This document shows, piece by piece, positions 1 through 29,282 of a DNA stretch of 29,282 nt (position 1 is the first letter of the stretch; each line of letters starts with the position of its first letter). Below the pieces are notes generated by a model. The model made no database searches. It was not told the DNA's origin and was given only the letters and a program-made list of their open reading frames with translations. The DNA comes from an uncultured Gammaproteobacteria bacterium. Lineage in GTDB: Bacteria > Patescibacteriota > Patescibacteriia > UBA1558 > 2-01-FULL-52-15. The stretch covers positions 29,254 through 58,535 of the forward strand of contig CAYYYA010000001.1 in assembly GCA_964475975.1 (NCBI GenBank), read 5' to 3'. Both the position numbers and the translations under genes were made by a program.

Positions 1-1254
1 ATTACGGTTCTCTGGTGGTCTCTGGGTGTAGTCTACGTGGCTGGTCCAAACCGTGCCACGATCTACTACCTCGGCGATCCGCTGCGCGACTGTGGTCGCG
101 GGCTGCACTTCATGTTGCTTCTCATCGAGAGGCCAAAGATAGTGCCAGCACCGCGCTACCGCGCAACAGAAGAAATTCAGGCCGGCATCGAGCAGGATCT
201 GAAAAGCAAGAAGGGTGGTGCCCTCGATCCGGCCGAAATCAAAAAGCGCGTCATTGACGCGCTGACCACCAAGCTGCTGCGCACGAGGACGACACGCAGG
301 TCAGAGACAGGAGAGGTTAGTGGCTTGCTCGCAAGCTACAACTTCGAATTTCTCTATCGCATGGTGTATTCCGTGCCGTTCGCACTGCTCAGTGCTGTCG
401 ACCAGAAGAAAATGGTCGGCATGCTGAAGAACTTCTTCGAAGCTGTCTGTGACCTCGTCTTCCGTGGCGTGGAGTATCTGTACATCATGGAAGCAATCGA
501 GTCAGACATGCTCTGGCTCGCAGATCCTGATGTACTGGTAGATCATCTGGAGTCCTGCTGGAACGCGGTTCCTCAGAAGACCCCGCGAGAGGCCTCCAAA
601 TCGTTCATGAAGGGGCATCCCTTCTGGGCGCTGTCCGAAGCTGATCGTGCTGTTGCGCTGGCTGCTGCTACGCCAGCCGAACAGGCGCTCTGTGCCAAAT
701 GGCGTCCGCTGCCGGACGAACGTTTGTTGGAGTTGTTCAACGCCAACAACGATGACGCTGCGGTTGATCACGTTTTCGAATACTACCCGACGTCGACTCT
801 GGCCCGCATGATCTCTGACACCGGCTTCGCTGCGGTCTACTTCAGAATTGAAGACCGGAACGAGGATCCGGCCATCGAGGAGGAGAAGAACGCCCGCGAA
901 GTGGCCCGACTCCGCCGGCAGACCCTGCGGCTTCAAGCTCAGGGTGAAGGTGGCAAGCTGGGTCTCAAGGCGCGCGAAGTGGTCTCTGCCAGCGGAGACG
1001 CCTGTCCTCATCGAGGAATTGAAGAGGACAAGCTAACCGACGTGCAGAGAGCCGACATCCTGCGGTGGGAGCAGGATCACAAGGCAGAGCTGGCTCAGGC
1101 GCGCGAGTATATTCTCAAGACTGAGATGTATGGCGCCACTCAGACTGTGCTGACCGATGGTGGCGGACCGAGGCCCTCGCCGGTTATCACGCTGACGCCG
1201 AAGGCAAAGCCGGGTGCTGGAACGCCGAGCGCCCCGCCTGAGTCCGAAGACTAG
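1..1254 (+). CDS. Divergent SPFH (band 7/stomatin/HflC-like) membrane protein, 5'-truncated by the window edge
   Basis: Frame is open back to base 1 (ITVLWWSLGVVYVAGPNRATIYYLGDPLRDCGRGLHFMLLLIERP). This resembles the SPFH start (TM, then V..e.avi..lG...r.l.pGlhf.iP.iE). FEFLYRM and YFRIEDRNEDPAIEEEKNAREVARLRRQTLRLQAQGE resemble the SPFH core and coiled coil. Visibly GC-richer than the rest of the window. Confidence 0.45.
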   Translation: MTVLWWSLGVVYVAGPNRATIYYLGDPLRDCGRGLHFMLLLIERPKIVPAPRYRATEEIQAGIEQDLKSKKGGALDPAEIKKRVIDALTTKLLRTRTTRRSETGEVSGLLASYNFEFLYRMVYSVPFALLSAVDQKKMVGMLKNFFEAVCDLVFRGVEYLYIMEAIESDMLWLADPDVLVDHLESCWNAVPQKTPREASKSFMKGHPFWALSEADRAVALAAATPAEQALCAKWRPLPDERLLELFNANNDDAAVDHVFEYYPTSTLARMISDTGFAAVYFRIEDRNEDPAIEEEKNAREVARLRRQTLRLQAQGEGGKLGLKAREVVSASGDACPHRGIEEDKLTDVQRADILRWEQDHKAELAQAREYILKTEMYGATQTVLTDGGGPRPSPVITLTPKAKPGAGTPSAPPESED

Positions 1255-1263
1255 ACAATTTAC

Positions 1264-1322
1264 CCTAAGCCGAAAGGTTTAGGCAGGGGCCCGTTGCATC
1301 AAGCAGCGGGCCTCTTAATTTT
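1264..1322. terminator. Tandem hairpins; bidirectional intrinsic terminator between convergent genes
   Basis: CCTAAGCC-GAAA-GGTTTAGG (1264-1283), then GGGGCCCGTTGC-ATCAA-GCAGCGGGCCTC (1286-1314) followed by TTAATTTT; abuts the dusB stop codon. Confidence 0.75.
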
Positions 1323-2295
1323 TATCTAAAATATCTCGCACTTCTTCTGGAGTGTTGACCTGGACGAGTGCTTGCCGTAGCTCAGAGGCATTAGCTCGTC
1401 CTTTGACATAATGAGCTAGATGCCGACGCATTGGTTCGAAATAATCTTGGTCATATAGTTCAACGAAATAGTTCGTATGATCGAGCATTGCTTGTTTCAC
1501 CTCGGGCCAGGTTATTTCAGTATATGAACCAGTTCGCAGATAATCTTTGATTTGGCTGAAGGTCCATGGTTTACCCAAGACGCTCCGCGCTAAGCCGAGT
1601 CCGTCGACTCCTGTGGCTTCCAAAATATCTTTGCTGCTTTCAATAGAAGTGACACCGCCGTTAGCTAATACAGGGCCAGTTTTGAAAATTTCTTTGACCT
1701 GACGAATCATCTCCAAGTTGATATCTCCATCGAACGGATCCTCGAAGCTTCTGCCGTGAATCATCAGAGCGGCAATAGGGAGGTCAGACATTTCTTTCAG
1801 AAAGTCGAGGATAGTTACATGCTTGACGCGTCCCGGAGGCATATTATCCTCTGCCTTGATAGAGATACGAGTTTTAATAGATACAGGAATATCAACAGCT
1901 TCAATAGCTGCTGCAATAATTTTTTTACTCAAAGCAATATCGCGCATCAACATAACGCCGCAATAGTTGCGTGCAATCTTATGAGCAGGGCATCCAAAGT
2001 TGATATCTATACCATCAGCGCCAGCTTGTTCAGCAAGTTTCGCTGCTTGAGCGATAACTTTGGGATTATTACCCATAATCTGGACTACCAAAGGGAATTC
2101 GTCAGAGGTCTGCTCCATCATTTTCTGTGCTTTAGGGATACCACGAATAAGGGCCTCAGAAGCTATCATTTCTGAGTACACAACATCAGCGCCCCAGGAT
2201 TTCGCTAAGCGGCGATAGGCAGCGTCAGTAATGCCTACCATCGGAGCAAGGGCGATAATGGGACTTTTTAGTTCTTTCCAGAAGTTTTTCGACAT
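1315..2295 (-). CDS. dusB: tRNA-dihydrouridine synthase (DusB-like)
   Basis: LAPMVGITD, YSEMI, IDINFGCP (catalytic Cys), HGRS, ANGGV and GLARSVLGKPW motifs; 326 aa. Confidence 0.93.
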   Translation of the reverse strand: MSKNFWKELKSPIIALAPMVGITDAAYRRLAKSWGADVVYSEMIASEALIRGIPKAQKMMEQTSDEFPLVVQIMGNNPKVIAQAAKLAEQAGADGIDINFGCPAHKIARNYCGVMLMRDIALSKKIIAAAIEAVDIPVSIKTRISIKAEDNMPPGRVKHVTILDFLKEMSDLPIAALMIHGRSFEDPFDGDINLEMIRQVKEIFKTGPVLANGGVTSIESSKDILEATGVDGLGLARSVLGKPWTFSQIKDYLRTGSYTEITWPEVKQAMLDHTNYFVELYDQDYFEPMRRHLAHYVKGRANASELRQALVQVNTPEEVRDILDKN

Positions 2296-2303
2296 AATCG
2301 GCT

Positions 2304-2332
2304 AGTATAAGGAAATATGGTGATAAAATCAA
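2304..2332 (-). promoter_or_regulatory. sigma70 promoter of dusB (near-leaderless)
   Basis: TTGATT-17 nt-TATACT, 8 nt before the ATG. Confidence 0.6.
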
Positions 2333-2382
2333 GAACCCGCATGTCTGCGGGGATGGGTAGTGGTTGTATATACAGTACTACT

Positions 2383-3309
2383 CTACAACCAGCCTTTGCG
2401 TTTAAACCAGAGCAGTAAACCGCCGATGACAAAACAAACAATGCCCACAATGATCCAAAAATCATAGGGCTGACCGTTGATAGGATCATGGCTCGTATTC
2501 ATACCGAAGATACCTACAACTAAGTTGGCAGGGATGAGTACAACAGAGATAGTGGTAAGAATTTTGATAATATCATTCAACTTGAAGGAAATCATAGATT
2601 CATTGGTCTCATCAAAAGCTGTGATTGTTTCCATATGTGTCTGCAAAATATCCCAGATATCCTTACTACGCTCAAGCGCATTATTAAGATAGATACGCAT
2701 CTCACCCGGCTCAAAATAGCTATTATTAACAGCCATCAATTTTTTGATGATATTTTTGTGCGAGTTCATGATACGCCGAAAAGCCACGATATTTCGTTTT
2801 ATTATCAGAATCTCTCGTACCATCCGTCGTTCATTACCGGCGAAGATTTGGTTTTCTATATTTTCAATATCGAGGGTAATGTGATCCAGCATCGGGAAGG
2901 TGGCGTTTTGCAATCTATGGATTATTTCGTTTAAAAGTCCAACAGCATGATCAGCCATATAGAGCTTTTGGAGATGTTTGTCACGATAGCAATCATTAAA
3001 AAAAGAGTCCAAAACCTCTAAATGCCCGTCTCCGATGGTTATCAAATACTTATCCCCAATGAAAAAATCTATTTCCGCTGCTTTTACTCCGCGATCTTCA
3101 CGATCATAATAAGCGAAGAGAAGGATCATGAATAAGTATTCAGGGTACTCGTCTAACTTTGGATGAAGTGAGACTTTTTTCGCATCAACAATGTCCAGTG
3201 GATGAAACTGATATTTTTCTTGTAAATATTTCAAATCACTGTCTGTCGGTTTGCGCGCATGAATCCATGTCAGGGATTGAAAATGAATTTCTTTGAGATT
3301 AGTAATCAT
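2383..3309 (-). CDS. corA: CorA-family Mg2+/Co2+ transporter
   Basis: GMN signature (GIFGMN) between two C-terminal TM helices, FHPLDIVD and HPKLDEY N-terminal motifs; 308 aa. Confidence 0.93.
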   Translation of the reverse strand: MITNLKEIHFQSLTWIHARKPTDSDLKYLQEKYQFHPLDIVDAKKVSLHPKLDEYPEYLFMILLFAYYDREDRGVKAAEIDFFIGDKYLITIGDGHLEVLDSFFNDCYRDKHLQKLYMADHAVGLLNEIIHRLQNATFPMLDHITLDIENIENQIFAGNERRMVREILIIKRNIVAFRRIMNSHKNIIKKLMAVNNSYFEPGEMRIYLNNALERSKDIWDILQTHMETITAFDETNESMISFKLNDIIKILTTISVVLIPANLVVGIFGMNTSHDPINGQPYDFWIIVGIVCFVIGGLLLWFKRKGWL

Positions 3310-3318
3310 ACTAACAAG

Positions 3319-3361
3319 ATTATATCATAAAACAACGCAATCGTATATTATATGGTATAAT
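3319..3361. promoter_or_regulatory. Back-to-back extended -10 promoters for corA and the 3368 gene
   Basis: Minus strand TGaTATAAT (hexamer 3319-3324) lies 9 nt before the corA ATG; plus strand TGgTATAAT (hexamer 3356-3361) lies 6 nt before ATG 3368. Confidence 0.55.
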
Positions 3362-3367
3362 ATAATC

Positions 3368-3823
3368 ATGTCAGAACAAGTATTTGAACCCTCGCTGCGA
3401 CCAGAATTACCGCCGACTCCAGAACAACAAAGCGAACAACCTCAGGTAGCGACGTCAGAGCAACAGGTGCCGAGTATAGATGTGAAATCACCTGTGATAT
3501 CTCCATCGCAATCTCGTGCGCCTGTTTTACCTAAGGATAAAGATCCGCAGCTCGTTGAGATCGAGTCTATTTTGTCGGACGGGCTCGATCAGGCTTATAT
3601 TTCGTTAACGCTAGATAAACGGCAGCAATTTCGTACTGAAGGGGAAATCTTGGCTCGTACTATTCAGTCAATGATTCAAAGCGGCAAAGTAAATATCAAA
3701 AAAATTAGGAATTTAATCATTCGATGGTTGAGAGTTATTCCAGGTGTTAATCGTTATTTTTTAGAACAGGAAGCCAAGATTAAAACTGATAGAATCTCAG
3801 AGATGAAGTCAGACTCCGTATGA
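3368..3823 (+). CDS. Hypothetical protein, translationally coupled to the downstream ATPase
   Basis: Likely start is ATG 3368 (MSEQVFEP), just after a -10 box. Pro/Gln-rich N-terminus and a helical C-terminal domain (WLRVIPGVNRYFLEQEAKIKTD). ATGA overlap with the next gene. Confidence 0.75.
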   Translation: MSEQVFEPSLRPELPPTPEQQSEQPQVATSEQQVPSIDVKSPVISPSQSRAPVLPKDKDPQLVEIESILSDGLDQAYISLTLDKRQQFRTEGEILARTIQSMIQSGKVNIKKIRNLIIRWLRVIPGVNRYFLEQEAKIKTDRISEMKSDSV

Positions 3824-6336
3824 TGTTACAAGCTCCCATTATTATTAACACTCAGCCGAGTGGCACGGACTTTATATTTCTGCCGTATATCTTAGGCTTG
3901 TTAGCTACGGTTATTGTATTGTGGGTACTATTTTTGATTGCTCGATTATTCCTGAAACGCGAACCAAAGCTAAAGATTTTTCTCCTGACGGTGCCAAAAT
4001 ATGATTCTCTCAGTCAAGCGGAGAATGAAGCGGCTCAGCATATAAAAGAACAGCTGTCTCACGTTGAGAATCTGTTTGCTGCCTTAGGGGCCTTACGAGC
4101 TGAAGGTGGATGGAAGGCTTGGCTCTTCGGACGGCAAGATTATTTTGCTCTGGAGATAGTTGCACGTCAGGGAGAGATTTCCTTCTATTGCGGTGTTAGT
4201 GAACCGCAGGTAGAGTTTTTTATCCATGTGCTGCAGTCAGTACATCCAAATGTGCATTACCAAGAAGTTGCGGACTATAATATTTTCCCGCCGCAGGGAT
4301 TTGTTGCTTGCAGTTATCTTAAGTTGAGTCGTGATGTGATGTTTCCGATTAAGACGTATCAGTTATTTGATTTTGATCCCTTAGAGACATTAACAAATGT
4401 GTTGAGCAAGCTAGAAACTGGCGAGAGCTTAGTCATACAATACATTATCCGTTCTGCACACCGCGTCTGGCATCAGCGTGGCGTGAAAACGGCCAAAGCT
4501 TTGAATAGTGGTAAAGGATTAAAAGAGGCAATGGCCGGACAAAGCTCGCAGCAGTCTATGGTTGGTAAGGGTTTGTCTAGTGTTTTTTCTACTGTTCTAA
4601 CAACCACACGTAGTCAGTCAGAGAAGCCAAAGCCAGGTGAGCAACCGAAAGAACCAAAAGTTGCTTCACAGCTGGAGATTCAAATGGCTAAGGCTCTAGA
4701 GGAGAAAGCTAATAAAGCTGGTTTGGACGTTAATATTCGCTTAATCAGTGTCTCAACCAACAAAGTGCACGTTGATGCTAATCTCCGAGGATTAATCAAT
4801 GCCTATGGTCAGTTTAATATTTATGAAACAGGTAATAGCTTCCGTGCCAAACAGCTACATTCGCGCGACCGTTTGATTAAGGATTTTATTTATCGCCGTT
4901 TTGATCAGAGCGCACTTTGTCTATTCAACGCAGAAGAGATGGTAGGTTTGTGGCATCTGCCGGGTGCAACGATTGCGACTCCGAATATTCGGTGGTTGGA
5001 AGCTCGTAGCGCGCCACCGCCACGCGACTTGCCGACGAGAGGACTATTATTGGGCCACTCTGTGTACCGTGGCCAGAGCTTCCCTGTGCGTATGAAGGAT
5101 GAAGATAGGAGACGTCATACCTATATCATCGGTCAAACCGGTACGGGTAAGACGGTATTGATGGGTAATTTGATGTTGCAAGATATTCAAGCGGGGAAAG
5201 GCTGTTGTCTGATAGACCCTCACGGTGATTTGGTAGAGGCGCTTCTCGGATTGATACCACCGGATCGTGAGAAAGATGTTATTGTTTTTGACCCGTCAGA
5301 CACCTCACGGCCAATGGGACTTAACATGCTGGAATTCTTCAACGCAGATCAGAAAACATTAGTCATCAATGAGATGATTAATATCTTTGATAAGTTGTAT
5401 GATCTGAAAAAAACGGGCGGTCCGATCTTTGAACAATATATGCGCAACACCTTACTCCTGATGATGGAGGACGTGGAATCTGGCTGTAGTTTGATGGAAG
5501 TGGCTAAAGTGCTGGCCGATGAGAATTTCCGTAAATATAAATTAAGCAAAGCTACCAATCCAGTGGTCCGTGATTTTTGGCTCAAAGAAGCGCATAAAGC
5601 TGGCGGTGAGGCATCACTGGCCAATATGGTACCGTATATCACCAGTAAGCTGACGCAGTTCACTGCCAATGATATCATGCGACCAATCATTGCTCAGCAG
5701 ACGAGCTCCTTCAATTTCCGAGACATAATGGATCAAAGGAAGATTTTATTAGTCAATTTATCAAAAGGTAAAATTGGTGAGTTGAACAGCAACCTATTAG
5801 GTTTGATAATTGTTGGTAAAATATTAATCGCTGCTTTATCTCGCGTTGACACAGCAGAAGAGGAGCGAGCTGATTTTTATCTTTATATTGATGAGTTCCA
5901 AAACTTCCTAACGGACAGTATTGCTGTTATACTATCTGAAGCGCGAAAGTATCGTTTGAATCTGACGATGGCTCATCAATATATCAGTCAGTTGGTACGA
6001 GACGGTGATACCAAGATTCGAGATGCTGTTTTCGGAAATGTCGGTACGAAGATTGCGTTTCGTATTGGCGCCGAGGATGCTGAAACATTGAAAAAAGAAT
6101 TTACTCCTGTTTTTAGTGACTACGACCTCTTGAATATTTCCAAAAATAATGCTTATATTAAGTTGTTGATTGATAATCAAAATCCACCGGCATTTAATAT
6201 TAAATTAGAACCGCCGAAGAAAGGTGATCCGCAAATAGCTACTCGCTTAAAAGAACAGTCACGTATACAATACGGTAGACCTCGTGAAGAAGTAGAGCAA
6301 GAGATTATCAAACGTTCCGGAATGATAGTGAGCTAA
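3820..6336 (+). CDS. Membrane-anchored VirD4/TraD/HerA-like P-loop ATPase (type IV coupling protein-like)
   Basis: N-terminal TM helix; RRRHTYIIGQTGTGKT (Walker A), LIDPHGDL, LYIDEFQNF (Walker B), SEARKYRLNLTMAHQ; 838 aa. Confidence 0.85.
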   Translation: MMLQAPIIINTQPSGTDFIFLPYILGLLATVIVLWVLFLIARLFLKREPKLKIFLLTVPKYDSLSQAENEAAQHIKEQLSHVENLFAALGALRAEGGWKAWLFGRQDYFALEIVARQGEISFYCGVSEPQVEFFIHVLQSVHPNVHYQEVADYNIFPPQGFVACSYLKLSRDVMFPIKTYQLFDFDPLETLTNVLSKLETGESLVIQYIIRSAHRVWHQRGVKTAKALNSGKGLKEAMAGQSSQQSMVGKGLSSVFSTVLTTTRSQSEKPKPGEQPKEPKVASQLEIQMAKALEEKANKAGLDVNIRLISVSTNKVHVDANLRGLINAYGQFNIYETGNSFRAKQLHSRDRLIKDFIYRRFDQSALCLFNAEEMVGLWHLPGATIATPNIRWLEARSAPPPRDLPTRGLLLGHSVYRGQSFPVRMKDEDRRRHTYIIGQTGTGKTVLMGNLMLQDIQAGKGCCLIDPHGDLVEALLGLIPPDREKDVIVFDPSDTSRPMGLNMLEFFNADQKTLVINEMINIFDKLYDLKKTGGPIFEQYMRNTLLLMMEDVESGCSLMEVAKVLADENFRKYKLSKATNPVVRDFWLKEAHKAGGEASLANMVPYITSKLTQFTANDIMRPIIAQQTSSFNFRDIMDQRKILLVNLSKGKIGELNSNLLGLIIVGKILIAALSRVDTAEEERADFYLYIDEFQNFLTDSIAVILSEARKYRLNLTMAHQYISQLVRDGDTKIRDAVFGNVGTKIAFRIGAEDAETLKKEFTPVFSDYDLLNISKNNAYIKLLIDNQNPPAFNIKLEPPKKGDPQIATRLKEQSRIQYGRPREEVEQEIIKRSGMIVS

Positions 6337-6435
6337 AATCCTGTGATTAATGCTCATAGTGTAAGAAAAAATAAAATTGTACGTCAGTAAAATAAAAGAA
6401 CCAATCACTCAAAATAAAGTGGTTGGAAAACAAAA

Positions 6436-6996
6436 ATGGCAAAAGTAAACAAAATTCAGGAATTAGAGGATTTTATCCGTCATCAGGAGTTGGAGTTGAA
6501 GAAGATGAAGGTTATTTTAGCTGAGTTGTCAGGACATACTTCTACTCAGGCTGTTGACTATGTCGTCAAAGCTTCTGAAGTCGGTAAAGAAACAGATAGT
6601 CACGAGGGTAGGGTGATTGAAGGTGTTTTCGACGGGCAGAATATGATTGGTCCTGATGGTAAGGTATATTCAATCCCTGTTAATTATTCTTCCAAATCAA
6701 AGCTGGTCGAGGGTGATATTTTGAAATTAACTATTGATGCCCTTGGTAATTTCATATACAAGCAGATTGGACCTGTTGAGCGAGCAAGAATGATGGGTGT
6801 TTTAGCTAAAGATCAGGATAAAGGTGATTATATTGTCATAGCTGACGATCATATGTTTAAGGTGTTGGCAGCTAGTGTTAGTTATTACAAAGGTACTGAA
6901 GGAGATCAGGTGGTTGTTTTGGTGCCTAAGGATGCTGATAGTAAGTGGGGTGCTGTCGAGAATATCATCAAACGGAGCCCATCACGGCCAGAATAA
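6436..6996 (+). CDS. Conserved hypothetical protein (N-terminal coiled coil, beta-rich C-terminus)
   Basis: 186-aa ORF with an A-rich leader; EGVFDGQNMIGPDGKVYSIPVNYSSKSKLVEGD looks like a conserved motif; no function can be assigned. Confidence 0.75.
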   Translation: MAKVNKIQELEDFIRHQELELKKMKVILAELSGHTSTQAVDYVVKASEVGKETDSHEGRVIEGVFDGQNMIGPDGKVYSIPVNYSSKSKLVEGDILKLTIDALGNFIYKQIGPVERARMMGVLAKDQDKGDYIVIADDHMFKVLAASVSYYKGTEGDQVVVLVPKDADSKWGAVENIIKRSPSRPE

Positions 6997-7036
6997 GTAA
7001 CGCAAATTTGGAAATTGCTAGCCTTTTAGCTTCTTG

Positions 7037-7066
7037 CTTGCCGACGGCAGGTTTTTTTATTATGAT
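7037..7066 (+). promoter_or_regulatory. Hairpin/T-tract overlapping the probable dnaX promoter
   Basis: CTTGCC-GAC-GGCAGG followed by T7 (possible terminator of the upstream gene). TTGCCG-17 nt-TATGAT lies 8 nt before the dnaX ATG. Confidence 0.5.
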
Positions 7067-7074
7067 AGTATTCT

Positions 7075-8595
7075 ATGGCAGTTTTATATAGAAAATATCG
7101 ACCTCAAAGCTTCAGCTCTGTAGTGGGTCAGAACCACATCAAAACTACGCTGGCTTCAGAAATTATCTCTAACCAATTGGCTCATGCCTATCTATTCGTT
7201 GGTCCGCGCGGTACCGGTAAGACGACCATGGCGCGCCTCTTGGCCCGTGCAGTTAATTGTTCTCAACGGTTAGAGAATTCAGCCGAACCCTGTAATGAAT
7301 GTGAGTCATGTCTAGCAATCGCCAAAGGGCGGAGTCTCGATATCATTGAAATAGATGCTGCGACTCATACACAGGTTGATAATGTTCGCGAGAATATCAT
7401 CACCAATGCACAGGTTCCTCCGTATAACCCTCATGGCTATAAAGTTTTCATTATCGATGAAGTGCACATGCTGTCAAAGGCCGCCTTCAATGCTTTACTG
7501 AAAACTATCGAAGAGCCACCAGCACGAATCATCTTCATCCTCGCTACAACAGAGATTCGAAAGGTTCCAGAAACGATACGTTCTCGCTGTCAACGGTTTG
7601 ATTTCAAGAAGATTCCTCAAGCCGTCATTATTGAGCGTCTGACCGATTTGGCTACACGCGAACAAAAAACAGTACCCACAGATATTCTCGCCACGATTGC
7701 GCGTAGAGCAGAAGGAGGATTACGTGATGCTGAGAGCTTGCTTGGTCAACTGATGAGTCTGACGGAAGAAGCGACTATCACAGCTCAGGTTGCTGCTTTA
7801 GTATTACCTCGTAACTACTGGGCCGATATAGAGACGATGTTGGAAAATTTGTTGGTCAAAAATAGCGCAGCTGCCTTGAAGCATCTTCATCAATTATTAC
7901 ACGAAGGAAGTGATTTAGAAGATTTTGCCGCTGATTTATTGGAGTATATTCGTCAGGTTCTCTTAGCTCAAGTTTTGGGACCAAGCTTTAGTCCTGATTT
8001 GGATGAAGGCAGGATTCAGGCTTTACGAGGTTTGGCAGATCGTTTTACTGCTAAAGATATCCGACGATTACTTGATATTGTTTTGATACGTGCTATTGAG
8101 ACTAAAACAGCAGTTATTCCTCAGTTACCATTAGAGTTAGCCATCATAGAGTACTGTCAGCTAGAAATAGTGGCAGCACCTGTTTCTGTTGCACGAGCTG
8201 AAGAGCCGAGAGCAAAACAACCTGAAGCCGCAGTCAAATCTACTATGGCTGCTAATGAGACATTGCCTTCAATCGAACAATGGCAGCAGATTCTTCACGC
8301 TTCCAAAGCGCATAATCACTCATTGTCGGCTTTTTTGAAGGTCGGTCACCCATTATCATTTGATGACGACAAGTTAGTTATTGGCTTTGAGTTTGATTTT
8401 CATGCAGAACGCGTACGTGAAGCCAAGAACAAACAGATTGTACAGGAAGTTATTAGTGAGATTTTGGGTCGCGAGGTGGCAATCAGCGCTGAGGTTGATA
8501 CCGAGTATCGCCAGCATCATCAGAAATTTAATGGAGCGCAAGAGAAAGAGGTTGAGGAAGTTTTAGATGTTTTGGGAGGCGGGGAAGTGGTATAG
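7075..8595 (+). CDS. dnaX: DNA polymerase III subunit gamma/tau
   Basis: LYRKYRPQSF, GPRGTGKTT, CNECESC zinc module, IEIDAA, IIDEVHML, AFNALLKTIEEPP, SRCQRF; 506 aa. Confidence 0.97.
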   Translation: MAVLYRKYRPQSFSSVVGQNHIKTTLASEIISNQLAHAYLFVGPRGTGKTTMARLLARAVNCSQRLENSAEPCNECESCLAIAKGRSLDIIEIDAATHTQVDNVRENIITNAQVPPYNPHGYKVFIIDEVHMLSKAAFNALLKTIEEPPARIIFILATTEIRKVPETIRSRCQRFDFKKIPQAVIIERLTDLATREQKTVPTDILATIARRAEGGLRDAESLLGQLMSLTEEATITAQVAALVLPRNYWADIETMLENLLVKNSAAALKHLHQLLHEGSDLEDFAADLLEYIRQVLLAQVLGPSFSPDLDEGRIQALRGLADRFTAKDIRRLLDIVLIRAIETKTAVIPQLPLELAIIEYCQLEIVAAPVSVARAEEPRAKQPEAAVKSTMAANETLPSIEQWQQILHASKAHNHSLSAFLKVGHPLSFDDDKLVIGFEFDFHAERVREAKNKQIVQEVISEILGREVAISAEVDTEYRQHHQKFNGAQEKEVEEVLDVLGGGEVV

Positions 8596-8649
8596 TTTTT
8601 TATATTTGTGGTCTTGTTTTTAAGACCAAATATGAAGTATACTTATGCC

Positions 8650-11600
8650 ATGAATACAACATTTTTAAATACAACAGAGCCGATAAATGCTTCAGGCCCT
8701 GTCGGTCAAATACCAACCAAGCCACATACTAAAAAAGCCGTGCTGGTTGGCATTATGGCTCTCATAGGTCTCTGTCTCATAGCAGGGATTTATTATTTTT
8801 TTACAGCAGTTCGGCCAAATCATCTCCCTCCACTGCAAGCTCGTGGTGAAGTTGTTATTGTAGCGGAGCAGAAAGATTCTACCGGAATTGATCCGGCCAC
8901 ACATTTTACTGTTGGTACTATTAAAGAAGTAGATACAGAACAGCTAAAAAAAGCCATTTCCATCAATCCTCCAGTTGATTTTGCCCTAAAAAAAGAACCG
9001 AAACGAACAGCAGGCACTTTTGATCTGATTCGTAGAGCCTTAGCGCAAGGCGATTTACGAGAATTGGCTTATACCTATACCCTCACACCTGCCACTACCT
9101 TAAATCCTGATACTGTGTATGCGTTGGCCGTGCATGACTCTGCAATTGCTAGTGACGATTATAGCTTTGCTTTTCAGGTACGCTCAGGTTTCAAAATTAC
9201 CGCTACGCATCCCCGAGATAAAGTCGCTCAGATTCCAGTCAATACAGGTATAGAGATTACCTTTAACCGCTTTGAATTAAAAGACCCTGAGAAATTTATC
9301 ACTATCGAACCAGCAGTTAAGGGTTCTTTTTCGGTGCGAAGAGATACGGTAGTTTTTGTACCAGAAAAGCTTAACCCAGGAACTATATATACAATTCATG
9401 TGAGTAAGGATCTGCAGACAGTTGGATCAGCCGAAACGTTAGGACAGGACTATAGCTTTGCCTTCGAGACAGCCGACATAAATCAGCGCGAAGGATCAGT
9501 AGCCTATTTCAATTTTGGTCGTGAAGTGGTTGATATTTTGCCGGGGAAAAAACCGGTGCTATCGTTCTATGCCACCAACATTGCTGATAATCAATTTCAA
9601 GCTTCACTCTACAGAGTAAAATCAGTAGATGATTTTACTGATTCGTATATCAAGAGTCGCACGTGGGATTTAGGTTGGTCGTATTATTACAACCGAACAG
9701 GTCAATTGAATGTCAATCCAGACGAATCGTTGAAGGTCGCTAGCTTTGACCCAACAGTTGTGACAGACGGCTATCAAAAGTATCTAGAGTTACCAGAAAG
9801 TTTGACTGAAGGTTTTTATCTTTTTAAAGTACAGGCCAAAGGACTCACTCGGTGGGCGTGGCTTCAAGTTACCCCATTTGATTATTACTTTACCCTCAGT
9901 CAAGAGCGGGGATTGGTTTGGTTGTACGACAATACTTCGCGCCAACCAGTGTCCGGGGCTGATATAGCTTTAATGCAAACGGGTGGACAATCAGTTAATA
10001 TCAAAAAAACTGATGATCAGGGTTTGGTAGATTTTCCGTTACCCCCAAGTCTCTTGGCTACAACTGCTGTGCCTAAATTTTTTGAAATAAATAAGGGAAA
10101 CTCGACGAGAGCGATTTTGATACGAGATCGTTGGGGTTATGGTTCTGGTATAGCATCCGGCGACGGGTACTGGGACTCGCTACGTACAGATCGTTACGTT
10201 TATCAACTGAGTGATAAGATAAATTATTGGGGTATTATCAAGGGTAGGTCAGAGGACTTACGGCAACAAAAAGTAACTGTCGCTCTCTATCCCGGATATT
10301 TCTATGGTTTCTATGATACTTGGGGTTCTCCTTCTGATAGTTCTAAGGCTTTGGTAAAGCAAGAGGTAATGATTTCTGGATATGATACTATTGAAGGCCA
10401 GCTTAATTTTACAGGAGTTGCTCCAGGGACATATCAAGTTGTGGTATTGCAGGGTGAAAAAGTACTCAGTCAGCGTAGTATTGAGATTCAGGCTTTTAGT
10501 AAACCAGCTTATCAGATAATGGTGACGCCGTCGAAACATGTAGCTTTTGCTGATGAGGAGTTGAAGTTTGATGTTAAGGCTGAGTTATTTGACGGAACGC
10601 CAGCGGCTAATGTTGAACTTAAGTATGATTTTTATTGGGCTGGTAATCAATCTGGCAGGATAAAGCTTGATAATCGAGGTGAAGGAGTGATCCGGTTTAC
10701 ACCTGCCTACATTCCTGAGTCGCCAGAAGGATATGACGGCTATCCACGGTCTTTGACTCTTAATATTAACGCTGTTAAAGCTGAAGAAGGAAGCATATAT
10801 GCTGATAGTAATGTTTGGGTTTTTGGGCCGAAGGTTTTACTCCAAGTCAGCGGACAAGACACAGGAGGAGAAACGAGAACACTAACAGCTAAGGTAAACA
10901 ATGTGACCCTCGGTGACGGATCGCAGGAGTATTCATATAATTCAAATGAATTTATAGGAGGTCCTGCAGTAAATAAAACCGTAAAGGCGCAGGTTATTAA
11001 ACGCACCTATATCAAACAAGAAACTGGTCAACATTATGACCCTGTCTATAAATTAACCTATAAGACGTATAACTATACTTTCCGAGATGATGTTATTCGT
11101 CGGGAGACGGGCACAACAAATAGTGCTGGTGAGTGGTCATTGGTTCAATCGTTTCCCAAGGAAGATATGGTGACGTATTTTGTCAAAATGGAAACAGCTG
11201 ACTCCCAAGGAAAGGTTGATTACGCTAATTACTCTATTTGGAATTTTGATACCAATAATCCTGCGCCATCTACCGTGGAATTACAGTTCTCAGGCCAAAC
11301 TGCAAATAATGAGAAAGCATTTGCTCTCAACTCTCCGATAGACATTCAGGTCAAACGCGTAGGCGTAGCCAACGATCAGCCAGTTCTGTGGTATCGATAC
11401 CAGAATTCTTTAACTGCTAGTGGCGTTATTAAGAATAATTCAATTATTGATAAATTTGTTGACTCTTATGCGCCGAATATACGCTATCGTGCCGTTGTTT
11501 ATGGCCAGCAAGGTTTCTCTGAGTCACAAGAACTTGGCGCTGTATTACAAACAGCGGATAAGACTCTAGATATCTCAATAACAAGTGATAAAGCTAGTTA

Positions 11601-14118
11601 CAGACCGAAAGAAACAGTAAATTTAACGGTAGCAGTTAAAGATAAGAATAACGTAGGGGGAATAGCAGAGTTAAATATTGCAGCTGTTGATGAAGCGCTG
11701 TTTCATGTTTTGCCAGAGTACTGGCAAGAAAATTTAGCTTCTAGTTTATATCGGAAGATCTATGTTACACCGCTGACCGGATGGTCGCGTCTTGATACTT
11801 CACGCCAAGATTTGAGCGGTGCAGAAAAGGGAGGTTGTTTCACTGGAGACACGCCTATTATAATGGCAGATGGAAAAAAGAAAAAAATTCAGGATATTAA
11901 TCCTGGTGATATGATTGCCACCTTTGCTTCTGATCAGAATCATAATATAGAGACGGCAGTGGTCCAGGGCGTGTCGTCGCACCAGGTAGCTGATTATCTG
12001 ATTATCAACAGGGAGCTAAAGGTCACCCGGGAACACCCACTCTATATTAATAATCAGTGGACAGTGGCCGGAGCCGCTAAGCTGGGCGATGAATTGCTTC
12101 GGGCAGATGGATCGTACGTTGGTATTACCAGTATCAAACAGGTGAAAGCTCCTGGCACGTGGGTATATAACATGACTGTTGGTACTTATCATACGTATTT
12201 AGCTGACGGCTTCTATGCTCATAATGCTGAAAAAGGCGGTTCACCTCGCGCTGACTTTGTTGATGCTCCATTATTCAGAAGCCTACGTACAGATAGTACT
12301 GGAACAGCTAAACTTTCATTTCAAGCACCTGATAATATTACTTCTTGGAGAGTGACTGCTCTGGCATACCAGTCTCAGAGTATAAGCGCTGGTGAACAGT
12401 CAAAGTTAATACCCGTTACATTACCGTTTTTCGTTGACGTTGTTAGCTCGCCAACTTTTTTGACCGGAGATCAACCTCAGATTACAGCCCGACTATTTGG
12501 CACAGCCTATGATTCTAATAAGCCGATTGATCTATCCGCCAACAGCTCTAGTCTAAATTTGCAAACCGGTCAAACCACAATAGCTCAGTTTTCTAGAATA
12601 CCACTAGGTAGAATGGTGGCAGGAGAACATGAAGTAACTGTGCGGGCACAGCAGGGTAAGCTAGCTGATGCGGTAACGCGTAAGATTAATGTCGTTGACA
12701 GCTATTTCAAAACAGTTGTCGCTTCTAATTACCTTCTGACTAATCCAGACATTAAAGTTAAAGGTAATGATAAAGGCTTCACCACAATAAAGTTTGTTGA
12801 TCAAGGGAAAGGTAAGTATTTTTATCCTTTGTATTATCGCTCGACCCCAAGTATTCGTTTAGATGATACAGCTGCAAGTATTCTGGCGAGCGATATCCTC
12901 CATTCGGATTTTGATCAACTTGAGACAGATCGATCAAACGTATTGAACTATCAATTAGAAAACGGCGGACTAGCGCAGTTTATCTACTCTTCCGCCGACA
13001 CCGCCGTATCAGCCTTGGTTGCAGATGCTATACCGGATCGTTTCGGCCAGGAGGCTCTTGTCGGTTATTTCCAGGACCAACTGCGAACGCAGGATGTTGA
13101 TGGCATTGTCAGATTGCAGGCTCTGTACGGATTAGCCTCTTTGAAACAGCCGGTACTGACAGAATTGCAGACGATTGATAGCTCACGACTTGATTTTGAT
13201 CACTCGTTATATTTGGCTTTAGCTTTAGCTAAAGCTGGTGATTGGGAGTCAGCTCGTACAATCTACCGTACTACTATTCGACCGGCTCTTACCTTCGTGG
13301 ATGATCAAGCTTGGCTGACTAACCAAAAAGATGGAGATTTGCAAGCGAAGAAAACTGCACTGGTTGCGGTATTAGCAGGTCATATTCGTGAACGTGATGA
13401 TATTGATGACCTGTGGCGTTATATTGATAGTCATAATCCAACCTCTGACAGGGACAGTTTAGAAGAAGTTGTGGTCTTGAAAGATTTATTGACAATGACA
13501 ACTCCTAAATTAGCGAGCCTTACTTATACTGCTGGCACCAAGAAAGATACTTTTGAGCTGAGACCAGGTGAGAGTAAAACAATTAGACTGACGCCTGAAG
13601 AGCTGAAAGCGCTGACGTTCTCAGGTATATCTGGAGAACCTATGGCTATCAGCTATTACGATAACTATGGTAAACCGGAAGATATTAAGCAGGATAGCTC
13701 GATCTCGTTAACGAGAACTTATTCCGTAGATGGTAGAGAGACAAATACGTGGTCAGAGGGTGATATCGTCAAGATTACGTTACGTCCTCGGGTTAAAAAG
13801 AGCGTAAACAATGGCTATCAAATTACAGATTTCCTTCCGAGCGGCATCGTGCCAATCACCAACACGTATCAGCGAGGTCTAGGTGGTAGTGCTGATCCTT
13901 GTGATTCAACTTGGTATCCAATGACTATTCTACAGAATAGTATCAGCTTCACGTATCATTATTGGGAGCAGGCTCCAAAATGTTCTGATATGAGGATTAA
14001 TTATTATGCTCGGGTAGTAACTCCGGGAAATTATCGTGCTAATCCCGCTGTAATGCAGTCAAATGAGATTGGAACCAGTATAACTTTGACCAAAGAAAAT
14101 CGTGTTGAGATTAAATAA
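8650..14118 (+). CDS. Membrane-anchored alpha-2-macroglobulin-family protein with Ig-like domains and a Hint domain in the bait region; no CxEQ thioester
   Basis: Probable start ATG 8650 (TATACT 6 nt upstream; the ORF caller starts at 8608). N-terminal TM, two Ig-like repeats (HPRDKVAQIPVNTGIEITFN), MG domains (LRTDRYVYQLSDKINYWGII). AAVDEALF and RADF..RTDSTGTAKLSFQAPDNITSWRVTALA flank the bait region. QLENGG TED motif; C-terminal YYARVVTPGNYRANPA. Confidence 0.9.
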   Translation: MNTTFLNTTEPINASGPVGQIPTKPHTKKAVLVGIMALIGLCLIAGIYYFFTAVRPNHLPPLQARGEVVIVAEQKDSTGIDPATHFTVGTIKEVDTEQLKKAISINPPVDFALKKEPKRTAGTFDLIRRALAQGDLRELAYTYTLTPATTLNPDTVYALAVHDSAIASDDYSFAFQVRSGFKITATHPRDKVAQIPVNTGIEITFNRFELKDPEKFITIEPAVKGSFSVRRDTVVFVPEKLNPGTIYTIHVSKDLQTVGSAETLGQDYSFAFETADINQREGSVAYFNFGREVVDILPGKKPVLSFYATNIADNQFQASLYRVKSVDDFTDSYIKSRTWDLGWSYYYNRTGQLNVNPDESLKVASFDPTVVTDGYQKYLELPESLTEGFYLFKVQAKGLTRWAWLQVTPFDYYFTLSQERGLVWLYDNTSRQPVSGADIALMQTGGQSVNIKKTDDQGLVDFPLPPSLLATTAVPKFFEINKGNSTRAILIRDRWGYGSGIASGDGYWDSLRTDRYVYQLSDKINYWGIIKGRSEDLRQQKVTVALYPGYFYGFYDTWGSPSDSSKALVKQEVMISGYDTIEGQLNFTGVAPGTYQVVVLQGEKVLSQRSIEIQAFSKPAYQIMVTPSKHVAFADEELKFDVKAELFDGTPAANVELKYDFYWAGNQSGRIKLDNRGEGVIRFTPAYIPESPEGYDGYPRSLTLNINAVKAEEGSIYADSNVWVFGPKVLLQVSGQDTGGETRTLTAKVNNVTLGDGSQEYSYNSNEFIGGPAVNKTVKAQVIKRTYIKQETGQHYDPVYKLTYKTYNYTFRDDVIRRETGTTNSAGEWSLVQSFPKEDMVTYFVKMETADSQGKVDYANYSIWNFDTNNPAPSTVELQFSGQTANNEKAFALNSPIDIQVKRVGVANDQPVLWYRYQNSLTASGVIKNNSIIDKFVDSYAPNIRYRAVVYGQQGFSESQELGAVLQTADKTLDISITSDKASYRPKETVNLTVAVKDKNNVGGIAELNIAAVDEALFHVLPEYWQENLASSLYRKIYVTPLTGWSRLDTSRQDLSGAEKGGCFTGDTPIIMADGKKKKIQDINPGDMIATFASDQNHNIETAVVQGVSSHQVADYLIINRELKVTREHPLYINNQWTVAGAAKLGDELLRADGSYVGITSIKQVKAPGTWVYNMTVGTYHTYLADGFYAHNAEKGGSPRADFVDAPLFRSLRTDSTGTAKLSFQAPDNITSWRVTALAYQSQSISAGEQSKLIPVTLPFFVDVVSSPTFLTGDQPQITARLFGTAYDSNKPIDLSANSSSLNLQTGQTTIAQFSRIPLGRMVAGEHEVTVRAQQGKLADAVTRKINVVDSYFKTVVASNYLLTNPDIKVKGNDKGFTTIKFVDQGKGKYFYPLYYRSTPSIRLDDTAASILASDILHSDFDQLETDRSNVLNYQLENGGLAQFIYSSADTAVSALVADAIPDRFGQEALVGYFQDQLRTQDVDGIVRLQALYGLASLKQPVLTELQTIDSSRLDFDHSLYLALALAKAGDWESARTIYRTTIRPALTFVDDQAWLTNQKDGDLQAKKTALVAVLAGHIRERDDIDDLWRYIDSHNPTSDRDSLEEVVVLKDLLTMTTPKLASLTYTAGTKKDTFELRPGESKTIRLTPEELKALTFSGISGEPMAISYYDNYGKPEDIKQDSSISLTRTYSVDGRETNTWSEGDIVKITLRPRVKKSVNNGYQITDFLPSGIVPITNTYQRGLGGSADPCDSTWYPMTILQNSISFTYHYWEQAPKCSDMRINYYARVVTPGNYRANPAVMQSNEIGTSITLTKENRVEIK
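11836..12225 (+). other. Hint (intein-like, BIL/PT-HINT type) domain, 130 aa, inside the A2M protein
   Basis: Block A CFTGDTPIIMADG, block B LKVTREHPLYI (TxxH), block F/G VYNMTVGTYHTYLADGFYAHN. The +1 residue is Ala and there is no endonuclease domain. Confidence 0.92.
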
Positions 14119-14983
14119 GCAGAAACTACTTGTCGGAGGTTTATTGCTATTCATTATTATATTAGTCGTTTGGCGTCCTAGCGTCAGAAACGATTCGAAG
14201 CTTGTCCCGAAAAAAGCTAACTATCGGGTAGTCAACGATGGTGAGATGGTAACCGCTATAGAGCAGCTCAACCCTCTGACTAAAAGCACTGATTCTCCGC
14301 GGGTTTTTTTGGCTATTACATCACATCACATTCCCACTGCAGCCTATTTTATAGCCGATTTATTTCGTTATCTCTTGACCACTACCACAGCACACCCAAC
14401 GTTTATTGTTATTGGGCCTGATCATTATGAACGCTGTCCTTCCCGTGTAACTATTAGTAATCAGCCTTTTATTACCTCATTTGGCAAAGTTGACGTTGAT
14501 CAAGATATTTCTGAACGTTTGGGCTTGACGTTTGCTTATGAGACGAATGATTGTCTTGCGTCTGAACACGCTATAGCGACGGAAGCGCCCTTTATCGCTC
14601 GCACTTTCCCGCATTCAAAAATCGTGGGTATCACCTTGTCATCATCAGCCACCACAGAAGATATACAGACGTTAGCTGATGTATTGGATCAGATGAAAGA
14701 CAAAGTCATAATTTTGGAAAGTACAGATTTTTCTCATTATCTCCCTGTTGATCAAGCGCGCATGATAGATGATGAAACGGCTCAGATGATTAATGATTTA
14801 GACGTCGCAGCTATTACTTTGAAAAATTTAGATTCACCACCGACATTAAGATTGGTGATTGGCCTGGCTAAACGCTGGAATCTTAGACCAAAAATTTTGG
14901 AACAAAAGAATCTCTACGATCTTAATGGGCAGGCAGATAATACCACTGGTTATATCAATGCGGTTTTTGAGGAACAAGAGTAG
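14102..14983 (+). CDS. MEMO1 / AmmeMemoRadiSam protein B family protein with an N-terminal membrane anchor
   Basis: ITSHHIP, VIGPDHY, SEHAI and STDFSHY motifs; hydrophobic LLVGGLLLFIIILVVW; overlaps the A2M stop by 17 nt. Confidence 0.85.
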   Translation: MLRLNKQKLLVGGLLLFIIILVVWRPSVRNDSKLVPKKANYRVVNDGEMVTAIEQLNPLTKSTDSPRVFLAITSHHIPTAAYFIADLFRYLLTTTTAHPTFIVIGPDHYERCPSRVTISNQPFITSFGKVDVDQDISERLGLTFAYETNDCLASEHAIATEAPFIARTFPHSKIVGITLSSSATTEDIQTLADVLDQMKDKVIILESTDFSHYLPVDQARMIDDETAQMINDLDVAAITLKNLDSPPTLRLVIGLAKRWNLRPKILEQKNLYDLNGQADNTTGYINAVFEEQE

Positions 14984-14993
14984 TTATGATACC

Positions 14994-15024
14994 AAAAAGA
15001 CCTAAGAAATTCTTAGGTCTTTTT
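14994..15024. terminator. Bidirectional intrinsic terminator
   Basis: AAAAAGACCTAAGA-AAT-TCTTAGGTCTTTTT, a perfect inverted repeat between convergent genes. Confidence 0.85.
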
Positions 15025-15037
15025 AGCTTGTAATGAG

Positions 15038-16282
15038 TTATCGTTTTTCTACAAATGTTAAGGCTTTGCCTTTCTTATTGCCTCTACCGGTACGGCCGAT
15101 ACGATGGACGTAGTCTTCGTAGGTGGCTGGCAAATCATAGTTGATAACATGGCTGACATCAGCGATATCCAAGCCGCGGGCAGCGACGTCAGTAGCGACT
15201 AAGATCTGGATGCGATTGTCTTTGAACAAACCGAGCGCTTTCTGACGTTTGGTGTGATTCTTATTACCGTGGATGGATTCGGCTCTGAGTCCGCGCTGGG
15301 CCAAGATTTTGGAAAGTTTCTCTACGCCGTGTTTGGTTCGGCCGAAGATCAAGACTTTGCTTAATTCTTTCTGCTTCAGCAGATCGTAGAGCACGTCAAA
15401 TTTATTTTCACCCGGTCGGATATTGACCACATCTTGATCCACATTCTTCGCTGTATCACCAGTTTTGACTGAGATACGTACTGGTTCATGCAGGAATTCT
15501 TTGATTAGACCTTCTATTACCGGATTCATAGTAGCAGAGAAGAAGAGAGTGTGGCGGGGAGAAGGCATACCGGCCATGACGAAGCGCATATCATGGATGA
15601 AGCCCATATCAAGCATGCGGTCAGCTTCATCAAGTACGATCGTGCTGAATTGATTCAGCTTGATCATATTGCGTTCGATCAGGTCTTTCAGACGTCCCGG
15701 TGTACCGATGACGAAATTATGCGCATAGCGTAGCTCGTGAATTTGTCTCTGGATATTAGCACCTCCGACGCAGCAGACAGAATAAATCTTCATCTTCGGA
15801 GTGAATCCTTCTAGCTCTTGATTGATCTGAATAGCTAATTCTCTGGTCGGTACGACAACGAGAACTTTTTTATTGCGGTCGAGTAATACTTTGTTGATCA
15901 GCGGGATGAGGAAGGCTGCCGTCTTGCCGGTACCGGTATTGGCGATACCTACGACGTCAGATCCTTGTAAAACATGAGGAATAGCCCGATCCTGAATAGG
16001 AGTCGGGGAGGTATAACCTTTTTGGGTAATGGCTAACTTGAGAGACGGTTCAATCTGAAAATTTTCAAAAGCGTGCTCCGGCTTGAAGTGTTCTACTTCT
16101 TCGGTGATTACCGCTTTGTTAATGAAACGAGTCGGGTCAATATAATCGCCTACAGGACCCTTGCGTCTAGCAGGGCCACGTGAGCGACCAGCAGAAGCGC
16201 CGAAGGAGCGTCGGAAATTATTAGGTTTTGAGGCGCCTGATTTTCTGGGACCTCGAGAGCTTGGTCTGTTCGATGTGTACAT
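15038..16282 (-). CDS. DEAD-box RNA helicase
   Basis: Q motif PTPIQ, ANTGTGKT, PTRELA, TPGRL, LDEADRMLDMGF, SAT, ARGLD, HRIGRTGRG; Arg/Gly-rich N-terminal extension. Confidence 0.96.
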   Translation of the reverse strand: MYTSNRPSSRGPRKSGASKPNNFRRSFGASAGRSRGPARRKGPVGDYIDPTRFINKAVITEEVEHFKPEHAFENFQIEPSLKLAITQKGYTSPTPIQDRAIPHVLQGSDVVGIANTGTGKTAAFLIPLINKVLLDRNKKVLVVVPTRELAIQINQELEGFTPKMKIYSVCCVGGANIQRQIHELRYAHNFVIGTPGRLKDLIERNMIKLNQFSTIVLDEADRMLDMGFIHDMRFVMAGMPSPRHTLFFSATMNPVIEGLIKEFLHEPVRISVKTGDTAKNVDQDVVNIRPGENKFDVLYDLLKQKELSKVLIFGRTKHGVEKLSKILAQRGLRAESIHGNKNHTKRQKALGLFKDNRIQILVATDVAARGLDIADVSHVINYDLPATYEDYVHRIGRTGRGNKKGKALTFVEKR

Positions 16283-16428
16283 GAGATAGCTAAAAAATAC
16301 TTAGAGTATAACTTCTCATTCGGGGGAGCAATGAGTAGGTCTCATAAGTTTTCAGATTTAGCCAGTGAATGGCACTGTTTTGATGGAGATCAAACAACGA
16401 AAAACGAAGAGATTTGAGTTATGGTGAT

Positions 16429-16457
16429 ACTATAGATGAAAATAGTATTTTTGTCAA
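16429..16457 (-). promoter_or_regulatory. sigma70 promoter of the DEAD-box helicase, giving a ~140-nt 5' UTR
   Basis: TTGACA-17 nt-TATAGT. Confidence 0.75.
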
Positions 16458-16471
16458 GCGATATCGCTCGA

Positions 16472-16822
16472 CTAATTCGCCGCCAATGTGCCAACTTCGT
16501 AAGACTGCAGTACGCTCGCCGGTCGTCCTTGATTACCATGCTGATTATTAAAAGCTGTTGTACCGTCAGTGCCGCATAAGCTTAGGATTGCCATATCACC
16601 GCCTGGGTGTTGGTTGATCCAATTCGTTAGGTTATAGACTTTACCGTTAATAGTCGTCAGGCAGTTTGAAGCAGTTTTTGCTTGCTGAATCTCTGCTAGG
16701 GTATATGTTTTGGTTGTTGGAGTGGTGTCGCTGACAGCAGTATTAGTATTGGTTGAAGCTGGTGTTTTGGCGCAGGCCGTTACCAGCAGAAGACTGGCTA
16801 AGATGATGAGTGATTTTTTCAT
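16472..16822 (-). CDS. Cytochrome b5-like heme-binding lipoprotein
   Basis: Likely start ATG 16822 (MKKSLIILASLLLVTAC lipobox), Thr-rich linker, YTLAEI..INGKVYNLTNWINQHPGG..GTDGTTAFNNQH with both heme-ligand His; 116 aa. Confidence 0.85.
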   Translation of the reverse strand: MKKSLIILASLLLVTACAKTPASTNTNTAVSDTTPTTKTYTLAEIQQAKTASNCLTTINGKVYNLTNWINQHPGGDMAILSLCGTDGTTAFNNQHGNQGRPASVLQSYEVGTLAAN

Positions 16823-16847
16823 AGGTATAAGATTTGATGACGTAGGA

Positions 16848-19415
16848 TTATTCTTCCTGATGGAAGCGATGGATGAAGACTGTTTTGACGATAGTGGCAA
16901 GGACGAAGTAGAGCAGGACGAAGATACCGAGATAGAGCCAGTAGAGCGCTGGAAGCTGTACGAAGCCCAAGGCTGATGCAAAAGGCGAGAAGGGCAGCCA
17001 CGCACCTAATAGAATAATGCCGAAGGTAGAGAGGGTGAGTGGCAGGCTGGCTCGGCTTTGAATGAACGGTATCTTATTGGTACGGATGATATGGATGATC
17101 AGTGTCTGGCTGACAAGTGATTCGACAAACCAACCGGTCTGAAACAAAGCAGGATTAGCCCAGGCATTGAAGGCAAAGAGCATGATAGCAAAGGTAGCAT
17201 AGTCAAAGAGCGAGCTGACCGGACCAAGGAAAAAGATATAGCGCGTGATATTACTGATATTCCACTGGCGCGGTTTGGTCAGATAGCTTTCGTCTACTGC
17301 ATCAGTTGGGATCGTCAGCTGGGAGATGTCGTAGAGTAGGTTATTGGTAATGATCTGCAGCGGTAGCATGGGCAAGAACGGTAGGAAGATGCTGGCGCCC
17401 AGCACACTAAACATATTGCCAAAATTGGAGCTGGCCGTCATGCGGACGTACTTGATGATGTTACCGAAAACTTTGCGGCCTTCACGTACTCCTTCGGCCA
17501 GAACTTTCAGATTTTTTTCTAGCAGGATGATATCCGCTGATTCTTTGGCGATATCCACGCCGCCATCGACCGATATGCCGACATCAGCAGCGCGCAGAGC
17601 AGGGGCATCATTGATACCGTCTCCCAAGTAGCCGACGACATGCTTCTGACGGCGTAGCAGTCCGATGATACGCTCTTTGTCGGCTGGCGTTAGCTTGGCA
17701 AAGACGGAGGTAGTCTCCAGCTTGGGAATGAGCTGCTTGTCTGTCAGTGCTTGTATATCACTACCGCTCAAAATACTGTCAGTATTGAGTCCAACCTCGG
17801 AGCAGACTTTGCGTGCGACCAAGACATTGTCTCCTGTCAGGACCTTCACCGTCACACCTAGATTACTTAGGCTGGCCAAGGCTTCAGTAGCTGAAGCTTT
17901 CGGAGGGTCGAGGAAGGCGAGGAATCCCATGAGGATCAGATCGGTCTCGTCTTTGACGGTGTAGACAGTTTTATTAGCTGGTAAATGTTTGTATGCCACC
18001 GCCATCAGACGGAAACCTTCATTACTCCATTTATCTATCAGTTTGCGTACGCGCTGACGATCAGCGGCGGTGATCGTTTTTTCGGTTCCATTGACCAGCA
18101 CCGTTTTGGTCAGCTGCAGGACTTCTTCGGTGGCGCCTTTGCAAATGAGTAAATGCTTCTCCTTGCTACTAGAGACGATCACTGACAAACGGCGGCGCAC
18201 GAAATCAAAGGGTAGCTCATCAATTTTTTTGTAGGTTTTCAGTAGCTGCTGAGTTTTTTTCTTATCATGGCGCAGAATAGCGTCGTCCATGATATTCTGC
18301 AGCCCAGTCTGGAAGCTGCTATTGATAGTAGCGTAGTCGAGTACTTCTTGGCTTTCTTCGCCGTGCAGGTCCATATGCTGGATTAGCGCTACTTTACCGG
18401 CAGTGATAGTGCCTGTCTTATCAGTACATAGAGTGTCCATAGCGCCGAAGTTTTGGATAGCGTTGAGGCGCTTGATGATTACCTTTTTTTTGGACATGTC
18501 GAGCGCGCCTTTAGACAGATTGACGGTGACGATCATCGGTAGCATTTCCGGCGTCAGACCGACAGCAATAGCTAGAGCGAAGAAAAAAGCGTCCAGCCAG
18601 CTGCCTTTGCTGAAGCCATTGACTATGAAGACCAGGGGCACCATGACGAAGATCAGTCGTAGTAGCAGCCAAGTGAACTTACGGAGTCCGATATCAAAGC
18701 TGCTGATCTCACGTTTCTTGGTGACAGACAACGCCAGCTGTCCGAACCGTGTAGCACTGCCGGTGGCCACGATCAGCGCTGTGGCAATACCGCTTTCAAT
18801 ATTGGTACCCATGAAGCAGAAGTTGCTGCAGTCAAATTCATCTTTCGGTAGCGTGGTGAGCGCTTGAGCATGTTTGTCGACTGGTAGTGATTCACCTGTT
18901 AGCGCCGACTGATTGACGAAAAGATCACGCGACTCGATCAGACGGACATCAGCTGGTACCAGGTCGCCGGCTGACAATTCAATAATATCTCCCGGTACCA
19001 GTGTTTTGAGCGGAACTTCTTTTTTTGACTTATCACGGAAAGCAGTAGCAGTCGTCAGTACCAAGGCTTTGAGCTTCTGCGCTGCGCTGTCTGCGCGGGA
19101 TTCCTGGATAAATCGTAGGAAAATACTAAGCAGCAGCATGATGGTGATCAGGATAGCAGCCTTGTAGTCACCGGTAGTATAGGCGACGATACCCAAACCC
19201 AATAATAAAAGACTAAGCGGGTCACGAATATTATCAAATAAACGACGATACCACGGGATCGGTTTGTCGGTGATAATTTCGTTGTAGCCATGAAGCTTCA
19301 GTCGGTCCGTCACTTCACGGTGGGTCAAGCCTTTGATTCGAGTATTGAACTGACGGTAGAGCGAGTCAGCAGATGCTTGTGCTACGGCCGAAAGATCATA
19401 GGGTGCATGTGCCAT
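16848..19415 (-). CDS. mgtA: Mg2+-transporting P-type ATPase
   Basis: LTGES, PEML (TM4), DKTGT phosphorylation site, PFDFVRRR, KGATEE, TGDN, GDGINDAPAL, SSNFGN, TGWFVES; 855 aa. Confidence 0.93.
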   Translation of the reverse strand: MAHAPYDLSAVAQASADSLYRQFNTRIKGLTHREVTDRLKLHGYNEIITDKPIPWYRRLFDNIRDPLSLLLLGLGIVAYTTGDYKAAILITIMLLLSIFLRFIQESRADSAAQKLKALVLTTATAFRDKSKKEVPLKTLVPGDIIELSAGDLVPADVRLIESRDLFVNQSALTGESLPVDKHAQALTTLPKDEFDCSNFCFMGTNIESGIATALIVATGSATRFGQLALSVTKKREISSFDIGLRKFTWLLLRLIFVMVPLVFIVNGFSKGSWLDAFFFALAIAVGLTPEMLPMIVTVNLSKGALDMSKKKVIIKRLNAIQNFGAMDTLCTDKTGTITAGKVALIQHMDLHGEESQEVLDYATINSSFQTGLQNIMDDAILRHDKKKTQQLLKTYKKIDELPFDFVRRRLSVIVSSSKEKHLLICKGATEEVLQLTKTVLVNGTEKTITAADRQRVRKLIDKWSNEGFRLMAVAYKHLPANKTVYTVKDETDLILMGFLAFLDPPKASATEALASLSNLGVTVKVLTGDNVLVARKVCSEVGLNTDSILSGSDIQALTDKQLIPKLETTSVFAKLTPADKERIIGLLRRQKHVVGYLGDGINDAPALRAADVGISVDGGVDIAKESADIILLEKNLKVLAEGVREGRKVFGNIIKYVRMTASSNFGNMFSVLGASIFLPFLPMLPLQIITNNLLYDISQLTIPTDAVDESYLTKPRQWNISNITRYIFFLGPVSSLFDYATFAIMLFAFNAWANPALFQTGWFVESLVSQTLIIHIIRTNKIPFIQSRASLPLTLSTFGIILLGAWLPFSPFASALGFVQLPALYWLYLGIFVLLYFVLATIVKTVFIHRFHQEE

Positions 19416-19495
19416 AGAGAAAATTATTCATCTATAGTATACCACAGTGCGCGCATTTTTTTTCAAGCAGATTGTCTCAGAGCAACGAAGCAAAC

Positions 19496-19527
19496 AAAAT
19501 ACAGCCCAGATTCCTAGGCTGTATTTT
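19496..19527. terminator. Intrinsic terminator after the secreted-protein gene
   Basis: AAAATACAGCC-N10-GGCTGTATTTT. Confidence 0.7.
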
Positions 19528-19534
19528 TTAATAA

Positions 19535-19957
19535 TTAGAATCCGAAGCCGCGATGGAAACCTTTGCCCATCGGAAGCTTAGCGCTCTGCGTGCTTAAGAA
19601 TTGCAGACGCTTGTCTGCTTGTGCCTGCGTGATGACACCTTGGTCAACGAGGTTTTGAATACGAGTTTTCATTTCAGTCTGACGGGCAGCGTCCATCTTG
19701 GCACGCAGTTGATCTTCAGTCAGACCTTTGTCTTTGGCAATATCGGCAATAGTTTTGCCTTCAGCCCAATACGTCTTGGCTTCATCTACGGTAATACCAA
19801 ATAAGCTAGCTTGCTGCTCAAACATTTTCGCCTGTTGGGTGGCCTGCTCTTGCGGCGTGCCTGACATAAACATGCCATGGGCAGAGGCCATATTCGCGGC
19901 CAAGATTCCCAAACCAAGCGCTGGAACGAGGGCGTAGGCTAGAAGTCGTCTTTTCAT
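19535..19957 (-). CDS. Small secreted helical protein of unknown function
   Basis: Signal peptide (MKRRLLAYALVPALGLGILAANMASA-H), GKTIADIAKDKG and LVDQGVITQAQAD helical repeats; 140 aa. Confidence 0.8.
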   Translation of the reverse strand: MKRRLLAYALVPALGLGILAANMASAHGMFMSGTPQEQATQQAKMFEQQASLFGITVDEAKTYWAEGKTIADIAKDKGLTEDQLRAKMDAARQTEMKTRIQNLVDQGVITQAQADKRLQFLSTQSAKLPMGKGFHRGFGF

Positions 19958-20036
19958 AGATTGATTGAACGTTAATTATTATCAGAGGTATATACCGATG
20001 ATGCAGATCATCGAGCCGTGCACTGGCATAGTATAG

Positions 20037-20062
20037 TACAGTTGTGTTGTTGTAATATTTCA
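20037..20062 (-). promoter_or_regulatory. Candidate ECF-sigma promoter (copy 3)
   Basis: TGAAATATT-N13-TGTA(CTA); same spacing as the copies at 20143-20168 and 21483-21508. Confidence 0.6.
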
Positions 20063-20142
20063 GCTCTCAGTATGGAACTAAAGTAGGTCAGAGTTTGATT
20101 ATACCCTCTTATTATAATCAAGACCTCTGACCATATCTATAC

Positions 20143-20168
20143 TACAAGTTAACAATATAAATATTTCA
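20143..20168 (-). promoter_or_regulatory. Candidate ECF-sigma promoter (copy 2)
   Basis: TGAAATATT-N13-TGTA(GTA); its TGA is the anti-sigma stop codon. Confidence 0.55.
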
Positions 20169-20903
20169 TTGCGGATCTCGAGGTGGTATGGGTCTGAAGC
20201 GGCCAAGCTCGCTGCGCCATGGTCTAATGCCAAGCGCGGTTATTTGCTGATCATCTTCGGTACCTAGTACTACCACGATATCGCCTTGATGTATTACCCA
20301 GCCAACGGGAATATCTGTTTTATCGTTGACAATGATAGTAAATGTCTCTGCTTGTCTGGTTGTTAGGTCAAATCCGTCGTCATGTAAAGCTGCGACAACG
20401 CCTGGGTAAATATTGCGAGAGCGATGACGATCGTACTCACGATAGAAGGGCTCGGCAATAGGGAGATGTTGTTCTTCGGCATATTCGAATAGTTGCTGAT
20501 GGAGTCGAAGACGAGTTACTATCAGACTACCAAAAATAACAATGATTAAGACTCCGAACAAGGAATATAATAACGGTTTACGATAGGCAAAGGCATATCT
20601 CTGAACCAAGATTTCGAGTAGCACAAGAGATAGCAGACAAACAGCGATTAGTAGCCATGGTAAAGCTAGGAGAAATGGGGCGAGACCTTGGAAGCCAAAG
20701 GCAGGGAGTTCTGAGGCGCCATTCAGTTCGGTCACGAAAACAATCAAACTAATAACGTAGAGCAAAGTTAAAGTTGTGATAGTGGTTCCGATCGCTAGAA
20801 GAAGCGCGCGTATGACAAAATATGAGCGAGGACGCATTTTGGCGTGGCCGCTGGTTATTTGTTCGAGGATTGTTTCTTTTAGTGATAGGTGTTGTTCATT
20901 CAT
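20166..20903 (-). CDS. Probable anti-sigma factor (multi-TM membrane protein with a C-terminal extracytoplasmic beta domain)
   Basis: Likely start ATG 20903, 1 nt after the sigma stop; three hydrophobic segments, then a small OB-like domain (GVVAALHDDGFDLTTR..GDIVVVLG). Confidence 0.65.
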   Translation of the reverse strand: MNEQHLSLKETILEQITSGHAKMRPRSYFVIRALLLAIGTTITTLTLLYVISLIVFVTELNGASELPAFGFQGLAPFLLALPWLLIAVCLLSLVLLEILVQRYAFAYRKPLLYSLFGVLIIVIFGSLIVTRLRLHQQLFEYAEEQHLPIAEPFYREYDRHRSRNIYPGVVAALHDDGFDLTTRQAETFTIIVNDKTDIPVGWVIHQGDIVVVLGTEDDQQITALGIRPWRSELGRFRPIPPRDPQ

Positions 20904-20904
20904 A

Positions 20905-21465
20905 TTACTTCTGATTAGTTGCCTGATGGATTTTTTGCAAGGCATCTTTGGCTCGTTTGATACGGACTCCTACTGTTGAGGTCGGCAAGTGAAGGATGTC
21001 GGCTATTTCCTGATAGCTAAGCTCTTCTAAATAGTAGAGAATAAGTGGTTCACGGTATTTCACTTCTAGTTTTTCGAGATACTGTTCCACGGTAGCCCTT
21101 ATCTCTTCTTCCTGCAGTGGACCGTCTGTCTTTTCTTTCGCTACAGGGTGTGGGAATAGTGTATCTGGGTCGAAGAATGGGACTGCATCTTTACTTTTTT
21201 TCTTGATGGCATTGATAAACTCATTATGCGCAATACGATAAATCCACGGTGAGAAGCGTTTATCAGTTTTGAAGCTTTGGATATTAACGAAGGTTTTGAT
21301 CATTATATCCTGTACCAAATCATCTATATCATCAGTTTGATACAAGAATTTACGGCCGTATCGCTTTATTTTTGCTTCGTATCGCTCTACCAAAAGACCA
21401 AACAGTTCAGTCTGTCCTTGTTGCACTTGTTTGACAATTTGCTCGTCAGTCAATGGTAGAGGCAT
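20905..21465 (-). CDS. ECF RNA polymerase sigma factor (SigW-like)
   Basis: Region 2 DDLVQDIMIKTF..FSPWIYRIAHN; region 4 YLEELSYQEIADILHLPTSTVGVRIKRAK; 186 aa. Confidence 0.93.
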   Translation of the reverse strand: MPLPLTDEQIVKQVQQGQTELFGLLVERYEAKIKRYGRKFLYQTDDIDDLVQDIMIKTFVNIQSFKTDKRFSPWIYRIAHNEFINAIKKKSKDAVPFFDPDTLFPHPVAKEKTDGPLQEEEIRATVEQYLEKLEVKYREPLILYYLEELSYQEIADILHLPTSTVGVRIKRAKDALQKIHQATNQK

Positions 21466-21875
21466 TGGTTATTATAATGTATTACAGTAGTTTTGAATGA
21501 ATATTTCAAACAGCACGTAATAGTAGTCTTTTTCAATAAATGGACCTCGCCAGCTGTACGCCGACGAGGTCGAGTGGGGTGGGTTTCATGTCTACCCGGA
21601 GGATCCTCGCAGGTGTGGGTTTCAAGCAGTGCAATCAAATTGGTGAGGTAGGTGGGATCGATAGAGACGATACGCTGGAGGGATAGCATCTGTAGACGAC
21701 TGATCTCAGTCTCGATGAGACGAGTCGCTTCCTCACTGCAGGGTATACAGTCAATCTTATCAAGATCAACTGTAGGAGCCGGCTTGTGGTGCAAACGGAG
21801 AAAGCGGAAGCCGTAAGGACGCTCACACCAGACAGCCAATGTAATGATGATTAATATACCAATCAGCAAATACAT
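21450..21875 (-). CDS. Hypothetical protein with an N-terminal hydrophobic anchor
   Basis: AGGAGGT SD 5 nt before the ATG and TTGACA-17-TACAGT upstream. The C-terminal ~20 codons run over the sigma promoter, so the 3' end is doubtful. Confidence 0.5.
   Translation of the reverse strand: MYLLIGILIIITLAVWCERPYGFRFLRLHHKPAPTVDLDKIDCIPCSEEATRLIETEISRLQMLSLQRIVSIDPTYLTNLIALLETHTCEDPPGRHETHPTRPRRRTAGEVHLLKKTTITCCLKYSFKTTVIHYNNQCLYH
21483..21508 (-). promoter_or_regulatory. Candidate ECF autoregulatory promoter (copy 1), plus an adjacent TATAAT
   Basis: TGAAATATT-N13-TGTA(ATA) upstream of the sigma ATG; TATAAT at 21471-21476 lies 5 nt before the ATG. Confidence 0.6.
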
Positions 21876-21948
21876 GACTCACCTCCTGTAGGTCTAGAGA
21901 AAGAGCGAATATACCAACTGTATAGAGTCTCCAGTGGTTTGTCAATTT

Positions 21949-21984
21949 AAAAAAGCGGCCCTGAACCGCGGGGGTTCAGGGCCG
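21949..21984 (-). terminator. Intrinsic terminator of prs
   Basis: 12-bp stem CGGCCCTGAACC/GGTTCAGGGCCG followed by a T-run on the minus strand. Confidence 0.85.
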
Positions 21985-21991
21985 TATTGCT

Positions 21992-23056
21992 TCAGCTCAG
22001 GCGCTCGATGACGCTAATCAAAGAATTCGCCAATGCCGGAGAGACATCGACTGTTGTCGCGAGGCCTCCTGTCCTCATCTGGTAGACGGTCTTCTTCCTT
22101 GGTCCGCGAGGGCGTGTATTGCCGAAATAGATGTGGTCAAACGGACGGTCGCTTTTGCGTGGCAGCAAACGGCGCTTCCACGAGTTGCTGCAGACAGTGT
22201 GAGTCGCAATCAGCCGAACTGAGAGCGCACCAGAACGTCGCAGGCCGACAGCTGTTGTGGAGCTGGTAGCTCCTGAGTCAAGCTCGTCTTCACGCATGAA
22301 AACGTGCAGACCCGCAACAGCAGTCATATCAGTAGTGACGAAGATGTCGGTACCGAACTCCTTGTGAATCCGCTCAAGCAGACCATCGGTATTCCCGAGA
22401 CTCGTCACCACACCATCGATCCGCTTCTTGTCAGAAGCTAGTACTCGCGTTTTGGTCAGTCGCGCCATGATAATAGCGCGCTCGACAGAGCCGTAGTCAG
22501 GTGAGTACCAGATCACGTTCTCGGGGCCATAGCTGAGGATCAGCGGCATTACTTCTGCAGCGAACAGGTGGCTCGGATCTGCAATTGTCAGTTGCAGGCC
22601 AAATTCGTTTGAGAAGTCGCTGGTGTTTTTGACATTGTGCGGATCGCAGACGATGAGGTAGTCGACACCAGCGTCCTTCATTCGCTTCATGAACCACCGT
22701 AGACGGGTGATTTCATTGGTGTAGTCAGGGTGATCCTGACGACGATAGCGCAGGAAGCTCATGACGACGGTAACAGTCGCGCAGAAATATTGGTACTTGC
22801 ATGCCGTTACCATGTCGTACATCTGAAGCTCTTCTTCGTCATCTGTGACGCTGACGAAAATCACTATGTGCTTCCCAGCTATTTTGTCAGGATTTTCCAG
22901 CTCAAAGCCCCGTTCGTCGTCTGCCCACTCATTGAAGTAGATGTCGGTGAAGTCCAGGTGTCGATTGAGACGGGCGCTGACAATGCCCAAGGTCCTCTCA
23001 CCAAGCTCGTAGTTCAGCGTGCCACTATAGAAGATCAGATCATCTGGGTTGACCAC
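21992..23056 (-). CDS. prs: Divergent ribose-phosphate pyrophosphokinase (PRPP synthetase family)
   Basis: FLRYRRQDH (cf. YARQD), CDPHN (cf. DLH), SPDYGSVERA, DKKR, EDELDSGAT (cf. DDMIDTGGT), ATHTV; GTG start with an AGGGGGT SD. Confidence 0.82.
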   Translation of the reverse strand: MVNPDDLIFYSGTLNYELGERTLGIVSARLNRHLDFTDIYFNEWADDERGFELENPDKIAGKHIVIFVSVTDDEEELQMYDMVTACKYQYFCATVTVVMSFLRYRRQDHPDYTNEITRLRWFMKRMKDAGVDYLIVCDPHNVKNTSDFSNEFGLQLTIADPSHLFAAEVMPLILSYGPENVIWYSPDYGSVERAIIMARLTKTRVLASDKKRIDGVVTSLGNTDGLLERIHKEFGTDIFVTTDMTAVAGLHVFMREDELDSGATSSTTAVGLRRSGALSVRLIATHTVCSNSWKRRLLPRKSDRPFDHIYFGNTRPRGPRKKTVYQMRTGGLATTVDVSPALANSLISVIERLS

Positions 23057-23102
23057 GGTAACCCCCTAGGAGGAAGAAATAAAAAAGAGCGTTTGTAACG
23101 CC

Positions 23103-23131
23103 ACTTTATAAACTCCTAGCCTCTTTGTCAA
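23103..23131 (-). promoter_or_regulatory. sigma70 promoter of prs
   Basis: TTGACA-17 nt-TAAAGT. Confidence 0.7.
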
Positions 23132-23134
23132 ACC

Positions 23135-23557
23135 TTACTTCAAAGTCATCAATATTGCCCCTCCGGTAATCAAGAGTGCTCCTAGAGCGGAGTACCAGCT
23201 TATTTTTTCTCCCAAGAATAGGGTTGCTAGAATTAAGACAAAAACCACACTTAGTCTATCCAAGGCCGCTACGCCAGAAGCGGGGCCTTGTTTCAAGGCA
23301 TAGAAATAAAACAGCCACGAGGTAGCGCCGGCTACACCTGCTAACACGATGAAAAGCCAAGCTTTGGAATTGATCGTGTTCAGTTGCTGAAATTTGTTTA
23401 ATGAAAGCGAAACAATAACTAAAAATAGTGCCATGACGATAGAACGCACCGTGGTGGCCAAGGTGGAATCAATATTTTTGATTCCTAGTTTACCGAAAAT
23501 AGCTACACCGGCAGCGGAGATGGCAGACAGGAGAGCGTAGACAATCCAGAGGTTCAT
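23135..23557 (-). CDS. EamA/DMT-family small transporter
   Basis: Five TM segments; IFGKLGIKNIDSTLATTVRS, SWLFYFYALKQGPASGVAALDRLSVV, LFLGEKIS. Confidence 0.9.
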   Translation of the reverse strand: MNLWIVYALLSAISAAGVAIFGKLGIKNIDSTLATTVRSIVMALFLVIVSLSLNKFQQLNTINSKAWLFIVLAGVAGATSWLFYFYALKQGPASGVAALDRLSVVFVLILATLFLGEKISWYSALGALLITGGAILMTLK

Positions 23558-23571
23558 AAGATTCGTTTATA

Positions 23572-23823
23572 TTATCGATGCGGACAGCCAGCCCAACAAC
23601 ATGGTCGGCGCATGCCACTTTTTAGCTTCGAGAGTGCCTTGGTAATCCGAATAGTTCTGGTATCTGCTAATTTTCCAGATGTAACCCAACAAATCCACTC
23701 ATTGCGTGCGAGCGGGGTGATATCGTCCCAGACAGCTTGCGCTTGTGAAGAGGTTGTTAGGGCTTTACGCAAGTCAGCAGGTAGACTGTGAACTTGTTTG
23801 GCTGCGGATTTTTTCTTAGTCAT
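23572..23823 (-). CDS. YdeI/OmpD-associated family protein
   Basis: LPADLRKAL..WDDITPLARNEWICWVTSGKLADTRTIRI..RRPCCWAGC; 83 aa; extended -10 box 8 nt upstream. Confidence 0.85.
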   Translation of the reverse strand: MTKKKSAAKQVHSLPADLRKALTTSSQAQAVWDDITPLARNEWICWVTSGKLADTRTIRITKALSKLKSGMRRPCCWAGCPHR

Positions 23824-23916
23824 TATCTAATAGTATAGCACAAAGGATTCATTTTAGAGCAACAAAAAAAAGAAAGAGTTACTTTCTACCTTAGCTTTAC
23901 ATCAGTCTCTGGCTGG

Positions 23917-24008
23917 TGGCTCGGGGCGCCTTGCTATTGCTCGGCATCTTTGGTTGCTTCACCTGCGGTTCAGATCTATGAGACCCGAGCTGCGCTCACT
24001 TCGTTCGA
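23917..24008 (-). repeat. Second duplication of the tRNA 3' end plus a cluster of short REP-like palindromic motifs
   Basis: TGGCTCGGGG at 23917-23926 repeats 24009-24018 and 24127-24136. The intervening DNA holds GCTTCACCTGCGGTTCAG, GCTGCGCTCACTTCGTTCG and a GCTCGGG/CCCGAGC stem. Confidence 0.65.
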
Positions 24009-24093
24009 TGGCTCGGGGATAGGGACTCGAACCCCAATTAACGGGACCAGTTTATCCCGCTGAGCGCAGTGAAGCGGGAAACCCGTCGTCCTA
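24009..24093 (-). pseudogene. tRNA-Gln(CUG) 3' portion (position 20 to CCA) with a 29-nt insertion between positions 33 and 34
   Basis: Identical to the intact copy apart from the insert TCCCGCTTCACTGCGCTCAGCGGGATAAA (24051-24079). Its 5' 15 nt lie at 24470-24484. Confidence 0.85.
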
Positions 24094-24112
24094 TTCACCC
24101 CGCCAATTTTAG

Positions 24113-24445
24113 CTATTTTCTCTCGATGGCTCGGGGATAGGGACTCGAACCCCAATTAACGGGACCAGAACCCGTCGTCCTACCATTAGACGATCCCCGA
24201 ATCATCGAGAGAAAATATTTAAAGGCATTACCGCCTTTCCAGTTTTTTATCTGCTTTTCTCGTTTACGTGCCTCGTTGTAACTATTGAAGTTTTCGACGT
24301 GTATCACTTGCCACGGCCTATATGGTCGAGTTGAAGCAACATTACCGTTATTATGCCTTTTTAAACGTTTAATCGGGTCTAAACTGGTAATGCCAGTATA
24401 GTACCTATTATCCCTGTTTTTGAGAATATATAAGCAAACATTCAT
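24113..24445 (-). CDS. Small GIY-YIG endonuclease (UPF0213/SLX1-like); its C-terminal tail is encoded by the tRNA gene
   Basis: LYIL..YYTGIT..KRLKRHN.G..STRPYRPW..EARKREKQIK motifs; likely start ATG 24445; stop TAG at 24113-24115, beyond the tRNA CCA. Confidence 0.9.
   Translation of the reverse strand: MNVCLYILKNRDNRYYTGITSLDPIKRLKRHNNGNVASTRPYRPWQVIHVENFNSYNEARKREKQIKNWKGGNAFKYFLSMIRGSSNGRTTGSGPVNWGSSPYPRAIERK
24127..24200 (-). tRNA. tRNA-Gln (anticodon CTG), intact, 74 nt with encoded CCA
   Basis: TCGGGGA acceptor pairs with TCCCCGA-G-CCA; D-loop TAATGGTA; anticodon arm ACGGG-TTCTGGT-CCCGT; T-loop GTTCGAGTC. Confidence 0.95.
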
Positions 24446-24469
24446 TCTCAAAAAAAATGGCGGGGCAAG

Positions 24470-24484
24470 TTAGACGATCCCCGA
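24470..24484 (-). pseudogene. Orphan 5' fragment (nt 1-15) of tRNA-Gln
   Basis: TCGGGGATCGTCTAA, identical to 24186-24200, sitting directly behind the promoter. Confidence 0.85.
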
Positions 24485-24507
24485 ATATCAATAATAAATG
24501 CTATGAA

Positions 24508-24536
24508 AAGATACTATTTTAATGATAGTTTGTCAA
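24508..24536 (-). promoter_or_regulatory. sigma70 promoter of the original tRNA locus
   Basis: TTGACA-17 nt-TATCTT; a divergent TTGACA..TGtTATTTT at 24547-24574 serves the methyltransferase. Confidence 0.6.
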
Positions 24537-24613
24537 TAATATTCAATTGACAATAACAGGTGCTGTGTTATTTTAATCCTATATTAAGTAATGCTAGTAA
24601 TAATTTTTATATC

Positions 24614-25282
24614 ATGACTGCAAAAGGCTCTGTCTCTCACTACGATGATATTGGTCAGGAGTATGTAAATAATCAACGCAATTTTTTTACAGATAAGGAA
24701 GATTGGACTCGCAAAAAATTGCGATCAGAGCTAGTAAAATTCACCAAGAAAAAAATTTTAGATATTGGTTGCGGAGCTGGTGATGATCTAAAGTGGTGCG
24801 AAGAACAGCACATAGATGGTTTCGGTATAGATACTTCCGAAAAAATGTTAGAGTTGGCTCGTAGTACTGTTAAAAATCCGCAGTGCATACAGCAGGGTGA
24901 TTACGAGGCTATTCCTTACCCTAGTGAACACTTCGATTTAGTAATGGGCAGGTTTTCGCTCCATTACCTTAATAGTTTTCGGCAAGCATATTTAGAGACA
25001 GCAAGGGTGTTAAAAAAAGGTGGAACCTTGATTCTTATAGTTAGTCATCCTTTTTTTGATACTTATATATCAACTGAAACCGGAGAAAAAGAAATAATCT
25101 CCGTACCGCTATATGAGGGAAAAGTAGTGGTTAAGTTTCCTCCGCATAAATTAGCTGACTATTTTTCATCAACCTTTTTGAGTCTATTCGATCTTCAAGA
25201 AGTAGTAGAGTCAGAATCTGTAGACGCTGTTAATCCTCGAAAGATCCCTGAGACGCTTTATTTTATGGCAGTAAAGAGATAG
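24614..25282 (+). CDS. Class I SAM-dependent methyltransferase
   Basis: ILDIGCGAG motif I, GIDTSEKML, FDLV..FSLHY, RVLKKGG; likely start ATG 24614. Confidence 0.88.
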   Translation: MTAKGSVSHYDDIGQEYVNNQRNFFTDKEDWTRKKLRSELVKFTKKKILDIGCGAGDDLKWCEEQHIDGFGIDTSEKMLELARSTVKNPQCIQQGDYEAIPYPSEHFDLVMGRFSLHYLNSFRQAYLETARVLKKGGTLILIVSHPFFDTYISTETGEKEIISVPLYEGKVVVKFPPHKLADYFSSTFLSLFDLQEVVESESVDAVNPRKIPETLYFMAVKR

Positions 25283-25339
25283 GACATTTTTCTTCCACTT
25301 GAATAAGTTGTATTCCCACGGTATACTACCTAGTACCGT

Positions 25340-26587
25340 ATGAAAGCCTTGTATTCCTCGGGAAAAGTAAGGATAATAGCGCTTCTGATATTGCTGGTAG
25401 CAATAACAGGGGCTTTTTTTATTTCCGGTAAGGTTAATTTTGGGCAGACGAAACACACGGACATTGCTGGTACGCCCGAAGCTCAAGCGCAGAATCAAAA
25501 GGAACAACCCAGTGAATCAATTGCCATTACTGATGGTGATACCTTCGGGACGCTCATGAATGATTATGGTATCGATGCTCATGATACGCAGGCTATTCTG
25601 ACTGCTAGTAAGAATGCGTATGATTTGGCTACTGTACGCGCTGGCAAGAAGATAGATCTCTATCGGGATGAGGCTGGCATCTTGAATAAAATTATTTATA
25701 AAATAAATACTGAAGAGTATTTTCAAGCGACCAAAGTAGATGATCAGTGGAAAGCAGAGAAAATTAAAATTCCCTATGAAGTAAAAATACAAACGATCAA
25801 AGGTACTGTTAATGAGATTTTGTATACATCAGCTTTAGAACAGCGGATTGATGAGTTGTTAGTTTTGGATCTAGCACAGACATTTCAATGGACCATCGAT
25901 TTTGCTTTAGATATTCGTAACGGTGATAGTTATAAAGTAATTTACGAAGCCCGTTATTTGGATGGTACCTATGTCATGCCTGGTAAAATTCTAGCTGCAG
26001 AATTCACTAATCAAGGTAAGCCATATTACGCCTATTACTACGATGCAGCTAATGATGACGAGGATGGAGCGTACTATGATGAGAATGGCAATTCCACTCA
26101 AAAAATGTTTTTGAAAGCTCCTGTGGCTTTCCGTTATATATCTTCCGGCTTTACCACTGGCAAGCGTTATGTTAGTGCCTTCAATGTTTCTACCGGTCAT
26201 CGGGCTATTGATTATGCTGCTGCTGCCGGCACGCCAATCCAAGCTACTGCTGATGGCACCGTGACGCATGCTAGCTGGAGTTCTGCTGGGTACGGTAATT
26301 TGGTAAGTATTCGACACAACGCTACATACTCGACGAACTATGCTCATCAATCAAAAATGATTGTGAAGGTCGGTCAGAAGGTGCGCCAAGGTCAAACTAT
26401 TGGCTATGTTGGAAGCACAGGGTTCTCTACGGGACCGCACTTACACTATGAGTTGGTAAAAAACGGCGTCAAAGTCAATCCTCAGATTGAGATTTTGCCA
26501 CCTGGTAAGCCATTATCAGAGGAGAACAAAGAGGCTTTTCAGAAAGTGGTGGAGCAGTATAGAGGTCAGCTGGAGGCGGTGAAATAA
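25340..26587 (+). CDS. M23 family peptidoglycan DD-endopeptidase (MepM-like, membrane-anchored)
   Basis: N-terminal TM; HRAIDYAAAAGTPIQATADG (HxxxD), YGNLV.IRH, YAHQS, STGPHLHYE (HxH); TTGAAT-17-TATACT promoter at 25299-25327. Confidence 0.93.
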   Translation: MKALYSSGKVRIIALLILLVAITGAFFISGKVNFGQTKHTDIAGTPEAQAQNQKEQPSESIAITDGDTFGTLMNDYGIDAHDTQAILTASKNAYDLATVRAGKKIDLYRDEAGILNKIIYKINTEEYFQATKVDDQWKAEKIKIPYEVKIQTIKGTVNEILYTSALEQRIDELLVLDLAQTFQWTIDFALDIRNGDSYKVIYEARYLDGTYVMPGKILAAEFTNQGKPYYAYYYDAANDDEDGAYYDENGNSTQKMFLKAPVAFRYISSGFTTGKRYVSAFNVSTGHRAIDYAAAAGTPIQATADGTVTHASWSSAGYGNLVSIRHNATYSTNYAHQSKMIVKVGQKVRQGQTIGYVGSTGFSTGPHLHYELVKNGVKVNPQIEILPPGKPLSEENKEAFQKVVEQYRGQLEAVK

Positions 26588-26668
26588 TTTTAAGACATAT
26601 TTTTAGGGTATAGTTATTGCTATTCCCTGATTTATGTTAGAATTACAACATATAATTAACTTTTTAAT

Positions 26669-28507
26669 ATGAAAAAGATCCTGTTTGCTTTTGTTGTAGC
26701 TTTTATCTTTGGTTTGACTACCAAAGCTCAAGCGTCTTCTCTGCAGGTGACGTATCCTATCGGAGGTGAACAGTTTGAGACTGGTCAAACGATTAATATA
26801 ACTTGGAGTCAACAAGGTCTACATGCTGTTAACGTCACTTTAGTGGATACTCAGGGTTTCCTGTCCTCAGTTGGTATGGTTACTACAGATCCTGCAGCAA
26901 CCCAAGGAAGCTATAGCTATACAATTCCCAAGACTGTGCCTCCAATGAATGGTAGTTATAAAGTACGCTTAGTATCTTATCCCAATAGCAATACAGAACC
27001 GAATGGCATAGCTGAGAGTCCTAGCTTCTTTACTATCACCACACCACCGGCTCCAACTCCTGTTACCGACTTTGTTGCTGAATCTGTAAAACCGACTCAG
27101 AATATGGCCTACCATACGGACGATAGGAGATATTTAATAGCAGACGGAGCTCCCTTACTTGATAGTCGGGCTATGATTTATGATTTTAAATACAGAAATG
27201 ATGGTAGCAGCGCTGGCACTTCAGCAATTCTCAAGGTTAAGTTTGAGATTAATAATACCCTATATTATTCTGAGACCAATGCTGATCTAACAGGTGAAGG
27301 TCTAGGTTACTATTTGTCTAGGGTTATGCTCCCAGCGGGTTCTTATCACGGAAAAATAACCCTTGATCCTGAGAACGTATATGCTGAATCGAATGAAAGC
27401 AACAACTCAGTTGATTTTTCCTTCACGGTTGAGAAGGCTGCTGACCAGATAGCACCATTAGATGAGTGCACGGGAAGTAGCATAGCTTTTCTGCATTGTT
27501 ATGATTTAACAATCAGTGATATTATCCTCTCGAATCCGCAGCCTAAGGTTGATGAACCGATTACGATTAAGGTTGCAGCTATGAATGGTTTAGGCGGTGA
27601 GTATCTGACACAGATTGATACGATTAATTTTATCAACACCTTTCCGGATTTTTCCGAAACAGCAGTTACGAGACCTGCCGCAGGTAACGTCAGACCTGGT
27701 GATAAGTTTTATTTTACATTTGAGGGGCATTTCACTGCGGTAGGGCAGAAGAATCTGTATTTCTTCATTGATCCCAGAAATGAACGGCGACCGGAACTAA
27801 ACGAACATAATAATGAATTCACCAAAACTGTTACTGTTGTTGCGGCTGGTTCTGGTCAACCGATAGTACCGAAACCAACTCCGGAACCGACGCCTATCCC
27901 AACTCCAGGTCCAGTGACCGGCCGTGTAGAACCAGTAGTTCCGGTATTGCCTGTTGACAAAACTCTCACCAATAATGTGCGGGGGAGAATAGTGCTTCAG
28001 GTAGAATCTCGCGGAGAAGCGTGGTACGTCAGACCGACTGATGGCAAACGAATGTATCTAGCAGATGGTACGGCTGCCTATGGATTAATGCGTGATCAAG
28101 GATTAGGTATTACTAATTCTGACTTGGCTAAGATTCCGGTCGGTTTTGAGAGTCGTTTTACATGTCTGGATACGGATAATGACACACTATGCGATACCTT
28201 AGAAGATGGATTAGGTACGAATAAATTATTACCTGACACAGATAATGATGGATATAATGACGGGGAAGAGGTTAGAACCGGGCATAATCCTCTCGGTGCA
28301 GGAGTATCACCTGATGACAAGCAATTGAGCAATAGTTTAAAGGGTAAGATTGTCTTACAGGTTCAAAATCATGGCGAAGCTTGGTATATTAATCCTGTTG
28401 ACGGCAAACGTTACTATATGCCTGACGGAGCTTCAGCTTACCAGATTATGAGGTATTTAAGTTTGGGTATAACGACGGAAAATCTCGGCAAATTGGCAGC
28501 GTTATAG
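26669..28507 (+). CDS. Secreted surface protein: Ig/CARDB-like domains, Pro/Thr linker, paired C-terminal repeats around Asp-rich Ca-binding repeats
   Basis: Signal peptide (AQA-SS); LDPENVYAESNESNN and IDPRNERRPELNEHNN CARDB-like motifs; PKPTPEPTPIPTPGP linker; DTDND repeats; 612 aa. Confidence 0.85.
   Translation: MKKILFAFVVAFIFGLTTKAQASSLQVTYPIGGEQFETGQTINITWSQQGLHAVNVTLVDTQGFLSSVGMVTTDPAATQGSYSYTIPKTVPPMNGSYKVRLVSYPNSNTEPNGIAESPSFFTITTPPAPTPVTDFVAESVKPTQNMAYHTDDRRYLIADGAPLLDSRAMIYDFKYRNDGSSAGTSAILKVKFEINNTLYYSETNADLTGEGLGYYLSRVMLPAGSYHGKITLDPENVYAESNESNNSVDFSFTVEKAADQIAPLDECTGSSIAFLHCYDLTISDIILSNPQPKVDEPITIKVAAMNGLGGEYLTQIDTINFINTFPDFSETAVTRPAAGNVRPGDKFYFTFEGHFTAVGQKNLYFFIDPRNERRPELNEHNNEFTKTVTVVAAGSGQPIVPKPTPEPTPIPTPGPVTGRVEPVVPVLPVDKTLTNNVRGRIVLQVESRGEAWYVRPTDGKRMYLADGTAAYGLMRDQGLGITNSDLAKIPVGFESRFTCLDTDNDTLCDTLEDGLGTNKLLPDTDNDGYNDGEEVRTGHNPLGAGVSPDDKQLSNSLKGKIVLQVQNHGEAWYINPVDGKRYYMPDGASAYQIMRYLSLGITTENLGKLAAL
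27983..28504 (+). repeat. Two ~52-aa protein repeats (G[RK]IVLQV..GEAWY..DGKR.Y..DG..AY..MR...LGIT) flanking DTDND repeats
   Basis: Repeat 1 at 27983-28138, repeat 2 at 28343-28504, DTDNDTLCD..DTDNDGYNDGEE..NPLG at 28169-28297. Confidence 0.85.
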
Positions 28508-28531
28508 TTAAAATAATATTTGATGAATTTT

Positions 28532-28562
28532 AAGAGGAGGCCGGTTAGGGTCTCCTCTTTTG
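28532..28562. terminator. Bidirectional intrinsic terminator
   Basis: AAGAGGAGGCC-N6-GGTCTCCTCTT followed by TTT, between convergent genes. Confidence 0.8.
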
Positions 28563-28587
28563 TTATTGTGTCATCGTTTGTGCAGGT

Positions 28588-29001
28588 TTATTTGAGTTCA
28601 GCGCCAGCGATCAGAACATGATGTTCTTCTCGGAGGGCGACCATTCCGGTTCGGTCATGAGTGTTATAGAGAGCCCAGATCTCCATTCTCAACTGACCCC
28701 AGTGAAGCTTGAGAAACTCATCTCTAGCCGCTTTATCAGAAAAGAAAATATCAGCGGCCTGTTCAGGCGTCACGGTGAGTATCAGTAGGAAAGTCTTGGC
28801 TTTGTCTGAGCGGAGATTCGGATTTCGTGGGTCTCTGATCATGCTGATGCCAGCAGGTAATGTCCTTTCTTCGCTTTCTGCTGTGATAATGGTGAACCTC
28901 ACAGCATTGTCAGTTCCCGGTTGACCGTAGGGAAAAGGATCTGTTAGGCAGGTTTCAATACCTTTAACTGAAGGACCATTGACGATTTGGAAAGGCGTCA
29001 T
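28588..29001 (-). CDS. Hypothetical protein
   Basis: 137 aa; AGGAGGT SD 5 nt before the ATG; ends facing a terminator; no family recognised. Confidence 0.65.
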   Translation of the reverse strand: MTPFQIVNGPSVKGIETCLTDPFPYGQPGTDNAVRFTIITAESEERTLPAGISMIRDPRNPNLRSDKAKTFLLILTVTPEQAADIFFSDKAARDEFLKLHWGQLRMEIWALYNTHDRTGMVALREEHHVLIAGAELK

Positions 29002-29160
29002 ACGACACCTCCTAGAAGGAGCATATTCCCTATAGGCAGGAACAGCCTCTTATCCCCTCAGGCCGAAGCTTAGGGAGACGAATCAACCATACGGCTGATT
29101 GCATTTAATTACCATATATGATAGTGTATGTCAAGTCACAAAGGTGACATTTTATATTAT

Positions 29161-29282
29161 ATGGACAGCAAAAAGATAAAATTACAAAGGATTCCTGGAG
29201 GCGGGAAGGGTATCGTGGCTAAGGCTTCGATTAAGAAAAATGAGATAATCGCTGACTTCGACGGTCCGATTTATCATTGGCA
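29161..29282 (+). CDS. SET-domain protein, 3'-truncated by the window edge
   Basis: MDSKKIKLQRIPGGGKGIVAKASIKKNEIIADFDGPIYHW matches the SET N-terminal pattern GxGv.A...I..ge.I..f.G; only 40 codons are visible. Confidence 0.6.
   Translation, partial: MDSKKIKLQRIPGGGKGIVAKASIKKNEIIADFDGPIYHW

Follow-up and report, generated by a model that had tools for sequence, protein, structure and literature searches.

To our knowledge, all proteins of the alpha-2-macroglobulin (A2M) family, complement included, rely on an outside protease that cuts one loop. In complement C3/C4/C5, this loop of the shared fold holds an inserted domain, the anaphylatoxin, together with a two-chain cut site; furin and convertases do the cutting, the insert is a signalling peptide, and removing the inserted domain triggers a conformational change. 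Among bacterial A2Ms, the type I proteins of E. coli (ECAM, or YfhM) and Salmonella (SaA2M) and the type II protein MagD of Pseudomonas are attached to the membrane and carry a disordered bait loop before the MG7 domain. Activation of ECAM is driven by untethering of the bait (PMC4498604), and the fragments of bait-cleaved MagD remain associated (PMC5764988). Bacterial intein-like (BIL) domains of type A, such as that of C. thermocellum (2LWY; PF07591), combine a Hint fold with Cys1, a TxxH motif and a terminal His-Asn, the last of which marks type A as against type B (PMC4031507); they sit in secreted or surface proteins, contain no endonuclease, have no nucleophile at +1 and give mainly cleaved products (PMC7664689; PMC4031507). 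The BILs described so far occupy variable regions of poorly conserved proteins. In the ciliate Tetrahymena thermophila, BIL2 of BUBL1 is reported to hand its thioester to a lysine, which yields an isopeptide (PMC8616854), and in the C-terminal autoprocessing domain of Hedgehog the thioester is resolved by an external nucleophile, with no cleavage at a terminal Asn. In the literature on A2M with Hint, intein or BIL domains and on Hint domains of the candidate phyla radiation (CPR, Patescibacteria), we found no published description of such an A2M, and a Patescibacteria paper in which bacterial A2M is cited makes no mention of a Hint.

We analyzed a 29,282-nucleotide stretch of DNA (the window) from an ultra-small Patescibacteria bacterium, which encodes a membrane-anchored protease-trap protein of the A2M family. 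A Hint domain lies between its bait-region domain and MG7, held by two disordered linkers (Table 1).

Table 1. Positions in the window of the A2M-Hint gene, its encoded domains and motifs, and the downstream gene.
Feature	Residues (aa)	Position	Strand	Basis or remark
A2M-Hint gene	1836 aa	8608..14118	+	Single uninterrupted ORF; ORF list and translation
N-terminal hydrophobic anchor	~44-68	8737..8811	+	Lys-rich stretch before it; from translation
Big_5 bacterial Ig-like domain	195-288	9190..9471	+	Pfam PF13205, 27.6 bits, cutoff 23.6
A2M bait-region domain (A2M_BRD)	945-1032	11440..11703	+	Pfam PF07703, 25.9 bits, cutoff 22.7
Upstream disordered linker	~1050-1076	11755..11835	+	Ends GAEKGG; pLDDT <50 in two models
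Hint / type-A BIL domain, 130 aa	1077-1206	11836..12225	+	Cys1077 to Asn1206, no endonuclease insert
Cys1077, Hint residue 1	1077	11836..11838	+	Predicted nucleophile for N-S acyl shift; Cys in 217/217 homologues
Block B, T1140-R-E-H1143 (TxxH)	1140-1143	12025..12036	+	His invariant, Thr at least 90% conserved
His1205-Asn1206	1205-1206	12220..12225	+	Terminal HN for predicted Asn cyclisation; HN in 217/217
Downstream disordered linker AEKGGSPRADFV		12226..12261	+	Starts Ala1207; pLDDT <50 (aa ~1208-1218)
A2M (MG7) domain	1226-1297	12283..12498	+	Pfam PF00207, 34.6 bits, cutoff 21
Helical TED-like domain	~1399-1629	12802..13494	+	Helix-rich block, model residues 760-990
C-terminal MG10-like domain	1700-1817	13705..14058	+	Pfam bMG10, 21.8 bits, below cutoff 26.2
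Memo-like membrane-anchored protein		14102..14983	+	Pfam PF01875, E 2.4e-16

Translation probably begins at one of two ATG codons, at 8632 or at 8650, the first of which is also the start of an identical database protein (P0002, 1828 aa). The hydrophobic segment near the N terminus is predicted to be a type II signal anchor that leaves the A2M body outside the cell, and the Big_5 domain, present in nearly all homologues, is a marker of this A2M subfamily. When an AlphaFold2 model covering aa 640-1836 was searched with Foldseek, the matches were native E. coli A2M (5A42, E 7.5e-43) and Salmonella A2M (4U48, E 1.5e-40), the MG/CUB/TED-like/MG10 fold corresponding, apart from the Hint, to bacterial A2M; this match of the whole model also backs the MG10-like fold. 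In profile searches against the PDB, the C-terminal part aligned with YfhM (4RTD/5A42); a single-sequence phmmer search of the PDB with aa 900-1836 returned the Hint only, and the A2M structures were reached with profiles. No CxEQ thioester motif occurs in the 1836 residues, and the protein contains four cysteines in all, at 56, 1077, 1765 and 1792. Scans for promoters and terminators around the gene scored the same as shuffled sequence or worse.

The protein is like ECAM/YfhM, Salmonella A2M and MagD in its predicted membrane attachment and in the disordered bait loop before MG7, and like MagD in lacking CxEQ. It differs from type I A2Ms in having neither CxEQ nor a pbpC partner and from type II in having no mag operon, its neighbors being dnaX and a Memo-like gene. 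Unlike these bacterial A2Ms, it has a Big_5 domain, a predicted transmembrane signal anchor rather than a lipoprotein signal, a Hint in the bait loop, and a conserved motif rather than variable sequence in that loop.

The initial annotation had described a Hint of 130 residues with C1, TxxH and a terminal HN, lying between AAVDEALF and PRADF..PDNITSW, and both statements hold: the residues are Cys1077, T1140-x-x-H1143 and H1205-N1206, and aa 1077-1206 fall between AAVDEALF, the C-terminal end of the bait-region domain (from aa 1025), and PRADF (from aa 1213) and PDNITSW (from aa 1241, within MG7). Pfam, alignment with C5, ECAM and human A2M, and AlphaFold2 all put the Hint in the bait-region loop. 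A profile built from Hint-less relatives corresponded to human C5 575-628 before the loop and C5 785-944 after it, the loop falling between C5 628 and 785, and the bait-region domain itself (945-1032) aligned with C5 575-628. The same profile covered E. coli ECAM 831-1018, inside which lies the disordered bait of ECAM at 923-942 (PMC4498604), and, directly after the loop, human A2M 729-811, with which MG7 of our protein aligned. The disordered linkers on both sides of the Hint agree with a flexible bait loop between the bait-region domain and MG7. The suggestion that the Hint stands in place of the bait had to be given up, as it is inserted, with ~25-35 disordered residues kept upstream of it.

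In Hint-less relatives from Firmicutes, Chloroflexi and Patescibacteria, the loop is conserved and occurs once, as GAExGG-(E/G)GG..R.DF, and by this comparison the insertion point is GAExGG|(E/G)GG, a Gly-rich loop on the C-terminal margin of the bait region. Because these relatives have one such loop, the AEKGG repeat around the Hint reads as an older pseudo-repeat split by the domain, and at the DNA level its two copies show three synonymous differences; the single-copy motif also rules out a fresh target-site duplication. Gly1075-Gly1076 occupy -2/-1, where 198/217 homologues have GG, and the invariant alignment columns of the downstream linker are Lys1209, Arg1214 and Phe1217. Since the arrangement is the same in 217/217 homologues, the placement of the Hint is not due to chance.

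The domain itself was recognized by several models, all above cutoff: PT-HINT (PF07591; aa 1092-1206, 42.3 bits, cutoff 27.7), Vint (aa 1076-1153, 35.8 bits, cutoff 27), and both the N-terminal and C-terminal intein models of NCBIfam. The best match of its profile in the PDB was the bacterial intein-like domain 2LWY (E 1e-18), and Foldseek with the Hint model (pLDDT ~85-98 in the AlphaFold2 models) gave a TMt of 0.85 for 2LWY and 0.81-0.83 for BIL2 (6Y75). The residue after Asn1206 is Ala1207, which is not a nucleophile, so the Cys/Ser/Thr expected at +1 of a canonical class 1 intein is absent. On sequence features, then, we classify the Hint as a type-A BIL: it shares with that class the fold, Cys1, TxxH, His-Asn, a non-nucleophilic +1, the lack of an endonuclease and a secreted or surface host protein. 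In contrast to described BILs, its position is fixed, within the trigger loop of a large conformational machine, and it has diverged together with its host across hundreds of lineages. It resembles the Hedgehog domain in its Hint fold and Gly-Cys junction (Foldseek, 1AT0/6TYY) and lacks the sterol-recognition region found there. It also recalls the complement insert, with the difference that the A2M Hint would excise itself.

Residue counts refer to a set of 217 A2M-Hint proteins, in which the Hint is 126-133 aa long in 216 and 144 aa in one. These proteins share 30-50% identity, and all catalytic positions are invariant among them. The +1 residue is non-nucleophilic in 208/217 (D/A/Q/E in 202/217; S/T in 9/217). 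This conservation bears on the idea that the Hint is chemically silent, a mere folded plug or decoy in the bait loop. Although some Hint relatives are known to be inactive, nothing specific speaks for a silent Hint here, and a purely structural role would not demand catalytic residues, so that their invariance in 217 proteins makes the idea hardly credible. Decay of the insertion is contradicted by Cys1 and His-Asn in 217/217; its distribution is patchy.

Searches returned at least 1388 representatives at E <= 1e-30, and the best 150 of these matches were nearly all complete and spanned the Hint junction. The architecture was present in ~21 of 400 sampled Patescibacteria species and in at least 16 named CPR groups, and the named carrier genomes belong to such groups. 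Some Hint-bearing bins are labelled "Gammaproteobacteria", "Pseudomonadales" or "Nevskiaceae", labels that appear unreliable given bin sizes of 0.7-1.2 Mb. One "Flavobacteriales" match, on a contig of 6.8 kb within a 4.1-Mb bin, probably reflects a binning error. Other Patescibacteria have A2Ms without a Hint, and the five same-class relatives with a match, out of ~20 sampled, were all Hint-less. The host protein falls in a separate Big_5-bearing clade shared with Firmicutes and Chloroflexi. Mean pairwise identity of the Hint (0.46) equals that of MG7 (0.46), most of the body being at 0.31-0.40, so that the Hint ranks with the best-conserved regions of the protein, and within the main clade Hint identity follows host identity (r = 0.77); the Hint has co-diverged with its host A2M gene.

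Because this design is common to hundreds of relatives, we consider that the A2M trap probably cuts or re-links its own trigger loop. Self-processing in some form seems to us very likely. Our preferred reading, to which we assign a probability of roughly 0.45, is that the Hint is a resident, functional type-A BIL that cuts the trigger loop of a thioester-less A2M, leaving two chains. After export and folding, an N-S acyl shift at Gly1076-Cys1077 would form a thioester, Asn1206 would cyclise, and the 14-kDa Hint would be excised. A chain break is the most likely main outcome because no +1 nucleophile is there to couple the two steps and characterised BILs mostly give cleavage. The products would be a membrane-anchored N-chain ending ...GAEKGG and a C-chain starting AEKGGSPR..., which would probably remain associated through non-covalent contacts, like the fragments of bait-cleaved MagD or the two chains of C3/C5. 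The A2M would then itself cut the loop that is normally cut by an external protease. This cut could be a maturation step, or it could be an inbuilt trigger that may be conditional. We infer that the chemistry runs, which product dominates, and how the A2M conformation would respond.

Several observations sit uneasily with simple self-cleavage. Constitutive cutting seems to waste the trap, above all in the 22/217 Hint-bearing proteins that keep CxEQ, and those members would therefore need re-ligation or conditional cleavage. Strict catalytic conservation is also to be expected of a passenger forced to splice so that its host is spared, and type-A BILs show some ligation. A near-invariant Lys after the His-Asn is left unexplained.

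In a rival reading, the Hint splices to one chain, as type-A BILs are able to do (PMC4031507), with the free alpha-amine of Ala1207 attacking the Gly1076 thioester after Asn1206 has cyclised. The mature bait would then be ordinary and slightly longer (...GAEKGG-AEKGGSPR...), and the Hint would in essence be a passenger of the intein kind that contributes little itself and persists because the host protein would be ruined if activity were lost. Members with CxEQ do need an intact bait, and the insertion interrupts the best-conserved motif of the loop, the usual kind of place for an intein. The patchy distribution includes precise Hint-less alleles: the Hint-less protein P0054 groups with the Hint-bearing P0036 (support 1.0) in a clade of 52 tips, 51 of them Hint-bearing, which shows at least one clean secondary loss. 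One Hint family occupies an identical site in three deeply separate A2M clades, of which two retain CxEQ, and in a weakly resolved tree of the 130-aa domain the Hints from these two clades fall among main-clade Hints. Across the deep clades the Hints are 42-43% identical and the hosts 19%, a modest excess over the 36% predicted for the Hint; lateral transfer and ancient presence are the two candidate histories.

The signs of intein mobility are mixed: against the patchiness, the three deep clades and the one clean loss stand the lack of an endonuclease in all 217 Hint-bearing homologues and the single copy. A recently mobile intein in this genome is ruled out by its one Hint, its one A2M gene and the similar GC of Hint and gene (0.45 vs 0.42). 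Paralogues coexist elsewhere and are not homogenized, one genome (G234) having a Hint-bearing and a Hint-less copy side by side and another (G402) two Hint-bearing copies. The +1 position is held at D/A/Q/E and has not drifted back to the more efficient Cys/Ser/Thr, characterised BILs yield mainly cleavage (PMC7664689), and the Lys after the His-Asn is constrained only where a Hint is present. On balance, we regard splicing as rather unlikely.

That Lys raises another outcome, in which a lysine epsilon-amine attacks the Gly-Gly thioester made by the Hint. If the acceptor were Lys1209 in cis, the bait would be isopeptide-branched and covalently continuous; if it were a lysine in trans, belonging to an attacking protease or to a protein of the host-cell surface, the result would be covalent capture at the bait without CxEQ. 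The nearest solved structure is BIL2 of Tetrahymena BUBL1 (6Y75/6TMM; E 4.5e-12, 27-28% identity), which is reported to form an isopeptide between a lysine epsilon-NH2 and a C terminus and to conjugate the upstream ubiquitin-like domain to lysines without ATP (PMC8616854). In the A2M-Hint proteins the N-extein mostly ends in GG, and a first Lys lies at +1 to +3 after the His-Asn in 215/217. The near-invariance of this Lys is restricted to Hint-bearing proteins. At the equivalent position, Hint-less relatives have K 8, Q 6, G 4, R 4, M 2, S 2, D 1 and C 1 (28 motif matches, two of them placed off the loop by the script), and the upstream copy of the motif is variable as well (G 29, K 26, R 9, M 7, Q 6, E 6). 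In contrast to BIL2, the N-extein is an A2M half and not a ubiquitin-like domain, the host is bacterial and not a ciliate, and lysine transfer is hypothetical here. BIL2 is under the control of Zn2+.

Also in favour of a hand-off, some 90% of family members have no CxEQ, and protease lysines are among the targets of classical A2M thioesters (PMC4498604). The idea that the Hint thioester makes up for the lost CxEQ is not supported as a rule by co-distribution, because CxEQ is missing from Hint-less proteins of this clade too and 22/217 Hint-bearing proteins keep it; CxEQ loss does not follow Hint gain. Unrelated Hint proteins and the linkers of tandem Hints (HN-KGG-C) also have a Lys soon after His-Asn, so that this residue may be customary in the family or may assist catalysis and not be an acceptor, and a thioester at the junction would be short-lived in water. 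We rate hand-off to a lysine as rather unlikely. Its fullest form, drawn by analogy with ubiquitin-conjugating chemistry and BIL2, in which the Hint would turn the bait loop into a Gly-Gly thioester warhead passed to Lys1209 or to a foreign lysine, seems improbable.

If this A2M does carry its own cutting or ligating chemistry in the loop, it would represent a new activation logic for an ancient defence fold and one of the few instances in which a large machine has recruited an intein-like domain for function, at a fixed position. Were the warhead to prove real, a thioester-less A2M on an episymbiont surface would achieve covalent capture or attachment free of E1/E2/E3. Patescibacteria are believed to attach to host bacteria, and to defend themselves against them, by means of their surface proteins, and since the design is widespread in these organisms, it may bear on their episymbiotic lifestyle. 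A compact extracellular Hint of 130 aa without a +1 nucleophile, possibly able to make Gly-Lys isopeptides, could also serve protein engineering.

Downstream, the Memo-like gene overlaps the stop of the A2M-Hint gene by 17 nt. A Memo-like gene also lies 3' of the A2M at two other loci (P0021, P0024) and 3' of Hint-less Patescibacteria A2Ms (L018, L020-L023), and it is a conserved downstream partner of this A2M subfamily.

The database protein identical to A2M-Hint, the alpha-2-macroglobulin (A2M) that carries a Hint domain, has 1828 residues and uses the ATG at 8632 as its start. Its N terminus is a Lys-rich stretch followed by a hydrophobic helix (residues ∼44–68), which reads as a signal anchor. 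Weaker Pfam matches were to bMG3 and bMG10, and the NCBIfam intein N- and C-terminal models scored above their cutoffs. The Hint catalytic residues are Cys1077 (Cys1), T1140-x-x-H1143, and H1205-N1206, and the residue directly after the terminal His-Asn (+1) is Ala1207. The protein contains only four cysteines, and a search across its whole length for the thioester motif CxEQ found none. Only one A2M gene and one Hint occur in the host genome (0.93 Mb), whose DnaX is closest to those of Komeilibacteria and Parcubacteria.

Features of A2M-Hint and its downstream neighbor (window positions in nt, protein positions in aa)
Feature	Position	Strand	Source	Remark
A2M-Hint ORF	nt 8608-14118	+	ORF list, translation	uninterrupted, 1836 aa
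Big_5	aa 195-288		Pfam	
A2M_BRD (bait-region domain)	aa 945-1032		Pfam	
AAVDEALF motif	from aa 1025			
Vint	aa 1076-1153		Pfam	overlaps PT-HINT
Hint	nt 11836-12225	+		exactly 130 aa, Cys1077 to Asn1206
PT-HINT	aa 1092-1206		Pfam	
PRADF motif	from aa 1213			
A2M (MG7)	aa 1226-1297		Pfam	
PDNITSW motif	from aa 1241			
Memo-like protein	nt 14102-14983	+		PF01875; membrane-anchored; gene overlaps A2M stop codon by 17 nt

The initial annotation held that a Hint with the signature Cys1, TxxH, and terminal His-Asn replaces the A2M protease bait between AAVDEALF and PRADF/PDNITSW, and we found both the signature and these positions as described, with Pfam placing PT-HINT between A2M_BRD and MG7. We built two AlphaFold2 models, of residues 640–1836 (75 homologues in the input, mean pLDDT 85) and of residues 1000–1300. 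The best PDB matches of the first were native E. coli A2M (5A42, E 7.5e-43) and Salmonella A2M (4U48, E 1.5e-40), followed by A2ML1, CD109, TEP1, C5, and C3. In both models the Hint folded with confidence while its flanks (residues ∼1050–1074 and 1208–1218) had pLDDT below 50, and the Hint is therefore predicted to be held by a flexible tether at each end, in the manner of a bait loop. A profile built solely from Hint-less relatives aligned to human C5 at 575–628 directly before the loop and 785–944 directly after it, spanned residues 831–1018 of the E. coli A2M ECAM (4RTD numbering), and aligned to human A2M at 729–811 directly after the loop. In C5, the beta/alpha processing site and C5a both lie between residues 628 and 785, and annotation puts the bait of human A2M at about 690–728. 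These alignments therefore put the Hint at the C-terminal edge of the bait region, the topological spot at which complement proteins likewise carry an inserted domain and a two-chain cut. In ECAM, the bait is disordered at Arg923-Leu942 (PMC4498604).

The insertion is conserved among homologues. A word-indexed search returned about 88 clusters of A2Ms in which the Hint occupies the same position, whose named members all belong to Patescibacteria groups, and an exhaustive profile search over 1.84 billion representatives returned 1388 proteins at E ≤ 1e-30; the best 150 of these were almost all single, full-length, and junction-spanning. In a sample of 217 A2M-Hint proteins, Cys1 and His-Asn were present in every one (217/217 each), the two residues before Cys1 were Gly-Gly in 198, and +1 was D/A/Q/E in 202 and Ser/Thr in nine. 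Hint length was 126–133 aa in 216, the remaining one having 144. Mean pairwise identity was 0.46 in the Hint versus 0.31–0.40 over most of the body, and 16 of the 36 invariant columns of a 1197-residue alignment lay in or beside the Hint. Public annotation calls these proteins merely "polymorphic toxin-type HINT domain-containing."

Searched against the PDB, the family profile best matched the Clostridium thermocellum bacterial intein-like domain (BIL) 2LWY (E 1e-18), with true inteins behind at about 1e-8. By fold, the closest structures were the Tetrahymena BUBL1 BIL2 (6Y75/6TMM; E 4.5e-12, Foldseek TMt 0.81–0.83, 27–28% identity); 2LWY matched at TMt 0.85, and mini-inteins and Hedgehog came next. 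Type-A BILs are defined by a terminal His-Asn and no +1 nucleophile; they form an N-terminal thioester, cyclize Asn, and yield mainly cleavage products, with some ligation via the freed alpha-amine (PMC4031507; PMC7664689). The Hint of A2M-Hint shows every sequence-level feature of a type-A BIL. Bacterial A2Ms and type-A BILs are both known kinds of protein, and our literature search for their combination at a fixed trigger-loop site, conserved across hundreds of lineages, found no description of it. The present analysis adds an explanation of the flanks by an ancestral loop, the lysine linked to the Hint, a distribution over three clades that includes a documented loss, the structural relation to BIL2 with its isopeptide chemistry, and the placement of the loop on complement C5.

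Our analysis establishes the fold, placement, full catalytic set, and purifying selection of the Hint. Placement and conservation of the insertion support the initial annotation in part, and its proposed self-triggered or two-chain A2M is one of three chemically reasonable outcomes. After export, the Hint would form a thioester at Gly1076 and cyclize Asn1206. We rank first (probability roughly 0.45) a chain break with Hint excision that would leave a two-chain A2M, because BILs mostly cleave, bait-cleaved MagD halves remain associated (PMC5764988), and bait untethering drives ECAM activation (PMC4498604). That the Hint is catalytically silent and merely structural is very unlikely.

The Hint-less relatives (loci L018, L020–L023, and L080–L104; proteins P0054 and P0090–P0107) have a single conserved, Gly-rich loop in this place, GAExGG then (E/G)GG then R.DF.D, and the inserted Hint separates GG from the residue that follows (GAExGG/Cys...His-Asn/xEKGG). 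We considered whether the AEKGG duplication was a target-site duplication and rejected this; since the Hint-less loop is a single copy, the repeat is an older pseudo-repeat that the Hint split. In Hint-less loci (28 matches, two of which the script put off the loop), the variable motif residue was K 8, Q 6, G 4, R 4, M 2, S 2, D 1, and C 1; in Hint-bearing proteins, the upstream copy had G 29, K 26, R 9, M 7, Q 6, and E 6. In the downstream copy, Lys lies at +1 to +3 in 215/217 and forms an invariant column in both alignments; being near-fixed only there, it is under a constraint specific to the position next to the Hint. All these counts come from mutually related sequences and are descriptive. 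This invariant, Hint-linked Lys, the Gly-Gly end of the N-side, and BIL2 as closest solved relative favor a hand-over of the thioester to a lysine, whether Lys1209 or one on a target protein; we rank this outcome third and consider it improbable. BIL2 is reported to link Lys(epsilon) to a C terminus through an isopeptide bond and to conjugate the domain upstream of it to lysines in an ATP-independent manner (PMC8616854). In the thioester-less subfamily (Firmicutes, Chloroflexi, Patescibacteria), the bait is not of the variable kind: its loop carries the conserved motif GAExGG(E/G)GG..R.DF. Conservation of this sort within a disordered loop suggests that a specific partner or protease recognizes it, and, speculatively, Gly-Gly endopeptidases might cut it.

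Of the 400 Patescibacteria species sampled, about 21 matched BRD-Hint-MG7 contiguously, and about 14 had an A2M that lacks the Hint. About 20 same-class relatives of the host genome were sampled, and the five with an A2M match were all Hint-less. In a species-genome scan, at least 16 named candidate-phyla-radiation groups had Hint-bearing loci, and Firmicutes and Chloroflexi had Hint-less forms. In a host tree built with the Hint removed, Hint-bearing A2Ms fell in three deep clades. One is thioester-less, with Big_5 and interleaved Hint-less members; the other two keep CxEQ and have Hint-less classical A2Ms as sisters (support 1.0 for T3-P0121, only 0.66 for T2-P0116). Among the 217 A2M-Hint proteins, 22 retain CxEQ. 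Co-distribution gave no support to the Hint thioester as a substitute for the lost CxEQ. The patchy distribution, the three clades, and the CxEQ-bearing members favor religation via the Ala1207 alpha-amine, with the Hint largely a passenger; we hold this unlikely, if slightly less so than lysine transfer, and prefer the two-chain A2M.

Hint-less P0054 paired with Hint-bearing P0036 at support 1.0 within a 52-tip clade of which 51 are Hint-bearing, and by this position P0054 is a clean secondary loss. In the main clade, Hint identity followed host identity (r = 0.77), indicating long co-inheritance. Across deep clades, hosts were about 19% identical and Hints 42–43%, versus 36% predicted from the within-clade trend, and CxEQ-clade Hints nested among main-clade Hints; we lean towards occasional Hint movement between A2M genes at the homologous site, the 130-aa Hint tree being weak. 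Genome G234 has one Hint-bearing and one Hint-less paralogue and G402 two Hint-bearing ones, which argues against rapid homogenization by a homing-type process.

The Memo-like gene lies downstream of A2M in two distant Hint-bearing loci and five Hint-less Patescibacteria loci, and is therefore a conserved partner of the A2M subfamily, Hint or no Hint; it takes the place of pbpC or mag genes in Proteobacteria A2M loci. Upstream of A2M, beyond a small ORF and dnaX, a gene (3820–6336, + strand) encodes an 838-aa protein whose ATPase domains are those of a type IV secretion coupling protein (TrwB/TraG/VirD4-like). The first kilobase of the window has a GC of 0.58, versus 0.38–0.46 across most of the window, rising to 0.50–0.53 at 17–19 and 22–23 kb.

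Several A2M-Hint-bearing public bins show probable labeling or binning errors (loci L028, L038, L061, and L063; genomes G401, G402, G404, and G405). Those labeled Gammaproteobacteria, Pseudomonadales, or Nevskiaceae are only 0.7–1.2 Mb, and their organism labels are therefore probably wrong; a 4.1-Mb Flavobacteriales-labeled bin has A2M-Hint on a 6.8-kb contig, a likely binning error. Proteins P0122, P0123, and P0125 consist largely of tandem Hints of the same subfamily: P0122 has eight with very short linkers (e.g., HN-KGG-C), and P0125 has a pilin-like N terminus followed by three.

Follow-up and report, generated by a model that had tools for sequence, protein, structure and literature searches.

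What does it mean that one and the same pentapeptide, AEKGG, stands on both sides of a self-processing domain inside a bacterial surface protein? The window, meaning the whole stretch of 29,282 nucleotides that was analysed, carries on its forward strand (8608..14118) the gene of an alpha-2-macroglobulin-like surface protein of 1836 residues with the Pfam domains Big_5, bMG3, A2M_BRD, A2M and bMG10, interrupted by a Hint domain of 130 residues (11836..12225, forward strand) devoid of an endonuclease domain. The upstream AEKGG (residues 1072-1076, positions -5 to -1; 11821..11835, forward strand) reads GCAGAAAAGGGAGGT and ends in Gly-1, which bears the scissile carbonyl, directly followed by Cys1077 (TGT, 11836-11838). 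The downstream copy (residues 1207-1211, positions +1 to +5; 12226..12240, forward strand) reads GCTGAAAAAGGCGGT, follows directly on His1205-Asn1206 (CATAAT, 12220-12225), starts with Ala+1, which is no nucleophile, and contains Lys+3 at 12232-12234. A sequence-only reading of this DNA had drawn attention to the pair and deduced selection on the peptide from its codons; the window DNA and the ORF translation confirm both the pair and the difference in three of its five codons, all of them synonymous.

The pair might be thought to derive from a recent target-site duplication, a gene conversion or an assembly artefact, for which the sole support is the identity of the pentapeptides in one sequence. 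The two copies share two codons, and 2.00 are expected for independent draws from the gene's own codon usage; thus, neither a recent duplication nor a gene conversion has left a trace, the two DNA copies being as different as independent draws. Furthermore, the same two-sided motif occurs in more than 150 divergent clusters, and the two sides are not identical more often than the consensus would give. Such an origin is already refuted, and we assign it practically no chance. An identical pair would lie far beyond chance if the sequences were unrelated, but two conserved motifs that resemble each other account for it within the family: flank pentapeptides are identical in 18 of 154 Hint-bearing relatives, versus 14.6 +/- 1.9 of 69 expected from random pairing in the AE..|.EK.. 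subfamily. In this sense, the deduction of selection on the peptide stands insofar as the peptide is conserved and the DNA is not, while selection for sameness of both sides is unsupported. A shifted junction, with AEKGG as part of the Hint and Ser1212 as the true +1 residue, was also considered and rejected, given that position +6 is not conserved (G57, R22, S16) and the His-Asn pair is invariant just before the flank.

The interrupting domain is, on the evidence of its sequence and its predicted fold, a type-A bacterial intein-like (BIL) domain with intact catalytic residues. On the forward strand these comprise Cys1 (Cys1077, 11836-11838), Thr64 (Thr1140, 12025-12027) and His67 (His1143, 12034-12036) of block B, Asn112 (12169-12171) and His119 (12190-12192) of block F, and the terminal His-Asn (12220-12225). 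Among 93 close relatives, Cys1, His67 and the His-Asn pair are present in all 93 and Thr64 in 90. The type-A combination is complete: an N-terminal Cys, Thr-x-x-His in block B, a C-terminal His-Asn and no Cys, Ser or Thr at +1. The domain matches PT-HINT (1.1e-10) and Vint (8.9e-9), as well as intein N- and C-terminal regions. The predicted structure has a pLDDT of about 97 across the Hint (model residues 21-150) and of 47-57 over both flanks, and its fold is that of the Hint superfamily, with 66 PDB matches at E <= 0.001; the best 50 of these 66 are all BIL, intein, Hedgehog or Vint domains. The top match is the BIL2 domain of Tetrahymena (6Y75/6TMM; E 7.5e-13, TM 0.81) and the second the BIL domain of C. 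thermocellum (2LWY; TM 0.85), an order repeated by sequence (E 8e-8 and 5e-6, respectively). Sonic hedgehog is a weak sequence match to the Hint.

Other Hint classes fit less well. Canonical class 1 inteins have an Asp in block F; here, the position is Asn112, invariant in 93/93, and +1 is Ala1207 instead of Cys, Ser or Thr, the Ser at +6 not being conserved. A Hedgehog-type domain would end without His-Asn and be followed by a sterol-recognition region, but the His-Asn is present and an A2M domain comes directly after. A BUBL-type domain would follow a ubiquitin-like flank ending in Gly-Gly; the Gly-Gly is there, but in a low-confidence loop after the A2M bait-region domain. The Pfam PT-HINT score (42.3 bits, cut-off 27.7) does reach that of a polymorphic-toxin pretoxin HINT, but no toxin domain lies C-terminal to the Hint, where A2M parts are found instead. 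The public annotation of such proteins, “polymorphic toxin-type HINT domain-containing”, is misleading. The C-terminal His-Asn is the feature separating type A from type B BIL domains (PMC4031507).

The host shows the MG, bait-region, A2M and MG10 architecture (Pfam) of bacterial alpha-2-macroglobulins. It is anchored in the membrane at its N-terminus (residues 44-66), has Cys only at 56, 1077, 1765 and 1792, and lacks the CxEQ thioester motif of this family anywhere in its 1836 residues. The Hint is located in the bait loop, between the bait-region domain (Pfam A2M_BRD, residues 945-1032; 11440..11703, forward strand) and a stretch (12247..12498, forward strand) that takes in the start of the conserved R..F.D...PDNITSW block together with the Pfam A2M domain (residues 1226-1297). 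The Pfam A2M domain follows the bait region in all macroglobulins. Farther downstream come a thioester-domain-like part, with the region around QLENGG (12925..12990, forward strand), and bMG10 (Pfam); the C-flank region matches eukaryotic A2M and TEP1. The gene neighbours are dnaX and a Memo-like gene. The host is a protease-trap-like surface protein of an ultra-small bacterium, with the Hint built into its trigger loop.

Arg1214 served as the anchor for every flank comparison. Cys1 and His-Asn are present in the 154/154 resolved Hint-bearing relatives, both having been search terms of the flank-finding script, and only three truncated sequences remained unresolved. The junction residues do not vary freely among these homologues. 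On the N side, Gly is found at -1 in 149 and at -2 in 140 of the 154, Glu at -4 in 109 and Ala at -5 in 104, and -3 is variable (Lys in 43). On the C side, Lys occupies +2 or +3 in 150/154, within [D/E]-K in 127 and K-GG in 111. The expectation that KGG be conserved at both junctions therefore holds for the downstream lysine and fails for the upstream one; any KGG lysine that acts would be the downstream one, and the polymerisation that had been envisaged would need an acceptor on the N-fragment, which has no conserved one. As claimed, +1 offers no nucleophile: it is Ala here, and in 147 of the relatives it is likewise none, Cys, Ser or Thr appearing in only 7/154. Judging from the sequences compared, the GG|C...HN|x[E]KGG junction signature is not general to PT-HINT domains: eight polymorphic-toxin Hints have no GG at -2/-1, and six of them have Cys or Thr at +1. 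A Lys beside the C junction as a general PT-HINT trait was likewise considered and set aside, being present at +2/+3 in 2/8 polymorphic-toxin Hints and near the junction in three of four other long-protein Hints, a small sample.

Relatives without the Hint separate the demands of the host from those of the Hint. The proposed search for homologues with a single motif was positive: 160 of 198 Hint-less relatives have the motif G-G-A-E-x-G-G-[E/G]-G just once, at the corresponding position within a loop predicted to be disordered, with the Glu and the Gly of position -1 invariant in an alignment of 47 such sequences and the x of AExGG showing the same residue spectrum as -3 of the Hint-bearing proteins. 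The N flank is thus the ancestral host motif, and the host itself imposes much of the conservation seen in the flanks, as AExGG is also kept where no Hint is present; the Hint is a long-standing resident at an ancient conserved AExGG motif. The downstream Lys is different, and in these alignments it goes with the Hint, the matching place in Hint-less relatives rarely being Lys. It is found at motif position +5 downstream in 2/160 Hint-less motifs, and scored against presence of the Hint, in 149/150 Hint-bearing versus 38/192 Hint-less sequences. On a FastTree topology giving only nine well-supported independent contrasts, about seven go in the same direction and none in the opposite one (median p 0.016). 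Such co-variation points to a constraint tied to Hint chemistry. The conserved Lys at +2/+3 is consistent with a Lys acceptor of the BUBL type, although it could instead aid Asn cyclisation or be structural.

From these observations we infer a sequence of thioester formation, Asn cyclisation and resolution by an amine. An N-to-S acyl shift at Cys1077 would convert the carbonyl of Gly1076 to a Gly-Gly thioester, Asn1206 would cyclise and free the C-terminal fragment, and an amine of the flexible C flank would then resolve the thioester. If the acceptor were the epsilon-amine of Lys1209, a Gly-Lys isopeptide would result, as with BIL2 of Tetrahymena; if it were the newly exposed alpha-amine of Ala1207, the product would be a peptide bond, in line with what has been proposed for type-A BILs. 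The Hint would be excised and the two protein halves re-joined, with hydrolysis to a two-chain protein as the competing outcome. That the AEKGG pair is the junction signature of a type-A BIL Hint working in this manner is the reading we tentatively prefer, at a little under an even chance. The chemistry has precedents: type-A BIL domains form the thioester and cyclise Asn, and splicing through the freed amine is a published, if occasional, mechanism (PMC4031507), in agreement with the earlier statement that cleavage, and in some cases splicing, occurs in BIL domains lacking a +1 nucleophile (PMC4031507; PMC7664689). BIL2 is reported to join the Gly-Gly C-terminus of its N flank by an isopeptide bond to a Lys, either in the domain downstream or in other proteins (PMC8616854).

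The main rival to re-joining by a C-flank amine is cleavage only, in which the Hint would cut both junctions, by thioester hydrolysis and Asn cyclisation, and leave a two-chain macroglobulin held together non-covalently. Such cutting would do without an enzyme what furin does to complement C3/C4 in the same loop, or would make a self-cut bait that alters the conformation of the protein; the flanks would then be conserved because the host loop requires AExGG and because small residues are favourable to both reactions. The residues that the two cleavages require are all conserved, the Hint lies in the bait loop between A2M_BRD and the A2M domain, both flanks are predicted to be flexible, and BIL domains without a +1 nucleophile yield mainly cleaved products according to reviews (PMC7664689; PMC4031507). 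However, this leaves the Lys at +2/+3 unexplained (150/154 with the Hint, missing at the matching place without it), there is no Cys to tie the two chains, and the 630-residue C fragment of a membrane-anchored protein would rely on non-covalent contacts. We regard cleavage only as somewhat unlikely.

A bolder extension of re-joining is an enzyme-free “isopeptide splice”, in which the Gly-Gly thioester would pass to the epsilon-amine of Lys +2/+3, or in trans to a Lys of another protein, and would so mature or arm the macroglobulin-like surface protein; in this specific form we deem it rather improbable. Still more doubtful is a conjugation purely in trans, where the N-fragment thioester would be attacked by a foreign nucleophile, for example an amine supplied by peptidoglycan, by an attacking protease or by a surface protein of a host cell, so that the cell would become covalently tethered, much as in Hedgehog cholesterolysis or ubiquitin-like conjugation. 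The protein is surface-anchored, and its GG|CF junction resembles the Hedgehog processing site, which is also GG|CF. The classical CxEQ warhead is missing here and in 83/93 close relatives, and the N flank of BIL2 is transferred to other proteins (PMC8616854). On the other hand, trans-conjugation leaves both the downstream Lys and the conserved terminal His-Asn without a role, the gene context (dnaX, Memo-like gene) indicates no partner, and in at least nine distant relatives the Hint lies beside an intact CxEQ, so that it is not simply a replacement warhead. One distant Hint-bearing relative is a classical thioester-type protein adjoining a PBP1C-like gene; such coexistence of Hint and CxEQ/TED weakens the strict rule, also considered, that the Hint thioester replaces a lost CxEQ.

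Why the Hint persists is a separate matter. It is missing from about one third of the sampled Patescibacteria macroglobulin-like genes, and its presence or absence changes approximately 19 times on the host tree; the protein thus works without it, and the Hint may be tolerated instead of needed. One view is that the Hint is a passenger, a selfish mini-intein-like insert tolerated by a permissive loop, whose flank pattern including the Lys would be functionless and whose catalytic residues would be retained only owing to the harm that an unexcised Hint would do to the host. Such patchiness, the commonness of Hint-less relatives and a GC3 slightly higher than in the rest of the gene agree with this. 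However, the Hint has no endonuclease and is the only PT-HINT copy in the genome; it is the best-conserved part of the protein over more than 150 clusters (mean pairwise identity 45% versus 30% elsewhere, r = 0.69); its tree, which was also read for horizontal movement of the Hint between macroglobulin types, is poorly resolved, but an AU test is compatible with a single clade that unites the Hints from classical-type hosts (p 0.78); and the Lys tracks the Hint over independent contrasts. We give this view a slim chance, noting that it explains persistence and is compatible with any chemical outcome.

In the literature library searched, no paper was found that connects Hint or intein-like domains to macroglobulins. 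Type-A BIL domains are an established class, but what they yield and what they serve in nature is largely unsettled; here, more than 150 divergent examples occupy one fixed site, with the addition of matched Hint-less relatives and a flank Lys (+2/+3) tracking the Hint. If the Lys route were true, this would be a case of Gly-Gly-to-Lys ligation in bacteria that needs no ATP, and a new, compact tool for protein ligation; if the isopeptide splice were true, it would be a bacterial counterpart of the ubiquitin-like Gly-Gly-to-Lys conjugation so far known only for ciliate BIL2. If cleavage were true, a macroglobulin would be cutting its own trigger loop.

Among known systems, bacterial alpha-2-macroglobulins (the E. 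coli YfhM/ECAM type with PBP1C and the thioester-less YfaS type) share the order MG, bait-region, A2M, thioester-domain-like and MG10, but here a self-processing domain replaces or joins the protease bait, CxEQ is absent and a Memo-like gene follows instead of pbpC. Complement C3 and C4 are cut into two chains at a processing site in the bait-equivalent loop, the same place that the Hint occupies here. Hedgehog/Hog proteins share the Hint fold, the Gly-Gly|Cys-Phe junction and a Gly-carbonyl thioester resolved by a nucleophile other than a +1 side chain (as proposed here), but Hedgehog lacks the terminal His-Asn and C-terminal cleavage, uses a sterol-recognition region and is a weaker fold match (6TYY at rank 23, 1AT0 at rank 34). 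The eight polymorphic-toxin PT-HINTs compared lack GG|C...HN|x[E]KGG, and here no toxin domain follows. BIL2 of Tetrahymena thermophila BUBL1 (6TMM, 6Y75) is the nearest solved structure by sequence and fold, and Gly-Gly likewise closes its N flank (the crystal construct has RGG); its flanks are folded, ubiquitin-like and eukaryotic, whereas here they are short flexible segments of a macroglobulin loop and the isopeptide is only a candidate. Type-A BIL domains (C. thermocellum, 2LWY; Pfam PT-HINT PF07591) share the mini Hint fold, Cys1, TxxH and the terminal His-Asn, as well as the lack of a +1 nucleophile and of an endonuclease and a secreted or surface host protein; unlike in them, the domain sits here at a conserved host motif in an alpha-2-macroglobulin-like bait loop, and both the host and the site are new.

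The Hint domain studied here lies in a single 1836-residue ORF (8608..14118, forward strand), whose Pfam domains (Big_5, bMG3, A2M_BRD, A2M and bMG10) make the host an alpha-2-macroglobulin-like protein. A hydrophobic N-terminal anchor spans residues 44-66, A2M_BRD residues 945-1032 and the A2M domain residues 1226-1297. The bait-region domain precedes the Hint, and the R..F.D...PDNITSW block, which follows the bait in all macroglobulins, comes after it. The host contains only four cysteines (56, 1077, 1765 and 1792) and lacks a CxEQ thioester motif. The genome measures 0.93 Mb (94% complete), and those homologues that carry names are Patescibacteria. A Memo-like gene (window 14102-14983) overlaps the macroglobulin stop codon, as also occurs in a Doudnabacteria homologue (locus L002, 11543-12433); there is no pbpC partner here. 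The protein encoded at 3820-6336, two genes upstream of dnaX, has 838 residues and domains of type IV secretion coupling proteins (TrwB/TraG-like).

The Hint comprises 130 residues (1077-1206; window 11836-12225, forward strand), and is recognized by Pfam (PT-HINT, 1.1e-10; Vint, 8.9e-9; Hint and intein models weaker), by NCBIfam (intein N-terminal and C-terminal splicing regions) and in an AlphaFold2 model (64 homologues) with a pLDDT of ~97 across the domain and 47-57 across both flanks. Its top structural matches are Tetrahymena BUBL1 BIL2 (6Y75/6TMM; E 7.5e-13, TM 0.81), with the Clostridium thermocellum bacterial intein-like (BIL) domain also among the best (2LWY, TM 0.85); mini-inteins and Hedgehog come after the BIL domains, and a PDB sequence search gave the same order. 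It is the single PT-HINT in the whole genome. Its GC3 is 0.438 vs 0.344 ± 0.044 (maximum 0.431) in 130-codon windows of the gene remainder, a mild compositional difference.

Both flanks read AEKGG on the forward strand, in the frame of the ORF. The N-flank copy (11821-11835, GCAGAAAAGGGAGGT) is directly followed by the Cys codon TGT (11836-11838), and the His-Asn codons CATAAT ending the Hint (12220-12225) precede the C-flank copy (12226-12240, GCTGAAAAAGGCGGT). As the sequence-only reading had stated, the copies differ at three of five codons, each time synonymously. With codons drawn independently at the frequencies of this gene, two A-E-K-G-G stretches are expected to share 2.00 codons; the copies share 2, so their DNA is as different as that of unrelated occurrences. 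Within the AE..|.EK.. subfamily, identical flanks occur in 18/69 proteins vs 14.6 ± 1.9 by random pairing. The identity of the two pentapeptides is not itself under selection, and the window simply carries the consensus residue at both variable positions.

A homologue search around the insertion site returned ~92 proteins with a Hint at the same place, from named sources including Doudnabacteria, Spechtbacteria, Falkowbacteria, Woesebacteria, Peregrinibacteria and Microgenomates; further sequences came from 50%-identity representatives searched with the C-terminal 630 residues. Junctions were counted in the 154 resolved Hint-bearing sequences, three truncated ones being left out as unresolved. 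Ahead of Cys1, G occupies -6 in 107, A -5 in 104, E -4 in 109, and G -2 and -1 in 140 and 149, respectively, and -3 is variable (G 59, K 43, R 14, E 12, M 11). After His-Asn, +1 is mostly A (49), D (38), Q (29) or E (25); the lack of a nucleophile at +1, earlier noticed from the Ala of the window, extends to the relatives, with Cys, Ser or Thr in just 7/154. Lys stands at +2/+3 in 150 and at +1 or +6 in the remaining four; Asp or Glu comes just before the Lys in 127 proteins, and Gly-Gly just after it in 111. Thus, the junction residues do not show the free variation that would have counted against the earlier proposal of an activated Gly-Gly junction. Cys1 and His-Asn are present in 154/154 Hints, a count obtained with a script that located Hints by these very residues; Hint length is 126-131 residues, plus a single case of 144. 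Block B Thr and His and block F His are conserved in the family. Most class 1 inteins bear Asp at the block F position occupied here by an invariant Asn (Hint residue 112, window 12169-12171; 93/93). No other part of the protein is as well conserved as the Hint, which averages 45% pairwise identity vs 30% for the remainder; Hint identity correlates with host identity (r = 0.69).

Hint-less homologues with a single AExGG, which the sequence-only reading had proposed to look for, do exist. These relatives are mostly Bacillota/Clostridia, plus some nested among Patescibacteria proteins, and 160/198 carry one copy of G-G-A-E-x-G-G-[E/G]-G-[G/D] at the same distance ahead of the anchor Arg (Arg1214, the start of the R..F.D...PDNITSW block). 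Glu and the Gly matching -1 are invariant in a 47-sequence alignment, and x (G 50, K 44, M 15, Q 10, C 8, R 7) has the same residue spectrum as -3 in Hint-bearing proteins. Since the single motif occupies the same site, AExGG in the N flank is the ancestral motif of the host, still in its native context. The Hint comes immediately behind it, and the [E/G]-G-[G/D] tail is replaced by the C flank. The Hint-less motif falls in a predicted disordered loop (pLDDT below 50) flanked by well-folded domains. Thioester-less Bacillota macroglobulin-like proteins read G-G-A-E-x-G-G-E-G-G with invariant Glu (e.g., residues 991-999 of the Hint-less relative P0095, alignment A2); so strictly conserved a motif in a predicted disordered loop, exactly at the expected place of the bait, is unexpected.

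The Hint flanks are flexible and Gly-rich, and the downstream Lys is linked to the Hint. In the tail after AExGG of Hint-less proteins, Lys reaches 2/160 at the best position. Scored among the last 8 residues ahead of the anchor Arg, it is found in 149/150 proteins with the Hint vs 38/192 without, most of these 38 being the x of AEKGG in short-tailed proteins. Across nine well-supported independent contrasts in Hint presence on the host tree, Lys goes with the Hint in ~7 and opposite in none (median sign-test p 0.016). In eight polymorphic-toxin PT-HINT domains from plasmids, no GG precedes Cys/Ser1, +1 is mostly Cys or Thr, and just two have Lys at +2/+3; the signature is thus specific to macroglobulin Hints.

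Hint presence changes ~19 times on the tree of the C-terminal region (345 sequences). Hint-less proteins are nested within Hint-bearing clades ~17 times on this host tree; their loops read AExGGGGDGGGR, not the remnant of a precise Hint deletion, so the flank is altered either after the Hint is lost or before it is gained. The macroglobulin-like protein occurs in 28/301 sampled genomes of the phylum, by match extent with the Hint in ~18 and without it in ~9. Given this patchy distribution, the protein can function in the absence of the Hint, which may persist as a tolerated passenger. In at least nine distant relatives the Hint is found together with an intact CxEQ/TED, and it is thus no mere replacement for the lost thioester. 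One of these, a Hint-bearing Microgenomates protein (locus L004, 3009-5468 and 6001-12222), is a classical TED/CxEQ macroglobulin whose gene adjoins one that is PBP1C-like (Transgly, Transpeptidase, BiPBP_C); both macroglobulin types therefore include Hint carriers. The Hint tree is weakly resolved, and one clade for the Hints of classical-type hosts is not rejected (AU test, p 0.78).

Judging from its residues, the Hint is a type-A BIL domain, with all those required for the N-to-S acyl shift and Asn cyclisation. We tentatively propose that a thioester would form at Gly1076, that Asn1206 would cyclise, and that either Lys1209 or the Ala1207 alpha-amine would then resolve the thioester. Type-A BIL domains form an N-terminal thioester and cleave C-terminally by Asn cyclisation, and ligation is possible via attack of the freed amine on the thioester; cleavage products dominate (PMC4031507, PMC7664689). 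Cleavage only, a somewhat less likely alternative, would leave the protein as two chains, with the cut in the loop at which C3/C4 are also cut. Transfer of the thioester to a foreign nucleophile is quite improbable, and polymerisation via the GG-thioester, also envisaged earlier, is not supported because the N fragment has no conserved acceptor.

Our literature search found no paper joining macroglobulin with Hint or intein-like domains. New here are the quantified two-sided junction signature of macroglobulin Hints, the single-copy motif of Hint-less proteins as its ancestor, the association of the downstream Lys with the Hint, and the identification of Tetrahymena BIL2 as the closest solved relative of the macroglobulin Hint. 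BIL2 itself is reported to join the C-terminal Gly-Gly of its N flank to a Lys through an isopeptide bond (PMC8616854).

Follow-up and report, generated by a model that had tools for sequence, protein, structure and literature searches.

A small GIY-YIG nuclease cassette, apparently selfish, splits a tRNA-Gln gene of an uncultured bacterium and carries a complete tRNA-Gln

We found that a 376-nt piece of apparently selfish DNA interrupts the D-loop of the original tRNA-Gln(CUG) gene of an uncultured bacterium, breaking that gene while supplying the only full copy of this isoacceptor found in the assembly. The insert lies in a 29,282-nucleotide stretch of contig CAYYYA010000001.1 (assembly GCA_964475975.1), which we refer to as the window, and comprises the two arms of a DNA hairpin, an 83-aa GIY-YIG nuclease gene and a complete tRNA-Gln (Table 1). 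Interestingly, the same cassette occupies the same position in other uncultured bacteria, and we found no published description of it. A preliminary description made from the sequence alone had proposed a GIY-YIG element inserted in a tRNA-Gln D-loop that carries its own replacement tRNA and lacks an integrase or transposase. Our analysis confirms this observation, including its statement that the D-loop TGG (nt 16-18) is missing at the junction, and supports the interpretation. Three features were not part of that description: the outer tRNA is interrupted a second time, by a 29-nt hairpin in its anticodon loop; a third copy of the tRNA 3' end follows an 82-nt insert; and the nuclease frame has no stop codon before the inner tRNA. 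All 71 retained bases of the outer tRNA are identical to the inner copy.

Table 1. Features of the interrupted tRNA-Gln locus, listed in the direction of the minus strand (positions are those of the window).
Feature	Coordinates	Strand	Basis
Ancestral tRNA-Gln promoter, sigma-70-like (TTGACA, 17 nt, TATCTT), with the leader down to 24485	24508..24536	-	10 of 12 matches; leader homologous to that in front of the intact tRNA-Gln(CUG) of two same-genus genomes (G001, G002)
Outer (ancestral) tRNA-Gln(CUG), nt 1-15	24470..24484	-	Identical to inner nt 1-15; sits where the intact gene starts in G001 and G002
Left hairpin arm L, CTTGCCCCGCCA; followed by a T8 run at 24450-24457	24458..24469	-	Inverted repeat with arm R
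Mini GIY-YIG nuclease gene, about 81 codons to the tRNA; ATG at 24445; the frame runs through the tRNA to TAG at 24113-24115	24201..24445	-	Pfam PF01541, E 8e-16; UPF0213 structures 1ywl and 1zg2, E 8e-6
Leader arm of the clamp helix around the inner tRNA, TTTTCTCTCGA, inside the last codons of the nuclease gene	24205..24215	-	Inverted repeat with the trailer arm
Inner complete tRNA-Gln(CUG)	24127..24200	-	ARAGORN; Rfam tRNA model, 57.7 bits
Trailer arm of the clamp helix, TCGAGAGAAAA, followed by the stop codon of the read-through frame	24116..24126	-	Inverted repeat with the leader arm
AAAAT plus right hairpin arm R, TGGCGGGGTGAA	24094..24110	-	Inverted repeat with arm L; L076 has a compensatory T-A pair in L and R
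Outer tRNA-Gln, nt 19-32	24080..24093	-	14 of 14 bases identical to the inner copy
29-nt hairpin module (TCCCGC...GCGGGATAAA) at 33/34 of the outer anticodon loop	24051..24079	-	Predicted fold; unique in the genome; a hairpin with the same ends at the same site in L068/L069 and a related one in L074
Outer tRNA-Gln, nt 33-74 including CCA	24009..24050	-	42 of 42 bases identical to the inner copy
82-nt insert between the outer CCA and a further copy of the tRNA 3' end	23927..24008	-	An 81/81 identical copy lies behind tRNA-Gln(UUG) on another contig
Third copy of the tRNA 3' end, CCCCGAGCCA, followed by the ancestral trailer CCAGCCAGAGACTG	23917..23926	-	Trailer homologous to CCGGCCAGAGGCTGG behind the intact gene of G001

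To determine whether the arrangement could be an assembly artefact, contigs from public sequencing runs were compared with the locus. Both junctions appear in contigs from four runs of three studies: positions 24021-24152 are bridged without mismatches in all four runs, 24173-24499 in one run, and 24139-24930 in another with 3 mismatches. In addition, the repeats at the locus (42, 15 and 14 nt) are shorter than the apparent k of 55. No empty-site or excised form was seen in these runs, although this is a weak test as only assembled contigs were compared. An empty allele is nevertheless present in relatives, as G001 and G002 have the uninterrupted gene behind a homologous promoter, and a same-family genome (G007) has it next to the same M23 peptidase gene.

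The nested layout recurs in four further metagenomic lineages (L068/L069, L074, L075 and L076), whose GIY-YIG proteins are 61-65% identical to that of the window and each of which carries the cassette in its own tRNA-Gln. In these lineages, the arm CTTG(C/T)CCCGCCA (cut short in L068/L069) lies directly after outer nt 15, a GIY-YIG gene reads into a tRNA-Gln, and the arm (T)GGCGGG(G/A)TGAAG (interrupted in L074) lies directly before outer nt 19; an outer anticodon-loop hairpin is also shared. The five closest homologues (61-71% identity) all read into a tRNA-Gln with the same spacing between the nuclease C-terminus and tRNA nt 1, and read-through into tRNA-Gln occurs in all six homologues. The helix that clamps the inner tRNA covaries: in the six-lineage alignment it has 14 pairs beyond the acceptor stem, 11 of them with double-sided changes. 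In L074 the outer acceptor halves pair with each other (TGCCAGA/TCTGGCA) but differ from the inner tRNA (TGCGGGA/TCCCGCA), so in that lineage the inner tRNA came with the element. Together, the constant spacing, the covarying helix and the acceptor stems of L074 support the proposal that the cassette carries its own replacement tRNA. In the window itself the inner and outer sequences are identical, and here the cargo tRNA has probably been converted to the host sequence; its foreign origin at this locus is therefore inferred.

The association of small GIY-YIG genes with tRNA genes extends beyond this locus. All four GIY-YIG genes of the genome lie just upstream of a tRNA on the same strand, as do 19 of 29 loci from relatives, and in 15 of these 23 pairs exact 5' fragments of the same tRNA lie upstream of the nuclease gene. 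tRNA type clusters on the GIY tree, with 11 changes as compared to 16.5 in shuffles (0 of 200 shuffles were as low). The hairpin arms are also more than a chance feature, as the L-R duplex energy is -30.2 kcal/mol, which contrasts with -17.6 +/- 3.6 for shuffles. Joined together, the two arms form a solo hairpin of 23-30 nt that occurs in at least 120 genome stretches, where by our arithmetic about 0.5 is expected. This solo module is typically found at nt 15|18-19 of tRNA D-loops, and many copies are flanked by D-arm halves of Ala, Thr, Ile, Lys, Tyr, Ser, Gly and Asn tRNAs; L075 has it in the outer anticodon loop. It was found in none of the 41 genomes searched of the window's own order.

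These data are best explained by a horizontally acquired, site-specific selfish cassette that replaces the tRNA it destroys, a reading to which we assign a probability of approximately 0.68. In this model, the loop of the hairpin carries as cargo a single-domain nuclease gene that is fused without a stop codon to a complete tRNA-Gln held in a conserved leader-trailer helix, and the cassette landed in the D-loop of the resident gene. That gene is now dead, as it is split, lacks G18/G19 and has a second hairpin in its anticodon loop; the cargo tRNA replaces it and is probably transcribed from the ancestral tRNA promoter by read-through. It is inferred, rather than demonstrated by cleavage or mobility experiments, that the nuclease nicks or cuts the intact tRNA gene (or its single-stranded cloverleaf or hairpin form) and that repair copies the cassette using the two tRNA halves as homology arms. 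Likewise, that deletion of the cassette is disfavoured because it holds the only tRNA-Gln(CUG), the 'addictive' property suggested in the preliminary description, remains an inference. Several findings weigh against this model. The 83-aa domain lacks a DNA-binding domain of the kind that gives known homing endonucleases their specificity, and the intact inner tRNA still contains the presumed target sequence, so self-cleavage needs an explanation. The RNA-to-DNA depth ratio is lowest over the nuclease gene. After solo modules the tRNA fragment ends at variable positions (nt 20-37), so a fixed cut distance from the hairpin, as for SsnA, is not supported.

Three alternative explanations were considered. 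The first, which we regard as unlikely, is that the nuclease is a host-serving (domesticated) factor that cuts near tRNA genes and drives segmental amplification or repair of tRNA loci, the fragments and duplications being by-products of this activity. It is favoured by the precedent of phage SegB, a GIY-YIG enzyme in phage tRNA clusters that amplifies a segment holding tRNA-Tyr and segB (PMC13096335), by the retention of small GIY genes in 36 of 41 related genomes (up to 16 or more per genome), and by the existence of tandem copies. However, presence and absence are patchy at orthologous tRNA sites, the protein has no match in the defence (PADLOC) or phage (PHROGs) family libraries, the resident gene is destroyed rather than amplified, and the solo hairpin was not found in the genomes searched of the window's order. 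This reading and that of a selfish cassette are not exclusive. About as unlikely is a local rearrangement scar, in which the tRNA-Gln gene was duplicated in place, a free-standing GIY-YIG gene happened to sit between the copies, independent small hairpin repeats invaded the redundant copy, and nothing ever moved as a unit. Consistent with an in-place duplication, the identical inner and outer copies share a lineage-specific stem pair (ACGGG/CCCGT as compared to ACAGG/CCTGT in congeners), and 7 of the 9 bases after the CCA are alike. Moreover, tandem and partial duplications occur at such loci, and 5' fragments with a hairpin occur next to intact tRNAs without any GIY gene. In contrast, the same arms, the same nt 15|19 site, a homologous spacer and the same nuclease-tRNA fusion recur in four other lineages with different outer tRNAs and different neighbouring genes, the arms and the closest nuclease relatives were not found in the genomes searched of the window's own order, and congeners have the undisturbed gene. 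Finally, although the predicted fold of the whole 492-nt transcript keeps the outer acceptor and D stems with the L-R helix as an extension of the D arm, the outer segments carry no point mutations, and L and R show one compensatory change (in L076), it is very improbable that the outer tRNA is a working gene whose inserts are removed from the transcript as in archaeal split or multi-intron tRNAs, as no tRNA-splicing endonuclease (PF01974) was found in the 94% complete genome while four archaeal controls were positive, no group I intron match was obtained at E up to 1, no joined form appears in the RNA run (a weak test), rejoining would give a D-loop without G18/G19, the predicted loop beside the 11-bp helix is a symmetric 3x3 internal loop and not a bulge-helix-bulge, the outer acceptor halves do not pair in L068 and L075 nor the outer anticodon-stem halves in L074, and the product would duplicate the inner tRNA.

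The cassette was compared with known systems. Mobile ORF elements (mORFs) of fungal mitochondria, for example in Allomyces macrogynus atp6 and Glomus atp6, atp9, cox2 and nad3 (PMC3630166), similarly insert an endonuclease ORF (GIY-YIG in atp9) into an essential gene and bring a foreign copy of the part they displace, the native part being left as an unexpressed remnant and the hybrid being expressed from the resident promoter. Here, however, the target is a bacterial tRNA gene, a whole gene copy rather than a C-terminal piece is supplied, the cassette is bounded by hairpin arms, and the nuclease is a bare 83-aa domain. The free-standing homing endonuclease SegB of phages T4 and T6 (PMC2330249; PMC13096335) is a GIY-YIG gene lodged among tRNA genes that cuts in the tRNA gene region and causes preferred inheritance or amplification of itself plus neighbouring tRNA genes, and its homologues associate with tRNA genes across phages. 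SegB lies between genes and has no hairpin arms, split target or duplicated tRNA pieces. In the window protein the GIY-YIG domain fills the protein and the tail beyond residue about 81 is the translated tRNA. Ssn nucleases, such as the 94-aa SsnA of Neisseria meningitidis (PMC11893778), are single-domain GIY-YIG proteins whose genes are often flanked on both sides by a cognate hairpin repeat (SRM/NTS) that also occurs in many solo copies, a layout that its authors note looks like an insertion sequence. The window protein has a core of about 81-83 aa that contains Tyr6, Tyr16, Arg27, His31 and Glu63, and by our reading of the sequence Tyr6, Tyr16 and Glu63 line up in number with the SsnA residues whose mutation abolished cleavage. 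However, the published SRM motif is not enriched (2 matches in the genome against 1-7 in shuffles, and none at the locus), a different hairpin flanks the gene, the nearest solved relatives are UPF0213 proteins, the Ssn paper does not mention tRNA, and Ssn has no known cargo tRNA or target-gene replacement. A search by NCBIfam names also gave no hit for the nuclease.

Integrase-borne genomic islands and prophages likewise interrupt a tRNA gene, keep it working with a replacement piece and leave a displaced fragment as a direct repeat, but they are kilobases long, need a tyrosine or serine integrase, and replace only the 3' part at an att site. In agreement with the preliminary description, no integrase or transposase domain occurs in ORFs of 120 aa or more between 16.8 and 29.0 kb of the window, and the insert holds a single GIY-YIG ORF, its non-coding parts measuring 24 nt (L arm to ATG) and 33 nt (spacer plus R arm). 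Apart from tRNA, no Rfam family was found. Hairpin-ended transposable elements and their miniature derivatives (MITEs; IS200/IS605 with REP-like hairpins; discussed in PMC11893778) also have a cargo-bearing form and many short solo forms with the same terminal or hairpin sequence, the solo forms being highly conserved across distant hosts. Here, no transposase family is involved, the target is a tRNA loop, 2-3 target bases are lost rather than duplicated, and a replacement tRNA travels along.

Selfish nuclease genes are known to survive inside essential genes in two main ways, by hiding in a self-splicing intron or in an intein, and a rarer third way, known from fungal mitochondria, is to bring a replacement for the part they displace. 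The locus described here appears to show this third way in bacteria, applied to a whole tRNA gene in a very short unit. It also physically links the mini GIY-YIG genes that ride on tRNA genes of ultra-small bacteria to a short GC-rich hairpin that occurs nearly letter-perfect across distant uncultured bacteria; the nuclease and its tRNA sit inside the loop of this hairpin, which makes the nuclease the obvious candidate for the enzyme that moves it. If confirmed, this would explain much of the tRNA-gene debris and contig breaks in Patescibacteria genomes and a route for horizontal exchange of tRNA genes, and would indicate where to find very small sequence- or structure-specific nucleases of possible use as tools. 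More speculatively, the protein may be a hairpin-specific single-stranded-DNA nuclease of the Ssn kind whose cognate site is the CTTGCCCCGCC/GGCGGGGTGAA module. The hairpin arms, nuclease and clamped tRNA would then be the autonomous form of a large family whose solo hairpins are its miniature derivatives, and which would spread by a so far undescribed mechanism that targets the loops of tRNA genes when these fold as single-stranded cloverleaves, for example at replication forks or during DNA uptake, while avoiding killing the host by carrying the tRNA it destroys. This possibility is tentative.

Among the isoacceptors missing from the assembly, no interrupted but functional tRNA genes were detected with Rfam or ARAGORN, leaving aside three ARAGORN calls with giant 'introns'. 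A 9-nt complementarity between the loop of the 29-nt hairpin and the 82-nt insert is about what chance gives in 1 kb. GC-rich hairpins in general show only a modest excess near tRNAs in this genome (8 of 77, against about 3.5% of the sequence), and most of them look like terminators.

To define the organization of the locus, we annotated the minus strand of the window. The resulting features are listed in order below. All 71 retained bases of the outer tRNA-Gln(CUG) equal the corresponding bases of the inner copy, and the D-loop TGG is missing at the junction. The nuclease frame has no stop codon before the inner tRNA and instead runs through it. No integrase or transposase domain occurs in ORFs of 120 aa or more between 16.8 and 29.0 kb.

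Features of the split tRNA-Gln locus on the minus strand of the window, in 5' to 3' order
Feature	Position	Support or remark
Sigma-70-like promoter	24536-24508	TTGACA-17-TATCTT
Outer tRNA-Gln(CUG), nt 1-15	24484-24470
CTTGCCCCGCCA and a run of eight T
ORF with a GIY-YIG domain, start	24445	PF01541, E 8e-16
Region in which the nuclease frame reads through the tRNA	24217-24113	ends in a TAG at 24115-24113
Inner, complete tRNA-Gln(CUG)	24200-24127	ARAGORN; Rfam 57.7 bits
A/T-rich spacer		21 nt
TGGCGGGGTGAA
Outer tRNA, resuming at nt 19	24093
Hairpin between outer nt 33 and 34	24079-24051	29 nt
End of the outer copy	24009	CCA
Insert behind the outer CCA, with the 3'-end copy that follows it	24008-23917	82-nt insert
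Third copy of the last ten tRNA bases	23926-23917

To determine whether this arrangement could have arisen during assembly, the region was compared with assembled contigs from four public runs (one metatranscriptome and three DNA runs, obtained from wastewater and freshwater in three studies). The right junction (24021-24152) is reproduced without mismatch in all four runs, the left junction (24173-24499) is reproduced without mismatch in one run (X1), and 24139-24930 is reproduced in a second run (X2) with 3 mismatches. No contig skips the insert and the RNA run shows no joined form, although this is weak evidence against empty alleles or splicing, as contigs drop rare variants. The RNA-to-DNA depth ratio is lowest over the nuclease gene. 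Elsewhere in the same genome, contigs break or are gapped exactly at 52-55-nt 3' parts of tRNA-Asn, tRNA-Ser(CGA) and tRNA-Trp (contig ends C12/C49 and C3/C50, and an N-gap at C11:8539-8638), which fits assembly-graph branches at k=55 caused by duplicated tRNA 3' parts or by mixed alleles; such loci may be under-assembled in general.

The outer pieces mark the ancestral gene. Two genomes of the same genus (G001 and G002) carry an uninterrupted tRNA-Gln(CUG) whose promoter and leader are homologous to those in front of the outer 5' piece in the window, and whose trailer, CCGGCCAGAGGCTGG, is homologous to the sequence behind the third 3'-end copy. A genome of the same family (G007) has the intact gene next to the same M23 peptidase gene. 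Thus, the empty tRNA-Gln(CUG) allele that the preliminary description had asked to be sought in relatives exists. The inner copy is the only full tRNA-Gln(CUG) found in the assembly, whereas a tRNA-Gln(UUG) lies on another contig. Interestingly, an 81/81 identical copy of the 82-nt insert lies behind this tRNA-Gln(UUG) (contig C5, about 22510-22725), where a further 105-nt insert and a 19-nt 3'-end copy precede it, and G007 has a similar series of 3'-end copies. In the window the insert is bounded by a 10-nt direct repeat of the tRNA 3' end, and it looks like a 3'-side counterpart of the 5'-side cassettes. In the genome G020 (C1:82002-82252), a tRNA-Gln 5' fragment (nt 1-33), a near-complete copy (nt 5-74) and a 3' fragment (nt 33-74) lie within 250 nt of each other with no room for a nuclease gene, which may represent a decayed nested cassette.

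The genome that contains the window comprises 0.93 Mb in 78 contigs with a G+C content of 43.7%, and its relatives are Patescibacteria-like. Phe, Ile, Val(UAC), Gly(UCC), Pro(UGG) and full Glu(UUC) tRNAs are missing from the assembly; with introns allowed, ARAGORN calls three 'tRNAs' with inserts of 556-1469 nt (C2:44383-45378, C10:6304-7865 and C32:7523-8169), but these are probably false. All four of the GIY-YIG genes in this genome lie just upstream of a tRNA on the same strand, and three of the four are preceded by a hairpin-interrupted 5' fragment of that same tRNA (Gln, Asn, Ala). The three genes outside the window are located at C12:1-420, C8:20560-21016 and C12:9750-10240; one follows tRNA-Asn nt 1-21, a 47-nt hairpin and nt 22-29, and precedes a full tRNA-Asn, one follows tRNA-Ala nt 1-8, a 30-nt twin hairpin and nt 9-14, and precedes a full tRNA-Ala, and one lies between two tRNA(CAT) genes. 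Such genes are present in 36 of the 41 genomes searched in the window's order, including its own, with up to 16 or more in each. Of 29 loci fetched from relatives, 19 have a tRNA within about 100 nt downstream, and exact 5' fragments of the same tRNA lie upstream in 15 of 23 nuclease-tRNA pairs. On a protein tree the nucleases fall into two well-supported clades on which tRNA type is clustered (11 changes as compared to 16.5 in shuffles, with 0 of 200 shuffles as low), and tRNA-Gln genes were colonized from both clades. We found no paper on this cassette.

To explore whether the nested form is itself a conserved unit, we examined the five closest homologues of the nuclease in a large protein database, which are 61-71% identical. 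All are 106-119 aa in length because each reads into a tRNA-Gln in the same frame and with the same spacing (AFK, eight residues, then SSNGR or SANGR). Among their contigs, those of four lineages (L068/L069, L074, L075 and L076) have the exact layout of the window: outer tRNA nt 1-15 ending in TCTAA or GTGTAA, arm CTTG(C/T)CCCGCCA (cut short in L068/L069), the nuclease gene, an inner tRNA-Gln, a homologous A/T-rich spacer, arm (T)GGCGGG(G/A)TGAAG (interrupted in L074), and outer nt 19 onward, again with a hairpin in the outer anticodon loop. The neighboring genes differ, as FtsX and radical SAM are found in one lineage and a 3D-domain gene in another, and the outer 5' pieces differ from lineage to lineage, whereas the insert is homologous; this is the signature of one insertion element at one site in different hosts. 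Two observations show that the outer copies are not functional genes and that the inner tRNA is cargo. First, in L068 and L075 the outer acceptor halves do not pair, so those outer genes are dead. Second, in L074 the outer halves pair perfectly (TGCCAGA/TCTGGCA) but differ from the inner tRNA (TGCGGGA/TCCCGCA) at three base pairs; the outer was therefore once a working tRNA of different origin. L076 has a compensatory change in the two arms, in which T-A replaces C-G. The sixth lineage, L064, is the closest at 71% and has the more common layout, which consists of nt 1-15, the complete hairpin, nt 19-25, the nuclease gene and the full tRNA, with no 3' fragment. Further insertions are also present in these lineages. 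The two near-identical groundwater contigs L068 (2960-4020) and L069 (1920-2010) differ by about 1.1 kb that holds a 289-aa ORF without a Pfam match and is inserted right behind the outer tRNA 3' end, so a second kind of insertion occurs at the same tRNA. In addition, outer tRNA pieces in other lineages (L074:1600-1760; L075:110-140) carry up to four hairpin modules of several sequence types, in the D-loop, the anticodon loop, the T-stem/acceptor border and within nt 10/11; one arm in L074 is itself interrupted by another hairpin, and the modules nest in one another.

The inner tRNA is held in a leader-trailer helix that continues the acceptor stem. In the window, this helix contains 11 perfect pairs, TTTTCTCTCGA/TCGAGAGAAAA. 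In an alignment of the six lineages, the consensus fold has 14 pairs beyond the acceptor stem, of which eleven have double-sided changes and few are broken. The end of the nuclease gene, the tRNA and the trailer have therefore evolved together under a structural constraint, whether as RNA or as single-stranded DNA.

Interestingly, the arms constitute a hairpin module that also occurs on its own. In L075, the outer anticodon loop holds the two arms joined by a 2-nt loop. A scan of one genome per prokaryote species revealed the joined form, with 1-8 loop bases, in at least 120 stretches, whereas by our estimate about 0.5 matches are expected for 22 fixed bases in 596 Gb. The matches are mostly in Patescibacteria of several classes, but the letter-perfect module also occurs in a few MAGs labelled Gammaproteobacteria, TA06, Verrucomicrobiia or Bdellovibrionales (loci L079, L080, L082, L094, L129, L146 and L155), which reflects either wide horizontal spread or mislabelled or contaminated bins. 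Of 81 copies read, 35 lie within 500 nt of a tRNA gene, and the typical flanks are the two halves of a D arm (…AGCTCAG, module, GTAGAGC…). The module follows tRNA nt 15 and the tRNA resumes at nt 18-20, in Ala, Thr, Ile, Lys, Tyr, Ser, Gly and Asn genes, and it usually sits in a 5' fragment just upstream of an intact tRNA, with or without a GIY gene. This is the very site occupied in the window, where the cassette sits inside the loop of the widespread solo hairpin. None of the 41 genomes of the window's order has the solo module and none has a nuclease closer than 53%; the cassette therefore looks horizontally acquired.

Collectively, the data indicate that an insertion bounded by hairpin arms has split the resident gene at the D-loop and carries a nuclease gene together with a complete tRNA that replaces the broken one, that the unit recurs at the same site in unrelated contexts, and that congeners have the empty site. 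How the element is expressed and moves is inferred. Transcription from the ancestral tRNA promoter presumably reads through the 5' piece and the nuclease gene into the tRNA; the short region upstream of the ORF has no convincing promoter of its own. In all six lineages (the window, L064, L068, L074, L075 and L076) the nuclease frame is read through the whole tRNA, giving tails such as GSSNGRT, and processing of the tRNA out of this transcript would leave a nuclease mRNA without a stop codon, which would keep nuclease levels low; ARAGORN found no tmRNA gene in this assembly. The nuclease has the catalytic Tyr, Tyr and Glu at nearly the same positions as SsnA and no other domain, and may recognize a hairpin or cloverleaf structure rather than a long duplex site. 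In the absence of cleavage or mobility data, it is possible that a break in an intact tRNA-Gln gene would be repaired from a cassette-bearing copy using the two tRNA halves as homology arms, but the intact inner tRNA still contains the presumed target, and there is no fixed distance between solo hairpins and fragment ends. Recombination between the inner tRNA and the outer 3' piece would delete the right arm and give the common layout of fragment, nuclease and tRNA; the hairpin in the outer anticodon loop cuts this 56-nt repeat into 14 and 42 nt, and may stabilize the nested form. Unlike the inner tRNAs of the other lineages, the inner tRNA in the window encodes CCA, and it equals the host sequence, including a lineage-specific stem pair. 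It was probably converted by the flanking host pieces.

Of the alternative explanations, a host-serving role in amplifying tRNA genes, similar to that of SegB (PMC13096335), is not excluded and could coexist with selfish spread. A purely local duplication scar would also fit the identity of the inner and outer copies in the window, but it is contradicted by the recurrence of the same junctions in other hosts. A reading in which the outer pieces are spliced at the RNA level is very unlikely, as no splicing endonuclease, no ribozyme and, among the assembled contigs of the RNA run, no joined RNA was found, the rejoined D-loop would lack G18/G19, and outer halves are incompatible in other lineages.

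Among described systems, the nearest concept is the fungal mitochondrial mORF, which inserts into a gene together with a foreign copy of the displaced part (PMC3630166). The nearest pairing of an enzyme with a repeat is Ssn with its SRM hairpins, which often flank the gene on both sides (PMC11893778); that study does not mention tRNA, and its motif was not found at the locus. The nearest tRNA-linked GIY-YIG gene is phage SegB (PMC2330249). None of these combines a bare GIY-YIG domain, hairpin arms, a D-loop target and a whole replacement tRNA.
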